64,000 nt of DNA from Eledone cirrhosa (taxonomy: Eukaryota): positions 71,610,001 to 71,674,000 of the forward strand of contig OZ024743.1 in the NCBI GenBank assembly GCA_964016885.1, read 5' to 3'. Under the pieces are notes generated by a model. That model saw only the letters and a list, made by a program, of their open reading frames with translations. It had not been told where the DNA came from and searched no databases. Position numbers and translations under genes: made by a program. How positions within the stretch are numbered: position 1 is the first letter of the stretch; every line of letters starts with the position of its first letter. Shown here one piece after another: positions 1 to 64,000 of this stretch.

Positions 1-219
1 AAATTAGTAATAAGTATTGGTTAGTATTCAGTTTTAGTTTTAAGTTTTTACCGGTTGCGCATTTCTAATGCTTTTCAAAAATAATTTTGAGATAGAGAGC
101 TCGTGAGCAAACATCACGAGCGCTCTATCTCAAAATTATTTTTGAAAAGCATTAGAAATGCGCAACCGGTAAAAACTTAAAACTAAAACTGAATACTAAC
201 CAATACTTATTACTAATTT
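1..219. repeat. Near-perfect inverted repeat (106-bp arms, 7-nt loop); may extend beyond window start
   Basis: 1-106 is the reverse complement of 114-219 with one mismatch seen; loop gcaaaca. Confidence 0.95.
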
Positions 220-322
220 ATACTTATTCCTAATTAAACTATTTTTCACTGGGAAAAATTTGTCAGCATTTTCTTTTCCTTTTTACTAATATATATATAT
301 ATATATATATGTATACATCATT

Positions 323-454
323 ATTTAATATAGCATTGTCTTCTACATGACTAGAACTGTTTCAGTCGTATGAAATCATAAGGAATGCGCATTCTTGATG
401 ATTTCATAGAGGTGAAACAGTTCTAGTCCCATAGAAGTCATTTCTATATTAAAT
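323..454. mobile_element. Fold-back PLE-like mini-element with degenerate hammerhead core (same family as 31300-31424)
   Basis: Imperfect inverted repeat between (TA)n tracts; tTGATGA...GAAAcagttctag on right arm; clear similarity to 31300-31424. Confidence 0.6.
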
Positions 455-555
455 AATACTAATGTATTCAGTACTTTTTAAACTTTTGTTATCCCCGATT
501 TCACTCGAGACCCTCTCTCTCCTCTCTGTATATATATATTATTTCATTGTTTTAA

Positions 556-660
<105 letters not shown>

Positions 661-1277
661 GGTATAAATATAATATATCTATATATACACAAAATTGAAA
701 TATAAATTCGACAGAATTTTACTTTTCAATAGTGTATCATAATTATAAGACAGTTGTATTATACATTTTTAAATTTACAAATGGATGAGAATATAACGTG
801 TTTGTCTTAAAGTATCACAAATAAATATATTGTTATGTTTAATCCGTAACGTGTATATGTTTGTATAATCGAAAACAATTAGAAAGAATATGACAATAGA
901 CTGAAAATTCGATCTATAAATTAAATTTCATTATTGTCGCAAAATATGGAACTTTGTAAACACAAAAGTTTTAGGTTAATAACGTATTAAGTTTCGCTGA
1001 GAAACAACAAAGGAGGGAGGTGTTATAAATCTCAAAATCACCGGCTATTATTAAGAATAAAATATCAATTTATGTCTGAATGAACGTAAGATAAAAGAGT
1101 AAAGTATGGAATCTGACAGGAAGTGAGAAAATGCCATGATAGCACGCAGAAGTTAAAACTATTTTGATGTAATTATAGAAAAGGTGGACAGTAAAATACT
1201 GACTAATAGATTTCAAATATTTTAGAGTTCTAAAAACCCCGTGTCAACAAAATAGAGAGTAACTGCTGCTCCTCCTC

Positions 1278-1322
<45 letters not shown>

Positions 1323-1609
1323 TTTATTCGCCCACCTATTCCTGAGAGGGTCACGGGGGCCGAACAGCAAGGAAGTTGATGACGCTTCAATAAGTTTCAA
1401 GTGTAAAAGCAAGCAACCCTGTATGTTTGAAAATGTGAAGAATCGTATGGAATCTATCAGTGGTTTGTGGAATGAAAATAGATCTAAGTCCAATCTCTAA
1501 AGTATATCTCAAACCATGAGGCTCGTCAGGCCGTGGCATGATGCGACTGAATGTACAAGAGCTTCCCATGGACAGAACGTCAGTCCAATGCAATATTAAG
1601 CCTCCAGCT

Positions 1610-1760
1610 ACTGCTGGTACTCATTTTCAGCTGGGTATACTAGAACAACGTAAAGTAAAAGGTTTTATTCAAGAACACAACGCATAAACCAGTCCAGGAA
1701 TCTAACCCATGACATTGTGATAGCAAGTCCAACACCGTTACCACTAAATCACGCATCTCC
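1610..1760 (-). mobile_element. Decayed tRNA-derived SINE, second family (related copy about 4385-4485)
   Basis: ttcaagaacacaacgca...ccaggaatctaaccc resembles cttgctcaaggacataacgca...ccaggaatcgaaatc at 4405-4450; reverse B-box-like motif. Confidence 0.55.
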
Positions 1761-2140
1761 ACAAATGAAGAGAGGACAACATTTTAAACTATTGTCTTAA
1801 ACAGCAAGATATCGTATAATATATGGGAAATATATAAACCTCAGCGGGATCGATTGATTCCGTACTAATATCGATATCTGTATAGACGTATCACAGAAGA
1901 GAATATATTCTATATGTAATATAATATCAGTATCTGTACTTTTGTAGAAGGCAATCGATTCGTCAAACAGGTGGGGATTGGTTCAATTATCGACCAGTAA
2001 CAATCGTTTATATTGAACATAATGTCGTGGCATATATTTTTTTAATTTCAAATCGAATTAAAAGTTTATAGATCTGGAGTAGTCTTAACCCCATTCATGA
2101 ATCGAGCTTCAATTTTGAAATAATATCTCGGAATATTTTA

Positions 2141-2545
2141 AATAATTGTTTCTACTTTTGGCACAAGGCCAGCAATTATTCCAGTACATTACTGGTACTT
2201 TATTTTATCGACTCCGTAAGGATGAAAGGCAAAGTTAACCTCGGCAGGATTTGAACTCAGAATGGCAAGGGCCGTAACTCTATACGCCAAAGCATAGCGT
2301 CCGACCCTCTACCGATACTACCAATTCACCGGAATATTTAAAATAATGCTTTCTGATTTAGGTACAAGGCCAACAATCTCTGGGGAAGGGAAGGTCGATT
2401 AAATTGATCATGGTACCTTATTTTATCCACCCCATAAGGATGAAAACAAAGCTAACCGTGACACGATTTGAACTGAGAACATAAAGAGCTGTAACTCTAT
2501 GCCACGTAGCATGGAATCCGCTTCTCTACAGATACTGCCAATCAA
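2141..2545 (-). mobile_element. Two adjacent copies of the dominant tRNA-derived SINE
   Basis: Reverse complement of A-box, B-box (gagttcaaatcc) and central gcctttcatccttacggggtcgataaaataaagtaccag; many copies in the window. Confidence 0.9.
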
Positions 2546-2695
2546 CTCATACACAAATACATACACACATATTTCTATTCCTGTATATATATATGTATGT
2601 GTGTGTGTATATATATATATATATATGTCTATGTATATATATGCATATAGATTATCATATATATATATGTATATATATGATATATCCCCAAGTAT

Positions 2696-2774
<79 letters not shown>

Positions 2775-2778
<4 letters not shown>

Positions 2779-2968
2779 AACAAGTAAGACCCCGACAGCT
2801 GAGCTCAAGCCGTTTCGACGGCTAATTCTGAGTCCAGAATTAGCCGTCGAAACGGCTTGAGCTCAGCTGTCGGTGTCTTACTTGTTCCTATTACCCACTC
2901 TACTACCCTAAGTATTGAGTACTTTGGTGCGTTATGGTCCACCTGGTTCCTTACCACATTTCCTTCGT
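2775..2968 (+). mobile_element. Family-A fold-back mini-element (hammerhead 3' half plus pLTR-like tail) inside (TA)n
   Basis: Arms 2775-2830/2835-2890; GAAAcggcttgagctcagctgTC; tail ends ccttcgt(TA)n; four more copies in the window. Confidence 0.8.
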
Positions 2969-2979
2969 TATATATATAT

Positions 2980-3013
<34 letters not shown>

Positions 3014-3029
3014 ATATACATATATATAC

Positions 3030-3062
<33 letters not shown>

Positions 3063-3080
3063 GATATATGTATATGTATA

Positions 3081-3195
<115 letters not shown>

Positions 3196-3331
3196 AGAAT
3201 ATTTTTGAAACAGCGAGTGGGTTTGAAATTATTAGAAATGTAAGCTATCGCCGTATTTTGACTAAAGAAGTTAAAGAAATTGTTTAGCCTGTTAAGAACC
3301 CTAGGAGAAATGGAAACAGATGAGTATTGAC

Positions 3332-3389
<58 letters not shown>

Positions 3390-3580
3390 ATACTTGGGAA
3401 GGGTCATATTTGTGTAATAATATTGCCAGAATTAATAACACCACACACTCACTGTTTGGTTGGTTTTCGTTTCTGTGTCTTTTATACCGGTTAATTTAAT
3501 TCATTCGGTCCTCAATGTTACCATTGACTGACCAACGGTCAAAAATACAGATACAATATAGACAATATATATCGAATATT

Positions 3581-3785
3581 AATAATTGTTTCTACTTTTG
3601 GCACAAGGCCAGCAATAACTAGTACATTACTGGACATTACTGGTACTTTATTTTATCGACCCTGTAAGGGTGAATGGCAAAGTTAACCTCGGTAGGATTT
3701 GAACTCACATCGTAATATTAATAATTGTTTCTACTTTTGGCACAAGGCCAGCAATTATCCCAGTGCATGTCTGGTACTTTATTTA
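3581..3785 (-). mobile_element. Truncated dominant-SINE fragments (2)
   Basis: aataattgtttctacttttggcacaaggccag tail at 3581 and 3720. Confidence 0.85.
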
Positions 3786-3947
3786 TTGTAATATTAATAA
3801 TAATATTCATTTGCAATTATGCAAACATACTCTTTAAGCCATGTCAGTAGAATGACCCCGACATTCTTGCTTTTGTGTTGGCATATAAACAGAACTGCGG
3901 ACACTAATGTTTCTTGGTGATTACTCTTCATCCGTATCTTATATGTG

Positions 3948-3990
<43 letters not shown>

Positions 3991-4639
3991 TTATATATAT
4001 ATATATATTCGGAGCAGACGATGAAATATTATACAGCAGAAGTATAACATTTAAGATATGGTTAATAAAGAATATCATTAAACTATACTTCAGTATTAAG
4101 TACTCATTCTCACCACATTCCCTAATATCACCCCCCCACCCCCACACACACACGCACACATATACACCCACATTCACACACACATACACACACACATACA
4201 CACCCAAATTCACACACACATACACACACACATACACACGCACACATCGACAATTAATCGACAAGATCCCAAACCTCATTCGCTTAACGAGTGGCTGGGG
4301 CCGTCAAATCGGACCGAGGAAACAAAGTTTCCATTGTTCTTTCAGATTGCTAGTATTATCTGTCGGTCACTAATCCAGACAGAAGGAGCAACATGAAATA
4401 AAGCATCTTGCTCAAGGACATAACGCATCGCCCGCTCCAGGAATCGAAATCACAACCTAATGATTGCGAATCCAATTCTCTAAACACACATACATGTATA
4501 AATATATAGACATATACGTATATATATATATTCTCACATAAATATATGTATATGTGTATATGTGTATATGTAGATATATATATATATATTTCCAATTCCA
4601 ACCCGCCCATCCCGTCAATCTATCTTATTCCTCATTCTT

Positions 4640-4675
4640 TCTTCTGATGAAGGACTAGCATCCGAAACGTTAAGA
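4640..4675 (+). ncRNA. Minimal type I hammerhead ribozyme motif
   Basis: tctt-CTGATGA-aGGActagcaTCC-GAAA-cg-TT-aaga: stem I tctt/aaga, stem II, palindromic ACGT helix III; homologous copies at 20432-20467 and 50771-50808. Confidence 0.8.
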
Positions 4676-4768
4676 CCATCTTCCTGCTGTATCGAGCGTT
4701 AACCTAATATATCCCTTTGTACCGATTGTGTTATTTTTTATTACCTTTTACACACACATACACACACA

Positions 4769-4843
<75 letters not shown>

Positions 4844-5057
4844 TATATATATATATATACTATATATATATATGTATGTATATATAGTATACATACATAT
4901 ATATAGTATACATACACATATATATATACTATATATATATATATATGTATGTATATATAGTATACATACATATATATATAGTATACATACACATACATAC
5001 ATACATATATATAGTATACATACATATATATAGTTTACATACATATACAGTATATAT

Positions 5058-5155
<98 letters not shown>

Positions 5156-5313
5156 ATACTTTGGGAGGGTCATGTTGCCAATAAGAAACACACGCACCAG
5201 TTGCTTTCACTTCAATTTATTATATATTTATAAATTTATAAATTTACAAATCTACAAACTTATAAATTTCTGGTTGGTTGGTTGGTTCCACAACCAGATA
5301 GTTGTTTATATAT

Positions 5314-5358
5314 AGTCATAGTCCTTTCGTCACACACTCTGTGATCTCTTCAGTGACT
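5314..5358 (-). ncRNA. Minimal type I hammerhead motif (left-arm copy)
   Basis: Reverse complement of 5476-5520 with one stem II substitution. Confidence 0.7.
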
Positions 5359-5475
5359 GGGGATTCCTTTCTTTGTTTCTGTGCCTTTCCTTTCTTCTGT
5401 CCTACGCCATTTTGTTTCTCAAAATGGCGTAGGACAGAAGAAAGGAAAGGCACAGAAACAAAGAAAGGAATCCCC

Positions 5476-5520
5476 AGTCACTGAAGAGGTCACAGAGTGT
5501 GTGACGAAAGGACTATGACT
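5476..5520 (+). ncRNA. Minimal type I hammerhead motif
   Basis: agtca-CTGAAGA-g-gtcaca(gagtg)tgtgac-GAAA-ggac-TA-tgact. Confidence 0.8.
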
Positions 5521-5740
5521 ATATATAAACAACTATCTGGTTGTGGAACCAACCAACCAACCAGAAATTTATAAGTTTGTAGATTTGTAAATTTATAAAT
5601 TTATAAATATATAATAAATTGAAGTGAAAGCAACTGGTGCGTGTGTTTCTTATTGGCAACATGACCCTCCCAAAGTATAACAATATCGGTTTCAACACAC
5701 GATTTCAGATAAAAAATCTTGCTAAACAAATTCAGAAACG

Positions 5741-5775
<35 letters not shown>

Positions 5776-6720
5776 TACTACATAATCATTTTTATAAAGG
5801 TGTATGTAATGCCAGCCCAGTCCTGGGACCGACTCTGCCTCTATATCCCTTCTCCACTTTTTCTTTCTTACTCTCTTTCTCTGGAAGAAATCAATTCTCC
5901 ATATTAAAAATTGCTTTTCGTCACAACTCTTACTTCACTTATTAATCAGAAAGTATTTTATCTGAAAAAATATTTATAATTTGAAAGAACTTTTCTTCGA
6001 ATAACCTTTCATAAAGATATTCTTACACTTAGTTACATCACCACTTTATTGTTTCTGTGGTTTTTACTTATCGACTTTGCGCAATTAAGAGGTAAAAAAT
6101 AAGTTTATTTAGAATACTTAGCTCCTGGACTAAATTATTTATTGACTATCCTCTACTGTATTCTGATCTTTCACATACGTCAAATACAATAACGTATGTT
6201 TCAATCTCAATAGATTCCATCCGTAAATTTCATTTAGATAATATAATTTTTAATAATACTGTGTATTGTTAGACATATCCTAAAGTAGTTAATGTTTTAG
6301 TCTAGTTATTACTTAATTATTATTTCTGGTGTTGTATATGTACAACTAAATTTAGTTCACTTTAAAATGAAACGTGTATAGAAATTATACTTAAAATAAC
6401 TCAATATTAACATATGAAACTATTTTCTCAGTCCACGGTAAAAACATCTAAATGTAAGGACTTTGTTTTAATATATAAACTATACACATCGAACCCACAT
6501 ACATACAGTGTTTGCCGACACGTATTTTAATATGTATCCTCTTCACAATATTTCACTCATCTTATATATTGAATAGAACCTTAATTCAGTCGTTCCTACA
6601 TTTTAGCTTTTGTCCTTCATCGATATTTCCACTCTAACCATTATATCTTATATGCTCAGTCTTCAATGTATTTTATATGTGAAATTTGGCGAAACATTGT
6701 ATTGTTTGCCACGTTACACA

Positions 6721-6801
<81 letters not shown>

Positions 6802-6984
6802 ACACATATATATATATGGAGTCTGTGATGTTTAGACAAGGGAGATCACTAATTTTTTTTAGTAGTAAATGAAAGGCTTGTTGAACACACAAGCCGAAAC
6901 CACTTGGTACCGCGGTCGGGATTTTACATTTCTCTCTCTCTCCCTCACACATACACAAACATATACACCCTCATACACACAAGC

Positions 6985-7015
<31 letters not shown>

Positions 7016-7795
7016 ATACGCATATGCACACATACAGTAGTGCATTCACACAAGGACGTAGCAGGTGCTATCATGAAAGTTTATTGATGTCAACATAAAG
7101 TTATATTAATGCGCACCATTCTTTCATATTATAACCACACCCAGTACGTTGATCAGTAGTGTGTGTTAAATATAGCTCTCGCCCGCTATTCAGAATTGAA
7201 AGCATATTAAAATAAAGGAATCCCTAGCAACATTTAGGTTTAGGGTAATTTAGAAGCCACCAGCCAGATGATGAATCATAATGCTCATTTTCATTTATTG
7301 ATCGTCTGCCATGTTGCGTATTTCGTTCTTTGTTAAATATGGTTTCCACCCATGAGGCATATAATCAATGCTATAGTCCTTGGTAAACTAAATATCTTTT
7401 GTGTATAGCAAATTACAGGTTTTGAAAAATTAGCAGCATTATTATGGCATTTATAATCTTCAGGCCCTTTTATTAACGCACTTGAGAAGTGAAGATGTCC
7501 AATACTGTATTCTATTTGACAAGTGAGAAATAATTTGTATATTTCAAAATTTATTTAGTGTTGCTTTAAGGGAATATATGAATTAAAACCAGAAACCATT
7601 TACTGCACATCAGGAAAATCTGACATCACTATTATATGTACAATATTTTCATATTCAAAATCTATCACATAGTACTCTGAACAGTGGTTTCACGAAGTAA
7701 CCAACATTCTAGAGTAGGAATGAGTTATTTATCTACATTGCATACAGATGTTCTAAAGGAAAGATTAGTTCTTATCCAGGCGACAACAAAATATT

Positions 7796-8001
7796 AGTTT
7801 CTAATTTAGGCACCAGGCCAACAATTTCGAGCGTGGGGTAAGTCGATTAAATCGACCCCTGTGCATTACTGATACTTTATGTTATTGACTCCGTATGGAT
7901 GAAAAGCAAATCTAACCTCGGAAGGATTTGAAATCAGAGCGTAACTCTATGTCATATAGCATGTTGTGCGACGCTTTGCCGATAGTGCCAATCCACCGCT
8001 C
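7796..8001 (-). mobile_element. Diverged dominant-SINE copy
   Basis: Central domain and head (gccaatccaccgc) recognisable. Confidence 0.8.
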
Positions 8002-8074
8002 TAGGCTACAACAATATATTGATAATTAATTCATTCAGAAAGTGGGGAGTTAATTTTTTACGAATTCCAAATCA

Positions 8075-8615
8075 TCATAATAATATATAAAAATGAAATT
8101 ATTGTGTACAGTGCTCAGGTGCGCTACAACTCATCAAAGGTGCATGTATAGTACATGGAATAATATACAAATGTCAGGGAAGTGAATAGTGTATGAATTA
8201 TGATATACATGTGTGTATGTGTATGGAGGGGGAATATTAGGTGTAGTGTTGGCGAATCTCAGGAAGCATGGAGGTTTTAAAGGACGCAGTGGCTCAGCAG
8301 CTAATTGATGCAGGTAGTTTGTTCAATAGAGGTTTTAAAGGATGCAGTGTCTCGACAGCTAATAACTGATGCAGGTAATTTGTTCCATGGAGGTTTTAAA
8401 GGATGCAGTGTCTCGACAGCTAATAACTGATGCAGGTATTTTCTTCCATGCTTCAGCAACTCTGAGCGTGAAAAAATGTTTCCGAAAGTCATGGGAGCTG
8501 TGCCGTTTTTTTACTTTGTTGGCATGCCCACGTATGTTAGACACATGAAAATCAAAAAGCTACTCAGGTTTGTTGTTGGCAATATGGTTAATAATTTTGT
8601 GGGTGTTTCCCAAGT
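8075..8615 (-). mobile_element. CR1/L2-type LINE 3' end with internal ~60-bp triplication
   Basis: Translation RGHANKVKKRHSSHDFRKHFFTLRVAEAW(N/K)KLPASVI matches the ORF2 C-terminal RGH..FF..RV...WN.LP motif; three ~60-bp units at 8267-8450. Confidence 0.85.
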
Positions 8616-10074
8616 CAGTAAAAGAGGTTTAATTTAACGAAGTGTAACTAAATACGAGTATTTTATCCGACGCTCTAACACTTCCACCAACCGTAGTGGA
8701 ATAACTATTTCAGTTAACGTCATTTAGTTAAATATTGACTTATTAATTGTCCCAATGCCATAGATGAGTGGTAGGTGAGTGGTTATAAAATTAAATAATT
8801 AAATCTACCATAATATTTCTGCTGACATATCAACAATGTAGGGTTAAATGATATTTGAAATAAATTCAATTTAAGGGGAAATTTGATACTATGAATTATT
8901 CCATTCGGTGATTTACAATTTCTGCCATTCTTACATTTGAATTTATCTATATACTTAGACTTATTTGCACTAAGTGGTGAAATGGCAGAGTCGTTAAAGT
9001 TTAAGAAAAATGCCTTTCGAACTTTGTTCCAACGGATTCTACAAGGTAGATTATCAGTCCAGCGTAGTGTACTGAAGGAATTGTTAGAGCTTTTAAGGAG
9101 ATGTTTTGCGATCATTTCTCAGGCTCATGTGTGATATGAACTTTTGGGTAGTAGACTTAACTTAACCCATCACCAGGTTTAACACCATTTGGTACTTGGA
9201 TGCACGTCTTTTCTTTATCCGACATGGTCCTATAGAATAGACTGTGTGAATTCATGTCACATGGTGTCACCTAGGAAGCAAGGTCATCTCAATTACAACA
9301 AATCACTAAATGTATTTGTTGTGCTAATTACAAAATCAGAATTTCCGAGGGACCTGGTGGTTACAAGGTGTACGCATCTACAAGTAATGTTATTCTGGAT
9401 CTCGCGATACGAACCATCTTTTTGGACCCAGAAAATAAATCTGTGGTTCTGGATATGACCAGCATTGAAGACCACGCATTCAGACCTATGGAACCGAATG
9501 CTTAGACTGGGAGAGGTTGGTTAGATTTCCAGAGGCGTCTAAAAGGCACTCGAGGAGTATCTTACTATTTAGTGCTAGTGGGAGTCTGGAATGGCACCGG
9601 AGAAGAGTGGAAATTAAAAAAACCCTCCAAACTCACGTAGATGTTTCTAACTATCTGATAGATACCGATTAAAGTTCCCGAATATACCAATGACTTATCT
9701 GCATATATGACCTCCCAGATATAAATATAAATAAACCTCAAAACAAAAAAGGAAATCCACACCAACACACATGTGAGAACTTACCATAGAGATTGTGTTA
9801 GAACAGACCACGATACTGCTCGCCAGACACACAGAGTGCAACGTAACGCACAGAAAGATACTATGAAGAACTACTTCTGTAAAACGGGACAAATTGCGTT
9901 CAACATTCTTAGGAGAGTCTTATGGTGTGATCAACTATCTGTTTTATCTTCAGCAACCTCCTATCTTCTCAGTCTCTCTTAAACTCCCATTCTAGTTTGT
10001 CCTTCTCAATTAGCATATAATCATTATATACGGAGTTTGTATATCTCGGTCATAAACTATCATCAAACAACAAT

Positions 10075-10635
10075 AGAATGGCTGTTGTGCAATATCGAAT
10101 GGCTTTAGATTGGGCAGCTTTCAACAAGAACAAGGAAGTACTAACATCAAAACGAGTTTCATATTATTTGAAGGCTAAGATCTTTGATACTTACATCCAA
10201 CCAGTTGTGTTATATGGTCTCGACTGTGTTAATTGGACGACAAGGTCACTTTAGAAGATCTCTACATTCCAGAACCACATCATGAGACTTATGACTGACA
10301 AGCGGCTCAGCGACCGTATCTGTATCAGTGAGCTGCTCAACATTACCAAACCTAGACCAATTACATCAATTGGCAAGTCCTCAAACTATGTACTCAAACT
10401 ATGCGGTCATATGAAAACATCAACTCGTAGTGTGAGTAGGTTAAGACTGGAAGGAAGGTTGGCTGGTAAGAGAAGCAAAGGCGGGCAGTCAAAACGATGG
10501 CTCGACAATATCAACTTATGGACTGGACTTGACCTTTGATTTTTGAACTCTGCTGTTGGTGATCGAACTTTGTGGAGAGAGATATCACATGTTAATGCGC
10601 AGACTGCAACTGGCGGAGTTTAGCGTCACAAGAAG
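10075..10635 (+). mobile_element. RTE-clade LINE 3' fragment (decayed)
   Basis: KAKIFDTYIQPVVLYGLDCVNW...GHMK...LEGRLAGKRSKGGQSKRWLDNI, typical RTE C-terminal region; contains stops. Confidence 0.85.
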
Positions 10636-10865
10636 AAAATGAATAAATATGTCATGTATGAGAAAATTACAGTAACGCGCATTATCACCTACTGTTTGAT
10701 ATTGTGGTTAAACTGCTTATATTGCGCATCTGTAATTATATGTTCTGACATACTTTGCAAATTATTTCCTCTTTTAATGTGTAATATATTTCTATATATC
10801 ATTAAATCTTGATTTTCTATATATATATATAAATATATATATATAAATATATCTATCTATCTATC

Positions 10866-11275
10866 TAGGGCGGGTAAAATTCCCGAGATCCATGGACGAG
10901 TTGTCTCCAGAGGTCTCTGTCCCTCATTATCACTGCCATGTCTTGCGTCTCCAGCAGACCAGGGCATCAACATACGTTAACCAGAGTGTCCATGCAGGAG
11001 CTCCTACAGGAGCACTGAGTGCAGTGTTAACTCTGGATGTCGGTGAGCATGTCCAGCTAACCTCAGTCTCCTCTGTGACCTTTGGGAGGCTCCCGTACAG
11101 CTCCGAGGTTTTCATCCTCAGTGTATACTGATTAATGTTCAGAGCCATCCTCAGCATTCTCGTGTAGCACCCATCCACCATCTGAGTGAGTTTCTTGGTC
11201 AGTGTCCAAGTCTCAGACCCGTACAGCAGCACAGACTCCACTACAGCAATGAAGAGGCAGTTTTTGGACTCTACA
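10866..11275 (-). mobile_element. RTE-clade LINE 3' fragment (same family as 40190-40380)
   Basis: VESVLLYGSETWTLTKKLTQMVDGCYTRMLRMALNI motif; nucleotide similarity to 40190-40315. Confidence 0.85.
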
Positions 11276-11285
11276 GCTATATATA

Positions 11286-13549
<2,264 letters not shown>

Positions 13550-13627
13550 ATTGTAGGGTTCCAAGAAAAATGCGTCCGTAGGCGGTATGCCGGTTGAGCA
13601 CTCGATGCTCGCGTAGAGCAGAGTATC

Positions 13628-13668
<41 letters not shown>

Positions 13669-14550
13669 TAATAATAATAATATATATACATATATATATA
13701 CATATATATTGATTGTCTAATAGTTTTCTCAGTATTCTCCGTACAAAGCTTCATGTTCGCAGGAACTTGAGTCTCATGTCTATCTGTAGAGCATAGTTAA
13801 ACTTCGTGTATCTAACATGTCTTAGATTCAGTTTAAAAGAAAGCAGTGATAATGTAACTGCTATCATCGTATAGAATCACCACCACCCCGACATCGTCAT
13901 CATCCATTATAACCTTTATCATCACCACCATCATGATCATCGTCCACGTTTCTTTTCGAGTGGTAGGAATCGATGAACAAGAAGCTTAACTTTCACTTGC
14001 TTTTCTACATTTCGCCATTACAATAATTACATGACTGACTGTGTTGGGGTCCCGTTAAGAAACCTAACATGTATTGGCAACGTTGTATTCTTTTCGCATA
14101 CGGGAATAGAATACATAATTAGGTTATTTATAGCATTACAACTTATATATGTTTGTATTGTGTGCAGTCTAGTAACAGACATTATATCATAGAAGTCAAT
14201 GAAGAGATATACGTCTTCGTTAATATCATATCGAATAAATATACAGAAGACTTGAAGAAAAGTGTTCAGAGTTGTAATAATGGATCCACGTCTAGAATTT
14301 CATGACACGGAACACACACAATTACATAATAACGTTAAGGACAGAATTGATATAAGTCTGAATTTGGTCCAGTCATTCATTCATGAATGTTTTGCTGAAA
14401 GTGAACTGTAAAGCTATGTGACCTTCATCAATAAGAAATATTGAAGACATTGATCACAAATTGTCACATTCTCAATGAAAATAATAATGTTGCATGACTG
14501 GACAGTATAACGAAACACTGAAACACGCACTCTATGAACTGAAGGTGGCA

Positions 14551-14624
<74 letters not shown>

Positions 14625-14653
14625 ATATATATATATATATATTCATATGGCAG

Positions 14654-14693
<40 letters not shown>

Positions 14694-14885
14694 TATACAC
14701 ACATATTATATAAATATATATACAAATATATAAATATATATATATACATACAGCCACACATATAATCATATATATATATATATTTAAAGGTTAAATAAGG
14801 TTCAATGAATAAATCAAAGAATGAGTTTTACAATATGACTGAATCTTAAGCATCTACTGTCAGGGTATGTCATGCATCATCTTAT

Positions 14886-14946
14886 TTTATCTGATGAGGA
14901 CGTACTGTTGAAGATAGCTCAGTACCTCTGAAATATGTATAATAAA
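14886..14946 (+). ncRNA. Minimal type I hammerhead motif (family D)
   Basis: tttat-CTGATGA-ggacgtactg(12 nt)cagtacctct-GAAA-tatgta-TA-ataaa; relatives at 41319-41376 (-) and about 17432-17480 (-, degenerate). Confidence 0.75.
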
Positions 14947-14989
14947 TATACTTGATCACACGAAGGCCTATTTTTGTTAATATTTTGAA

Positions 14990-15020
<31 letters not shown>

Positions 15021-15021
<1 letters not shown>

Positions 15022-15220
15022 ACGGAAGATATGTGGTAAGGAACCAGGTGGACCATAACGCACCAAAGTACTCAATACTTAGGGTAGTAGAGTGGGTAAT
15101 AGGAACAAGTAGGACCCCGACGGCTGAGCTCAAGCCGTTTCGACGGCTAATTTTGGACGGCGTCCAGAATTAGCCGTCGAGACGGCTTGAGCTCAGCCGT
15201 CGGGGTCCTACTCGTTCCTA
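15021..15220 (-). mobile_element. Family-A fold-back mini-element in (TA)n
   Basis: Reverse-oriented match to 2775-2968. Confidence 0.85.
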
Positions 15221-15250
15221 TATATATATATATATATATCTATATATATA

Positions 15251-15357
15251 TAATTGTTTCTACGTTAGGCACAAGGCCAGCAATTACCAGTGCATTACTG
15301 GTACTTTATTTTGTCGACCCCGTAATGATGAAAGGCAAAGTTAACCTTGGCGGGATT
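15251..15357 (-). mobile_element. Dominant-SINE 3' fragment
   Basis: Tail plus central domain. Confidence 0.85.
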
Positions 15358-15655
15358 TATAATATTATAAAGCTGAGTGTCGTGTGTATGTATGCATGTA
15401 TCCCACACACCTCTCTATAGTTTAACTGCTTTACTCTCTCTGTCGCGCTTCACTCTCAAATATTATAAAGTTGAGCGTCGTCTCTCTCTCTCCTCCCTCT
15501 TTCACCCTCTCTATAATTTAACTGCTTTACTCTCTGTCTCTCTTCACTCTCTATATGACAACCCTCTTTTACTTTCAGTTTTAATTGTATGCCTCTCTGT
15601 CTAACGGCCTATCACTCTTTTCCTCTCCCTCTGTTTTTCTGTCGTCGCTCGCATA

Positions 15656-15738
<83 letters not shown>

Positions 15739-15769
15739 AATACACATATTTTCTGTCGTCGCTCGCATA

Positions 15770-15805
<36 letters not shown>

Positions 15806-15918
15806 ACACATACACACACACATAATATAACATCAAAACAATACACACAGACACACACATGCACATACACACATGCACAAACACACATACACATACACAC
15901 ACACATATATGTATACTT

Positions 15919-15963
<45 letters not shown>

Positions 15964-16093
15964 GATCATTCCCCCTCTCTATAATTTAACTGCTTTACTC
16001 TGTCTGTCGCTCTTCACTCTCTATATGACAACACTGTTTTAGTTTCCGTATCTCCCTTCAATATATACACACACACATAGAGAGAGAGAGAGG

Positions 16094-16156
<63 letters not shown>

Positions 16157-16252
16157 AAGGACAATGTGATACGGGAGTGTGTGTGGTATCTTTGCAGTGG
16201 AGTGTTGGGGGCAGGTATACCTAGCCGGACGCCAGCCGGATGGGGCAGCTAG
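15356..16252 (+). mobile_element. Probable non-autonomous Helitron-like element
   Basis: 5' tttataatattataaag (TC start not intact); 3' ccgg(acgccag)ccgg hairpin then CTAG-T; internal repeats of ctctctataatttaactgctttactc and (CA)n, (TATG)n, (GA)n. Confidence 0.55.
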
Positions 16253-17058
16253 TATATATATATATATATATATATATATTCTTGTGAGAGATTGCGTGTG
16301 TGTATAGGTATCAGGGTTTGTATGTATTTTCCATGTGTATGCTACATTGATTTACAGAATGTGGTGGCCTCTATTTCATAAATAGACTATGTGAAAGTGA
16401 CACAACATTTCGATGTGAAATTCTTCTGTAACATTTGGTAATGATACGAATATTTATTGTGCAAATGTAGAGGTACATTCATGTGTGAATAAATACATAT
16501 AATTAGGTGTATGAATATAGGTAACGATATTTATCTACTGGAGTCGGAATAATTGTGAATATTCAGAAATACATAAATAGTTATATACAATCATATTGAT
16601 CATGTATCTTGGCGTCAAGAATATCTATCCAATTAATTGATATATATCTATATATATAACTCCATGAAGCTAAAGAATACATATATATAAGAAGGTGTGT
16701 ACTTCGAAGTCTCTGACAATGCGAAAGATTTTATACGATTTAAGATGAAAGAAGGCAACAAAGCTGCTCTGTGTTACCTGTTCTTTATTATTTGAATAAA
16801 GCTCAAGCAACACAAAACACTTTTCGAATTACATACCTTCTCATACTCAACGCCCGATGCTTAAAGCAAACTACAACACATACATACACACACATATATA
16901 TACACACACACATATATATACATATATATGTATACATACATACATATATATATGTATGCATGTATATACATATATATGTATATATATATGTATGTATATA
17001 TATACAACATACATATATATATATATATGTATGTATATATATATACAACATACATATA

Positions 17059-17233
17059 TAGGAACAAGTAAGACCCCGACGGCTGAGCTCAAGCCGTTTC
17101 GACGGCTAATTCTCGAAACGGCTTGAGCTCAGCCGTGGGGGTCTTACTTGTTCCTATTACCCACTCTACTACCCTAAGTATTGAGTACTTTGGTGCGTTA
17201 TGGTCCACCTGGTTCCTTACCACATTTTCTTCG

Positions 17234-17234
<1 letters not shown>
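17059..17234 (+). mobile_element. Family-A fold-back mini-element in (TA)n
   Basis: Matches 2775-2968; part of one stem II strand is missing at the apex. Confidence 0.85.
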
Positions 17235-17319
<85 letters not shown>

Positions 17320-17912
17320 CTTATGGTAGCTAAGATGCGTCCATAGGCGGTACGGGGTCGATAAAATAAAGTACCAGTAATCTACTAGGTATTTGCTGGC
17401 CTTGTGCCAAAGGTAGAAACAATTATATATATTTAGGAGGTACTGTGCTGTATTTTCAGTACAGCCTCATCAGATAAAATGCATAAAATGCATAAAATGC
17501 ATAAAATGTTGTATCTCTATGATATAAGATTGTTGCATACCGACCAGCGAAAGTGTAAAGTCGGGACATTGAAAAAAATAGGTATATTTCTGTGTCTACT
17601 ATTTCTTCTTACTTTATAATTTGTTACATAGCTCTGATATCGAGTCAATTTATTTATTTCGATTATCTTGTCTCTCATAATCATAGAGCAACACTGGTTA
17701 AGGTCGACAAGACACAAACTCACGTACTTGTGAAAAATATATGTGTATATATACATGTGTATGTATGTATGCTCTCTCGTCACACATTCTGCGACACTCT
17801 CAGTGACAATTTGTTTCTCTTTTGTTCTGTCCTACACCATCTTGTTTTCACGATAGAGCTTTGACAATAAATAAACAACCAACCGGTTATTAAACCAACA
17901 GACTGGAATATA

Positions 17913-18001
<89 letters not shown>

Positions 18002-18881
18002 TGTGTGTGCATGTTTATGTTCCTCTTTCATACATCGTTACATCTCTACATGTTTACAGCTATACATCCATACAGTAGACTTTCTAACAGGTGTATCTTT
18101 CATACAGAACAAATGTGCTATCATATATCCAAACATCTTTCTTTCATCTTCCACAACATATGTCAACAATAAAATGGCAGTAACAATTAATTGTAGGATA
18201 ACGATATGTCAAATACGTAATCAGCTCAAAGAACTACTCATACTAAATACGCATGAGTAGGTGCTATTTAGATATTTAGTAAAACTATTGGGCAGAAAAT
18301 GACTGTGACTAAGACAGATGTCTTTTGCCAGTATTTCAATTATCCACCAAAGTAGATTCTATGGCTTGCGATTAGATACAATAGCTAACATTTACATAAG
18401 AATGTATGAAAGGGAATCATATATATATTCTTGAAACAAATTGAACAAATTGCCTGGCGTTCTGCGATCTTTCGTAAACAAATGAAATATCTATCGAATG
18501 ATTGTGTTTGCCCATTATGTGTATAATGGACTATAGTTGTCTATAAGACAAATGTATGAATAACAGCTGTGTTCAGAAATAGGATATTTTTCTTATTCAA
18601 TATCACCCATACTTATATTCTAACTTGATATATTGAAGATATTTCAGAGCAGCGTCCTTTTCAACATTATGTAATGCGTCATCAAGAAATAAATATGATT
18701 TTGTTATTCCATGTAGGATTCAGACATTAGACGGTAGACATAATATGGTATCGCATTCGAGAGATTTTTATCGATTATATTGATTCTAGAACCTACTTCA
18801 ATATACCTCTTATTTTATCGATCTCTATATGCTGAACCGCTATGTTTTGACTAATAAAATAAACCGATATTATATATACAC

Positions 18882-18949
<68 letters not shown>

Positions 18950-19222
18950 ATGTGTGTGTGTGTGTGCGTGTGCTCGTGCGCGCGTCTATGTGTGTGTATT
19001 CGTATATGGCTGATAGCTGTGAGAAAAGAGTACTCAATGCCGAAGTAGAGTTTAGATATTTATATTATTAAGGCGAACTTACTTTTATACATCGTTACAT
19101 CTATACTTGTTTACATCTATACATCCATACAATTCTTGTTATTCTGGAGTTTCACCTATGTCTCTGTGGTAAAAAGGCAAAACTCCAGAGTAACATGACG
19201 TACTATTTAGCCCCAAATATAA

Positions 19223-19332
<110 letters not shown>

Positions 19333-19405
19333 AGTCGTGTGGTTCACCAATGGGTAGAACTGGTCATTCCGTTTAGTCAACCAGGTCTAACTAATTATGC
19401 AATCC

Positions 19406-19463
19406 GCGCTTGATGATGTCACGAGGGACTTACGTACCCATGCCATTGAAATATATATAGTGT
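19406..19463 (+). ncRNA. Degenerate hammerhead motif (C3-to-U)
   Basis: gcgc-tTGATGA-...-GAAA-tatata-TA-gtgt. Confidence 0.45.
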
Positions 19464-19521
19464 TTTATGCAATATTAAAACTTTAAATAGACATTTCCAG
19501 TCCGGCCGTTTGTTGTAATAA

Positions 19522-19592
<71 letters not shown>

Positions 19593-19656
19593 GCAAATTA
19601 TAAACGAGAACATGTAAGTATGTTTTTGAAACTGTGCGCGAGTTTGAAATTAGAAA

Positions 19657-19976
<320 letters not shown>

Positions 19977-19989
19977 TAATATATATATG

Positions 19990-20200
<211 letters not shown>

Positions 20201-20286
20201 TACAAAATAACAGGATGCATGTTCTGGTCTAAATCCTTAAAATGACCAGTTCTATCCAGTGGTGAACCAACAAACCCAAATAAATA

Positions 20287-20324
<38 letters not shown>

Positions 20325-20431
20325 TATATATGTGTGTGTATGTTAAAAGTAAACAGAAATAACAACACAATCGGTTACAGTATATGGAAGGAATATAATT
20401 AGGTTAACGCTTGATATAGGAGGAAGAGGGG

Positions 20432-20467
20432 TCTTAACGTTTCGAACGCTTGTCCTTCCTCAGAAGA
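20432..20467 (-). ncRNA. Minimal type I hammerhead motif
   Basis: Reverse complement tctt-CTGAGGA-a-ggac(aagc)gttc-GAAA-cg-TT-aaga; stem II differs from 4640 copy but still pairs. Confidence 0.8.
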
Positions 20468-20524
20468 AAGATTGAGAAATAAAATAGATTGAGGGGACGG
20501 GCAGGATGGAATTGGAAAAAATTC

Positions 20525-20555
<31 letters not shown>

Positions 20556-20892
20556 GGGAAGTAAGATTCTATACAAAACAGTAGATATAGAGAAAAGGTG
20601 AAGTTGGAAATAGCACAGAAAATATATTTAAGGGTCTGATTATCTTTTTTATGCTTTCTTTGATTCGTCAAAGTGACATTATTGAAAAGATAATATTATT
20701 GAAAAAATGAGACGGACATTTCTTTTTTAAAAAAGGTTTTATAATGTATATAAATATATAAGGTATTACCTGTTTCGATTTATTATTAAAATTCATCTTA
20801 TCAAATGTTGAGTATTGAAATAAAAAAAAAAAATAATTAATAGGAGTTAAAAACGAAAGATTTAAAATTAAAGTCAAATATTGCAGTAAGTT

Positions 20893-20967
20893 TTCTTCCA
20901 TCTTTCTTGCTCAAAATTTAGTGGTATGAGAAGATAGCAGCAGCTGTGTTTCGTCAGAGAACAAAGT

Positions 20968-21011
<44 letters not shown>

Positions 21012-21086
21012 ACTTTGTTCTCTGACGAAACACAGCTGCTGCTATCTTCTCATACCACTAAATTTTGAGCAAGAAAGATGGAAGAA
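20893..21086. repeat. Inverted repeat (~78-bp arms) with a (TA)n tract as apex
   Basis: ttcttccatctttcttgc...caaagttg (TA)n caactttg...gcaagaaagatggaagaa. Confidence 0.9.
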
Positions 21087-21132
21087 TATAATAAAGAAAT
21101 AAATAAACTAATAGGGAGTGTTGTTCACAATA

Positions 21133-21295
21133 ATAATTGTTTCTACTTTTGGCACAAGGCCAGTGCATTACTGGTACTTTCTTTTATCGACCCCGTAAGG
21201 ATGAAAGGCAATGTTAACCACGGCGGGATTTGAACTCAATGGCAAGGGCCGTAACTCTATGCGTCAAAGTATGGCGTCCGATCCGCTACCGATAC
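21133..21295 (-). mobile_element. Dominant SINE copy
   Basis: Tail, central domain and B-box present. Confidence 0.9.
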
Positions 21296-21744
21296 GCCCA
21301 AAAGAAACACGCGGGTAAACGAAGGGGACATAAATCTAGAGATGTTGGGCACATGGAGATGTCACGGTCGTCGTCGTTTGACTGATTGTATTTATAGTTT
21401 TGGCTGTATTATAATGTGTGTTTGACCGTGTATAGAAATTGAAGACCAAAACTTAACACATGAGTATTGTGATACAAAATAATTAGTTGTATACACGCAA
21501 GACCAGGTCTTTCAACTCGAGTTATGGAAATTAAATGTCTGATTCATATGTTGGTCACTTAGTCAAAGTTTCACATTTTAAAATTATATCTGATCTTCGA
21601 GATGACGTCAATCTAAATTGCATCTTATGTAAACACAATTTGAAGGATCAGTCTGGATCTTCTTGACTGTGAAACGTTGAGTAGTGCAGTTTTAATGCAC
21701 ACACGTATATACCTACACATATCTAGATATACATAACACACACA

Positions 21745-21823
<79 letters not shown>

Positions 21824-21843
21824 AATATATATGTATATATATA

Positions 21844-21894
<51 letters not shown>

Positions 21895-21916
21895 ATATAT
21901 ATATGTATATATATGC

Positions 21917-21947
<31 letters not shown>

Positions 21948-21949
<2 letters not shown>

Positions 21950-22128
21950 GAAAATAGAATAGCTTTCACCGTATTTTTGACTAAAGAAATTTTAGCCTGA
22001 TAATGGGGTTTAGAACCCTCAGATAAATGGAAAAAGATTAGTATTGATGTAAATGGGGGTAATGGTAGCACAAATATTATCACACATTTTTTTCGTCAAA
22101 AATACGGTGAAAGCTATTCTATTTTCTA
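21948..22128. mobile_element. Family-C fold-back element
   Basis: Arms tagaaaatagaatagctttcaccgtattttt / aaaaatacggtGAAAgcTAttctattttcta. Confidence 0.65.
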
Positions 22129-22169
22129 ATTTCAAACCTGCTCACTGTTTCAAAACATGCTTACTCGTC

Positions 22170-22232
<63 letters not shown>

Positions 22233-22236
<4 letters not shown>

Positions 22237-22364
22237 TGAATTAAAGCAAGGGTTAACTGAGCGAATATCATTGTGGGAAGCTACTGTTGGCTATATATAT
22301 ATATAGCTAACAGTAGCCTTCCACAATGATATTCGCTCAGTTAACCCTTGCTTTAATTCATGAA
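22233..22364. repeat. Inverted repeat (~59-bp arms) with a (TA)n apex
   Basis: ttcatgaattaaagcaagggttaactgagcg...(TA)n...cgctcagttaacccttgctttaattcatgaa. Confidence 0.9.
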
Positions 22365-22820
22365 AATGTGTTCGAAAGAATACATTTCTTAACTAAGAAG
22401 TGATTAAGGATTTCTTTCCCAATATTTTTCCACCAATTTCTTTTCTTCTAAGTAAAAACAACAACACTTATAGCACTAGATCTAGGATTAATCAAACTGA
22501 AATCTTCTTAAGAGCTTTCAGCCATATATACACATTTTAAAGCTACTGCTGTCTTTAGATGATCAACTTGGAGCAATACTACTTTTGCTTAGTATATTGA
22601 TTGAAGTTTTACTGGCAAAAAGGTAGGTGTGTTAATACTTTGGTTGAAAGCCGAATCAATCCGACCAAATCGTCACAACGAACTATGAAAAATAATATCG
22701 ATTCAAATATGCATGAAAGCAAAGAAATAAACAAATATCATATGAGATATCATCTTCGTATATGAGATGAGATATCAAGTCGTGATGATATCTAGTCATT
22801 GATTTCGAGCATACGACAGA

Positions 22821-22834
22821 TACTACTACTGCTG

Positions 22835-22899
<65 letters not shown>

Positions 22900-22963
22900 G
22901 CTACTACTACTGCTACTACTACTGCTACTACTACTGTTACTGCTACTACTACTACTACTAATG

Positions 22964-23040
<77 letters not shown>

Positions 23041-23041
23041 G

Positions 23042-23109
<68 letters not shown>
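22821..23109. repeat. Compound (TAC)n/(AAC)n microsatellite
   Basis: Direct reading; source of the poly-L and poly-S ORFs. Confidence 0.95.
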
Positions 23110-23110
<1 letters not shown>

Positions 23111-23230
23111 GAGTTCAAATCCCGCCGAGCTTAGCTTCGCCTTTCCTGCTTACGGCGTCGATAAAATAAAGTACCAGTCATACACTGGGGCGGATGTAAT
23201 CGACTTTCCCCGCCCAAAATATTTCCTGTC
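23110..23230 (+). mobile_element. Dominant-SINE fragment cut off by the PLE insertion
   Basis: gagttcaaatcccgccgag...gataaaataaagtaccag, stops abruptly at the inverted PLE segment. Confidence 0.8.
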
Positions 23231-24022
23231 CAGTGACATGTCTATGTGGTGCTTTTCCATGTTATTGCCGTGCGTTAATGTTGTTGCTCAACCAGGTGGG
23301 AGCTATGTATACGGGATAACAAGTTATCGTTGTAGGTAATCCACTTAGAGGTAGTCCAGTTAGAGTACTCCGTGTTGTGGATGGTTTTAACGTATGGCTT
23401 AGTTTGACTCAACAAGACACTTCCATAGTGATGCAGCGAGTTCGCGGTGATTTCTATGTAGGTTATACTTGGAGTAATAATAATTCAAGAAAGAAGGGTA
23501 ACACGGTTGGCTGTACAATAAGGGTTTTATTCACAGTGCTGACAATTGTTTCGTTGATCTGGTAGGTCTAGTTTTAATTATTCACTATCTAGATATTTTG
23601 TTACTGATGTTATTGTTCTGGTTAAACACCACTCTCCTATAAAAGCGTATTATCCTCATATCCACGCGCTCTGATGTATTGACTGGTTGTAAACAAAGTA
23701 TTGGAGTCGATTGACGCAACATCAAGCGATTAGCGAGCTCTAGACCTACCAGATCAACGAAACAATTGTACAGCCAACCATGTTACCCGTCTTTCTTGAA
23801 TTATTATTACTCCAAGTATAACCTACATAGAATCACCGCGAACTCGCTGCATCACTATGGAAGTGTCTTGCTGAGTCAAACTAAGCCAAACGTTAAAACC
23901 ATCCACAACACGGAGTACTCTAACTGGACTACCTCTAAGTGGATTACCTACAACGATAACTTGTTATCCCGTATACATAGCTCCCACCTGGTTGAGCAAC
24001 AACATTAACGCACGGCAATAAC

Positions 24023-26362
24023 ATGGAAAAGCACCACATAGACATGTCACTGAAAAACATACCTGTACCTACAAATAAGGACTATACACTTGGCATGATA
24101 CATCGGACTAATGATTTCCTTCACCAAATCCGATGGAAAGCTTACCACTACGACAAAGGATCCGCTAATAACACGGAGGAATTTACTAAAGATAATTACG
24201 GATTCAAATCCTGTAAAAACCCACCAAATAACCCCATGCTCGATGCCTTCGAGCTTGATCTTATGAACATGATAATTAGAACTAAATTCAAAAAGCAGAC
24301 ACGTCACAACAAATTACAAAACGACATCAATTCACTACTAAAACAACCAAGAAGCACTAACGGTATCATAGTAAAAGCAGACAAAACATCAAACGTATAT
24401 ACCATGAACCTTAATACATACAACAATTTCATACGACGTGAACTGCATAAAAAATACAAAAAAAAACAACTGAATCTACACTCACTAGCATTAATAAGGA
24501 AGGAGTAAGCATAGTAAAAAAACTGAAAATATCCGATAGAACCGAGCCTCTAACCCCATGTAGCCCCACATTTAACCTTAAGGATCACAAAAATAATTTT
24601 GAAACAAACCCTGTAATTAGATTAATATGCCCATCCAAGTCGGATATCGTAAAATTAGCAAATACCTTCTAGATAGAGTAATCGCACAAATTAAGGGAAA
24701 ACTAGTAATCAACTTATGGGGAAACACTAACGAAGCAATAGAATGATTCAGTAAAATAAGAAACAGAGAAACATACAACTTCATACAATTCGACATTAAT
24801 GATTGCTACGCCTCCATTCCTCCAGTCACCCTAGATAAGGCGCTAATCTTACCGCAGATGAAATTAAAATAATACTAGCTGCTAGAAGGACTATCATAAA
24901 ATTCGAAAATAGCTACTGGGAAAGAACAATAGGAAGAATAGCTTCGACATCACAATGGGATCGAACGACTCAGCCCACATAACCGACGTTGTGGGGATAT
25001 TTATAGCACACAACTTACATAAAGAATTCAGTAACCTCCAAGGAAGAATTTATAGAGATGATACGCTCCTTATAGCTAAAAACTTAAATAACCAGAACAT
25101 GGAAAGATTACGAAAAAACATTAGAACATTCTTCAAAAAACTAGGCCTTAATTTTAAAAAAGCAAATTTTATAGATGTAACTCTTAACCTAAACACAGGA
25201 TTAATAGAACCCTTCCATAAAAATAATGAAAATCTAGCCTATATTAGTTACAACTCAAACCACCCCCGATCCATAATTAACTCCATAGCACGTAGTATAT
25301 CCCTCAGAATATCCCGCCCTTCCTCAAACCTGGAATTTTAAATGAACATGCTAATTATTATAACGCAGGATTACATAAGGCTGGACACAAAGAAAAGCTG
25401 CAGTTTATAACAGATAGGGACAACATCAACAAACCCGATAACACCAACACTACCCGCTCATACAAAAATAAAAGACACAGGACTAGGCATAGAACTAGAC
25501 AACTAGCACCGAGAGTAGGAGAACAGAGCACTAACAATAGAAACCCCCCAAACTATAGAAGAACTAGAGAAAGAAAATACATATGGTTCAATCCGATCTT
25601 CAACTCCTCTATAAGAACTAAACTACCTTCTACGTTTTTAAAACTAATAGATAAGCACTTCCCTACATCGCATAGATACCATAACATCTTCAATAGAAAA
25701 AGTATAAAACTTTCATACTCAACTGCAGCCAACATAGAAACGCACATACATAAGAACTACCACAAACATATCTCTAAGGACATAGCACCACATACAAGCA
25801 CCACATACAAAACACAAACACATAACAGTATCACAACCACAAACGCATCTGAACATACCACAGCAAAAATTCAACAGGCATGAATCGCAACCCACACATT
25901 ACAACTTACAAAACCGCAATGTGAAAGCTGCATAGAATAATACCTCAAACTGCAATTGTCACCTATCAGATAAGTGCCCAGTAGAGAATAGGTGCCTAGA
26001 GTCTAGCTTAGTATACATGTGTACTGTAAACTCGGGCAACTCCACCTGGCAATACATAGGATCCACTGCGGGTGATTTTAAAAAGAGGTGGTATGTCCAC
26101 AGACATTCAATGAGGAACCGCGCACTGGTGAATTCTACAAACCTCGCCAATAAAATCTGGCAACTTAAGGACAAAAACCTAGATTACAAAATTAGCGGCC
26201 GCAAAGGCCTATAGCAGCGGTATGTCTCATTGCAGGCTCTGCAACCTTGAATTGCTACATATCTTAAGGTACGATAAAATGCAACTTAACAGCAAAATAG
26301 AAAGGTCAATTTTCTGCAGACATAGGATTGATACTAAATTTACGAGATTTAAACCACCGTGA
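24023..26362 (+). pseudogene. Frameshifted PLE polyprotein: reverse transcriptase plus C-terminal GIY-YIG endonuclease
   Basis: SLKNIP, RWKA, YGFKS, VKADKT, LKDHK, RLICPSKSDI, FIQFDINDCYASI, FDITMGS, YRDD, FIDVTLNL, SNHP, WFNP, CNC..CP..C, LVY..YIGST..FKKR..H, CRLC..E, LN..E..CRH; several frameshifts and a W-to-TGA stop near 24744. Confidence 0.92.
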
Positions 26363-27405
26363 TTCGAACCAGCATCCTCAAGATTAATGGAAAACCACTT
26401 AGACTTTAACGTATGAAATCCGCATTCTCACACGGCCTATTTCAGAACCATAAAATTCTATAAATACCTTCCAGCCTCCCTACATCTATATCACCAAGAT
26501 CGGACGGGAATATCTACAAATATTTACCAATTATCTTGTCAACCCATAAATCAATCTTGTCTTTGCTGTTGTTTATTCTTTCGGACTATGCAATTGTATC
26601 TACATATCTCATATTAGCACCCATGATCTCTAACAGATGAACTTAATTCTAAGTACATTATCTTATTACTCTTACACTCCTTTGAAACTCTTATTTTCCT
26701 CTTATTATTATTATTATCATCTCAATGTACCCTATCCCTCAATTTATTCATCATGTTCTCTATCTATTTACCATGCATGTTTTATTGTTGATGTTATTGT
26801 CTTAATTATACACTATTTTGTAATTGATGTTGCGAAAACTAAACCCCCATGATTCGAACTAGCAATCCCAAAATTTAGAATAACATACTAAATCCACAAT
26901 TTCACTTAATACCAGATACCAATGAACCATAAATCTCTATACACTCCCTCCATCAATCTCACTAAGTTGATACAACAGGAGAAAATACCTAACACAAGTG
27001 CTTATCTGTCAAACCATAAATCAATCTCCGTTTTATTGTTGGTAGGGTGTCAGACCCACAGCTCACTTGTATCTAATTCTCTCATAATTGCACTTAAAGT
27101 GTAGATTCCAAAATCTGATTCTAAGTACATTTTATTATTTTATTATTTATCCCTTCATCTAAGTTAATTCATCCCTTGACTACTACCTCTAATGTACCCT
27201 ATGGTAGATTTCGCATGTCACTTCATACATCTGTATCATATCTGTTTGTTTACCATGCTTGTTTTATCATTATATTCTATTTCTTACTTGTATTGATGTT
27301 ATTGTTTTAATTATTCACTATCTAGATATTTTGTTACTGATGTTATTGTTCTGGTCTAACACCACTCTTCTATAAAAGCCATGCCTTGCGTATTATCCTC
27401 ATATA

Positions 27406-27523
27406 CACGCGCTCTGATGTATTGACTGGTTATAAACAAAGTATTGGAGATCGATTGACGCAACATCAAGCGATTAGCGAGCTCTGGACCTACCAGATCA
27501 ACGAAACAATTGTCAGCACTGTG
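27406..27523 (+). ncRNA. Variant hammerhead in 3' pLTR (CTGATGT core, large loop 2)
   Basis: cacgcgct-CTGATGt-a-ttgactggt(~60 nt)accagatcaa-c-GAAA-caattg-TC-agcactgtg; palindromic helix III and GUC triplet. Confidence 0.6.
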
Positions 27524-27653
27524 AATAAAGCCCTTATTGTACAGTCAACCATGTTACCCCTCTTTCTTGAATTATATATTAATATATATATATCCGCATG
27601 TGGTTGACGGCTGAGAGAAAGGAATACTTATTACCGAAGTAGGAATTTAAAAT

Positions 27654-27776
27654 TTCGTTTTATTAAGTCATCTTACTCTGGAGTTTTGCCTGTTCATCAC
27701 GGGGTCATCAGATGACCCCGTGATAAACAGGCGATATTCCAGAGTAAAAAGTCTTACATCTTACCCTTAATAAAAA

Positions 27777-27780
<4 letters not shown>
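27654..27780. mobile_element. Fold-back mini-element with CTGATGA at its apex (family also at 19141-19191 and 35861-35994)
   Basis: actctggagttttgcctgttcatcacggggtcatc-a-gatgaccccgtgataaacaggcgatattccagagt; shared flank resembling gtactcaataccgaag. Confidence 0.65.
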
Positions 27781-27811
<31 letters not shown>

Positions 27812-27813
<2 letters not shown>

Positions 27814-27989
27814 GAAGGAAGTGTGGTAAGGTACCAGATGGACCATAATACACCAGGTTACTCAATACTTTGGGTAGTAGAGTGGGTAGTAGGAAAATGC
27901 TCAAGACCCCGACGGAAGAGCTCTAGCCGTTTCGAAATAGTCGTCGAAACGGCCTGAGCTCTGCCGACGGTGTCTTGAACATTTTCCTA
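27812..27989 (-). mobile_element. Family-A fold-back mini-element (diverged) in (TA)n
   Basis: Similar to 15021-15220. Confidence 0.8.
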
Positions 27990-28027
27990 TATATATATAT
28001 GTATACATATACATACACAAAAAAAAA

Positions 28028-28058
<31 letters not shown>

Positions 28059-28127
28059 CACAAATATATCTACTATATAAATGGCAATTTCTGTCTGTGT
28101 GTTACCAGTTGGTATATATAGAGTACC

Positions 28128-28481
28128 AAATTAAAAGATATATATTTATATATAGAGAGAAACACAGAATGTTGTATATATATCTAATATATATTCTATA
28201 GAAGAATATGTACACAGATGGAATCATAAGTGAAACCTTATAGCACTATTTCATACCTAGAGAGTATGGCTAAAAATCGAACTTTCGGGGATCGATTACA
28301 TAGATCGATCTTTAGCAATCCACTGTATTTATGAAATAGCGCTATAAGGTTTCACTTATGATGCCATCCGTGTACATATTCTTCTATAGAACATGTATTT
28401 AGTATATATATACAATATACCATGTTTCTTTTACGATATATGGCTCTTGCTCTATATATATAAACATACATCTTTTAATTT
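28128..28481. mobile_element. Old imperfect fold-back element containing a hammerhead 3' half
   Basis: ~130-150-bp diverged arms; GAAA-tagcgcta-TA at 28333 (palindromic helix III). Confidence 0.65.
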
Positions 28482-28591
28482 AGTTATTATGGCTCTAGAT
28501 AAAGACTATTGAGCTTGCTTATTGAGAAACACAAAATTCTAAACATATTTGTTATGTTTTGATTCATCATTTGTATATATATATATTTTTT

Positions 28592-28774
<183 letters not shown>

Positions 28775-28842
28775 TATAATATATATACATATATATAATA
28801 TAAATAAAATATATATGTGTTCAATATCTTTCTCTTGCGTAG

Positions 28843-29026
28843 ATGGTGGCGAGTATCGTCATGCCCAGATGGTCACCAGAGTACAAAAACTACATCACTT
28901 CACCTAGAAAACGTGGCAGGACTGTTCGTGGTGGTACTTGGAGGTATAGCACTATCAACAATAGTTTGCAGTGTGCATCAATGTACATCACGTACGAGAC
29001 ACAGCAGCAGTAACAATGTCAAGGAG
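28843..29026 (+). CDS. Ionotropic glutamate receptor-family subunit, penultimate coding exon (end of S2, M4 helix, start of C-tail)
   Basis: [44 protein letters not shown] matches the iGluR WW...C...L.L.NVAG.F..L.GG motif; acceptor ctttctcttgcgtag, donor GAG|gtaaat (phase 0). Confidence 0.9.
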
Positions 29027-30414
29027 GTAAATATGGCATCCACAAATTTTTATATTTATCTTATCACTATGTTTCAAATTTCTCTCTTCACAGTCAATTA
29101 TTTTGCTAGCTAACTCATCAATGTTTTCTATTATGAGATATTTTTGTCTTATATGTTTTATTTGTTTCTATGGAAGAAGTGTAGTGCTTTGGATTATGTA
29201 CATTAACCCTTTATAATTTAAACCGGTTGTATCCGGCCAGAACTCTCTCACCTGTTTCTGTTCAAACTGGCCGTAACTGGCCGCTCATACAGACGTTATA
29301 GTATTTTTCTTGAAAAAGATAACATAAAAATCTCATAGATTTGATATTATGTGAGATAATTATGGAAGATAAAGCATTTGCCACAAAAATACAATAGTAT
29401 ATACATAGCAATGTAAATGCTAATGTGTTAAGTGATACATTTATGTAGTATATATGGCTATCTACACATGTATTGTAAAATCTCTTAACCTTTAACTCTA
29501 CGAAACATTTCAGCAGTGCTGGTATAGTCACTGCCTCCGTCTCTCTCGCTCAATCCATCTCTCACTATTATAATCACTATTATAACCAGAGGAGGATGGA
29601 GAGCACCCACAATAGATGAGTGTATGAATATGTAAAGTAAGACATGGACAACACTTTTTTTCCAGATTGAGAGCTTTGCAGAAATAAATTTCTTTTTCTA
29701 TTATCGTTTATTTGATTGATATTTTAATACACATATATCACAACCATATGGATATATATATATAAGAATTATCATGGTTAACTGCAATCCATAGCTTACT
29801 GGCAAGAATCAATGATTGCAGTGTAGCTTTAACCTGGTATTATGGAAACTAAACTCAGTGGGATTTACAAAAAATAATTTAGAATAGAATTATCTCTCGT
29901 TCGGAAGAGATATCATTTGAAACATATCAATACTGACACCTAATCGTAAGGTGAATTTTACATGGTAATATCAAGTATATATATATAAGTAAAACAAATA
30001 TATAATACATTTATTATTCATATATTCTTAGATGAATGATATGAAAAAGCAATTAGAATACATATATATGCTCTTCCAAATGCATATAATTCATGCACCA
30101 GGATTACCGTTGTATTCTAACAATTGTAAGGTATTCACTCTCACAAATAGTGCTTCATCAATTATTGCTTGTATTAATATAAATGATACACACACACAAC
30201 ACATACATACACAGACGCACACACACATACACGCGCGCGCGCTCACACACACATATATATATATATATCTTGTAGCAATAGATGGAGTTGTACTTGGATT
30301 TTAACTTGATCACATAACTACATCCATTTGTAGATGCACACACCTTCCTATGCATAGCGTAGTACCCTGATTTCTGGTCTTCCCGGTCTCGTCCATGCAG
30401 TCTTATATATATAT

Positions 30415-30544
30415 AAAGAGGAAAGCAAAAATGGGAGGAAATTTTCCTTCTTCAGTTGTCTGCCGAGGGTCTTGGTCATTTCAACGCGACTCCCAGCAGA
30501 CAACTGACGAAGGAAAATTTTCTCCCGTTCTTGCTTTCCTCTTT
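30415..30544. repeat. Imperfect fold-back between TA tracts, CTGANGA in both arms
   Basis: aaagaggaaagcaa...ccttcttcagttgtctgc / gcagacaaCTGACGAagg...ttgctttcctcttt; no matching GAAA half found. Confidence 0.7.
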
Positions 30545-30588
30545 TTATAAGTACACCTTATCCAGCAACTACACAGCCCCTGTTTATT

Positions 30589-30631
<43 letters not shown>

Positions 30632-31078
30632 CTTAACGAGCTCCAAATTGTTGAGCTAATAAATTCGAATGGTTGGGCTGCCCTCTCTAGCATTTTCCCC
30701 AATCCATGAGAGCCGTTATTTGATGCAAATAACACGTGATTTCGCCCTACTCTGGGCAGCGTGTATATTAGCTTTCTCTCTATCCATGAGGTTAGATGTG
30801 TCGTGAACAGTGTCCACATTTGCTGACTGAGGATCCTGTGGCCTGTTATACTACACATATCAGTGGTGAAACGAAGCGAGATTCGTATCAGCAAACTTAT
30901 AATTATAAGGTTGGTAATTTAAAACTCTAATTCAGAGATTTGATTCTGACTTAGTTTTTTTCTATTTAATTTCTAAACCTGTAGATATTGTTCTCTATAC
31001 AGTAACGGTAAAACTCACTTGTAATAATTCTCTACACACATCTCACTGTGTAACACACTTCTCTTTGTGTAATATATT

Positions 31079-31132
<54 letters not shown>

Positions 31133-31178
31133 CATATATATATATATATATATTTGCATATATATATATATATATATT

Positions 31179-31224
<46 letters not shown>

Positions 31225-31246
31225 CATATATATATATATATATATT

Positions 31247-31297
<51 letters not shown>

Positions 31298-31299
31298 CG

Positions 31300-31424
31300 T
31301 TTAATATAGAAATGACTTTTACAAGACAAGAACTGTTTCATTCAAAATAAATCGCCAAGGCTTTCCTTATGATTTATATTGAATGAAACAGTTCTAGTCT
31401 TGTCGAAGTCATTTCTATATTAAA
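31300..31424. mobile_element. Fold-back mini-element (family of 323-454)
   Basis: Arms tttaatatagaaatgactt..agaactgtttcattc / gaatGAAAcagttct..aagtcatttctatattaaa. Confidence 0.65.
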
Positions 31425-32122
31425 AATGATGTTTTTTACACTCTACTAATGTGTTGTGTACCTTACTGTGGTTACCTCCGATTAAAACTCTCTCTCTCTC
31501 TCACACACACAAACGTATATATATATATTTATATATATAATCGTAAATTGTATATTATATGTATATACATTCCTATATGTTGTACGTGTACAAAGGGATA
31601 TAGTTATGTTATGCTATCAGAAAGTTAAGAGATATGTACAGCTCCACATAAATCACTTTATTGGCAAGCTTATTGCCAATATATTTGGTAAGGATATTTT
31701 GTGGTGGCCCTTAATTCCACTTACTTGCTTACCAGTGAAACAAATATAGCCGTGTGTGGGGCAACGTGGATCGCTCATTGTACTAGACAGGGAAACATTT
31801 CTCATTTGTTTAAATGTTTTAAAATCTTGAATTCACACAGTAAAAATCTGTTTTCTCTTGTTAAATAGAAAACAATACAAACAAAAAATAATTTTAAAAT
31901 TTGCGGGATTATTATTAACAAATCTGCTATTTTTATTAAATATGCTACTGGGTATTTGTGAAACAATAATATATTAATAACTCAGTTCATTGTATTGCAT
32001 GAATTCTATTTGTTTCACATGTATTATATTTGTGTCACTCCAAACATATATAAACAGTTTCTTAGATTATTTCTGCATGAAATCACACAAATTGAAATTA
32101 TTTTTTCTTTGGTTATTTGTAG

Positions 32123-32248
32123 GAAAATCATTACAAAGAAAATGAAATGAGTATGACACCGAAACGTCATGGAAATCACCCTCCTAGACCATCTCTGGTG
32201 GAAGACAAAGATGAAGAGTGTGTTACAAATCGTATGAACTGGGAATGA
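32123..32248 (+). CDS. Probable terminal coding exon of the iGluR-family gene (ENHYKENEMSMTPKRHGNHPPRPSLVEDKDEECVTNRMNWE*)
   Basis: Strong acceptor ttttttctttggttatttgtag; phase 0 fits the donor at 29026; open for 41 codons to TGA; followed by unique AT-rich UTR-like sequence with AATAAA at 32260, 32313, 33500. Confidence 0.65.
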   Translation, partial: ENHYKENEMSMTPKRHGNHPPRPSLVEDKDEECVTNRMNWE

Positions 32249-34431
32249 AGAAAGAAATCAATAAAAAATATCGTCTACTGAATGTCAATTAGACTGTTTC
32301 AAACCGAGGGTGAATAAAAGTACTACGCCGAAATCTATTACAGCATTTAGCCAAACACTTTTGGGGGGAACAGCACTGTGACTATTGTGATAATCTCACA
32401 ATATGCAGAAAATATGTATTAAAAGAAAAGCAGTCACGTTGGGCAGAAGAACGGGAAGTGAGAGAACAATATATAACGCCGTTTACAAAGAAGCACAGAA
32501 ATTTAGTCGTTTGTTTTATTGCTGCAAAATATCCTTTAATAGCTATAACATTAAAAAAATATATTCATAAAGTCATAACTAACCAAGACAAAATTTCTGG
32601 TAAAAATATAACGAAGACAAAGAATGTTGAAAAAAGCACATTTAAAGAAGTAAAACAATGTTTGAAATGATTAAAGTACGAATGAAAAACGTCTTCAAAT
32701 CAAGCTATTTACAAGTGAAGCAGCACTACGCATGAGCCACTATCATCTGTGATATAGTCCATGTTTTTGTTTTTTGAAATTTTAACTAGAGATCTCCTCC
32801 CATCCTGTTTAGGTTCTCTTTCCGAAATTTTCGTTTTATTATTTATAATCTGTAGCTTTGCTTTAATTTTTGGAATATTTATTTCATTTTAATCAATTTG
32901 AAAATCAGATAGAGAAAGATTTTGGAAAATATGGAGATAAATGAAAGGCTTTGAAATGCAGGCATCTACCTATGTACCTAGTTGTCTTTCTCTTTCTATC
33001 TGTCCACCTCTATGTATATATATGCATGTATCTCTGTTTCTCACTGATTATCTATCTTGCTATCAACATAACTGCATACGTGTATGTTTCGCCAACCAAA
33101 TCTCTGTTCCCTTCATATTCCGTTCATCTTCCCCACCCCCTCTCGGTTTTAAACATTAAATATGAAGCGACTATATTTGTTTTTGTACTGTACAATACGT
33201 ACAATTGTTAATAATATTGGTTATATGAAAGTCACATCAGTGATATATGTATTAATAGATTTCTATTATGGGGAATGCTTCTGTAGTCAAATGCATTTAA
33301 CACCTTACGATAACTTTTGGAAATCCAGGCACTCATAGATAAATTTTCCTCACTTCTAGTCTTTTAAGTAAACATATATATGCACAGTTTTAGGGAAAGT
33401 GAAAGGGAAACGGGTGAGATTGCGAAAGAAAGAATGAGAGAAATGGACTGAATGGGAGAAATATACATTTTAAATACATTTTCTGGTAAAAATTATTTAA
33501 ATAAAGTGAAGTATACAGATTACTTTTAAAAATTGCGTGTGGGGAAAGTTCCTATTATAGGGTTAGTAAAGAGTATACAGATGAAAACTTGTTAGAGGTC
33601 ACTATGGTGATTATATTCAATTATTAATAATAATGGTACCTTTCATTAGCCACAAGGGTTTAAGATTCCGGGGATGAAGACCGAAAACAACACAGGCTAG
33701 AATTTATATCGAGGGAATACTGACAAAAGAAATACAGATATTATAAAAATATTTGTAATACATAATCATGATAATACAAAACATAATTGTAAACTAGGAA
33801 GTATTTCCTAATAGAAGGGGATTGTGAATTGGGATTATTCCAATGAAGAACCTCCAGACGAAACCCGGAATTACACTGTCACTTCACAAGCATTGACAGT
33901 TCTCTCTACCAGTTTCTTACCTTCTGCTTAGACCCCCCCCCCTCCATAGAATAAGCCGATTCAGTATGGTCTATCTCCCCACCCCATCCTCCTTTCATAA
34001 ATCACCAGAAGGGAACACATCCTTTCTATCCTCACCTTCGTCATCAAGTGGTAGTTGATGTAATTGATAAGGGGTTGGCTGGAGAAGCAGATAAGTGTTC
34101 TTAAAACTTATAGACACTTCCAACATACAGCTAATTTCGATATAGGTACAAAGACAACAACAGCAACAACAATAATAAATTCGTAATAACACGTTAGAAA
34201 ATAATTAAATAGTGAAGTTGTGTAGCAAAAGAAAATATTTCTCTTTTGGTATATCTAACGTGAAATGTTAGAAGAAATATGAAGGGAAAATAAATGTCCC
34301 TAGAGAGATAGATTATATTAAACAACTCCACAGTAGCGAGTGAATCTATGAACTAAACCAATATTAATTTGTAGACAAAACTTTCACTTTCAGAGTGATA
34401 TTACAGCAAGAACCTCTCAAAACACACACAT

Positions 34432-34474
<43 letters not shown>

Positions 34475-34532
34475 ATACATATATAAATGTGTATATATAT
34501 GTATATATAAATTAATATATATATATATATAA

Positions 34533-35013
<481 letters not shown>

Positions 35014-35123
35014 CATACATATATATATATATATGTGTATATATATGTATATATATATACATATATATATAAGTGAGAGTAGAAGAACTCGGCGCTTTCG
35101 GGTAGTTACCTCTTCTAGAAAAA

Positions 35124-35232
35124 TTCAAATCCCGCCGAGGTTAGCTTTGCTTTTCATCCTTAAGGGGTCGATAAAATATAGCACCCGCAATGTATTGGGG
35201 TAATTGCTGGCCTTGTCATAAAAGTAGAAACA
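35124..35232 (+). mobile_element. Dominant-SINE 3' part
   Basis: ttcaaatcccgccgaggttagctttgc...agtagaaac. Confidence 0.85.
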
Positions 35233-35860
35233 TTTATATTATTATTAAAAATCGGAGGCCATAATCATTTGATTCAGGTTTATTTCATTAAGGACTATCA
35301 GTTACGATAGACCAAGCTTTTCTCACGGCACAACCGCCCCACCATAATGTGGCCGCACATCCCTTGTCGGTTAACCCATTATGCTAACATATATATATCG
35401 CTTTTGTATGATTTTGCAAGAGTCATGATCTTAAATTGTGTGGTGCAGATACTTTATTTCTAGTAGATCAATCCATAAGAGACAGAAAAGAAAAGAAGGA
35501 TGGAGTAGTGTCGAAGTTAGTTTAGACACAATGAACAAGTAATTACACAATGAGAGGAAGCCATCTTGACAACAATTAGTTCTTTACGCAATTGAACGAA
35601 GGAGTATGTTTTTCTGATGATAAATCGAAGGTTGTTTGTGTATTAATTAACAGCGTGACTCCCTTCAAAGCAGTATTACACATTAAACACACTCACAGAA
35701 ACACACAATCACGCACAAACACACACACACATATACGCACGCACACACACACACAGACGAACGCGCGCGCACACACACACACATACATATATATATGTAT
35801 GTGTAACAAGAGTACTCAATACCGAAGAGGAGATTCAATATATATATATATATATATACA

Positions 35861-35988
35861 TTTGTTCATTTTATTAAGGCTGGTGTTACGCTGGTGTTTC
35901 GCCTGTTTCGCATAGGGTCATCAGGACCTCGTGCGAAACAGGCGAAACTCCAGAGTTCAGAGAATCACTATTTATCCTTAATAAAATT

Positions 35989-35994
<6 letters not shown>
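35861..35994. mobile_element. Fold-back mini-element with hammerhead-like core at apex
   Basis: Minus strand CTGATGAccctatgcgaaacaggcGAAA; right arm ggcGAAActccagagt; family of 27654-27780. Confidence 0.6.
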
Positions 35995-36024
<30 letters not shown>

Positions 36025-36077
36025 ATGCCCCAGCATGGCCTCAGCCGGATGGCTGAAACAGGTAAAAGAGTAATATA

Positions 36078-36132
<55 letters not shown>

Positions 36133-36200
36133 TAATATATATATATATTATATATATATATATATGGGGGTGTTAAAGTTTGCTTGAAGCATTGTGAAAT

Positions 36201-36389
36201 ATGTAAAATATGTAGTTTAGAAAGCCACAACAATGCAGATGGGAAATTTCGAGGTAGGAAGTGAGTGAGAAATAGGAGAAAAGTGAAAATTGAGAGAAAC
36301 GTTTCTCTCAATTTTCACTTTTCTCCTATTTCTCACTCACTTCCTACCTCGAGATTTCCCATCTGCATTGTTGTGGCTTTCTAAACTAC

Positions 36390-36400
<11 letters not shown>
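36201..36400. repeat. Loop-less palindrome (100-bp arms) centred on GAAAC|GTTTC
   Basis: 36201-36300 is the reverse complement of 36301-36400 (about 2 mismatches); tail cccatctgcattgttg recurs at about 57410. Confidence 0.92.
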
Positions 36401-36461
<61 letters not shown>

Positions 36462-36594
36462 TTTAGGTTTGTTGGTTCACCACTGGATAGAACTGGTCAT
36501 TCCGTATCGTCAACCTTGATGTAATATTAGGGAGAGCACTCGACGTAATGCAAATCACCCGTCTTCGTTTGTGTTGTTGGTGGTGCGAGTACGG

Positions 36595-36643
<49 letters not shown>

Positions 36644-36664
36644 TATATATATACACACACACAC

Positions 36665-36696
<32 letters not shown>

Positions 36697-36715
36697 GTGT
36701 GTGTATATATATATG

Positions 36716-36800
<85 letters not shown>

Positions 36801-37074
36801 GAAGAGTTATGCTGTGTTTATGTGTGTATTTTCTAAGGTGTTGTTGTGATGGTGATAAGTCAAAAATGAAAGTTACCTCTTCACTAAATAATACATTACC
36901 TCACTACTTTGCTAATACTAAGATTAATCTTAACCAGTTACGTTATAATAACTTCAGAAATGGTCATTATCATTTCTGATATTGATATATTACTACCAAC
37001 ACCAATATAATAATGTGATTACGTTGCACCTGTTGTAGGTGAAATGCATTTTACTTTATTATTATTGTATTCAT

Positions 37075-37635
37075 GAGTTCAAATCCCGACGATGGGTCGA
37101 ATAGAAAGTACCAGTCATGTAGTTAGGTCGACTGATTCGACTTTCCCCCTTCCCTAAAATTGCTGCCCTTGTGTCTATATTAGAAACATTTATTTCCGTA
37201 TGGTTATCTCAATTATGTGATAAATTATTGTGAATTTTGTTGATAACACCAATTATCATATTATGTTATCGTCGATATAATTTCTTACATTTGCTGGTAG
37301 CATTCAAATCATTGGCCAATGATAAATGTTCTTGTTATTGTTATTATTATCCTGCATACAATTATATCTACCATTGTTATTTCTATTATTATTATTATTA
37401 TTATTATTAATAATAATTTTATTATTATTACTATGGTGGATTGGCAGTATCGGTAGAGCGCCGGACAACACCCACTGTGGTATTGATTTACGGTCCTTTC
37501 TATTCTGATTTCAAATCCTGCCGAGGTTAGCTTTGCCTTTCATCCTTACGGGGTCGATAAAATAAAGTACCAGTAATTGAATTTCCCCTTCCTCAAATTT
37601 GTTTCAGAATCCGAAACCATTATTATTATTATTAC

Positions 37636-37687
<52 letters not shown>

Positions 37688-37968
37688 GTTGTTGTTGTGT
37701 TTGTTAGCGCGTTGAATTGCAGAATAGATAAACACCGTACAAAAATACCTTGCGGTATTTAGCTAACCCCTTTTACATTTTGGGTTCAGATACTATCGAG
37801 GTAGATTTTGCCTTTCATCCACCTTATGTTGAGAATAAAATATCATTGAAATACTGGAGTCGATTTAACCGAATATACCCTCTGCCTAAATATACCCTAT
37901 GCCTGAATGTATGGCCTTCTGCCTAAGCTAGAAACCATTATCATTATCATAATAATTCTTATTATTAA

Positions 37969-38022
<54 letters not shown>

Positions 38023-38520
38023 TGATATAATGTTTACAATTATTATGATTATTATTATCATTGTCATAATGATTATTGTTATTATTACTATTATTTTATT
38101 ATTAATTGTTTCTACTTTTGGCACAAGGCCAGCAATTATCCCAGTGTATTACTGGTACTTTATTTTATCGACCCCGTAAGGATGAAAGGCAAAGTTAACC
38201 TCGGCGGGATTTGAACTCAGAATGGCAAAGGACGTAACTCTTTGCTGCAAAGCATGGCGTCCGACCCTCTACCGATACTGCCAATCCATCGCCATTATTT
38301 TATTATTATGGTGGATTGGCAGTATCGGTATAGGGTTTGACGCCATGCTTTGACGCAGAGGTACGGCCCTTGCCATTCTGATTTTAAATCCCGCCGAGGT
38401 TAACTTTGCCTTTCATCCTTATGGGGTCGATAAAATAAAGTACCAGTCACGAACTGGGATCGATTTAATTGACTTTCCCCTCCCCCAAATTGTTGGCCTT
38501 GTGCCTATATCAGAAACCAT
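37075..38520. mobile_element. Cluster of five dominant-SINE copies interleaved with (TAT)n tracts
   Basis: Copies at about 37075-37190 (+), 37433-37620 (+), 37700-37940 (+), 38103-38293 (-), 38308-38520 (+). Confidence 0.85.
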
Positions 38521-38847
38521 TATTATTGGTTTTCATTGCTAGTAATATTATCATAACAATAATCATGCTTGTAAATTGTTCTTTTTCCGGGCTTTACAGC
38601 AAAAACTACAAAACTCATGTCGAAAAGTATACATGATCAATGACTATTTCTAAACCTGACCATTTTGTAATATTTGCTTATATGCATATATATGTATATA
38701 TACATATAGTTCCAGTTGAAAGGAAGACACAGACACACACACACACACACAGACACACACACTCACACACACACACATGTATATATATGTATGGGCATAT
38801 ATACATATATGTATATAGATATGTTCATATATATATGCTTTTGAATA

Positions 38848-38937
<90 letters not shown>

Positions 38938-39046
38938 TTCTATATACGCATATATATTTATATATACGCATATATATGTATATATATAAATATATATATG
39001 TATGTATGTATATATATGTATATATGTGTGCTTTTGTGTGTATATA

Positions 39047-39120
<74 letters not shown>

Positions 39121-39134
39121 AAAGCACACATATA

Positions 39135-39204
<70 letters not shown>

Positions 39205-39365
39205 CGTGTGCGTGTGCTTTTGTGTATGTATAGGACAGAATCAAAGATTCTGTAAAAATACTAGAAAAACAGATGACTTATTTATAACCACAGGAATCTC
39301 TTATGATTTCTTAACCTGAATGATTTTTTAATACATGCTTGTATGTATATGCGTGTGTGTGGGGG

Positions 39366-39404
<39 letters not shown>

Positions 39405-39571
39405 TTATATATATATGTGTGTGTGTGTTTATATATATACTTATATATGTATAGTTTTATTCATACATATCTTTGTATACATATGTGTAAATATATATAT
39501 ACATATATATACTTATATATACATATGTATATATACATATGTATATATATATATATGCATGTATATATATG

Positions 39572-39626
<55 letters not shown>

Positions 39627-39653
39627 CTATATATATGTATATATATATATATA

Positions 39654-39714
<61 letters not shown>

Positions 39715-40189
39715 GTTTATATGTGTGTGTAAAATTGCATCTGTTTTGCATAGGAGCGCATCAAAGATTTTGGACAAGGTTAGATTAACAGATGACACCC
39801 ATTTATAACAAGAGCATCTTTAAAATGTATTTATCTTTGAATAAATAAATGAAAATATCTATAATATTTTGTTGTTTTATAAATTAAAAAAAAAATACAA
39901 CAAACTATATACAAAAATTTGTTAATGATCAGCACCGCTACTACTACTGGGAAATAATCGATTTTTGTAAATTTAGAGAATGTAATGATGATATTATGAA
40001 AATTTCAATTTTCAGCTGAAAGGATATTCATTTCTGAGGGATAATAACATTCGAATACAGATCTACAGTGTTCATGTTTAAACCAAGGATTCTAAGACAG
40101 ATGCATAACAGACATGTTTCGACCCACATATATTCCCACACAAAAGGCCTAAAAAAATACATTATTATATTGAAGTCGCGGTAAATCTC

Positions 40190-40380
40190 TAAGGTGGGAA
40201 AAATTCCCAAGACCCATGGCCGTGTTCTCTCAAGCGGTCTCTGTCCCTCATTATCGCTGCCATGTCCTGCGTCTCGAAGAGAACAGTATGTGTCCTTAGG
40301 GCATCAACATATGTTTTACCTTGTTCTTTTTCTTCCAGAGTGTTCATATGTTGGTGCAAACCAGAATAAACCCAGTATCT
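40190..40380 (-). mobile_element. RTE LINE 3' fragment (family of 10866-11275)
   Basis: ggtctctgtccctcattatc(g/a)ctgccatgtc and agggcatcaacata shared with 10912-10975. Confidence 0.75.
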
Positions 40381-40508
40381 GTGGCTGTAAATATGCCTTT
40401 CCTAATTTTATGAGAATTAAAATTGTTTTGGAATATTCAGACAACCAATTAAGTATATACGCACGCACACGCACGCACACGCACGCACACGCACGCACAC
40501 GCACGCAT

Positions 40509-40573
<65 letters not shown>

Positions 40574-40594
40574 CACACACACACACACACAAAA

Positions 40595-40630
<36 letters not shown>

Positions 40631-40712
40631 TTGTAGAAAGGTTCCTTGGAAGCGTCCAAAGGCGGTATGCCCATTGAGCACTCTATGCTCCTTCGAAGCA
40701 GAGTATAATAAT

Positions 40713-40918
40713 ATGGAAAACGAAGAATCAGTGATGCTTCGGATCGGAATACAATTTATTACGTATTACAATTTTTTCTCCGACGAACAGCTGGAGATTC
40801 GATCTGTTTGTGGATCGAACCTGACTCTGGATTCGCAAGTTCCTCAGATACGTCTGCGAAACAATTGTAATACGTAATGTATTGTGTTCCGATGCATTAC
40901 TGATTCTTTGTTTTCCAT
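40713..40918. mobile_element. Fold-back element with hammerhead 3' half (family pieces at about 13553-13630, 42030-42230, 51375-51392)
   Basis: Arms atggaaaacgaagaatcagt..ttacgtattacaatt / aattgtaatacgtaa..actgattctttgttttccat; GAAA-caattg-TA at 40858. Confidence 0.65.
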
Positions 40919-40941
40919 AATATATATATATATATATATAT

Positions 40942-41069
40942 GACGAAGGAAGTGTTGTAAGGAACCAGATGGACCACAGTACTCAATACGTAGAGTAGTA
41001 GAGTGGGTAATAGGGAAATGTTTAACACCGACGGAAGAGCTCAAGCCGTTTCGACGGCTATTTCTGGAC
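40942..41069 (-). mobile_element. Family-A mini-element, single arm truncated at hammerhead loop 2
   Basis: Minus strand gtccagaaatagccgtcGAAAcggcttgagctcttccgTC...ccttcgt(TA)n. Confidence 0.8.
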
Positions 41070-41081
41070 TCTATATTTCTA

Positions 41082-41259
<178 letters not shown>

Positions 41260-41318
41260 ATATATATTACTCAAAATATTAACAAATGAAGGATATTCAC
41301 ATAATCAAAATATATGCT

Positions 41319-41376
41319 TTATTATATATATTTCAAAGGTTCTGTGTTGTTTTTTCAGTACGTCTTCATCAGATAA
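41319..41376 (-). ncRNA. Minimal type I hammerhead motif (family D)
   Basis: Reverse complement ttat-CTGATGA-agacgtactg...cagaaccttt-GAAA-tatata-TA-ataa. Confidence 0.7.
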
Positions 41377-41602
41377 TATATATGATTTGATATATGACAT
41401 ACCGCTACGGTTTTGATCATACAATTACAGTTTTGGCAGTGATTTATTTCATCAAATCTCAATGTTTATATACCACAAATAATATGATGAACTTAAAGAA
41501 GAAAAGGACGTAGAGCAAATTACAGATATGAGAGAGGGTGTAAAGAAGAGGAAAGGCAAGAAAAAAAATACATACATAAATACATACATAAATAGATAAA
41601 TG

Positions 41603-41668
<66 letters not shown>

Positions 41669-41809
41669 CATTAAAGTTTAAGCAAAGAACTTATGATTCC
41701 AGTTCCTCTGAGGACTAACAACACACCCAGGAGGTGGATATATCGATGAATTGACGAGTGGAACACACTTCAATAACATGTATACCTTCTTTTTCTACAT
41801 TAATTCTTA

Positions 41810-41858
41810 TTGCCTGATGAGGTCACAGCCAATAATCGCTGTCACTGAAATATAGCAG
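41810..41858 (+). ncRNA. Minimal type I hammerhead motif
   Basis: ttgc-CTGATGA-ggtcacagc(caataatc)gctgtcact-GAAA-ta-TA-gcag; relative at 56190-56245. Confidence 0.75.
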
Positions 41859-42247
41859 AGAATTTGAATAAACGAAGCCAACTGTAATATGTTCGACTTA
41901 CACATTACTCCGGAGTAAACAAACCAATCTGCGTACTTCGTGGAGTGCTCCAACCTGCATACTTAGGTGTCGGTAAACAACCAACACATACTTAAAATTT
42001 ATATATATATATACATATATAATTGGTGTTGGATGCTCAGAGTGTCCGTATGCGGCAGGCCGTATGAGCAATCGATGCCCTCACAGAAAAAATAGAATCA
42101 TTGTTGCGACGAAAGGAATTTATTGGACGTATTATAATTGTTTCTCGGGTGACCAGCTCGAGGCACGATCGATATGGTGATCAAACCTGACTCTTAAATC
42201 GCGCGGTCCTCGGATACGTCTCGATTCTACGAAGCAGATAGGAAAAT

Positions 42248-43505
42248 CTATAGTGGATGATATACTATATTAGATCGTAAACTATAGTGGATCATAAACT
42301 ATAGTGGATCATAAACTATAGTGGATCATATACTATAGTGGATCATAAACTATAGTGGATCATATACTATAGTGGATCATATACTATAGTGGATCATATA
42401 CTATAGTGGATCATATACTATAGTGGAACATATACTATAGTGGATCATAAACTATAGTGGATCATATACTATAGTGGATCATATACTATAGTGGATCATA
42501 TACTATAGTGGATCATATACTATAGTGGAACATATACTATAGTGGATCATAAACTATAGTGGATCATATACTATACTGGATCATATACTATAGTGGATCA
42601 TAAACTATAGTGGATCATATACTATAGTGGATCATATACTATAGTGGATCATATACTATAGTGGATCATATACTATAGTGGAACATATACTATAGTGGAT
42701 CATAAACTATAGTGGATCATATACTATAGTGGATCATAAACTATAGTGGATCATATACTATAGTGGATCATAAACTATAGTGGATCATAAACTATAGTGG
42801 AACATAAACTATAGTGGATCATATACTATAGTGGATCATATACTATAGTGGATAATATACTATAGTGGAACATAAACTATAGCGGATCATAAACTATAGT
42901 GGATCATATACTATAGTGGATCATAAACTATAGTGGATCATATACTATAGTGGATCATAAACTATAGTGGATCATATACTATAGTGGATCATATACTATA
43001 GTGGATCATATACTATAGTGGATCATAAACTATAGTGGATCATAAACTATAGTGGATCATATACTATGGTGGATCATAAACTATAGTGGATAATAAACTA
43101 TAGTGGATCATATACTATGGTGAATCATAAATTATAGTGGATCATAAACTATAGTGGATCATATACTATAGTGGATCATAAACTATAGTAGATCATATAC
43201 TATAGTGGATGATAAACTATAGTAGATGATAAACTATAGTAGATGATAAACTATAGTAGATGATGAACTATAGTAGATCATAAACTATAGTAGATCATAA
43301 ACTATAGTAGATCATACACTATAGTAGATGATAAACTATAGTAGATGATAAACTATAGTAGATGATAAACTATAGTGGATCATAAACTATAATATATCAT
43401 AAACTAAAATAGATCATAAACTATCGTAGATCATATACTATAGTGAACCATAAACTATAGTAGATGATAAACTATAGTAGATGATAAACTATCTTAGATC
43501 ATACA
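42248..43505. repeat. 17-bp minisatellite (ctatagtggatcata[t/a]a), about 74 units
   Basis: Period 17 (42282, 42299, ...); head-to-tail with no spacers. Confidence 0.97.
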
Positions 43506-44981
43506 CTGTCTACAAAATATATGAACTGTTCACTTCTCTCTTCATGTTTTATGGTTTGAAAAGTATAAGATGTCTCAAAGTTTAGTAGTTGCAATAATTC
43601 CATTCCTGAAATAGAAATTTGTGAGTTTAATTTTCTGTTCGTCTCACATTTCCTAGCAACTAATGACGAACAAAGATTTAAACAATTCCAATATATTTTC
43701 AAACAAAAGACGAAACAGTTCCCTTTCTATCTCTATCTCTCTCCCCACACACATAGTAAGCGTAAGGAAAAAAGAACATTCACTAAATACATAACTGGTT
43801 AATATTTCGAAGATGAAAAAATAAATACAACTTTTCATTAAATAGCAGATTTATTCAATAGCTAACCGTCCCAAAGTGATATTTAATTGTGTATACAATG
43901 TTATATACACCTACATTTAAAACAATACCCCTGACAGAGTGTTAATTAAATCCATTGAAACAATTTCACAAACCAGCATACACTAGAATATACATTATGT
44001 AATTTGGAAAATTTGAAAATTATAACAACGTATTAGAGTAATAATTATCATTTAATTCATTGTTTAATAAATAATGACATATTTGTCAATATCAACGTAT
44101 TGAATGACTTATACTATATTCAATAAAAGATGCATGTTTACATTTCAAAACTTAAATATATATGCAAACACAAATGATTCATATGAAATAGAACTGAATG
44201 CGCCGATATAATATGTAATTGAATAAAATGGAAAATATAAGAGTGATTAATTATGGTTGTTACAGGATAATTAAACTACGTCACTGGACATTTCCTAATC
44301 ACAACTGTAGATGAATTTGCCTTAAGTTTTAAAATCTACATATTATGCCTGTATTAACATTCACGTGGATAATTTTCATATTTATTCACAAGTTTGAGTC
44401 TCACACGCATGTTCGTTTATCACGATGAATGTCTGTTATGCGTTAGTCTACCCATCAAATGTTCAGTAAACGGCAATTAATTTGCTACGCTGTCCCTATC
44501 ACACACCTTTTTTTTTTATCAGAAGTCCATTTTGATTTAAAAGAACAGTTTTACTTTTCATTAAATGAATCCATATACAAATATTACATACATTTTGGCA
44601 CACCGTAAGTATGTAATCTGTGGCGCAAGTACATTGGCAACCAAGGTAGTAGCTGCGGATACATTTTCATATTTTCATATCTTCAGCGCACATTTAAATC
44701 TAAGAAGATATTATGTCCCAAATGTCAGCAATGGGGAATAGGATACTGTGTGTTGACGATATATAAAATCATGGAAATACTTTCAGTGTTTTTACTCTGG
44801 AAACTAAAGTATTTGCAATATATAATGTGGAAAGTGATGTATCTAAGAAGGCTAAAACAATGTAAAATGGACGGTAAGATGAAGGCAACAAATTAGTTAC
44901 CTGGTAAGCTTTGTTTGTTTTTGTAGTTTTTTATACTTCTTTATTATATGTAAACCTAATCTATATACTCTATACATGCCA

Positions 44982-45158
44982 GCGGTGGATTGGCAGCATC
45001 GGTAGAGTGTCGGACGCATAGAGTCATGGCCCTTGCTATTCTGAGTTCAAATCCCGCCGAGGTTAACTTTGCCTTTCATCCTTACGGGGTCGATAAAATA
45101 AAGTACCAGCAATGCACTGGTTAATTATTGGTGTTGTGCCAAAAATAGAAACAATTAT
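44982..45158 (+). mobile_element. Dominant SINE copy
   Basis: A-box tggcagcatcgg, B-box gagttcaaatc, central domain and tail. Confidence 0.9.
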
Positions 45159-45964
45159 TCGGAACCTCACTGCAGTAAAACTATCATTAATTAAAACTAA
45201 CCGGTCACGCTTAAATAATTCATAAATATCTCTTTAATTTGAGTACATATTCTAAAGAAATATATGGCCATAACTTGGAGATTTACGGCCCCTGCCATAC
45301 GGATTTCCTATTGATAAGTTTCATAAACACGGAGTTTCATAAACCGCAGTTCAGTAATATAATTAGGATGTCAGACTACACTATATTTGTAATAATCTTT
45401 TAATGATACTTTCCGAAGTTGACAAACACTTCTGAGTATTTTCTCGCGCTCTCTCTCTCCCCCTCTCTCTCTCACACACACACGCACACACATATATATA
45501 TACAGAAACAGAACACACATACACACATGTACCGGTTAGTGAACGTTTGTATTTAAAAATGAAGCAAGAAAAAGTAACCACTAAATACATTACTGGGCTT
45601 AGCAGTTATGAAAAGCATCATACCTCTTAATTTTACGCTTTGGATTCTTCAAAAGATTAGAGAAGAGGAACAGCTTGTCAATATACAGCAATCATATTGG
45701 CAAACATATCAAAATACTATTTGTTAGAAGTACATCAAGATTTGATTGATTGACACTCCACCAAATTAAAGCAGGGGACCCGAATGTTGAAGATATTTTA
45801 GTGTTGTTGAAAAATGCGTCTGTTATTTCAGAATGAAACTAAATAATTATGATAAAATAATAAATGGAAATTCCTGCTTAAGTATTAACCTAACCAACGT
45901 TTTATACGTTCTTTATAACATATTAGAACGTATTGTCCTTGGGTAGGCTGGGATTTGTATGTCA

Positions 45965-46182
45965 AGTTGTTCCAGTCCACTCAACTGGCAAATATGAGTT
46001 GTACCTGTAATTCAAAGGGCCAGCCTTGTTACATTTTATGTCTTGCTGAATCTCCCTGAGAACTACGTTAAGAGTACTTGTGTCTCTGGAATGCTCAGCC
46101 ACTTTCATGTTAATTTCCCTAGCAGTCTGTTCTATTGATAGTATCAAATGGAACTCTCATCATCGTAACCGACGAAGTGCCA
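45965..46182 (+). mobile_element. Body of second SINE family (diverged reverse copy about 49975-50165)
   Basis: atgagttgtacctgtaatt and catcgtaaccgacg match the reverse complements aattacagatacaactcat and cgtcggttgcaacgatg. Confidence 0.6.
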
Positions 46183-46189
46183 CCCCGCT

Positions 46190-46490
46190 GAGGTTAACTT
46201 TGCCTTTCATCCTTACGGGGTCGTTAAATAAAGTACCAGTAATACACTGGGGTAATTGCTGGCATTATGCCAAAAGTAGAAACAATTATTATTATTTATT
46301 ATATCTGGTTGAAAGACCGTGGATTAGCAGAATCGTTAGGGTGTCTGTAAACATTTCTTGTAGCATTAGTTACAAGTTATGATTTCGAAGTAACTTCGTC
46401 TTTCATTTTACGGGGGTCGAAAACATATGTTATCAATGAAGATCGATATCTTAAATTTGTAGACTTGCCCCAATGTTAAAAATCAATACA
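46190..46490 (+). mobile_element. Dominant-SINE fragment plus older diverged copy
   Basis: gaggttaactttgcctttcatcc at 46190; gtggattagcagaatcgttag head at 46319. Confidence 0.75.
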
Positions 46491-47574
46491 TTTTCGCTTA
46501 AAAAACTAATTTCAATTATGCAGCAAATATTTAGAATCTTATTTGTACTTACTTATAACCTTCAGAACTTGTGTTAATAAATAACATCCCTGCAGCGATT
46601 TAAAAAGAATATTGAATGAGTAATTTGAAAGAAACTATTAATTAATATTTGATTGATAAAAAGTATTTCACTATCGAGAAAGTTTTCGATTCGTTAAAAT
46701 GATATATAATTGTTAAAAGAACGATGCTAGATTAACTGGTAAAGAAATATATTTATATTGATAAAAGATGAAAACAAATATAAAATGCATCTTATGCCAT
46801 AGAATTTCCTCTAAAATATAATCATCAATAATTTCCGATGGATATGTTACTGCAAATGGATAATTTCGAAGGTATTTTGAAGTACACCCAAGTATATATT
46901 CAAAGTAATCAATTGTAACCATACAAGTGTCAATGAGTATATGTCAATTGGGTTTCGTTCATTCATTTAGTTATCAAGTAGAATATTAATGTAAATAACA
47001 TTGTAAATAGCTATGGAAACCAGATTTAAGAATTACCTTAGATCGAGAAAGGCCTCTTAGTCATTAGTTAAAGTCATGCACACATATCTATAATGTAGTA
47101 CCCGCATAATGATAGGGGAGGGAGATTCAATGATAAAAGAGAGTATTTTAGAGACACATGTGCCCTTAAGATGATCCTCAAGTAGAATCAGCGTGACATT
47201 ATATGTGATAATGTACTTTTGAATTACAAGTCCAATCCATCTATCAGGCGTCCACACAGTTTCCGTCTACCAATTTCAGAGTTGTACAGGCCCGAGGCTC
47301 TAGAAAAAGACATTTACGCAAGATGTCACTCAGTAGAAGTGAATATAGAACCTCCTAATTTCGGACTTAGTATGCACTCAGCTGTTCCTTCATAGGCAAG
47401 GTTGAATAGACTGCGGTATAAACATAATGCTGCAAATAACCCATATATTGAATAATCATCATCATCATGGTCCCTTAACCCTTTTCGGGGTCATTGGAAC
47501 ACTGCAGTGTTGAACGCTGCCCCATCTGCTTCCATCTCTGATGAGTGCTTAGGTAGAATTGAATAAGAACACTA

Positions 47575-47750
47575 ATAATTGTTTCTACTTTTGGCACAAG
47601 GCCAGCAAATACACAGTACGTTACTGGTACTTTATTTTAGCGACCACGTAAGGATCAAAGGCAAAGTTAACCTCGGCGTGATTTGAACTCAGAACGTAAA
47701 GAGACTTTAAAGCATGGCGCCCGATCCTCTACCGGTACTGTCAATTCACT
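47575..47750 (-). mobile_element. Dominant SINE copy
   Basis: Tail, central domain, B-box. Confidence 0.85.
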
Positions 47751-48029
47751 AGTAATAATAAGAACAACACCCAGACATGACATTTTGTTTATAATACAAT
47801 TTAATTTGAAATATGTATTCAAACTTCAAGTACCTACGATCCAAAGATGGCAGATCTCAAAGAGGATAGTGACAAATCTCACCCTGGCCAATTCTGCCAT
47901 GGTAAACCTGAATGTCATATGGAAAATCAACTTAACTAATCAAGTCCTTGGTGAGTTCTTGCCTTTTGTAGGGGTGTGAGAATTGAACTTTCACAGCTGA
48001 CATCAAACGAAAAATCCAGTTTTCTGGCA

Positions 48030-48330
48030 CAAGTGCTTCAGAAGGGTGATACCCATCCCGACAAGTAGCACAAAACAAACAGCTTTGTCAAGCAGCAAGT
48101 TGATAAATATGCTGGCAGAGATGGTGAAAAGACCATCTTTCAAGGCATAGTCAGGGGAGGCCGACGAAGAGACCGACGAAGAAGATCCTGGTCCTATAAC
48201 CTCAAAAACTGGACTGGTCACAACACCGAGACTCATCAACGCATGACATAAAATAGAGACCAATGGCGTTGACTGACTGTACAGGCGTCTAGAGTGGCAC
48301 CCCAACGACTGGCTGCACCAGTTGTACATA
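48030..48330 (+). mobile_element. RTE LINE 3' relic
   Basis: KTIFQGIVRGGRRRDRRRRSWSYNLKNWTG, resembling the RTE I.QG...G.R.RGR....W..NI..WTG motif. Confidence 0.65.
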
Positions 48331-48929
48331 TACAGTCACATCCCAATGACTGGCTGCAGCTGTTGCTGGAAGATGAAGATGATGAGGATGATGATGATGA
48401 TTTTGATAACAGTTTATATATTTATAGTTTACAAATTAAACAAATAAAAAAAAGGAAAAATGAGAACATGCACACAGTATTGACTATGGCAAGTATTGCC
48501 TGTTTTGCGCTCTGAAAAAGAAACCTGAAGAAAGCCAAGACACTCACGGCATTTAGACAAGCGATAGTGAGGCTAAGACGTTGAAATAGTCAAGAACGCT
48601 CACATTCATCATCTGATAGATTAGTAAACCGAGTCACCAACGACAAAAATACACAAAAGAAAAAACTTTGTGTCTGCAACTCAGATTGAAAACCACAATT
48701 TAGCGATAATTCCTGGTATTTCAAAAATAAACTTATTCCGGCTCCGGATGCAGGTATTACTACCCTCGCAGCAACTACCAGCACAACAACTGGGATGTGA
48801 GGAACTATATAGATACAGATAGTAGTGAATGATAAGAGTAAGATAATTGATTGGCAAAGATTGTCTTAACTCGGGCCGCAACTCATGGTGTCTAAAAACA
48901 TTTGACTGATAAAATGACAAGTCAGTCAA

Positions 48930-49262
48930 TCATATTGGTGGCCTCCCCACAGCCCCGGCGGACAGAATAGAGAAGGCGTTTCCCCGGACGACGGCAAGGG
49001 AAACGCGCTGGAAAAGCCATTCCAGCTCGCGAGGCTCACACCTATGGCTGGCGAGCTCAGCGCTTATGGTGGTAGGTAGCCCTAGGGTCGAGGACACCAG
49101 AAGTCTCCACTGCCAAGGGTACAACCGAAAATCTGTCGGAGAGCGACCGGTATTTGAAGAGTTTGGCCTCCTCAGCCCGACGTGCAGCAGAACCTGGGTT
49201 AGTCGCAGATTGCACCAGGTTGCGACTGGATAAAGGGTCGGTGCAAGTGGCATCCCAGACGA
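48930..49262 (-). mobile_element. CRE-clade non-LTR retrotransposon, restriction-like endonuclease C-terminal fragment
   Basis: WDATCTDPLS..GSAARRAEEAKLFKYRSL..VPLAVETSGVL, then after a frameshift WLFQRVSLAVVRGNAFSIL. Confidence 0.8.
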
Positions 49263-50356
49263 GGGAAGTGAGGAATTGCTTAATGACGCTTTTAAACTTT
49301 GCACAGTATAATCAGAGTTACTATAGAAATTCGAAGATGTATCTGAAAATTATCAACAAATGCAGCGTCTCAGGTGACCTGTTCCAAGTACTAAAATGTA
49401 CTTAATTTGGAAAGCTACAATAAACGTTCGATTTTGATCGAAACCGAATTCTAAACAGTATTTTTGTCATACCTTAAACGAACCAAAAAACAAAATAAAA
49501 TAAAAAATAAAACTTTTACATAAAAAGAAATAAAATTCGAAGACCAAAGCTGGAAAATATAAAATAAAAAAGTTAAACATTTCCTCATTTAAAATCACAT
49601 TAACTAATGCGCTAAATACATCTAGTTAATCCTATACGGATAATACTTTTGTTAGCTAATCCCTTTCTAGCTAATCTTTTCCCAGCTAATTCTTCAGAAA
49701 CTAATCTTTCCGTAGACGTACAATACTGTGCATTAGGCAAATTCACAAACATGAGTACACATATATTTCTGCTGAGGCACACATTAATAATTACAGACGT
49801 ATGTTCACATAAAACATACACCGATAGACATATGTTGGAATGGTATATACATAGACACACACACTGGGTGACATGCTTTAATGCAATCCAATGGTGAACA
49901 TTAACATTAGAAGATATGCCAATACACTAACTTTTTCAAATGGCCTCCCCACATGGTTTCAAGGCAGTTTGAAATCCGTCGGTTGCAACGATGAATGCTC
50001 AAATCGAATTGTTTGAACAATGGATTAACCTGCATATGAAATTAACGTCCATGTATATCAGGATGATAGAGATACATCTATCCATAACATAGTTCTCAAG
50101 GAAATTCAATGTGACAGGATGCGAGAAAAGGCTAACCTTTAAATTACAGATACAACTCATTTTTGTTCGCGCCGTCGACTGATTTTCGTTTGATTCCTGC
50201 GCCCGTCAATAAAACTCATCACCTGAAACGACCCTAATTTTCACTGCCACACACTATTCTGTCAAATTAGTTTAAGAGTGTGACGTGTGTGTGTGGTATT
50301 GCAAAATAGTAGGGAGAAGTAAATATTCTAAAAACGTCTGACTGATAAAATGCGAA

Positions 50357-50405
50357 CGCAGAAGTAAATATTTCGAAAAATCTTTTCGAAATATTTACTT
50401 CTGCG
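50357..50405. repeat. Short perfect hairpin (23-bp arms) with GAAA-ta-TT near apex
   Basis: cgcagaagtaaatatttcgaaaa(atc)ttttcgaaatatttacttctgcg. Confidence 0.85.
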
Positions 50406-50770
50406 CTCATAGATTGATTTTTTTTAGTTTCAGAAAATCCCTTTAAGGGTGAAAGCAGCGATTCTTTGCTTAAACATTTAATCTGTTATTTTAATAAATA
50501 TTTGCTCTACGGTTCTTATATATTTGATATATATTTATCCTTACTAAATTTATTATTATTATTACTATAACTTTGCCTTTCATCCATACGGGGTCGATAC
50601 AATAAAGTACCAGTAATGCACTGGGTAATTGCTGGCCTTGTGCCTAAAGTAGAAAAAATGATTACTATATATATGTATGTAATGTATGTAAAATGTAAAC
50701 AGAAATAACATAATCGGTAAAGTATGTGGAAGGAATATATTAGGTTAACGCTTGAAATAGAAGGAAGAGG

Positions 50771-50808
50771 GTCTTCACGTTTCGGACGCTAGTCGTTTAT
50801 CAGAAGAC
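50771..50808 (-). ncRNA. Degenerate hammerhead (family of 4640-4675), probably inactive
   Basis: gtctt-CTGATAA-..-GAAA-cg-TG-aagac; core and cleavage nucleotide mutated. Confidence 0.55.
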
Positions 50809-50853
50809 AGAATGAGAAATAAGAGACGGAAGTGTTTTCCGCTTAATTTTCAC

Positions 50854-50917
<64 letters not shown>

Positions 50918-51335
50918 GCATGTGTGTTTGTGTGTGAAATATTCGTTTAACCAACTTCAATATATTTCGTACTTACATCACAACAGCATGTCTCCCTGCT
51001 GTTATTCTCATTATCCTGTTCCTTCACACATTTAATATTCCTAATATTCCTCCATATATTACGTCAAATTCCAATATAGTCCTCTAGGGCATATTTTATC
51101 AAACCTATGTATGTCACAGCCATTAATATAATCAGCCTTCCTCATTGAACAAGTTCATTCACCTATTATTGTATATCTTAACGTTCATTTCCTTCTTTCT
51201 GGGTTTGCTCTTTTCTATTTACCACTCCTACACTATCTGTTAATCAATTTATACATTGCTCTCAACCACTCACCAATTCAGCTACAAACCTATCTTGGTA
51301 GATTTGTATATTATCTTTCTGCCCCACAATCTCTC

Positions 51336-51377
<42 letters not shown>

Positions 51378-51470
51378 AAAACGAAGAATCCGGACATACA
51401 TATATGGTATATATATATGTGTGGTGTGTGTGTAGGTGTGTGTGTGAGTATGTGTGTTTGTGTGTGTGTA

Positions 51471-51511
<41 letters not shown>

Positions 51512-52249
51512 CTTCGCCATAGCTGACACCGTTCCACCACTATCTATTTAGAAATACATATCGTTTTCTTTGTTTTTCGTCATACCATGTTCTTATTTTC
51601 TGTCCATTAAACACAAATCAAACATTAAACTTTACTGTCTCCTTCTCAATCTGCCATTGTCTCCCCATCTCTGCTTTCACCAGCAACATGGATTTAAATG
51701 AATCTTTTATTGGTTTAGACACATAAAGCGGCTTAAATCCATTACAAAACACAAGGAAAAGAAATTATTTAAACACATAGCATAACAGATTCTCCAATAA
51801 TTCTTCCACAAGAATGCTTACTTTTTATTCCACCAGAATTTAGGAAATGATTAAAAAAATCCTACAAATGAGAAAAAGAATAATTACAGAATACAGAAAA
51901 TAAAACAAAATCTAGAGGAGAAATTTTTCTAATATTATTAAGGATTAAAATAGCTTACTTCCGGTAATTACTCTCCCGTTGGAGCAGTTTTCTTCGATAA
52001 GCATTTATCTCAAAACCATTCCATTAGAAAGTATGTTGATTTCTGAATTTCTTGGCATCACATTACGTAAAATTGCATCCGGATGTGCAACGGAAATGTA
52101 TGCTCCCAAGAACCATAATGGATTGTAAGATTAAGACAAGTAAAATTTCAGCTTATTCAGAATTGAATATTCTTCAGTAGAACGGATAGTTTCTAGAAAT
52201 TACGAATGATTTTTTTTTAGTTTCGTAAATTTAGTCCTCCTTCACACAC

Positions 52250-52299
<50 letters not shown>

Positions 52300-52691
52300 T
52301 CATCATTTTATTACCTTAGGGAAATAAGTAAAATTTGACATTATATATACCTTTATATTCATTGTGTATGAACATATACAATTACGCAGTCCTGGTTAAA
52401 CTCTTTATATATAAGTATATACCGATTTTATTCTAACACACACAAACACACACACACACAAACACACACACGCACATATGTATATATACATATATATGAA
52501 ACATATATATATATATATATATAAAAATAAAATTTTGCTATAGATGGCTGAATACAATAAATGTAATCTGAGTTTTTCAAATTTAATAATATTCGATTCG
52601 TTTGCAATTATGCAAACAAGCCTCAATTATATAGCCATGTCAGTAGAATGAACACTTTATTCTTGCTCTTGTGTTTGCATGCGAACAGAAC

Positions 52692-52732
52692 TGCAGACAC
52701 TAATGTTTCTGGGATCACCCTTCTTCAGTACA
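52692..52732 (-). ncRNA. Minimal type I hammerhead motif (degenerate relative at about 3895-3935)
   Basis: Reverse complement tgta-CTGAAGA-a-ggg(tgat)ccc-a-GAAA-cattagtg-TC-tgca; flank 52600-52720 matches 3810-3925. Confidence 0.75.
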
Positions 52733-52869
52733 TCTCACTGTTCATCTGCCAAACTGTCAGAGCTAGTGAAAATATATGGTATTTTCAAAAATACACAGTG
52801 ACTGATCGGCCTGATTTACATATTAGTAATTTGGGTTCCTTCGCCTCAAACGACACACCTATGCTCAAC

Positions 52870-54041
52870 GATTCACTTCTGGAATTTCATGTATCTTTTT
52901 GGGTCCGATTGGATTAGGAGCTCCATCCGGACGAGTTCTCCTGCTTTACTTTTATCACCTCAATTACTTTAGTGTCGGCCTCGATGTCGGCGAGGACGGC
53001 AGCCATTAGCCAGGGAATTTCAATGGCCGGCGGAACCTTGGTCACCCTGATCCTTACCAGCCTCTGACCACAATAGCTTGAGACGAGTGTGAACTCGTCA
53101 CTTTTTAATGGGGGCCATGGATTGCTCTCTGGCTTCCTGTGGGGTTTTAAAGAACATGTCCACGGTTCCATATTTTTGCCCACGTCTGATGTGGGTTTTT
53201 TGAGTACACACATGTGCGAAAGCTTTTTGTATCTGGGATCCGTTCCACTCGGCGCGTTTTAATATGTATCGTCCGATTTGACACGGTGCATAGGCGCCGA
53301 TGCTCTATGGTATTAGATGGGGGTAGGTGGGGTGGGGGGGACTCTGACCCTGTAGCCATGTTTTTTTACCATTCGCTTGGCTTTATTCAATTCTTCCTGG
53401 CTTGCCTCAACCGTTTCGTTTTTGTTTGCCGGTTCAGCAAACGACACATTTAGTTTTGCGCTGGTTTTGATATTGTTGTTGTTATTCTTATTGTTGCTGT
53501 TATTGTTATTGTTATTTTAGTTATTATTTTTCGTTTCAGTTGTGGTGATGGTAGTGGTGTCAGTGGCATTCGGCGTGGAAGAGTCGATTTTCGGAGAATC
53601 CATTTCGATATCACGAGAAAATAATTTATTTTTTGTTTCAGTTGTTGCTGGGGTGGTGGTATCAGTGGTGTTGGTTGTTCTTTTTGACATTGTGGTGGTG
53701 TGGATGGCGGCTTTAACACCTGTAGACATTAGTAATGGCGGGAAATACACGTATGTATGTGACAAATCTAAATAATTGCCATTGCTATTACTTATATTTT
53801 CAGTGTTGGCATTATTTTCTATTGTCTGTATTTTGGTTGTCGCTGTTATTGTTGTAGTTGGTGTGGTAATTTTTTTAAAATTGGTGTTCTCAGTGTTGTT
53901 GTCTTTGTTCACGTTGTTTGTGGTGGTGTTTGTTGTATGTATTTCTGTAACCCTCCTCTCAACTTTTACACCATTGTCACACGACAGAAGACATATGGTG
54001 TGTGTGTGGGGTGGGGGTGGGGGCGTACGTGGCTCAGCCAT
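52870..54041 (-). pseudogene. Disrupted ORF, possibly a LINE ORF1 (gag/RRM-like) with a T/N-rich low-complexity N-terminus
   Basis: Higher-GC coding-like block split over frames; RRGQKYGTVDMFFKTPQEA and SYCGQRLVRIRVTKVPPAIEIPWLMAAVL resemble L1/Tx1-type ORF1; no ORF2 seen. Confidence 0.4.
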
Positions 54042-54679
54042 GTTTTGTTTAATTTAAAAAAGTAAAATGTTCAAATGTTCAAATATTAATCGAATATTTG
54101 GGCCAAAAGGCCCAAATATTATACTGTCCCCTTCACAGGGCAAAGTCCAAGGGTTTACATCCCTTACACAACAAGAAAATTTAAACAACAAATAATTATA
54201 GCAGGTAAATAAAGCGACTTACTATGAGCGAGCAAAAAGACGTCCGAACAGACCAATAATAATTGTTTCTACTTTTTGGCACAAGGCCAGTAATTATCAG
54301 TGCATTGCTGGTACTTTATTTTATCGACCCCGTAAGGATGAAAGGCAATAATTACGTACGTGGCTCAGCCATGTTTTTTTTTTATTTAAAAAAGTAAAAT
54401 GTTCAAATATTAATCGAATATTTGGGCCAAAAGGCCCAAATATTATACTGTCCCCTTCACAGGGCAAAGTCCAAGGGTTTACATCCCTTACACAACAAGA
54501 AAATTTAAACAACAAATAATTATAGCAGATAAATAAAGCGACTTACTATGAGCGAGCAAAAAGACGTCCGAACAGACCAATAATAATTGTTTCTACTTTT
54601 TGGCACAAGGCCAGTAATTATCAGTGCATTACTGGTACTTTATTTTATCGACCCCGTAAGGATGAAAGGCAATAATTAT
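54024..54679. repeat. Recent ~330-bp tandem duplication (each unit ends in a SINE fragment)
   Basis: Units 54024-54354 and 54355-54679 nearly identical. Confidence 0.92.
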
Positions 54680-54693
54680 AATAATAAAGGAAA

Positions 54694-54964
54694 TATATAA
54701 CTTTATAACATCACTATTTATTTCATTATATATATTTCGGTGATGCAAAAAATTAATGTTTAACATAAATCAGAGCATACATTCTTCAAACAAAATACAT
54801 ATGAGATGTAAAAAATGTTTGATGATATACAAACAAGAATCAAACAATTTATAGATCTCATATATATTTTGTCTGAAGAAGGCATGTTCTGATTTATGTT
54901 AAACACACAGTTTTGCATCCGAAATATATATAATGAAATAAATAGTGATGTTATAAAGTTATAT
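54694..54964. mobile_element. Fold-back PLE-like mini-element with hammerhead in both arms
   Basis: atataactttataacatcactatttatttc... / ...gaaataaatagtgatgttataaagttatat; left-arm core mutated to TTGAAGA. Confidence 0.75.
54865..54940 (+). ncRNA. Type I hammerhead motif with extended stem-loop II
   Basis: tattttgt-CTGAAGA-aggcatg...gcatcc-GAAA-tatata-TA-atgaaata. Confidence 0.7.
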
Positions 54965-56013
54965 CTTTTGTTTATTACTATTATTATCATAATCCTCCAG
55001 ATAAGTATTAACTGTGGAGTGTTTCGTATCTGTTATAAACATAACTCAGTTGATTATATCAACGAAGTCTTTAACTCATTGTTTATATAAATATATCATA
55101 TCCACTGATATGGATTCTGAACACATGCACGCGCTTAGGTCACCTTAAGGTCAACTGCAAGAATCGGTGATAAGTTACCAAAAAGTGTGATGGTCAATGA
55201 CCTGGAAGTCATGAGATTACCATGTGATTAGTCCGAAGAATAAAATCCAAATCGTATGTTGACGAATATTCGTACTCCAGGCATGTTAATTGTAACATGC
55301 CGCATTTGAGAGTAGAGTTTATGTTGTCGATATTTCGATGTGTCAGATCGTGGGAAGATTAACACAAATTAAGATGTAACTTCTCCTCCATTATTAACAA
55401 GAAACCATTATTAACATTCGCAACAGTGAACGTTACAAGGCCCTCTTTAAGGCTAACACTTCTGCTTGTTTATCCGAATTGTTATGGTGTTTTCTCAGGT
55501 TATGTCTACTATAGGGGGAAACGGGAGGGTTTTATTGAATTGCTTCAGTCATTCGAAAGGCTTTACAAACGGTGATTCACTCAGTTATAATTTCTTCAAT
55601 AATTGCGATGACTTCAATTTTATATCTTGAGCGCTAAGGCAGTAAGTTTATACATATAGTTTGCTATTCTTATACATAAGTTTGTTGAATAAGTTCGATA
55701 TTCTCCAAGCTCAAACTTCCCCGGTTTATTTACTCTGAATGAAGAAAGCTGGATGGAAGAAGGACTTATGACTTAAACAGCTATTGATAGTTCCACACAA
55801 AGGAATCACCCCCCCCCCCTCCCGAGCAATCAAGCAGTTTTCTATATGTATACACACAAAACCTAGTTGCAATATAACATCGAACAACCAATATTAAACA
55901 AATGTCTAACATTTAAACTTACGCAGGAAGCAGGTCAGCCAAACTACGAGTATAAGTACACAGTTTATATATATATATATATATATATATGCATATATAT
56001 ATGTATATATATG

Positions 56014-56130
<117 letters not shown>

Positions 56131-56189
56131 CAAGGCTCTGATACCATCAACACTATAAACACAGAGCTGGCATATCTAAGAACTGACTA

Positions 56190-56245
56190 ACTCCCTGATG
56201 AGGTCGTAGCCATTCAATGGCTATCATCGAAATATATATAGCAGT
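56190..56245 (+). ncRNA. Minimal type I hammerhead motif
   Basis: actcc-CTGATGA-ggtcgtagcc(attcaat)ggctatcatc-GAAA-tatata-TA-gcagt; stem II differs from 41810 copy yet pairs. Confidence 0.7.
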
Positions 56246-56286
56246 AAATAAAGGATTATGAGTTCATGGAATTTATTTATATTTCG

Positions 56287-56340
<54 letters not shown>

Positions 56341-56930
56341 TATATAGATATATATATATGAACTTTTGAATATAATATTGTCGTCCTAACGTAGAAGATT
56401 ATAATAGTGTGTGTGCGTTTAAAAAAAGGAAAAGAATGACTTCACTTGTAGATCTAAACAATTTAATTTTATAATATTGTAAAATTAAATTCTTTAGAAC
56501 TACAAGTGAAGTCATTCTTTTCCTTTTTAAATTTTCCAATATATATATATATATATAGGAACGATTGTTATTGTGTGTATAGCGCCCCCACCATCCACCG
56601 ACTAACATGCGACCAGACAGACTACAACACTGCCAGTAACAAAGACTGAATATAGGTAGTACAATGGATTGACAGTTAGCACCATCCCACTCCCACAATA
56701 AAGAGAAGCTGCCTCGACCTTTGCTTGACCGCACCTATTCCACGCGCACGTGCGCTCTACAGAATATCTGAGTTACACACAAACGGCCGACAACAGAGGA
56801 CACGTACATTTCCTCTTCGACAGATATCTTTCCCCCTCGGAAAACCCCCCATGGATGCGAAATCCGAAATATAGGGACAATTAAATTTCTCCCAAGGTAA
56901 CTCTATCTCGTGTTATTATTTTTATTTTTC

Positions 56931-57298
56931 GGTGAAATGGCAGTATCGGTAGAGTGTCGGACGCCATGCTTTCCAGCATAGTTACGTCCCTTTACGGTCT
57001 GAGTTCAAATCCCGTCGAGGTTAACTTTGCCGGGTCGATAAAATAAAGTACCAGTAATGAACTGAGTAATTGCTGGCCTTGTGGCAAACGTAGAAACAAT
57101 TATTGAGGGCGGTGGATTGGCAGTATCGGTAGAGGTCGGACGCCATGCTTTGCAGCAAAGAGTTACGGCCTTTTATGGTCTGAGTTCAAATCCCGCCGAG
57201 GTTAACTTTGCCTTTCATCCTTACGGGGTCGATAAAATAAAGTACCAGTAATACACTGGGATAATTGCTGGCCTTGTGCTAAAAGTAGAAACAATTAT
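56931..57298 (+). mobile_element. Two tandem dominant-SINE copies (second full length, 57108-57298)
   Basis: ggcggtggattggcagtatcggtag A-box, gagttcaaatcc B-box, central domain, tail agtagaaacaattatt. Confidence 0.92.
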
Positions 57299-57449
57299 TT
57301 TTATTTTTTACGCTCTTTCCTACATTCCTCTACACACTATACATCTCATTATAAATTTCCCCTCACATCTCTCTCTCTCTCCACCACCGGATCTTGTTAC
57401 CCGGAGATTTACCCATCTGCATTGTTGAGGCTTCAAAAACGACCAAAAG

Positions 57450-57509
<60 letters not shown>

Positions 57510-57510
<1 letters not shown>

Positions 57511-58669
57511 GATAAATCTACCAAGAGTTTACGGTAGTGTCCAATCCGTATGAAGAACTCAATGTATTCCGGATATCATGGAAAGAAGAGATGTAATGAA
57601 AATCCACTTTCGGTGAAAGATAAACGGTATACAGAGTCAAGATAAAATATTAAACAAATAATGAATAAACAATTCCTTATATTAAACAAAAAAAGTTCAT
57701 TATTTAACGATCGTTTCTAGGGTATATATGTGTTATAATTGGTATGCATATTCAACAGATCTATGTACAAAATTATACAAAATTATACAAATTATCAAGA
57801 TTAAATATACATACCTAACACATATATACGCCGTCTTCAGAAATAATGAAGTATATTTATTGATAATAACAACAATTCAAAATATCAGTTCAAAATTGAC
57901 CAATGAAAACACAAAGGGTTAAAAGCAGTTCGGTGTGTGTATATACATGTAAAATCCTTACACATATTTTACAATAATGTGTGTATAAATTGTATGCGCA
58001 TACTAAAAAGATGGATGCAAACACAAAATTTCAAGGTTAATATCTCTGTAAGCTTAATGCGCTGATAAGATGCGCATTGATACTTATGGAGTCAAGCATA
58101 TAAATATATTTTTTCATACTCACACATATCAGTATAATCACACATACATGCGCGTATATGCATAAACATACACATAACCACGAACATACAAACACACACA
58201 CTCCCCCGCTCACATTTATATATGTGGATATAAAATCATAAGCACATAGAAATTAAGTCACTCACATAAAACACTGGCACACACATTTCAAGATCAAGAT
58301 ACAGAAATTAGGTGGGAGGGGGGGGAGGGGTCAGTATTCAATTGTCTGAGCAGACTGCCTAATATAAATGTATCTATAAATTAAGAAAAATAAAAAAATA
58401 AAAACAATAAAATATAATAAATATAATATAATGTACAAACACATACAGATATATATACACATACATACATGTACGCGCACATAGAGATATTAGCGCATAC
58501 ACACATACACACATACATATACAGTCATACACACACATACACTTACACGAACATACACATACACATATAAAAAGATATATATATACACACACACACGCGC
58601 AACACATACACACATACACATATATATAAAAAATAGATAATAAAGATATATATCCATATATATATATAT

Positions 58670-58720
<51 letters not shown>

Positions 58721-58809
58721 TATACATATACATACACATACATCTAAATATACATACACATACATACACACATACATGTACATACATGTACATACATATA
58801 CGCACATCG

Positions 58810-58853
<44 letters not shown>

Positions 58854-59189
58854 TCACATAGACATATAGATACATACACACACAACTTACATACACACGT
58901 ATATATATATATATATAGATGTACCTTCATACATAGAATTAGATATATAATCATACATACATATGCACCTACTTATACTCATATAAATAAATACATACGC
59001 TTCCATATATGTGTATATACATAAAAAAAATATACAACCTCACCAAACTCAGACATACAAATAAAAATAATAATAAAAAATAATAATAAAAAGGCATATG
59101 TATATACATACACACACGCATTAATAGAGATATATATATATACACACACACACATACACATACATATATACATACACACACATATATAT

Positions 59190-59248
<59 letters not shown>

Positions 59249-59254
59249 TAGACT

Positions 59255-59286
<32 letters not shown>

Positions 59287-59379
59287 AACATATATATCCA
59301 CACACTCATATCACCATAAATACACATACAAACACCCACATGTATATATATATATATATCTACATACACACACGTATAC

Positions 59380-59414
<35 letters not shown>

Positions 59415-59721
59415 CACACACATAAAAAACAGACATGCACATATATATATATATATATATTTTATTACTCTTATATATACACATATTATATATACATACA
59501 CAACCTCACTTATACACATATACACATAAGTTATATTATAATAATAATAAAGAATAATATACATATATATATATACATATACATACATATATATATATAT
59601 ATATACATACATACATACACATACATACATACACATAAATATATACATACATAAATACACACATACGAATAAAGACATATATTCACACATAGACACCTAT
59701 ATATATATATATATATATATC

Positions 59722-59769
<48 letters not shown>

Positions 59770-60921
59770 CACACACACACACACACACAGACACACATAC
59801 ACACTCACATATATATATATATATATGTGTATGTGTGTGTGCGCACATACACATATATACACACACACACACAAACACACACAAACACATACATATGCAT
59901 ACGTGCACACACACACACATATATCACATAGATACGAAGATAAACATATAAATAGAGAGACATACATATATATACACAACACACATACACATACATACAT
60001 ACACGCATATACATATACATACATATATACACATATATATATTCCTATATATACAAGCATACACATACATACACATATATACACATACATACACATATAC
60101 ATACAGCACATTCACATACACATACATATATAATGCATATATATACATATATATACATACATATGTATGTACAATCATATATACACACACAATCTTACAT
60201 TCATATTTGCATGCTCATATATGTATTTTTATATTTAGATATAAATACCCAAACCTATATAGACACCTACCTACATATATATTCATACATAGACTCTTAC
60301 AAATACAGATGATAATAGTATGGGGGAAAGGGGGGGTTTGGAGAAGGGGATCAAAGTAAATATATGTTTCAAGAAACATATAATATTTTCCGTATCTTAA
60401 TTCAATGTATGTTCTTACATATTTTCAGTGCTAGGAAATACGAAATCTATGCATCTCAAAATAAATAAGTATACCATTAATCATATGTTAACTAAACCAA
60501 AGATAGTCAACATATTGATTTCTAAGGTGTAAATTAGTTAGGTTTATAATATTTGAAGCAGAATTTTGAAGTCAAACATTAGTAGATTATTAATTACATT
60601 ATAACTAAATTAAAGTTAATAACGTTATGGTATCAATATTAGGAGATGAATTTAGTAATAGGGAAAAGAAACCCAAATAAAAATAAAATAAAGTATTACA
60701 TCGGTAGTAGCATATAAATTATATGTTAACTAAATTAAAAATTATATATTTATTTCAATAGTATACGTTAATTAGTATATGTTAATTAGGTATACAATAC
60801 ATAAAGCAGATATTGTATTTCATCAATAGCATAATATAATTATATGCAAATAGAAATCAAAATTAATACGCATACATATACATATACATACACATACACA
60901 TATACATACATATACACACAC

Positions 60922-60952
<31 letters not shown>

Positions 60953-61769
60953 CATATATACACATATATACATACATACAGATACACATACACAACACAC
61001 ACATATACATACACATATACATATACATATCTTTTTCAAAAAATTTGCACAGAATATATTAACTAGGTATATATCCAAAACACATCCCATTCTATGATTA
61101 CATGACATTCTGCAATTCGTCTGTATAAGGATACTAATTTTAAGCAAATTAAAATTAAAGTTTTAGGTTGATTAAAACTAAAACCAAATAATAAATATAT
61201 TTCCAAAATGTATATTAATTAGGTCTATAATACTAAAAATTCTTTCTCCGTCATTGGATACATGATATTATTTTGTTATATTTTATCTGTAAAAGAATTA
61301 TAATAAAAGGTTTAAATAAATTAAAATTAATCTATAAATTAAATTACTAAGTATATATTAGTAATATTTAAAGGTTTTTCACAATTTATGATTACATAAT
61401 ATTTTCTCATCTGTAATAAAACATTAATTAAATTAAATTTATAGGTTAACTAACATTTAAATTAAATTAATTTCTAGAATAATGTTATTAATTAGGTTTA
61501 TAATATTTAAATGTTTTTTTTAGTTTATGATTACACGATATAATTAATTCCTGTCGTTTATTTAATAAGATATCCCTAGACTTCATTATTTCAAATAGTT
61601 CTTGGGAACATAATCTACATTCCTTTCTATTATTTTGATAAGGGGTGGCTCTTTTGAGCACACTCCAGGTCAAATCATATTTTATATTCTTATTTTTATA
61701 ACTATTGATTTTTTCTGCTAGAGATGTTGTATTAGCCAGTGCGGCATTTTTAAAACTATGTTTGTGGGT
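57510..61769 (-). mobile_element. 5'-truncated Naiad-type PLE: GIY-YIG C-terminus, ~4-kb microsatellite-rich 3' region, hammerhead, ending at (TA)n
   Basis: EN C-terminal ORF 61769 to 61488; hammerhead at 57850-57696 in the same orientation; left boundary inferred from (TA)n at 57451-57507. Confidence 0.7.
57696..57850 (-). ncRNA. Type I hammerhead with 10-bp stem I and very long stem II
   Basis: ttcattattt-CTGAAGA-cggc-gtatatatgtgtta-ggtatgtatatt(~50 nt)aatatgcatacc-aatta-taacacatatatac-ccta-GAAA-cgatcg-TT-aaataatgaa. Confidence 0.8.
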
Positions 61770-62737
61770 GAAAGGATGTAACTGTAGAAACAAAACAAAC
61801 TGCCCATTAAAAGGGAATTGTCTTGTTAACAACATAGTCTATAAATGTAATGTTAAAACTAAAGATTCTATTTGCTCATATATAGGAGCTACCTCTAACA
61901 ATTTTAAGACAAGGTTTAATACCCACAAACATAGTTTTAAAAATGCCGCACTGGCTAATACAACATCTCTAGCAGAAAAAATCAATAGTTATAAAAATAA
62001 GAATATAAAATATGATTTGACCTGGAGTGTGCTCAAAAGAGCCACCCCTTATCAAAATAATAGAAAGGAATGTAGATTATGTTCCCAAGAACTATTTGAA
62101 ATAATGAAGTCTAGGGATATCTTATTAAATAAACGACAGGAATTAATTATATCGTGTAATCATAAACTAAAAAAAACATTTAAATATTATAAACCTAATT
62201 AATAACATTATTCTAGAAATTAATTTAATTTAAATGTTAGTTAACCTATAAATTTAATTTAATTAATGTTTTATTACAGATGAGAAAATATTATGTAATC
62301 ATAAATTGTGAAAAACCTTTAAATATTACTAATATATACTTAGTAATTTAATTTATAGATTAATTTTAATTTATTTAAACCTTTTATTATAATTCTTTTA
62401 CAGATAAAATATAACAAAATAATATCATGTATCCAATGACGGAGAAAGAATTTTTAGTATTATAGACCTAATTAATATACATTTTGGAAATATATTTATT
62501 ATTTGGTTTTAGTTTTAATCAACCTAAAACTTTAATTTTAATTTGCTTAAAATTAGTATCCTTATACAGACGAATTGCAGAATGTCATGTAATCATAGAA
62601 TGGGATGTGTTTTGGATATATACCTAGTTAATATATTCTGTGCAAATTTTTTGAAAAAGATATGTATATGTATATGTGTATGTATATGTGTGTGTTGTGT
62701 ATGTGTATCTGTATGTATGTATATATGTGTATATATG

Positions 62738-62768
<31 letters not shown>

Positions 62769-63921
62769 GTGTGTGTATATGTATGTATATGTGTATGTGT
62801 ATGTATATGTATATGTATGCGTATTAATTTTGATTTCTATTTGCATATAATTATATTATGCTATTGATGAAATACAATATCTGCTTTATGTATTGTATAC
62901 CTAATTAACATATACTAATTAACGTATACTATTGAAATAAATATATAATTTTTAATTTAGTTAACATATAATTTATATGCTACTACCGATGTAATACTTT
63001 ATTTTATTTTTATTTGGGTTTCTTTTCCCTATTACTAAATTCATCTCCTAATATTGATACCATAACGTTATTAACTTTAATTTAGTTATAATGTAATTAA
63101 TAATCTACTAATGTTTGACTTCAAAATTCTGCTTCAAATATTATAAACCTAACTAATTTACACCTTAGAAATCAATATGTTGACTATCTTTGGTTTAGTT
63201 AACATATGATTAATGGTATACTTATTTATTTTGAGATGCATAGATTTCGTATTTCCTAGCACTGAAAATATGTAAGAACATACATTGAATTAAGATACGG
63301 AAAATATTATATGTTTCTTGAAACATATATTTACTTTGATCCCCTTCTCCAAACCCCCCCCTTTCCCCCATACTATTATCATCTGTATTTGTAAGAGTCT
63401 ATGTATGAATATATATGTAGGTAGGTGTCTATATAGGTTTGGGTATTTATATCTAAATATAAAAATACATATATGAGCATGCAAATATGAATGTAAGATT
63501 GTGTGTGTATATATGATTGTACATACATATGTATGTATATATATGTATATATATGCATTATATATGTATGTGTATGTGAATGTGCTGTATGTATATGTGT
63601 ATGTATGTGTATATATGTGTATGTATGTGTATGCTTGTATATATAGGAATATATATATGTGTATATATGTATGTATATGTATATGCGTGTATGTATGTAT
63701 GTGTATGTGTGTTGTGTATATATATGTATGTCTCTCTATTTATATGTTTATCTTCGTATCTATGTGATATATGTGTGTGTGTGTGCACGTATGCATATGT
63801 ATGTGTTTGTGTGTGTTTGTGTGTGTGTGTGTATATATGTGTATGTGCGCACACACACATACACATATATATATATATATATGTGAGTGTGTATGTGTGT
63901 CTGTGTGTGTGTGTGTGTGTG

Positions 63922-63969
<48 letters not shown>

Positions 63970-64000
63970 GATATATATATATATATATATATAGGTGTCT
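59691..64000. repeat. Inverted repeat with arms of at least 2.08 kb and a 151-bp spacer (runs off window end)
   Basis: 59691-61769 is the reverse complement of 61921-64000; only a 1-bp G/C-run length difference noticed; mirrored ORFs in the track. Confidence 0.95.
61770..62202 (+). mobile_element. Uninterrupted GIY-YIG endonuclease domain of a 5'-truncated Naiad-type PLE
   Basis: GCNCRNKTNCPLKGNCLVNNIVYKC..YIGATSNNFKTRFNTHKHSF..CRLCSQE..LLNKRQELIISCNH; homologous to 25950-26362; ORF start in the track is an artefact of the inversion junction. Confidence 0.92.

Follow-up and report, generated by a model that had tools for sequence, protein, structure and literature searches.

This locus raises the question of whether a compound microsatellite that lies between the endonuclease gene of a retroelement and a hammerhead ribozyme on the same strand is part of the element and travels with it. 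Composition and repeat motifs point to an octopus as the probable host, in line with the stated source. Within the window, by which is meant the whole stretch of 64,000 nucleotides from Eledone cirrhosa analysed here, the endonuclease stop codon of an open reading frame on the minus strand ends at 61488, and 3,638 bases (57850-61487) separate it from the hammerhead, in agreement with the ~3.6 kb first proposed. The reading that we favour, with somewhat better than even confidence, is that of a single element in which the 4 kb running from the stop codon, through 1.8 kb of microsatellite and a predicted hammerhead, to a (TA)n flank constitute a 3' region common to the family.

Architecture of the locus and clade of the endonuclease

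Judged by its sequence, the locus consists of two 5'-truncated copies of a Penelope-like retrotransposon, arranged back to back, whose endonuclease is of Hydra type. The left arm encodes the C-terminal part of a GIY-YIG endonuclease on the minus strand (61488..61769, an open reading frame truncated at its 5' side), and at the outer end of the element stands a (TA)28 run (57451..57507, no strand assigned), the likely insertion target; the (TA)n targeting that had been suggested is thus borne out at the one visible element end. On the plus strand, the right arm carries an endonuclease segment with a CxCX5C linker that is truncated at 61770 (61770..62202, from motifs and loose contig ends), followed by a mirror copy of the 3' region that runs off the window (62203..64000, from arm comparison). 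Over 2,079 bases the arms (59691-61769 and 61921-64000) differ by no substitution and by one 1-base indel in a G run. The earlier statement that 59691-61487 recurs base for base in the opposite arm therefore stands, give or take this indel, although within the window the mirrored part takes in no more than ~490 bases of the large tract along with the small tract of 159 bases, or ~650 of 1,828 microsatellite bases. The 151-base spacer between the arms is the first 151 bases of the right-arm endonuclease, and the minus copy accordingly begins 151 bases further into the gene than the plus copy.

Read on the plus strand from 61771, the endonuclease has the order CNCRNKTNC...IVY...YIG...CRLC...LLNKR...CNH and then a stop, and is 41-52% identical to the C-termini of six proteins with reverse-transcriptase motifs, two of which (P0005 and P0006) also contain RWK and DKT motifs. 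The Pfam GIY-YIG match is weak (E 0.0094, below the cut-off). The CxCX5C linker is present as CNCRNKTNC, with its second and third Cys invariant in 7/7 sequences and its first in 6/7, and the CxxC and CxH motifs around a conserved E and N (CRLC, E, LLNKR, CNH) are likewise invariant in 7/7. No CxxC lies between IVY and YIG, so that the CCHH motif is absent; two Cys nine residues apart in this interval are not conserved in the six homologues. An animal non-LTR retrozyme, by definition a set of non-coding tandem repeats with a type I hammerhead in each, was ruled out, as there is one hammerhead, no tandem unit and an attached coding remnant. Penelope/Poseidon, Neptune, Nematis and Naiad were also ruled out by the missing CCHH motif, which their endonucleases possess, the last three together with CX2-5CxxC (Craig 2021; PMC8557442). 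In the same paper, a CxCX5C linker, the lack of CCHH, and CxxC and CxH around E and N define the Hydra clade. The original prediction of a Penelope-like element thus gains a clade: as judged by its endonuclease, the reverse transcriptase being absent from both truncated copies, the element is a member of Hydra. No close full-length protein of its family was found, the best match being 63% identical over a 161-residue fragment.

Head-to-head truncated copies are a standard form in the accounts of Craig (2021; PMC8557442) and Arkhipova (2013; PMC3846280), and a route can be proposed for the present pair. The endonuclease would nick a (TA)n run, and reverse transcription would begin close to the tail that follows the hammerhead, either at the two cut ends of the target or by folding back; both products would pass through the microsatellite, end within the endonuclease gene at points separated by 151 bases, and then be joined bluntly, the 3' region having been reverse-transcribed with the element. 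An anole Penelope protein, from another clade, is reported to cut and extend both strands from two start sites (Frangieh 2024). Loose contig ends at 61770 in three public runs (X4, X5 and X6) show native upstream sequence, and thus the plus copy is truncated at 61770; the head-to-head junction is blunt, with no microhomology to the native neighbours.

The palindrome might instead have been formed after insertion, through DNA fold-back or arm-to-arm conversion, or been made by the assembly, and the identical microsatellite would then be no evidence of reverse transcription. Such an origin accords with the lack of any substitution or change in repeat length across 2,079 bases, and among the matches listed no contig crosses 61769/61770. 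At 61422 and 61576 the letter of the window has no depth in run X1, yet it is common to both arms, a pattern compatible as well with later conversion or with an assembly that mirrored one arm. The spacer, however, is native endonuclease coding sequence rather than an adapter, the junction is blunt where the native neighbours are seen as loose ends, many diverged mirror pairs occur in the window, and the repeated flanks of the microsatellite would be left unexplained. On balance, we hold a later or artefactual palindrome to be very improbable. Arithmetic from a published substitution rate bounds the age of the reverse-transcribed pair at roughly <0.2 million years, provided that the likeness of the arms is not a product of conversion or assembly.

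More than a dozen short mirror structures with 70-100% identity occur elsewhere in the window, between 27 and 56528, several of them at TA runs; examples are those at 5152-5682 (98.7%), 36206-36395 (98.9%), 20893-21086 (100%), 38138-38460 (86%) and 28148-28441 (81%). Fold-backs therefore exist and age in this genome.

The hammerhead and the composition of the 3' region

A type I hammerhead ribozyme is predicted from its fold on the minus strand at 57696..57850, where a 10-bp stem I, the core CUGAAGA (57840-57834), a 116-nt stem II, GAAAC and a palindromic stem III follow one another, with a predicted cut after GUU at 57706. None of 200 shuffles was as stable (folding z-score -6.7), and Rfam at gathering scores gave no matches in the 64-kb window. 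Among 40 of the 46 contig variant sites none falls in the core, and none of eight sites checked represents a compensatory change in stem II: two keep the pair by G-U, three are unpaired, one is the cleavage base and two break a pair, one of the latter at 0.6% share. The change at the cleavage base leaves GUA, a permitted hammerhead cleavage triplet. A 22-base hammerhead pattern had no matches in viral contigs. Taken together, a candidate hammerhead of canonical type lies near the 3' end, with predicted cleavage and a link to the open reading frame that we infer. A nearer hammerhead was sought on the element strand between the stop codon and 57860, where the exact core CUGANGA does not occur; among five words with one mismatch, visual inspection of that at 60428 revealed no matching stem I. 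Two other sites in the window bear hammerhead-like motifs with folds that are not significant, namely a mirror pair at 54672-54987 (83%) with a core at 54873 on the plus strand, and a 165-base island between two TA runs at 56128-56290 with CUGAUGA...GAAA and a look-alike at 41813-41854.

Behind the hammerhead lies a tail (57510..57695, minus strand), repeated in 4/4 runs and with a folding z-score of -2.6, which is likely the 3' end of the element. Tail and hammerhead belong to a microsatellite-free terminal module of high depth (57510..57873, minus strand) that resembles a pseudo-LTR. One loose contig end of X5, at 57847, reads as the opposite strand of the element itself and suggests short mirror copies folded at stem I.

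Upstream of the terminal module, the 3' region alternates between tandem repeats and anchors. Anchor A, a repeated non-coding segment (57874..58430, minus strand), is followed by the large compound microsatellite (58430..60180, minus strand, from repeat masking), which is rich in UG, UA and UAUG on the element strand and contains 14 perfect (TA)8+ runs. Next come anchor B (60185..60870, minus strand), which is AT-rich, the small compound microsatellite (60872..61030, minus strand, from repeat masking and composition), and the proximal 3' UTR (61031..61487, minus strand, repeated in 4/4 runs). Tandem Repeats Finder, with periods of up to 10, masks 1,828 of the 3,638 bases in 57850-61487, as compared with 14.3% of 1-57509, and a stricter measure of purine/pyrimidine alternation marks 1,336. 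Scrambled (TG/TA/TGTA)n is thus abundant as had been described, with the earlier figure of ~2 kb slightly high. Two further tandem structures stand elsewhere in the window: a minisatellite with a 17-base unit at 42248-43507 (74 copies, 92% matches), and a 324-base tandem duplication at 54024-54678 (96%) containing a dispersed repeat also present at 57032-57302.

Part of this region appears to derive from the end of the open reading frame. The proximal UTR consists of decayed tandem copies (~170 bases) of that end, with 77% identity over 87 and 70% over 127 bases; the unit scores 56 there, which none of 200 shuffles reaches. Anchor B likewise contains a decayed copy (score 40, reached by 1/200 shuffles and 0/332 window tiles). 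Since this relic lies beyond the small tract, the small tract is internal to the element on sequence grounds. The large tract, anchor A and the tail contain no ORF-end relic above chance, and neither anchor A nor the large tract has any sequence in common with the endonuclease side, the scores being reached by 149 and 164 of 200 shuffles. A derivation of the unique islands in the large tract from anchor B, as decayed duplicates, was considered and rejected: 8, 4 and 1 words are shared, where shuffles reach up to 9, 8 and 6. Sequence look-ups with anchor B, with tail plus anchor A, and with endonuclease plus UTR returned no look-alike windows. Both tracts nevertheless have one strand polarity, with C against G on the plus strand at 334 to 72 in the large tract and 33 to 1 in the small tract, and short seeds in anchor A share it. 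The UTR may have originated by tandem duplication of the ORF end together with slippage of CA/TA seeds. The case for the large tract as internal draws on this polarity, on the lack of a nearer exact hammerhead core and on depth.

Copy depth and the membership of the large tract

Contigs from 4 of 24 listed runs (X1, X4, X5 and X6, from two studies; runs of share <0.2 were left out) were placed on 60995-61935 and 57490-58440, the stretches on either side of the two tracts and anchor B. Seven edge bins that touched skipped repeats or ends were dropped before medians were taken, and the depths are summed over contigs, a quantity distinct from copy number. In X1, median depth is 319,621 for the terminal module, 21,531 for anchor A, 27,675 for the proximal UTR and 51,807 for the endonuclease; the corresponding values are 1,556, 132, 24 and 69 in X4, 135, about 66, 43 and 75 in X5, and 15, 7.6, 5.5 and 18 in X6. 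Anchor A, covered in 4/4 runs, thus stands at 0.8-1.6 times the proximal UTR in X1, X5 and X6, which come from three labelled organisms, and at 5.5 times in X4, and in the first three the two depths track together over 3.5 orders of magnitude. The lowest X1 depths, among listed sites picked by the authors, are 4,770-7,071 in anchor A, 7,031-7,426 in the UTR, 8,636-9,480 in the spacer and 63,871-86,135 in the tail. No contig of the four runs spans a tract or the full length of either stretch, and none links both sides of a tract; the agreement in depth is therefore co-variation rather than linkage.

Repeated unique DNA on both sides of the tract, at similar depth in 3/4 runs, favours an element of ~6 kb with internal microsatellite. 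If the element is one, the truncated left arm alone measures 4.26 kb. Hammerheads are reported as universal in Hydra elements (Craig 2021; PMC8557442), and with no exact core before 57860 this too counts for one element, as does the mirrored arm, which runs 1.8 kb past the stop codon without a hammerhead. Equal depth at both ends, with no 5'-truncation slope over 3.6 kb, counts against it. The original prediction held that the microsatellite was copied along with the element. Its membership is likely, given the repeated flanks, and it likely travels with the element, carriage by the whole family being what we infer; the identical arms, by contrast, show duplication at one locus only.

The terminal module behaves differently, being 12-15 times deeper than anchor A in organism A (X1 and X4) and ~2 times deeper in organisms B and C (X5 and X6). 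In X1 depth drops ~15-fold near 57874, a step located ~25 bases upstream of the hammerhead rather than at the predicted cut. This excess would suit an arrangement of two elements, in which an abundant hammerhead element composed of the terminal module and anchor A sits in host microsatellite beside a Hydra-type element that ends inside or before the tract. The lack of homology between the tract sides is in keeping with it, as is the size of all 27 tabulated Hydra families, at most 3,045 bases (PMC8557442). Such an arrangement would, however, leave the endonuclease element without any hammerhead and require a chance match in depth between anchor A and UTR in three runs, and the modest excess in organisms B and C is as for a pseudo-LTR. 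It is therefore distinctly improbable in our estimation.

A single element could also have a large tract particular to the copy in the window or to a small lineage, with host microsatellite captured or grown before the terminal module. In Pen1_Av, spacers of 0.9-1.5 kb are captured host DNA and vary among copies (PMC3846280). Depth is silent on the sequence between the anchors, the window copy has minority letters at many sites, and the test for islands shared between tract and anchor B was not significant, all of which leave room for a copy-specific tract. Anchor A, on the other hand, recurs in three labelled organisms, as a unique spacer would not; two contigs, from organisms B and C, reach 24 and 38 letters past 61040 toward the small tract and stop, presumably on entering the repeat; and both tracts and the anchor A seeds are of one polarity. 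We consider a copy-specific tract rather unlikely.

With a family-wide 3' region as the preferred reading, the depth of the microsatellite-free terminal module in organism A implies that most insertions are likely without cargo. Most would stop after ~350 bases, and the remaining minority, put at roughly 200-1,000 insertions for organism A, would each bring ~1.8 kb of microsatellite. Internal priming in the carried (UA)n was disfavoured as a main route, anchor A being not shallower than the UTR in 3/4 runs.

Feedback, novelty and comparison with known elements

The left arm contains 15 of the 130 perfect (TA)8+ runs of the window, which would supply targets to an element of this preference; no nested hammerhead core was found in these runs. 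The original prediction saw in this a feedback loop helping to explain an extreme simple-repeat load. With a family depth of ~7,000 and an assumed single-copy depth of 7-30, which allow an order of magnitude only, organism A would hold 230-1,000 long copies, or 0.4-1.8 Mb. Set against the 209 Mb of simple repeats in O. vulgaris, a stand-in genome whose simple-repeat class may exclude repeats inside annotated elements, this amounts to 0.2-0.9%, and at that share the family is too small for the role assigned to it. The feedback would be real in kind and small in amount, and the family is likely a minor contributor on present evidence, although other families could add more. A broader scheme, in which each long arm adds 15 (TA)8+ runs in 1.8 kb and uses one, many Hydra-type families do alike, and element-borne microsatellite becomes the main simple-repeat source and a self-feeding niche for hammerhead elements, seems to us quite improbable.

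Both components have been published separately, (TA)n targeting for Hydra (PMC8557442) and carriage of microsatellites for shrimp Penelope (PMC7878876). Neither a Hydra-type element that harbours kilobases of microsatellite nor a Penelope target-cargo loop appeared in the literature searched, in which subscription papers are thinly covered, and Repbase or an O. vulgaris consensus library may already include the family. Should linkage be confirmed, a Hydra-type element of ~6 kb would double the known size range of the clade, and its reverse transcriptase would be able to read through imperfect dinucleotide repeat for kilobases. In repeat libraries an element of this make-up would be scattered over three entries, as an unknown repeat, as simple repeats and as a Penelope fragment, and the microsatellite borne by elements would be undercounted. 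The locus also makes it possible to test, by counting, whether elements that target microsatellites create their own niche.

Among known systems, the Hydra clade shares with this element the C-terminal GIY-YIG endonuclease with a CxCX5C linker, CxxC, CxH and no CxxC inside the core, a type I hammerhead close to the end (predicted in the present case) that in many instances has a GUU site, a (TA)n flank and inverted 5'-truncated copies (PMC8557442). The 27 families tabulated by Craig (2021; PMC8557442) measure 1,080-3,045 bases, 26/27 of them with a (TA)n preference, and the statement that Hydra elements are generally <3 kb is a description and not diagnostic. In Hydra-1_Obim, the stop codon and hammerhead are ~0.1 kb apart by our arithmetic (PMC8557442), whereas here the distance is 3.6 kb, half of it microsatellite, and stem II has 116 nt. 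Recent near-full-length Penelope copies of O. vulgaris average 5.5 kb (1,795,539 bp over 329 insertions), which counts in favour of a single long element.

Relatives in metagenome contigs were scanned for a hammerhead behind the stop codon, taking the best 80 of 263, and one was detected in 34/80, within 367 nt in 33 and at 2,770 in one; 32 of these 34 have no microsatellite before the hammerhead, and two have 32 and 36 bases. Many of these loci are short or from a single family, the scan had no false-positive control, and it missed the long-stem hammerhead of the window itself, so that distant ones are perhaps undercounted and no absence can be read from the 46/80 in which none was detected. 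The locus with the distant hammerhead-like match (L031, 2,770 bases behind the stop), the only such relative, has a seemingly atypical stem III and may reflect chance or another element.

A second, decayed Hydra-type element lies on the plus strand at 23231-27600 (ORF 24047-26363), with an inverted repeat (23231-23519/23765-24052, 98%) and a direct repeat (23571-23809/27304-27581, 83%). From its ORF end, ~1.05 kb without tandem repeat lead to a hammerhead-like variant core, CUGAUGU at 27414, with a long stem II and a fold that is not significant (z -0.8). No likeness was found between its 3' region and that at 57510-61487.

Pen1_Av of Adineta vaga similarly has a long spacer between the ORF and a terminal pseudo-LTR, and head-to-head inverted copies, but its spacers are unique and vary from copy to copy, whereas here the tract has repeated flanks, some of which derive from the end of the ORF (PMC3846280). 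Non-LTR elements likewise seed microsatellites, and Waldo, Mino, Kibi, Koshi and Dong insert into them; those cases are APE-type or poly(A)-derived, in contrast to a GIY-YIG element with kilobases of internal repeat (PMC3812793). The text consulted on the SSR-bearing Penelope elements of penaeid shrimp gives no clade, hammerhead or (TA)n target, and hence no loop of target and cargo (Yuan 2021; PMC7878876). These shrimp elements nonetheless resemble the present one in their internal microsatellite, and their copies, which are recent (>98% identical) and collinear, are proposed as carriers that expand SSRs, with carriage demonstrated between loci there and deduced from repeated flanks here (PMC7878876).
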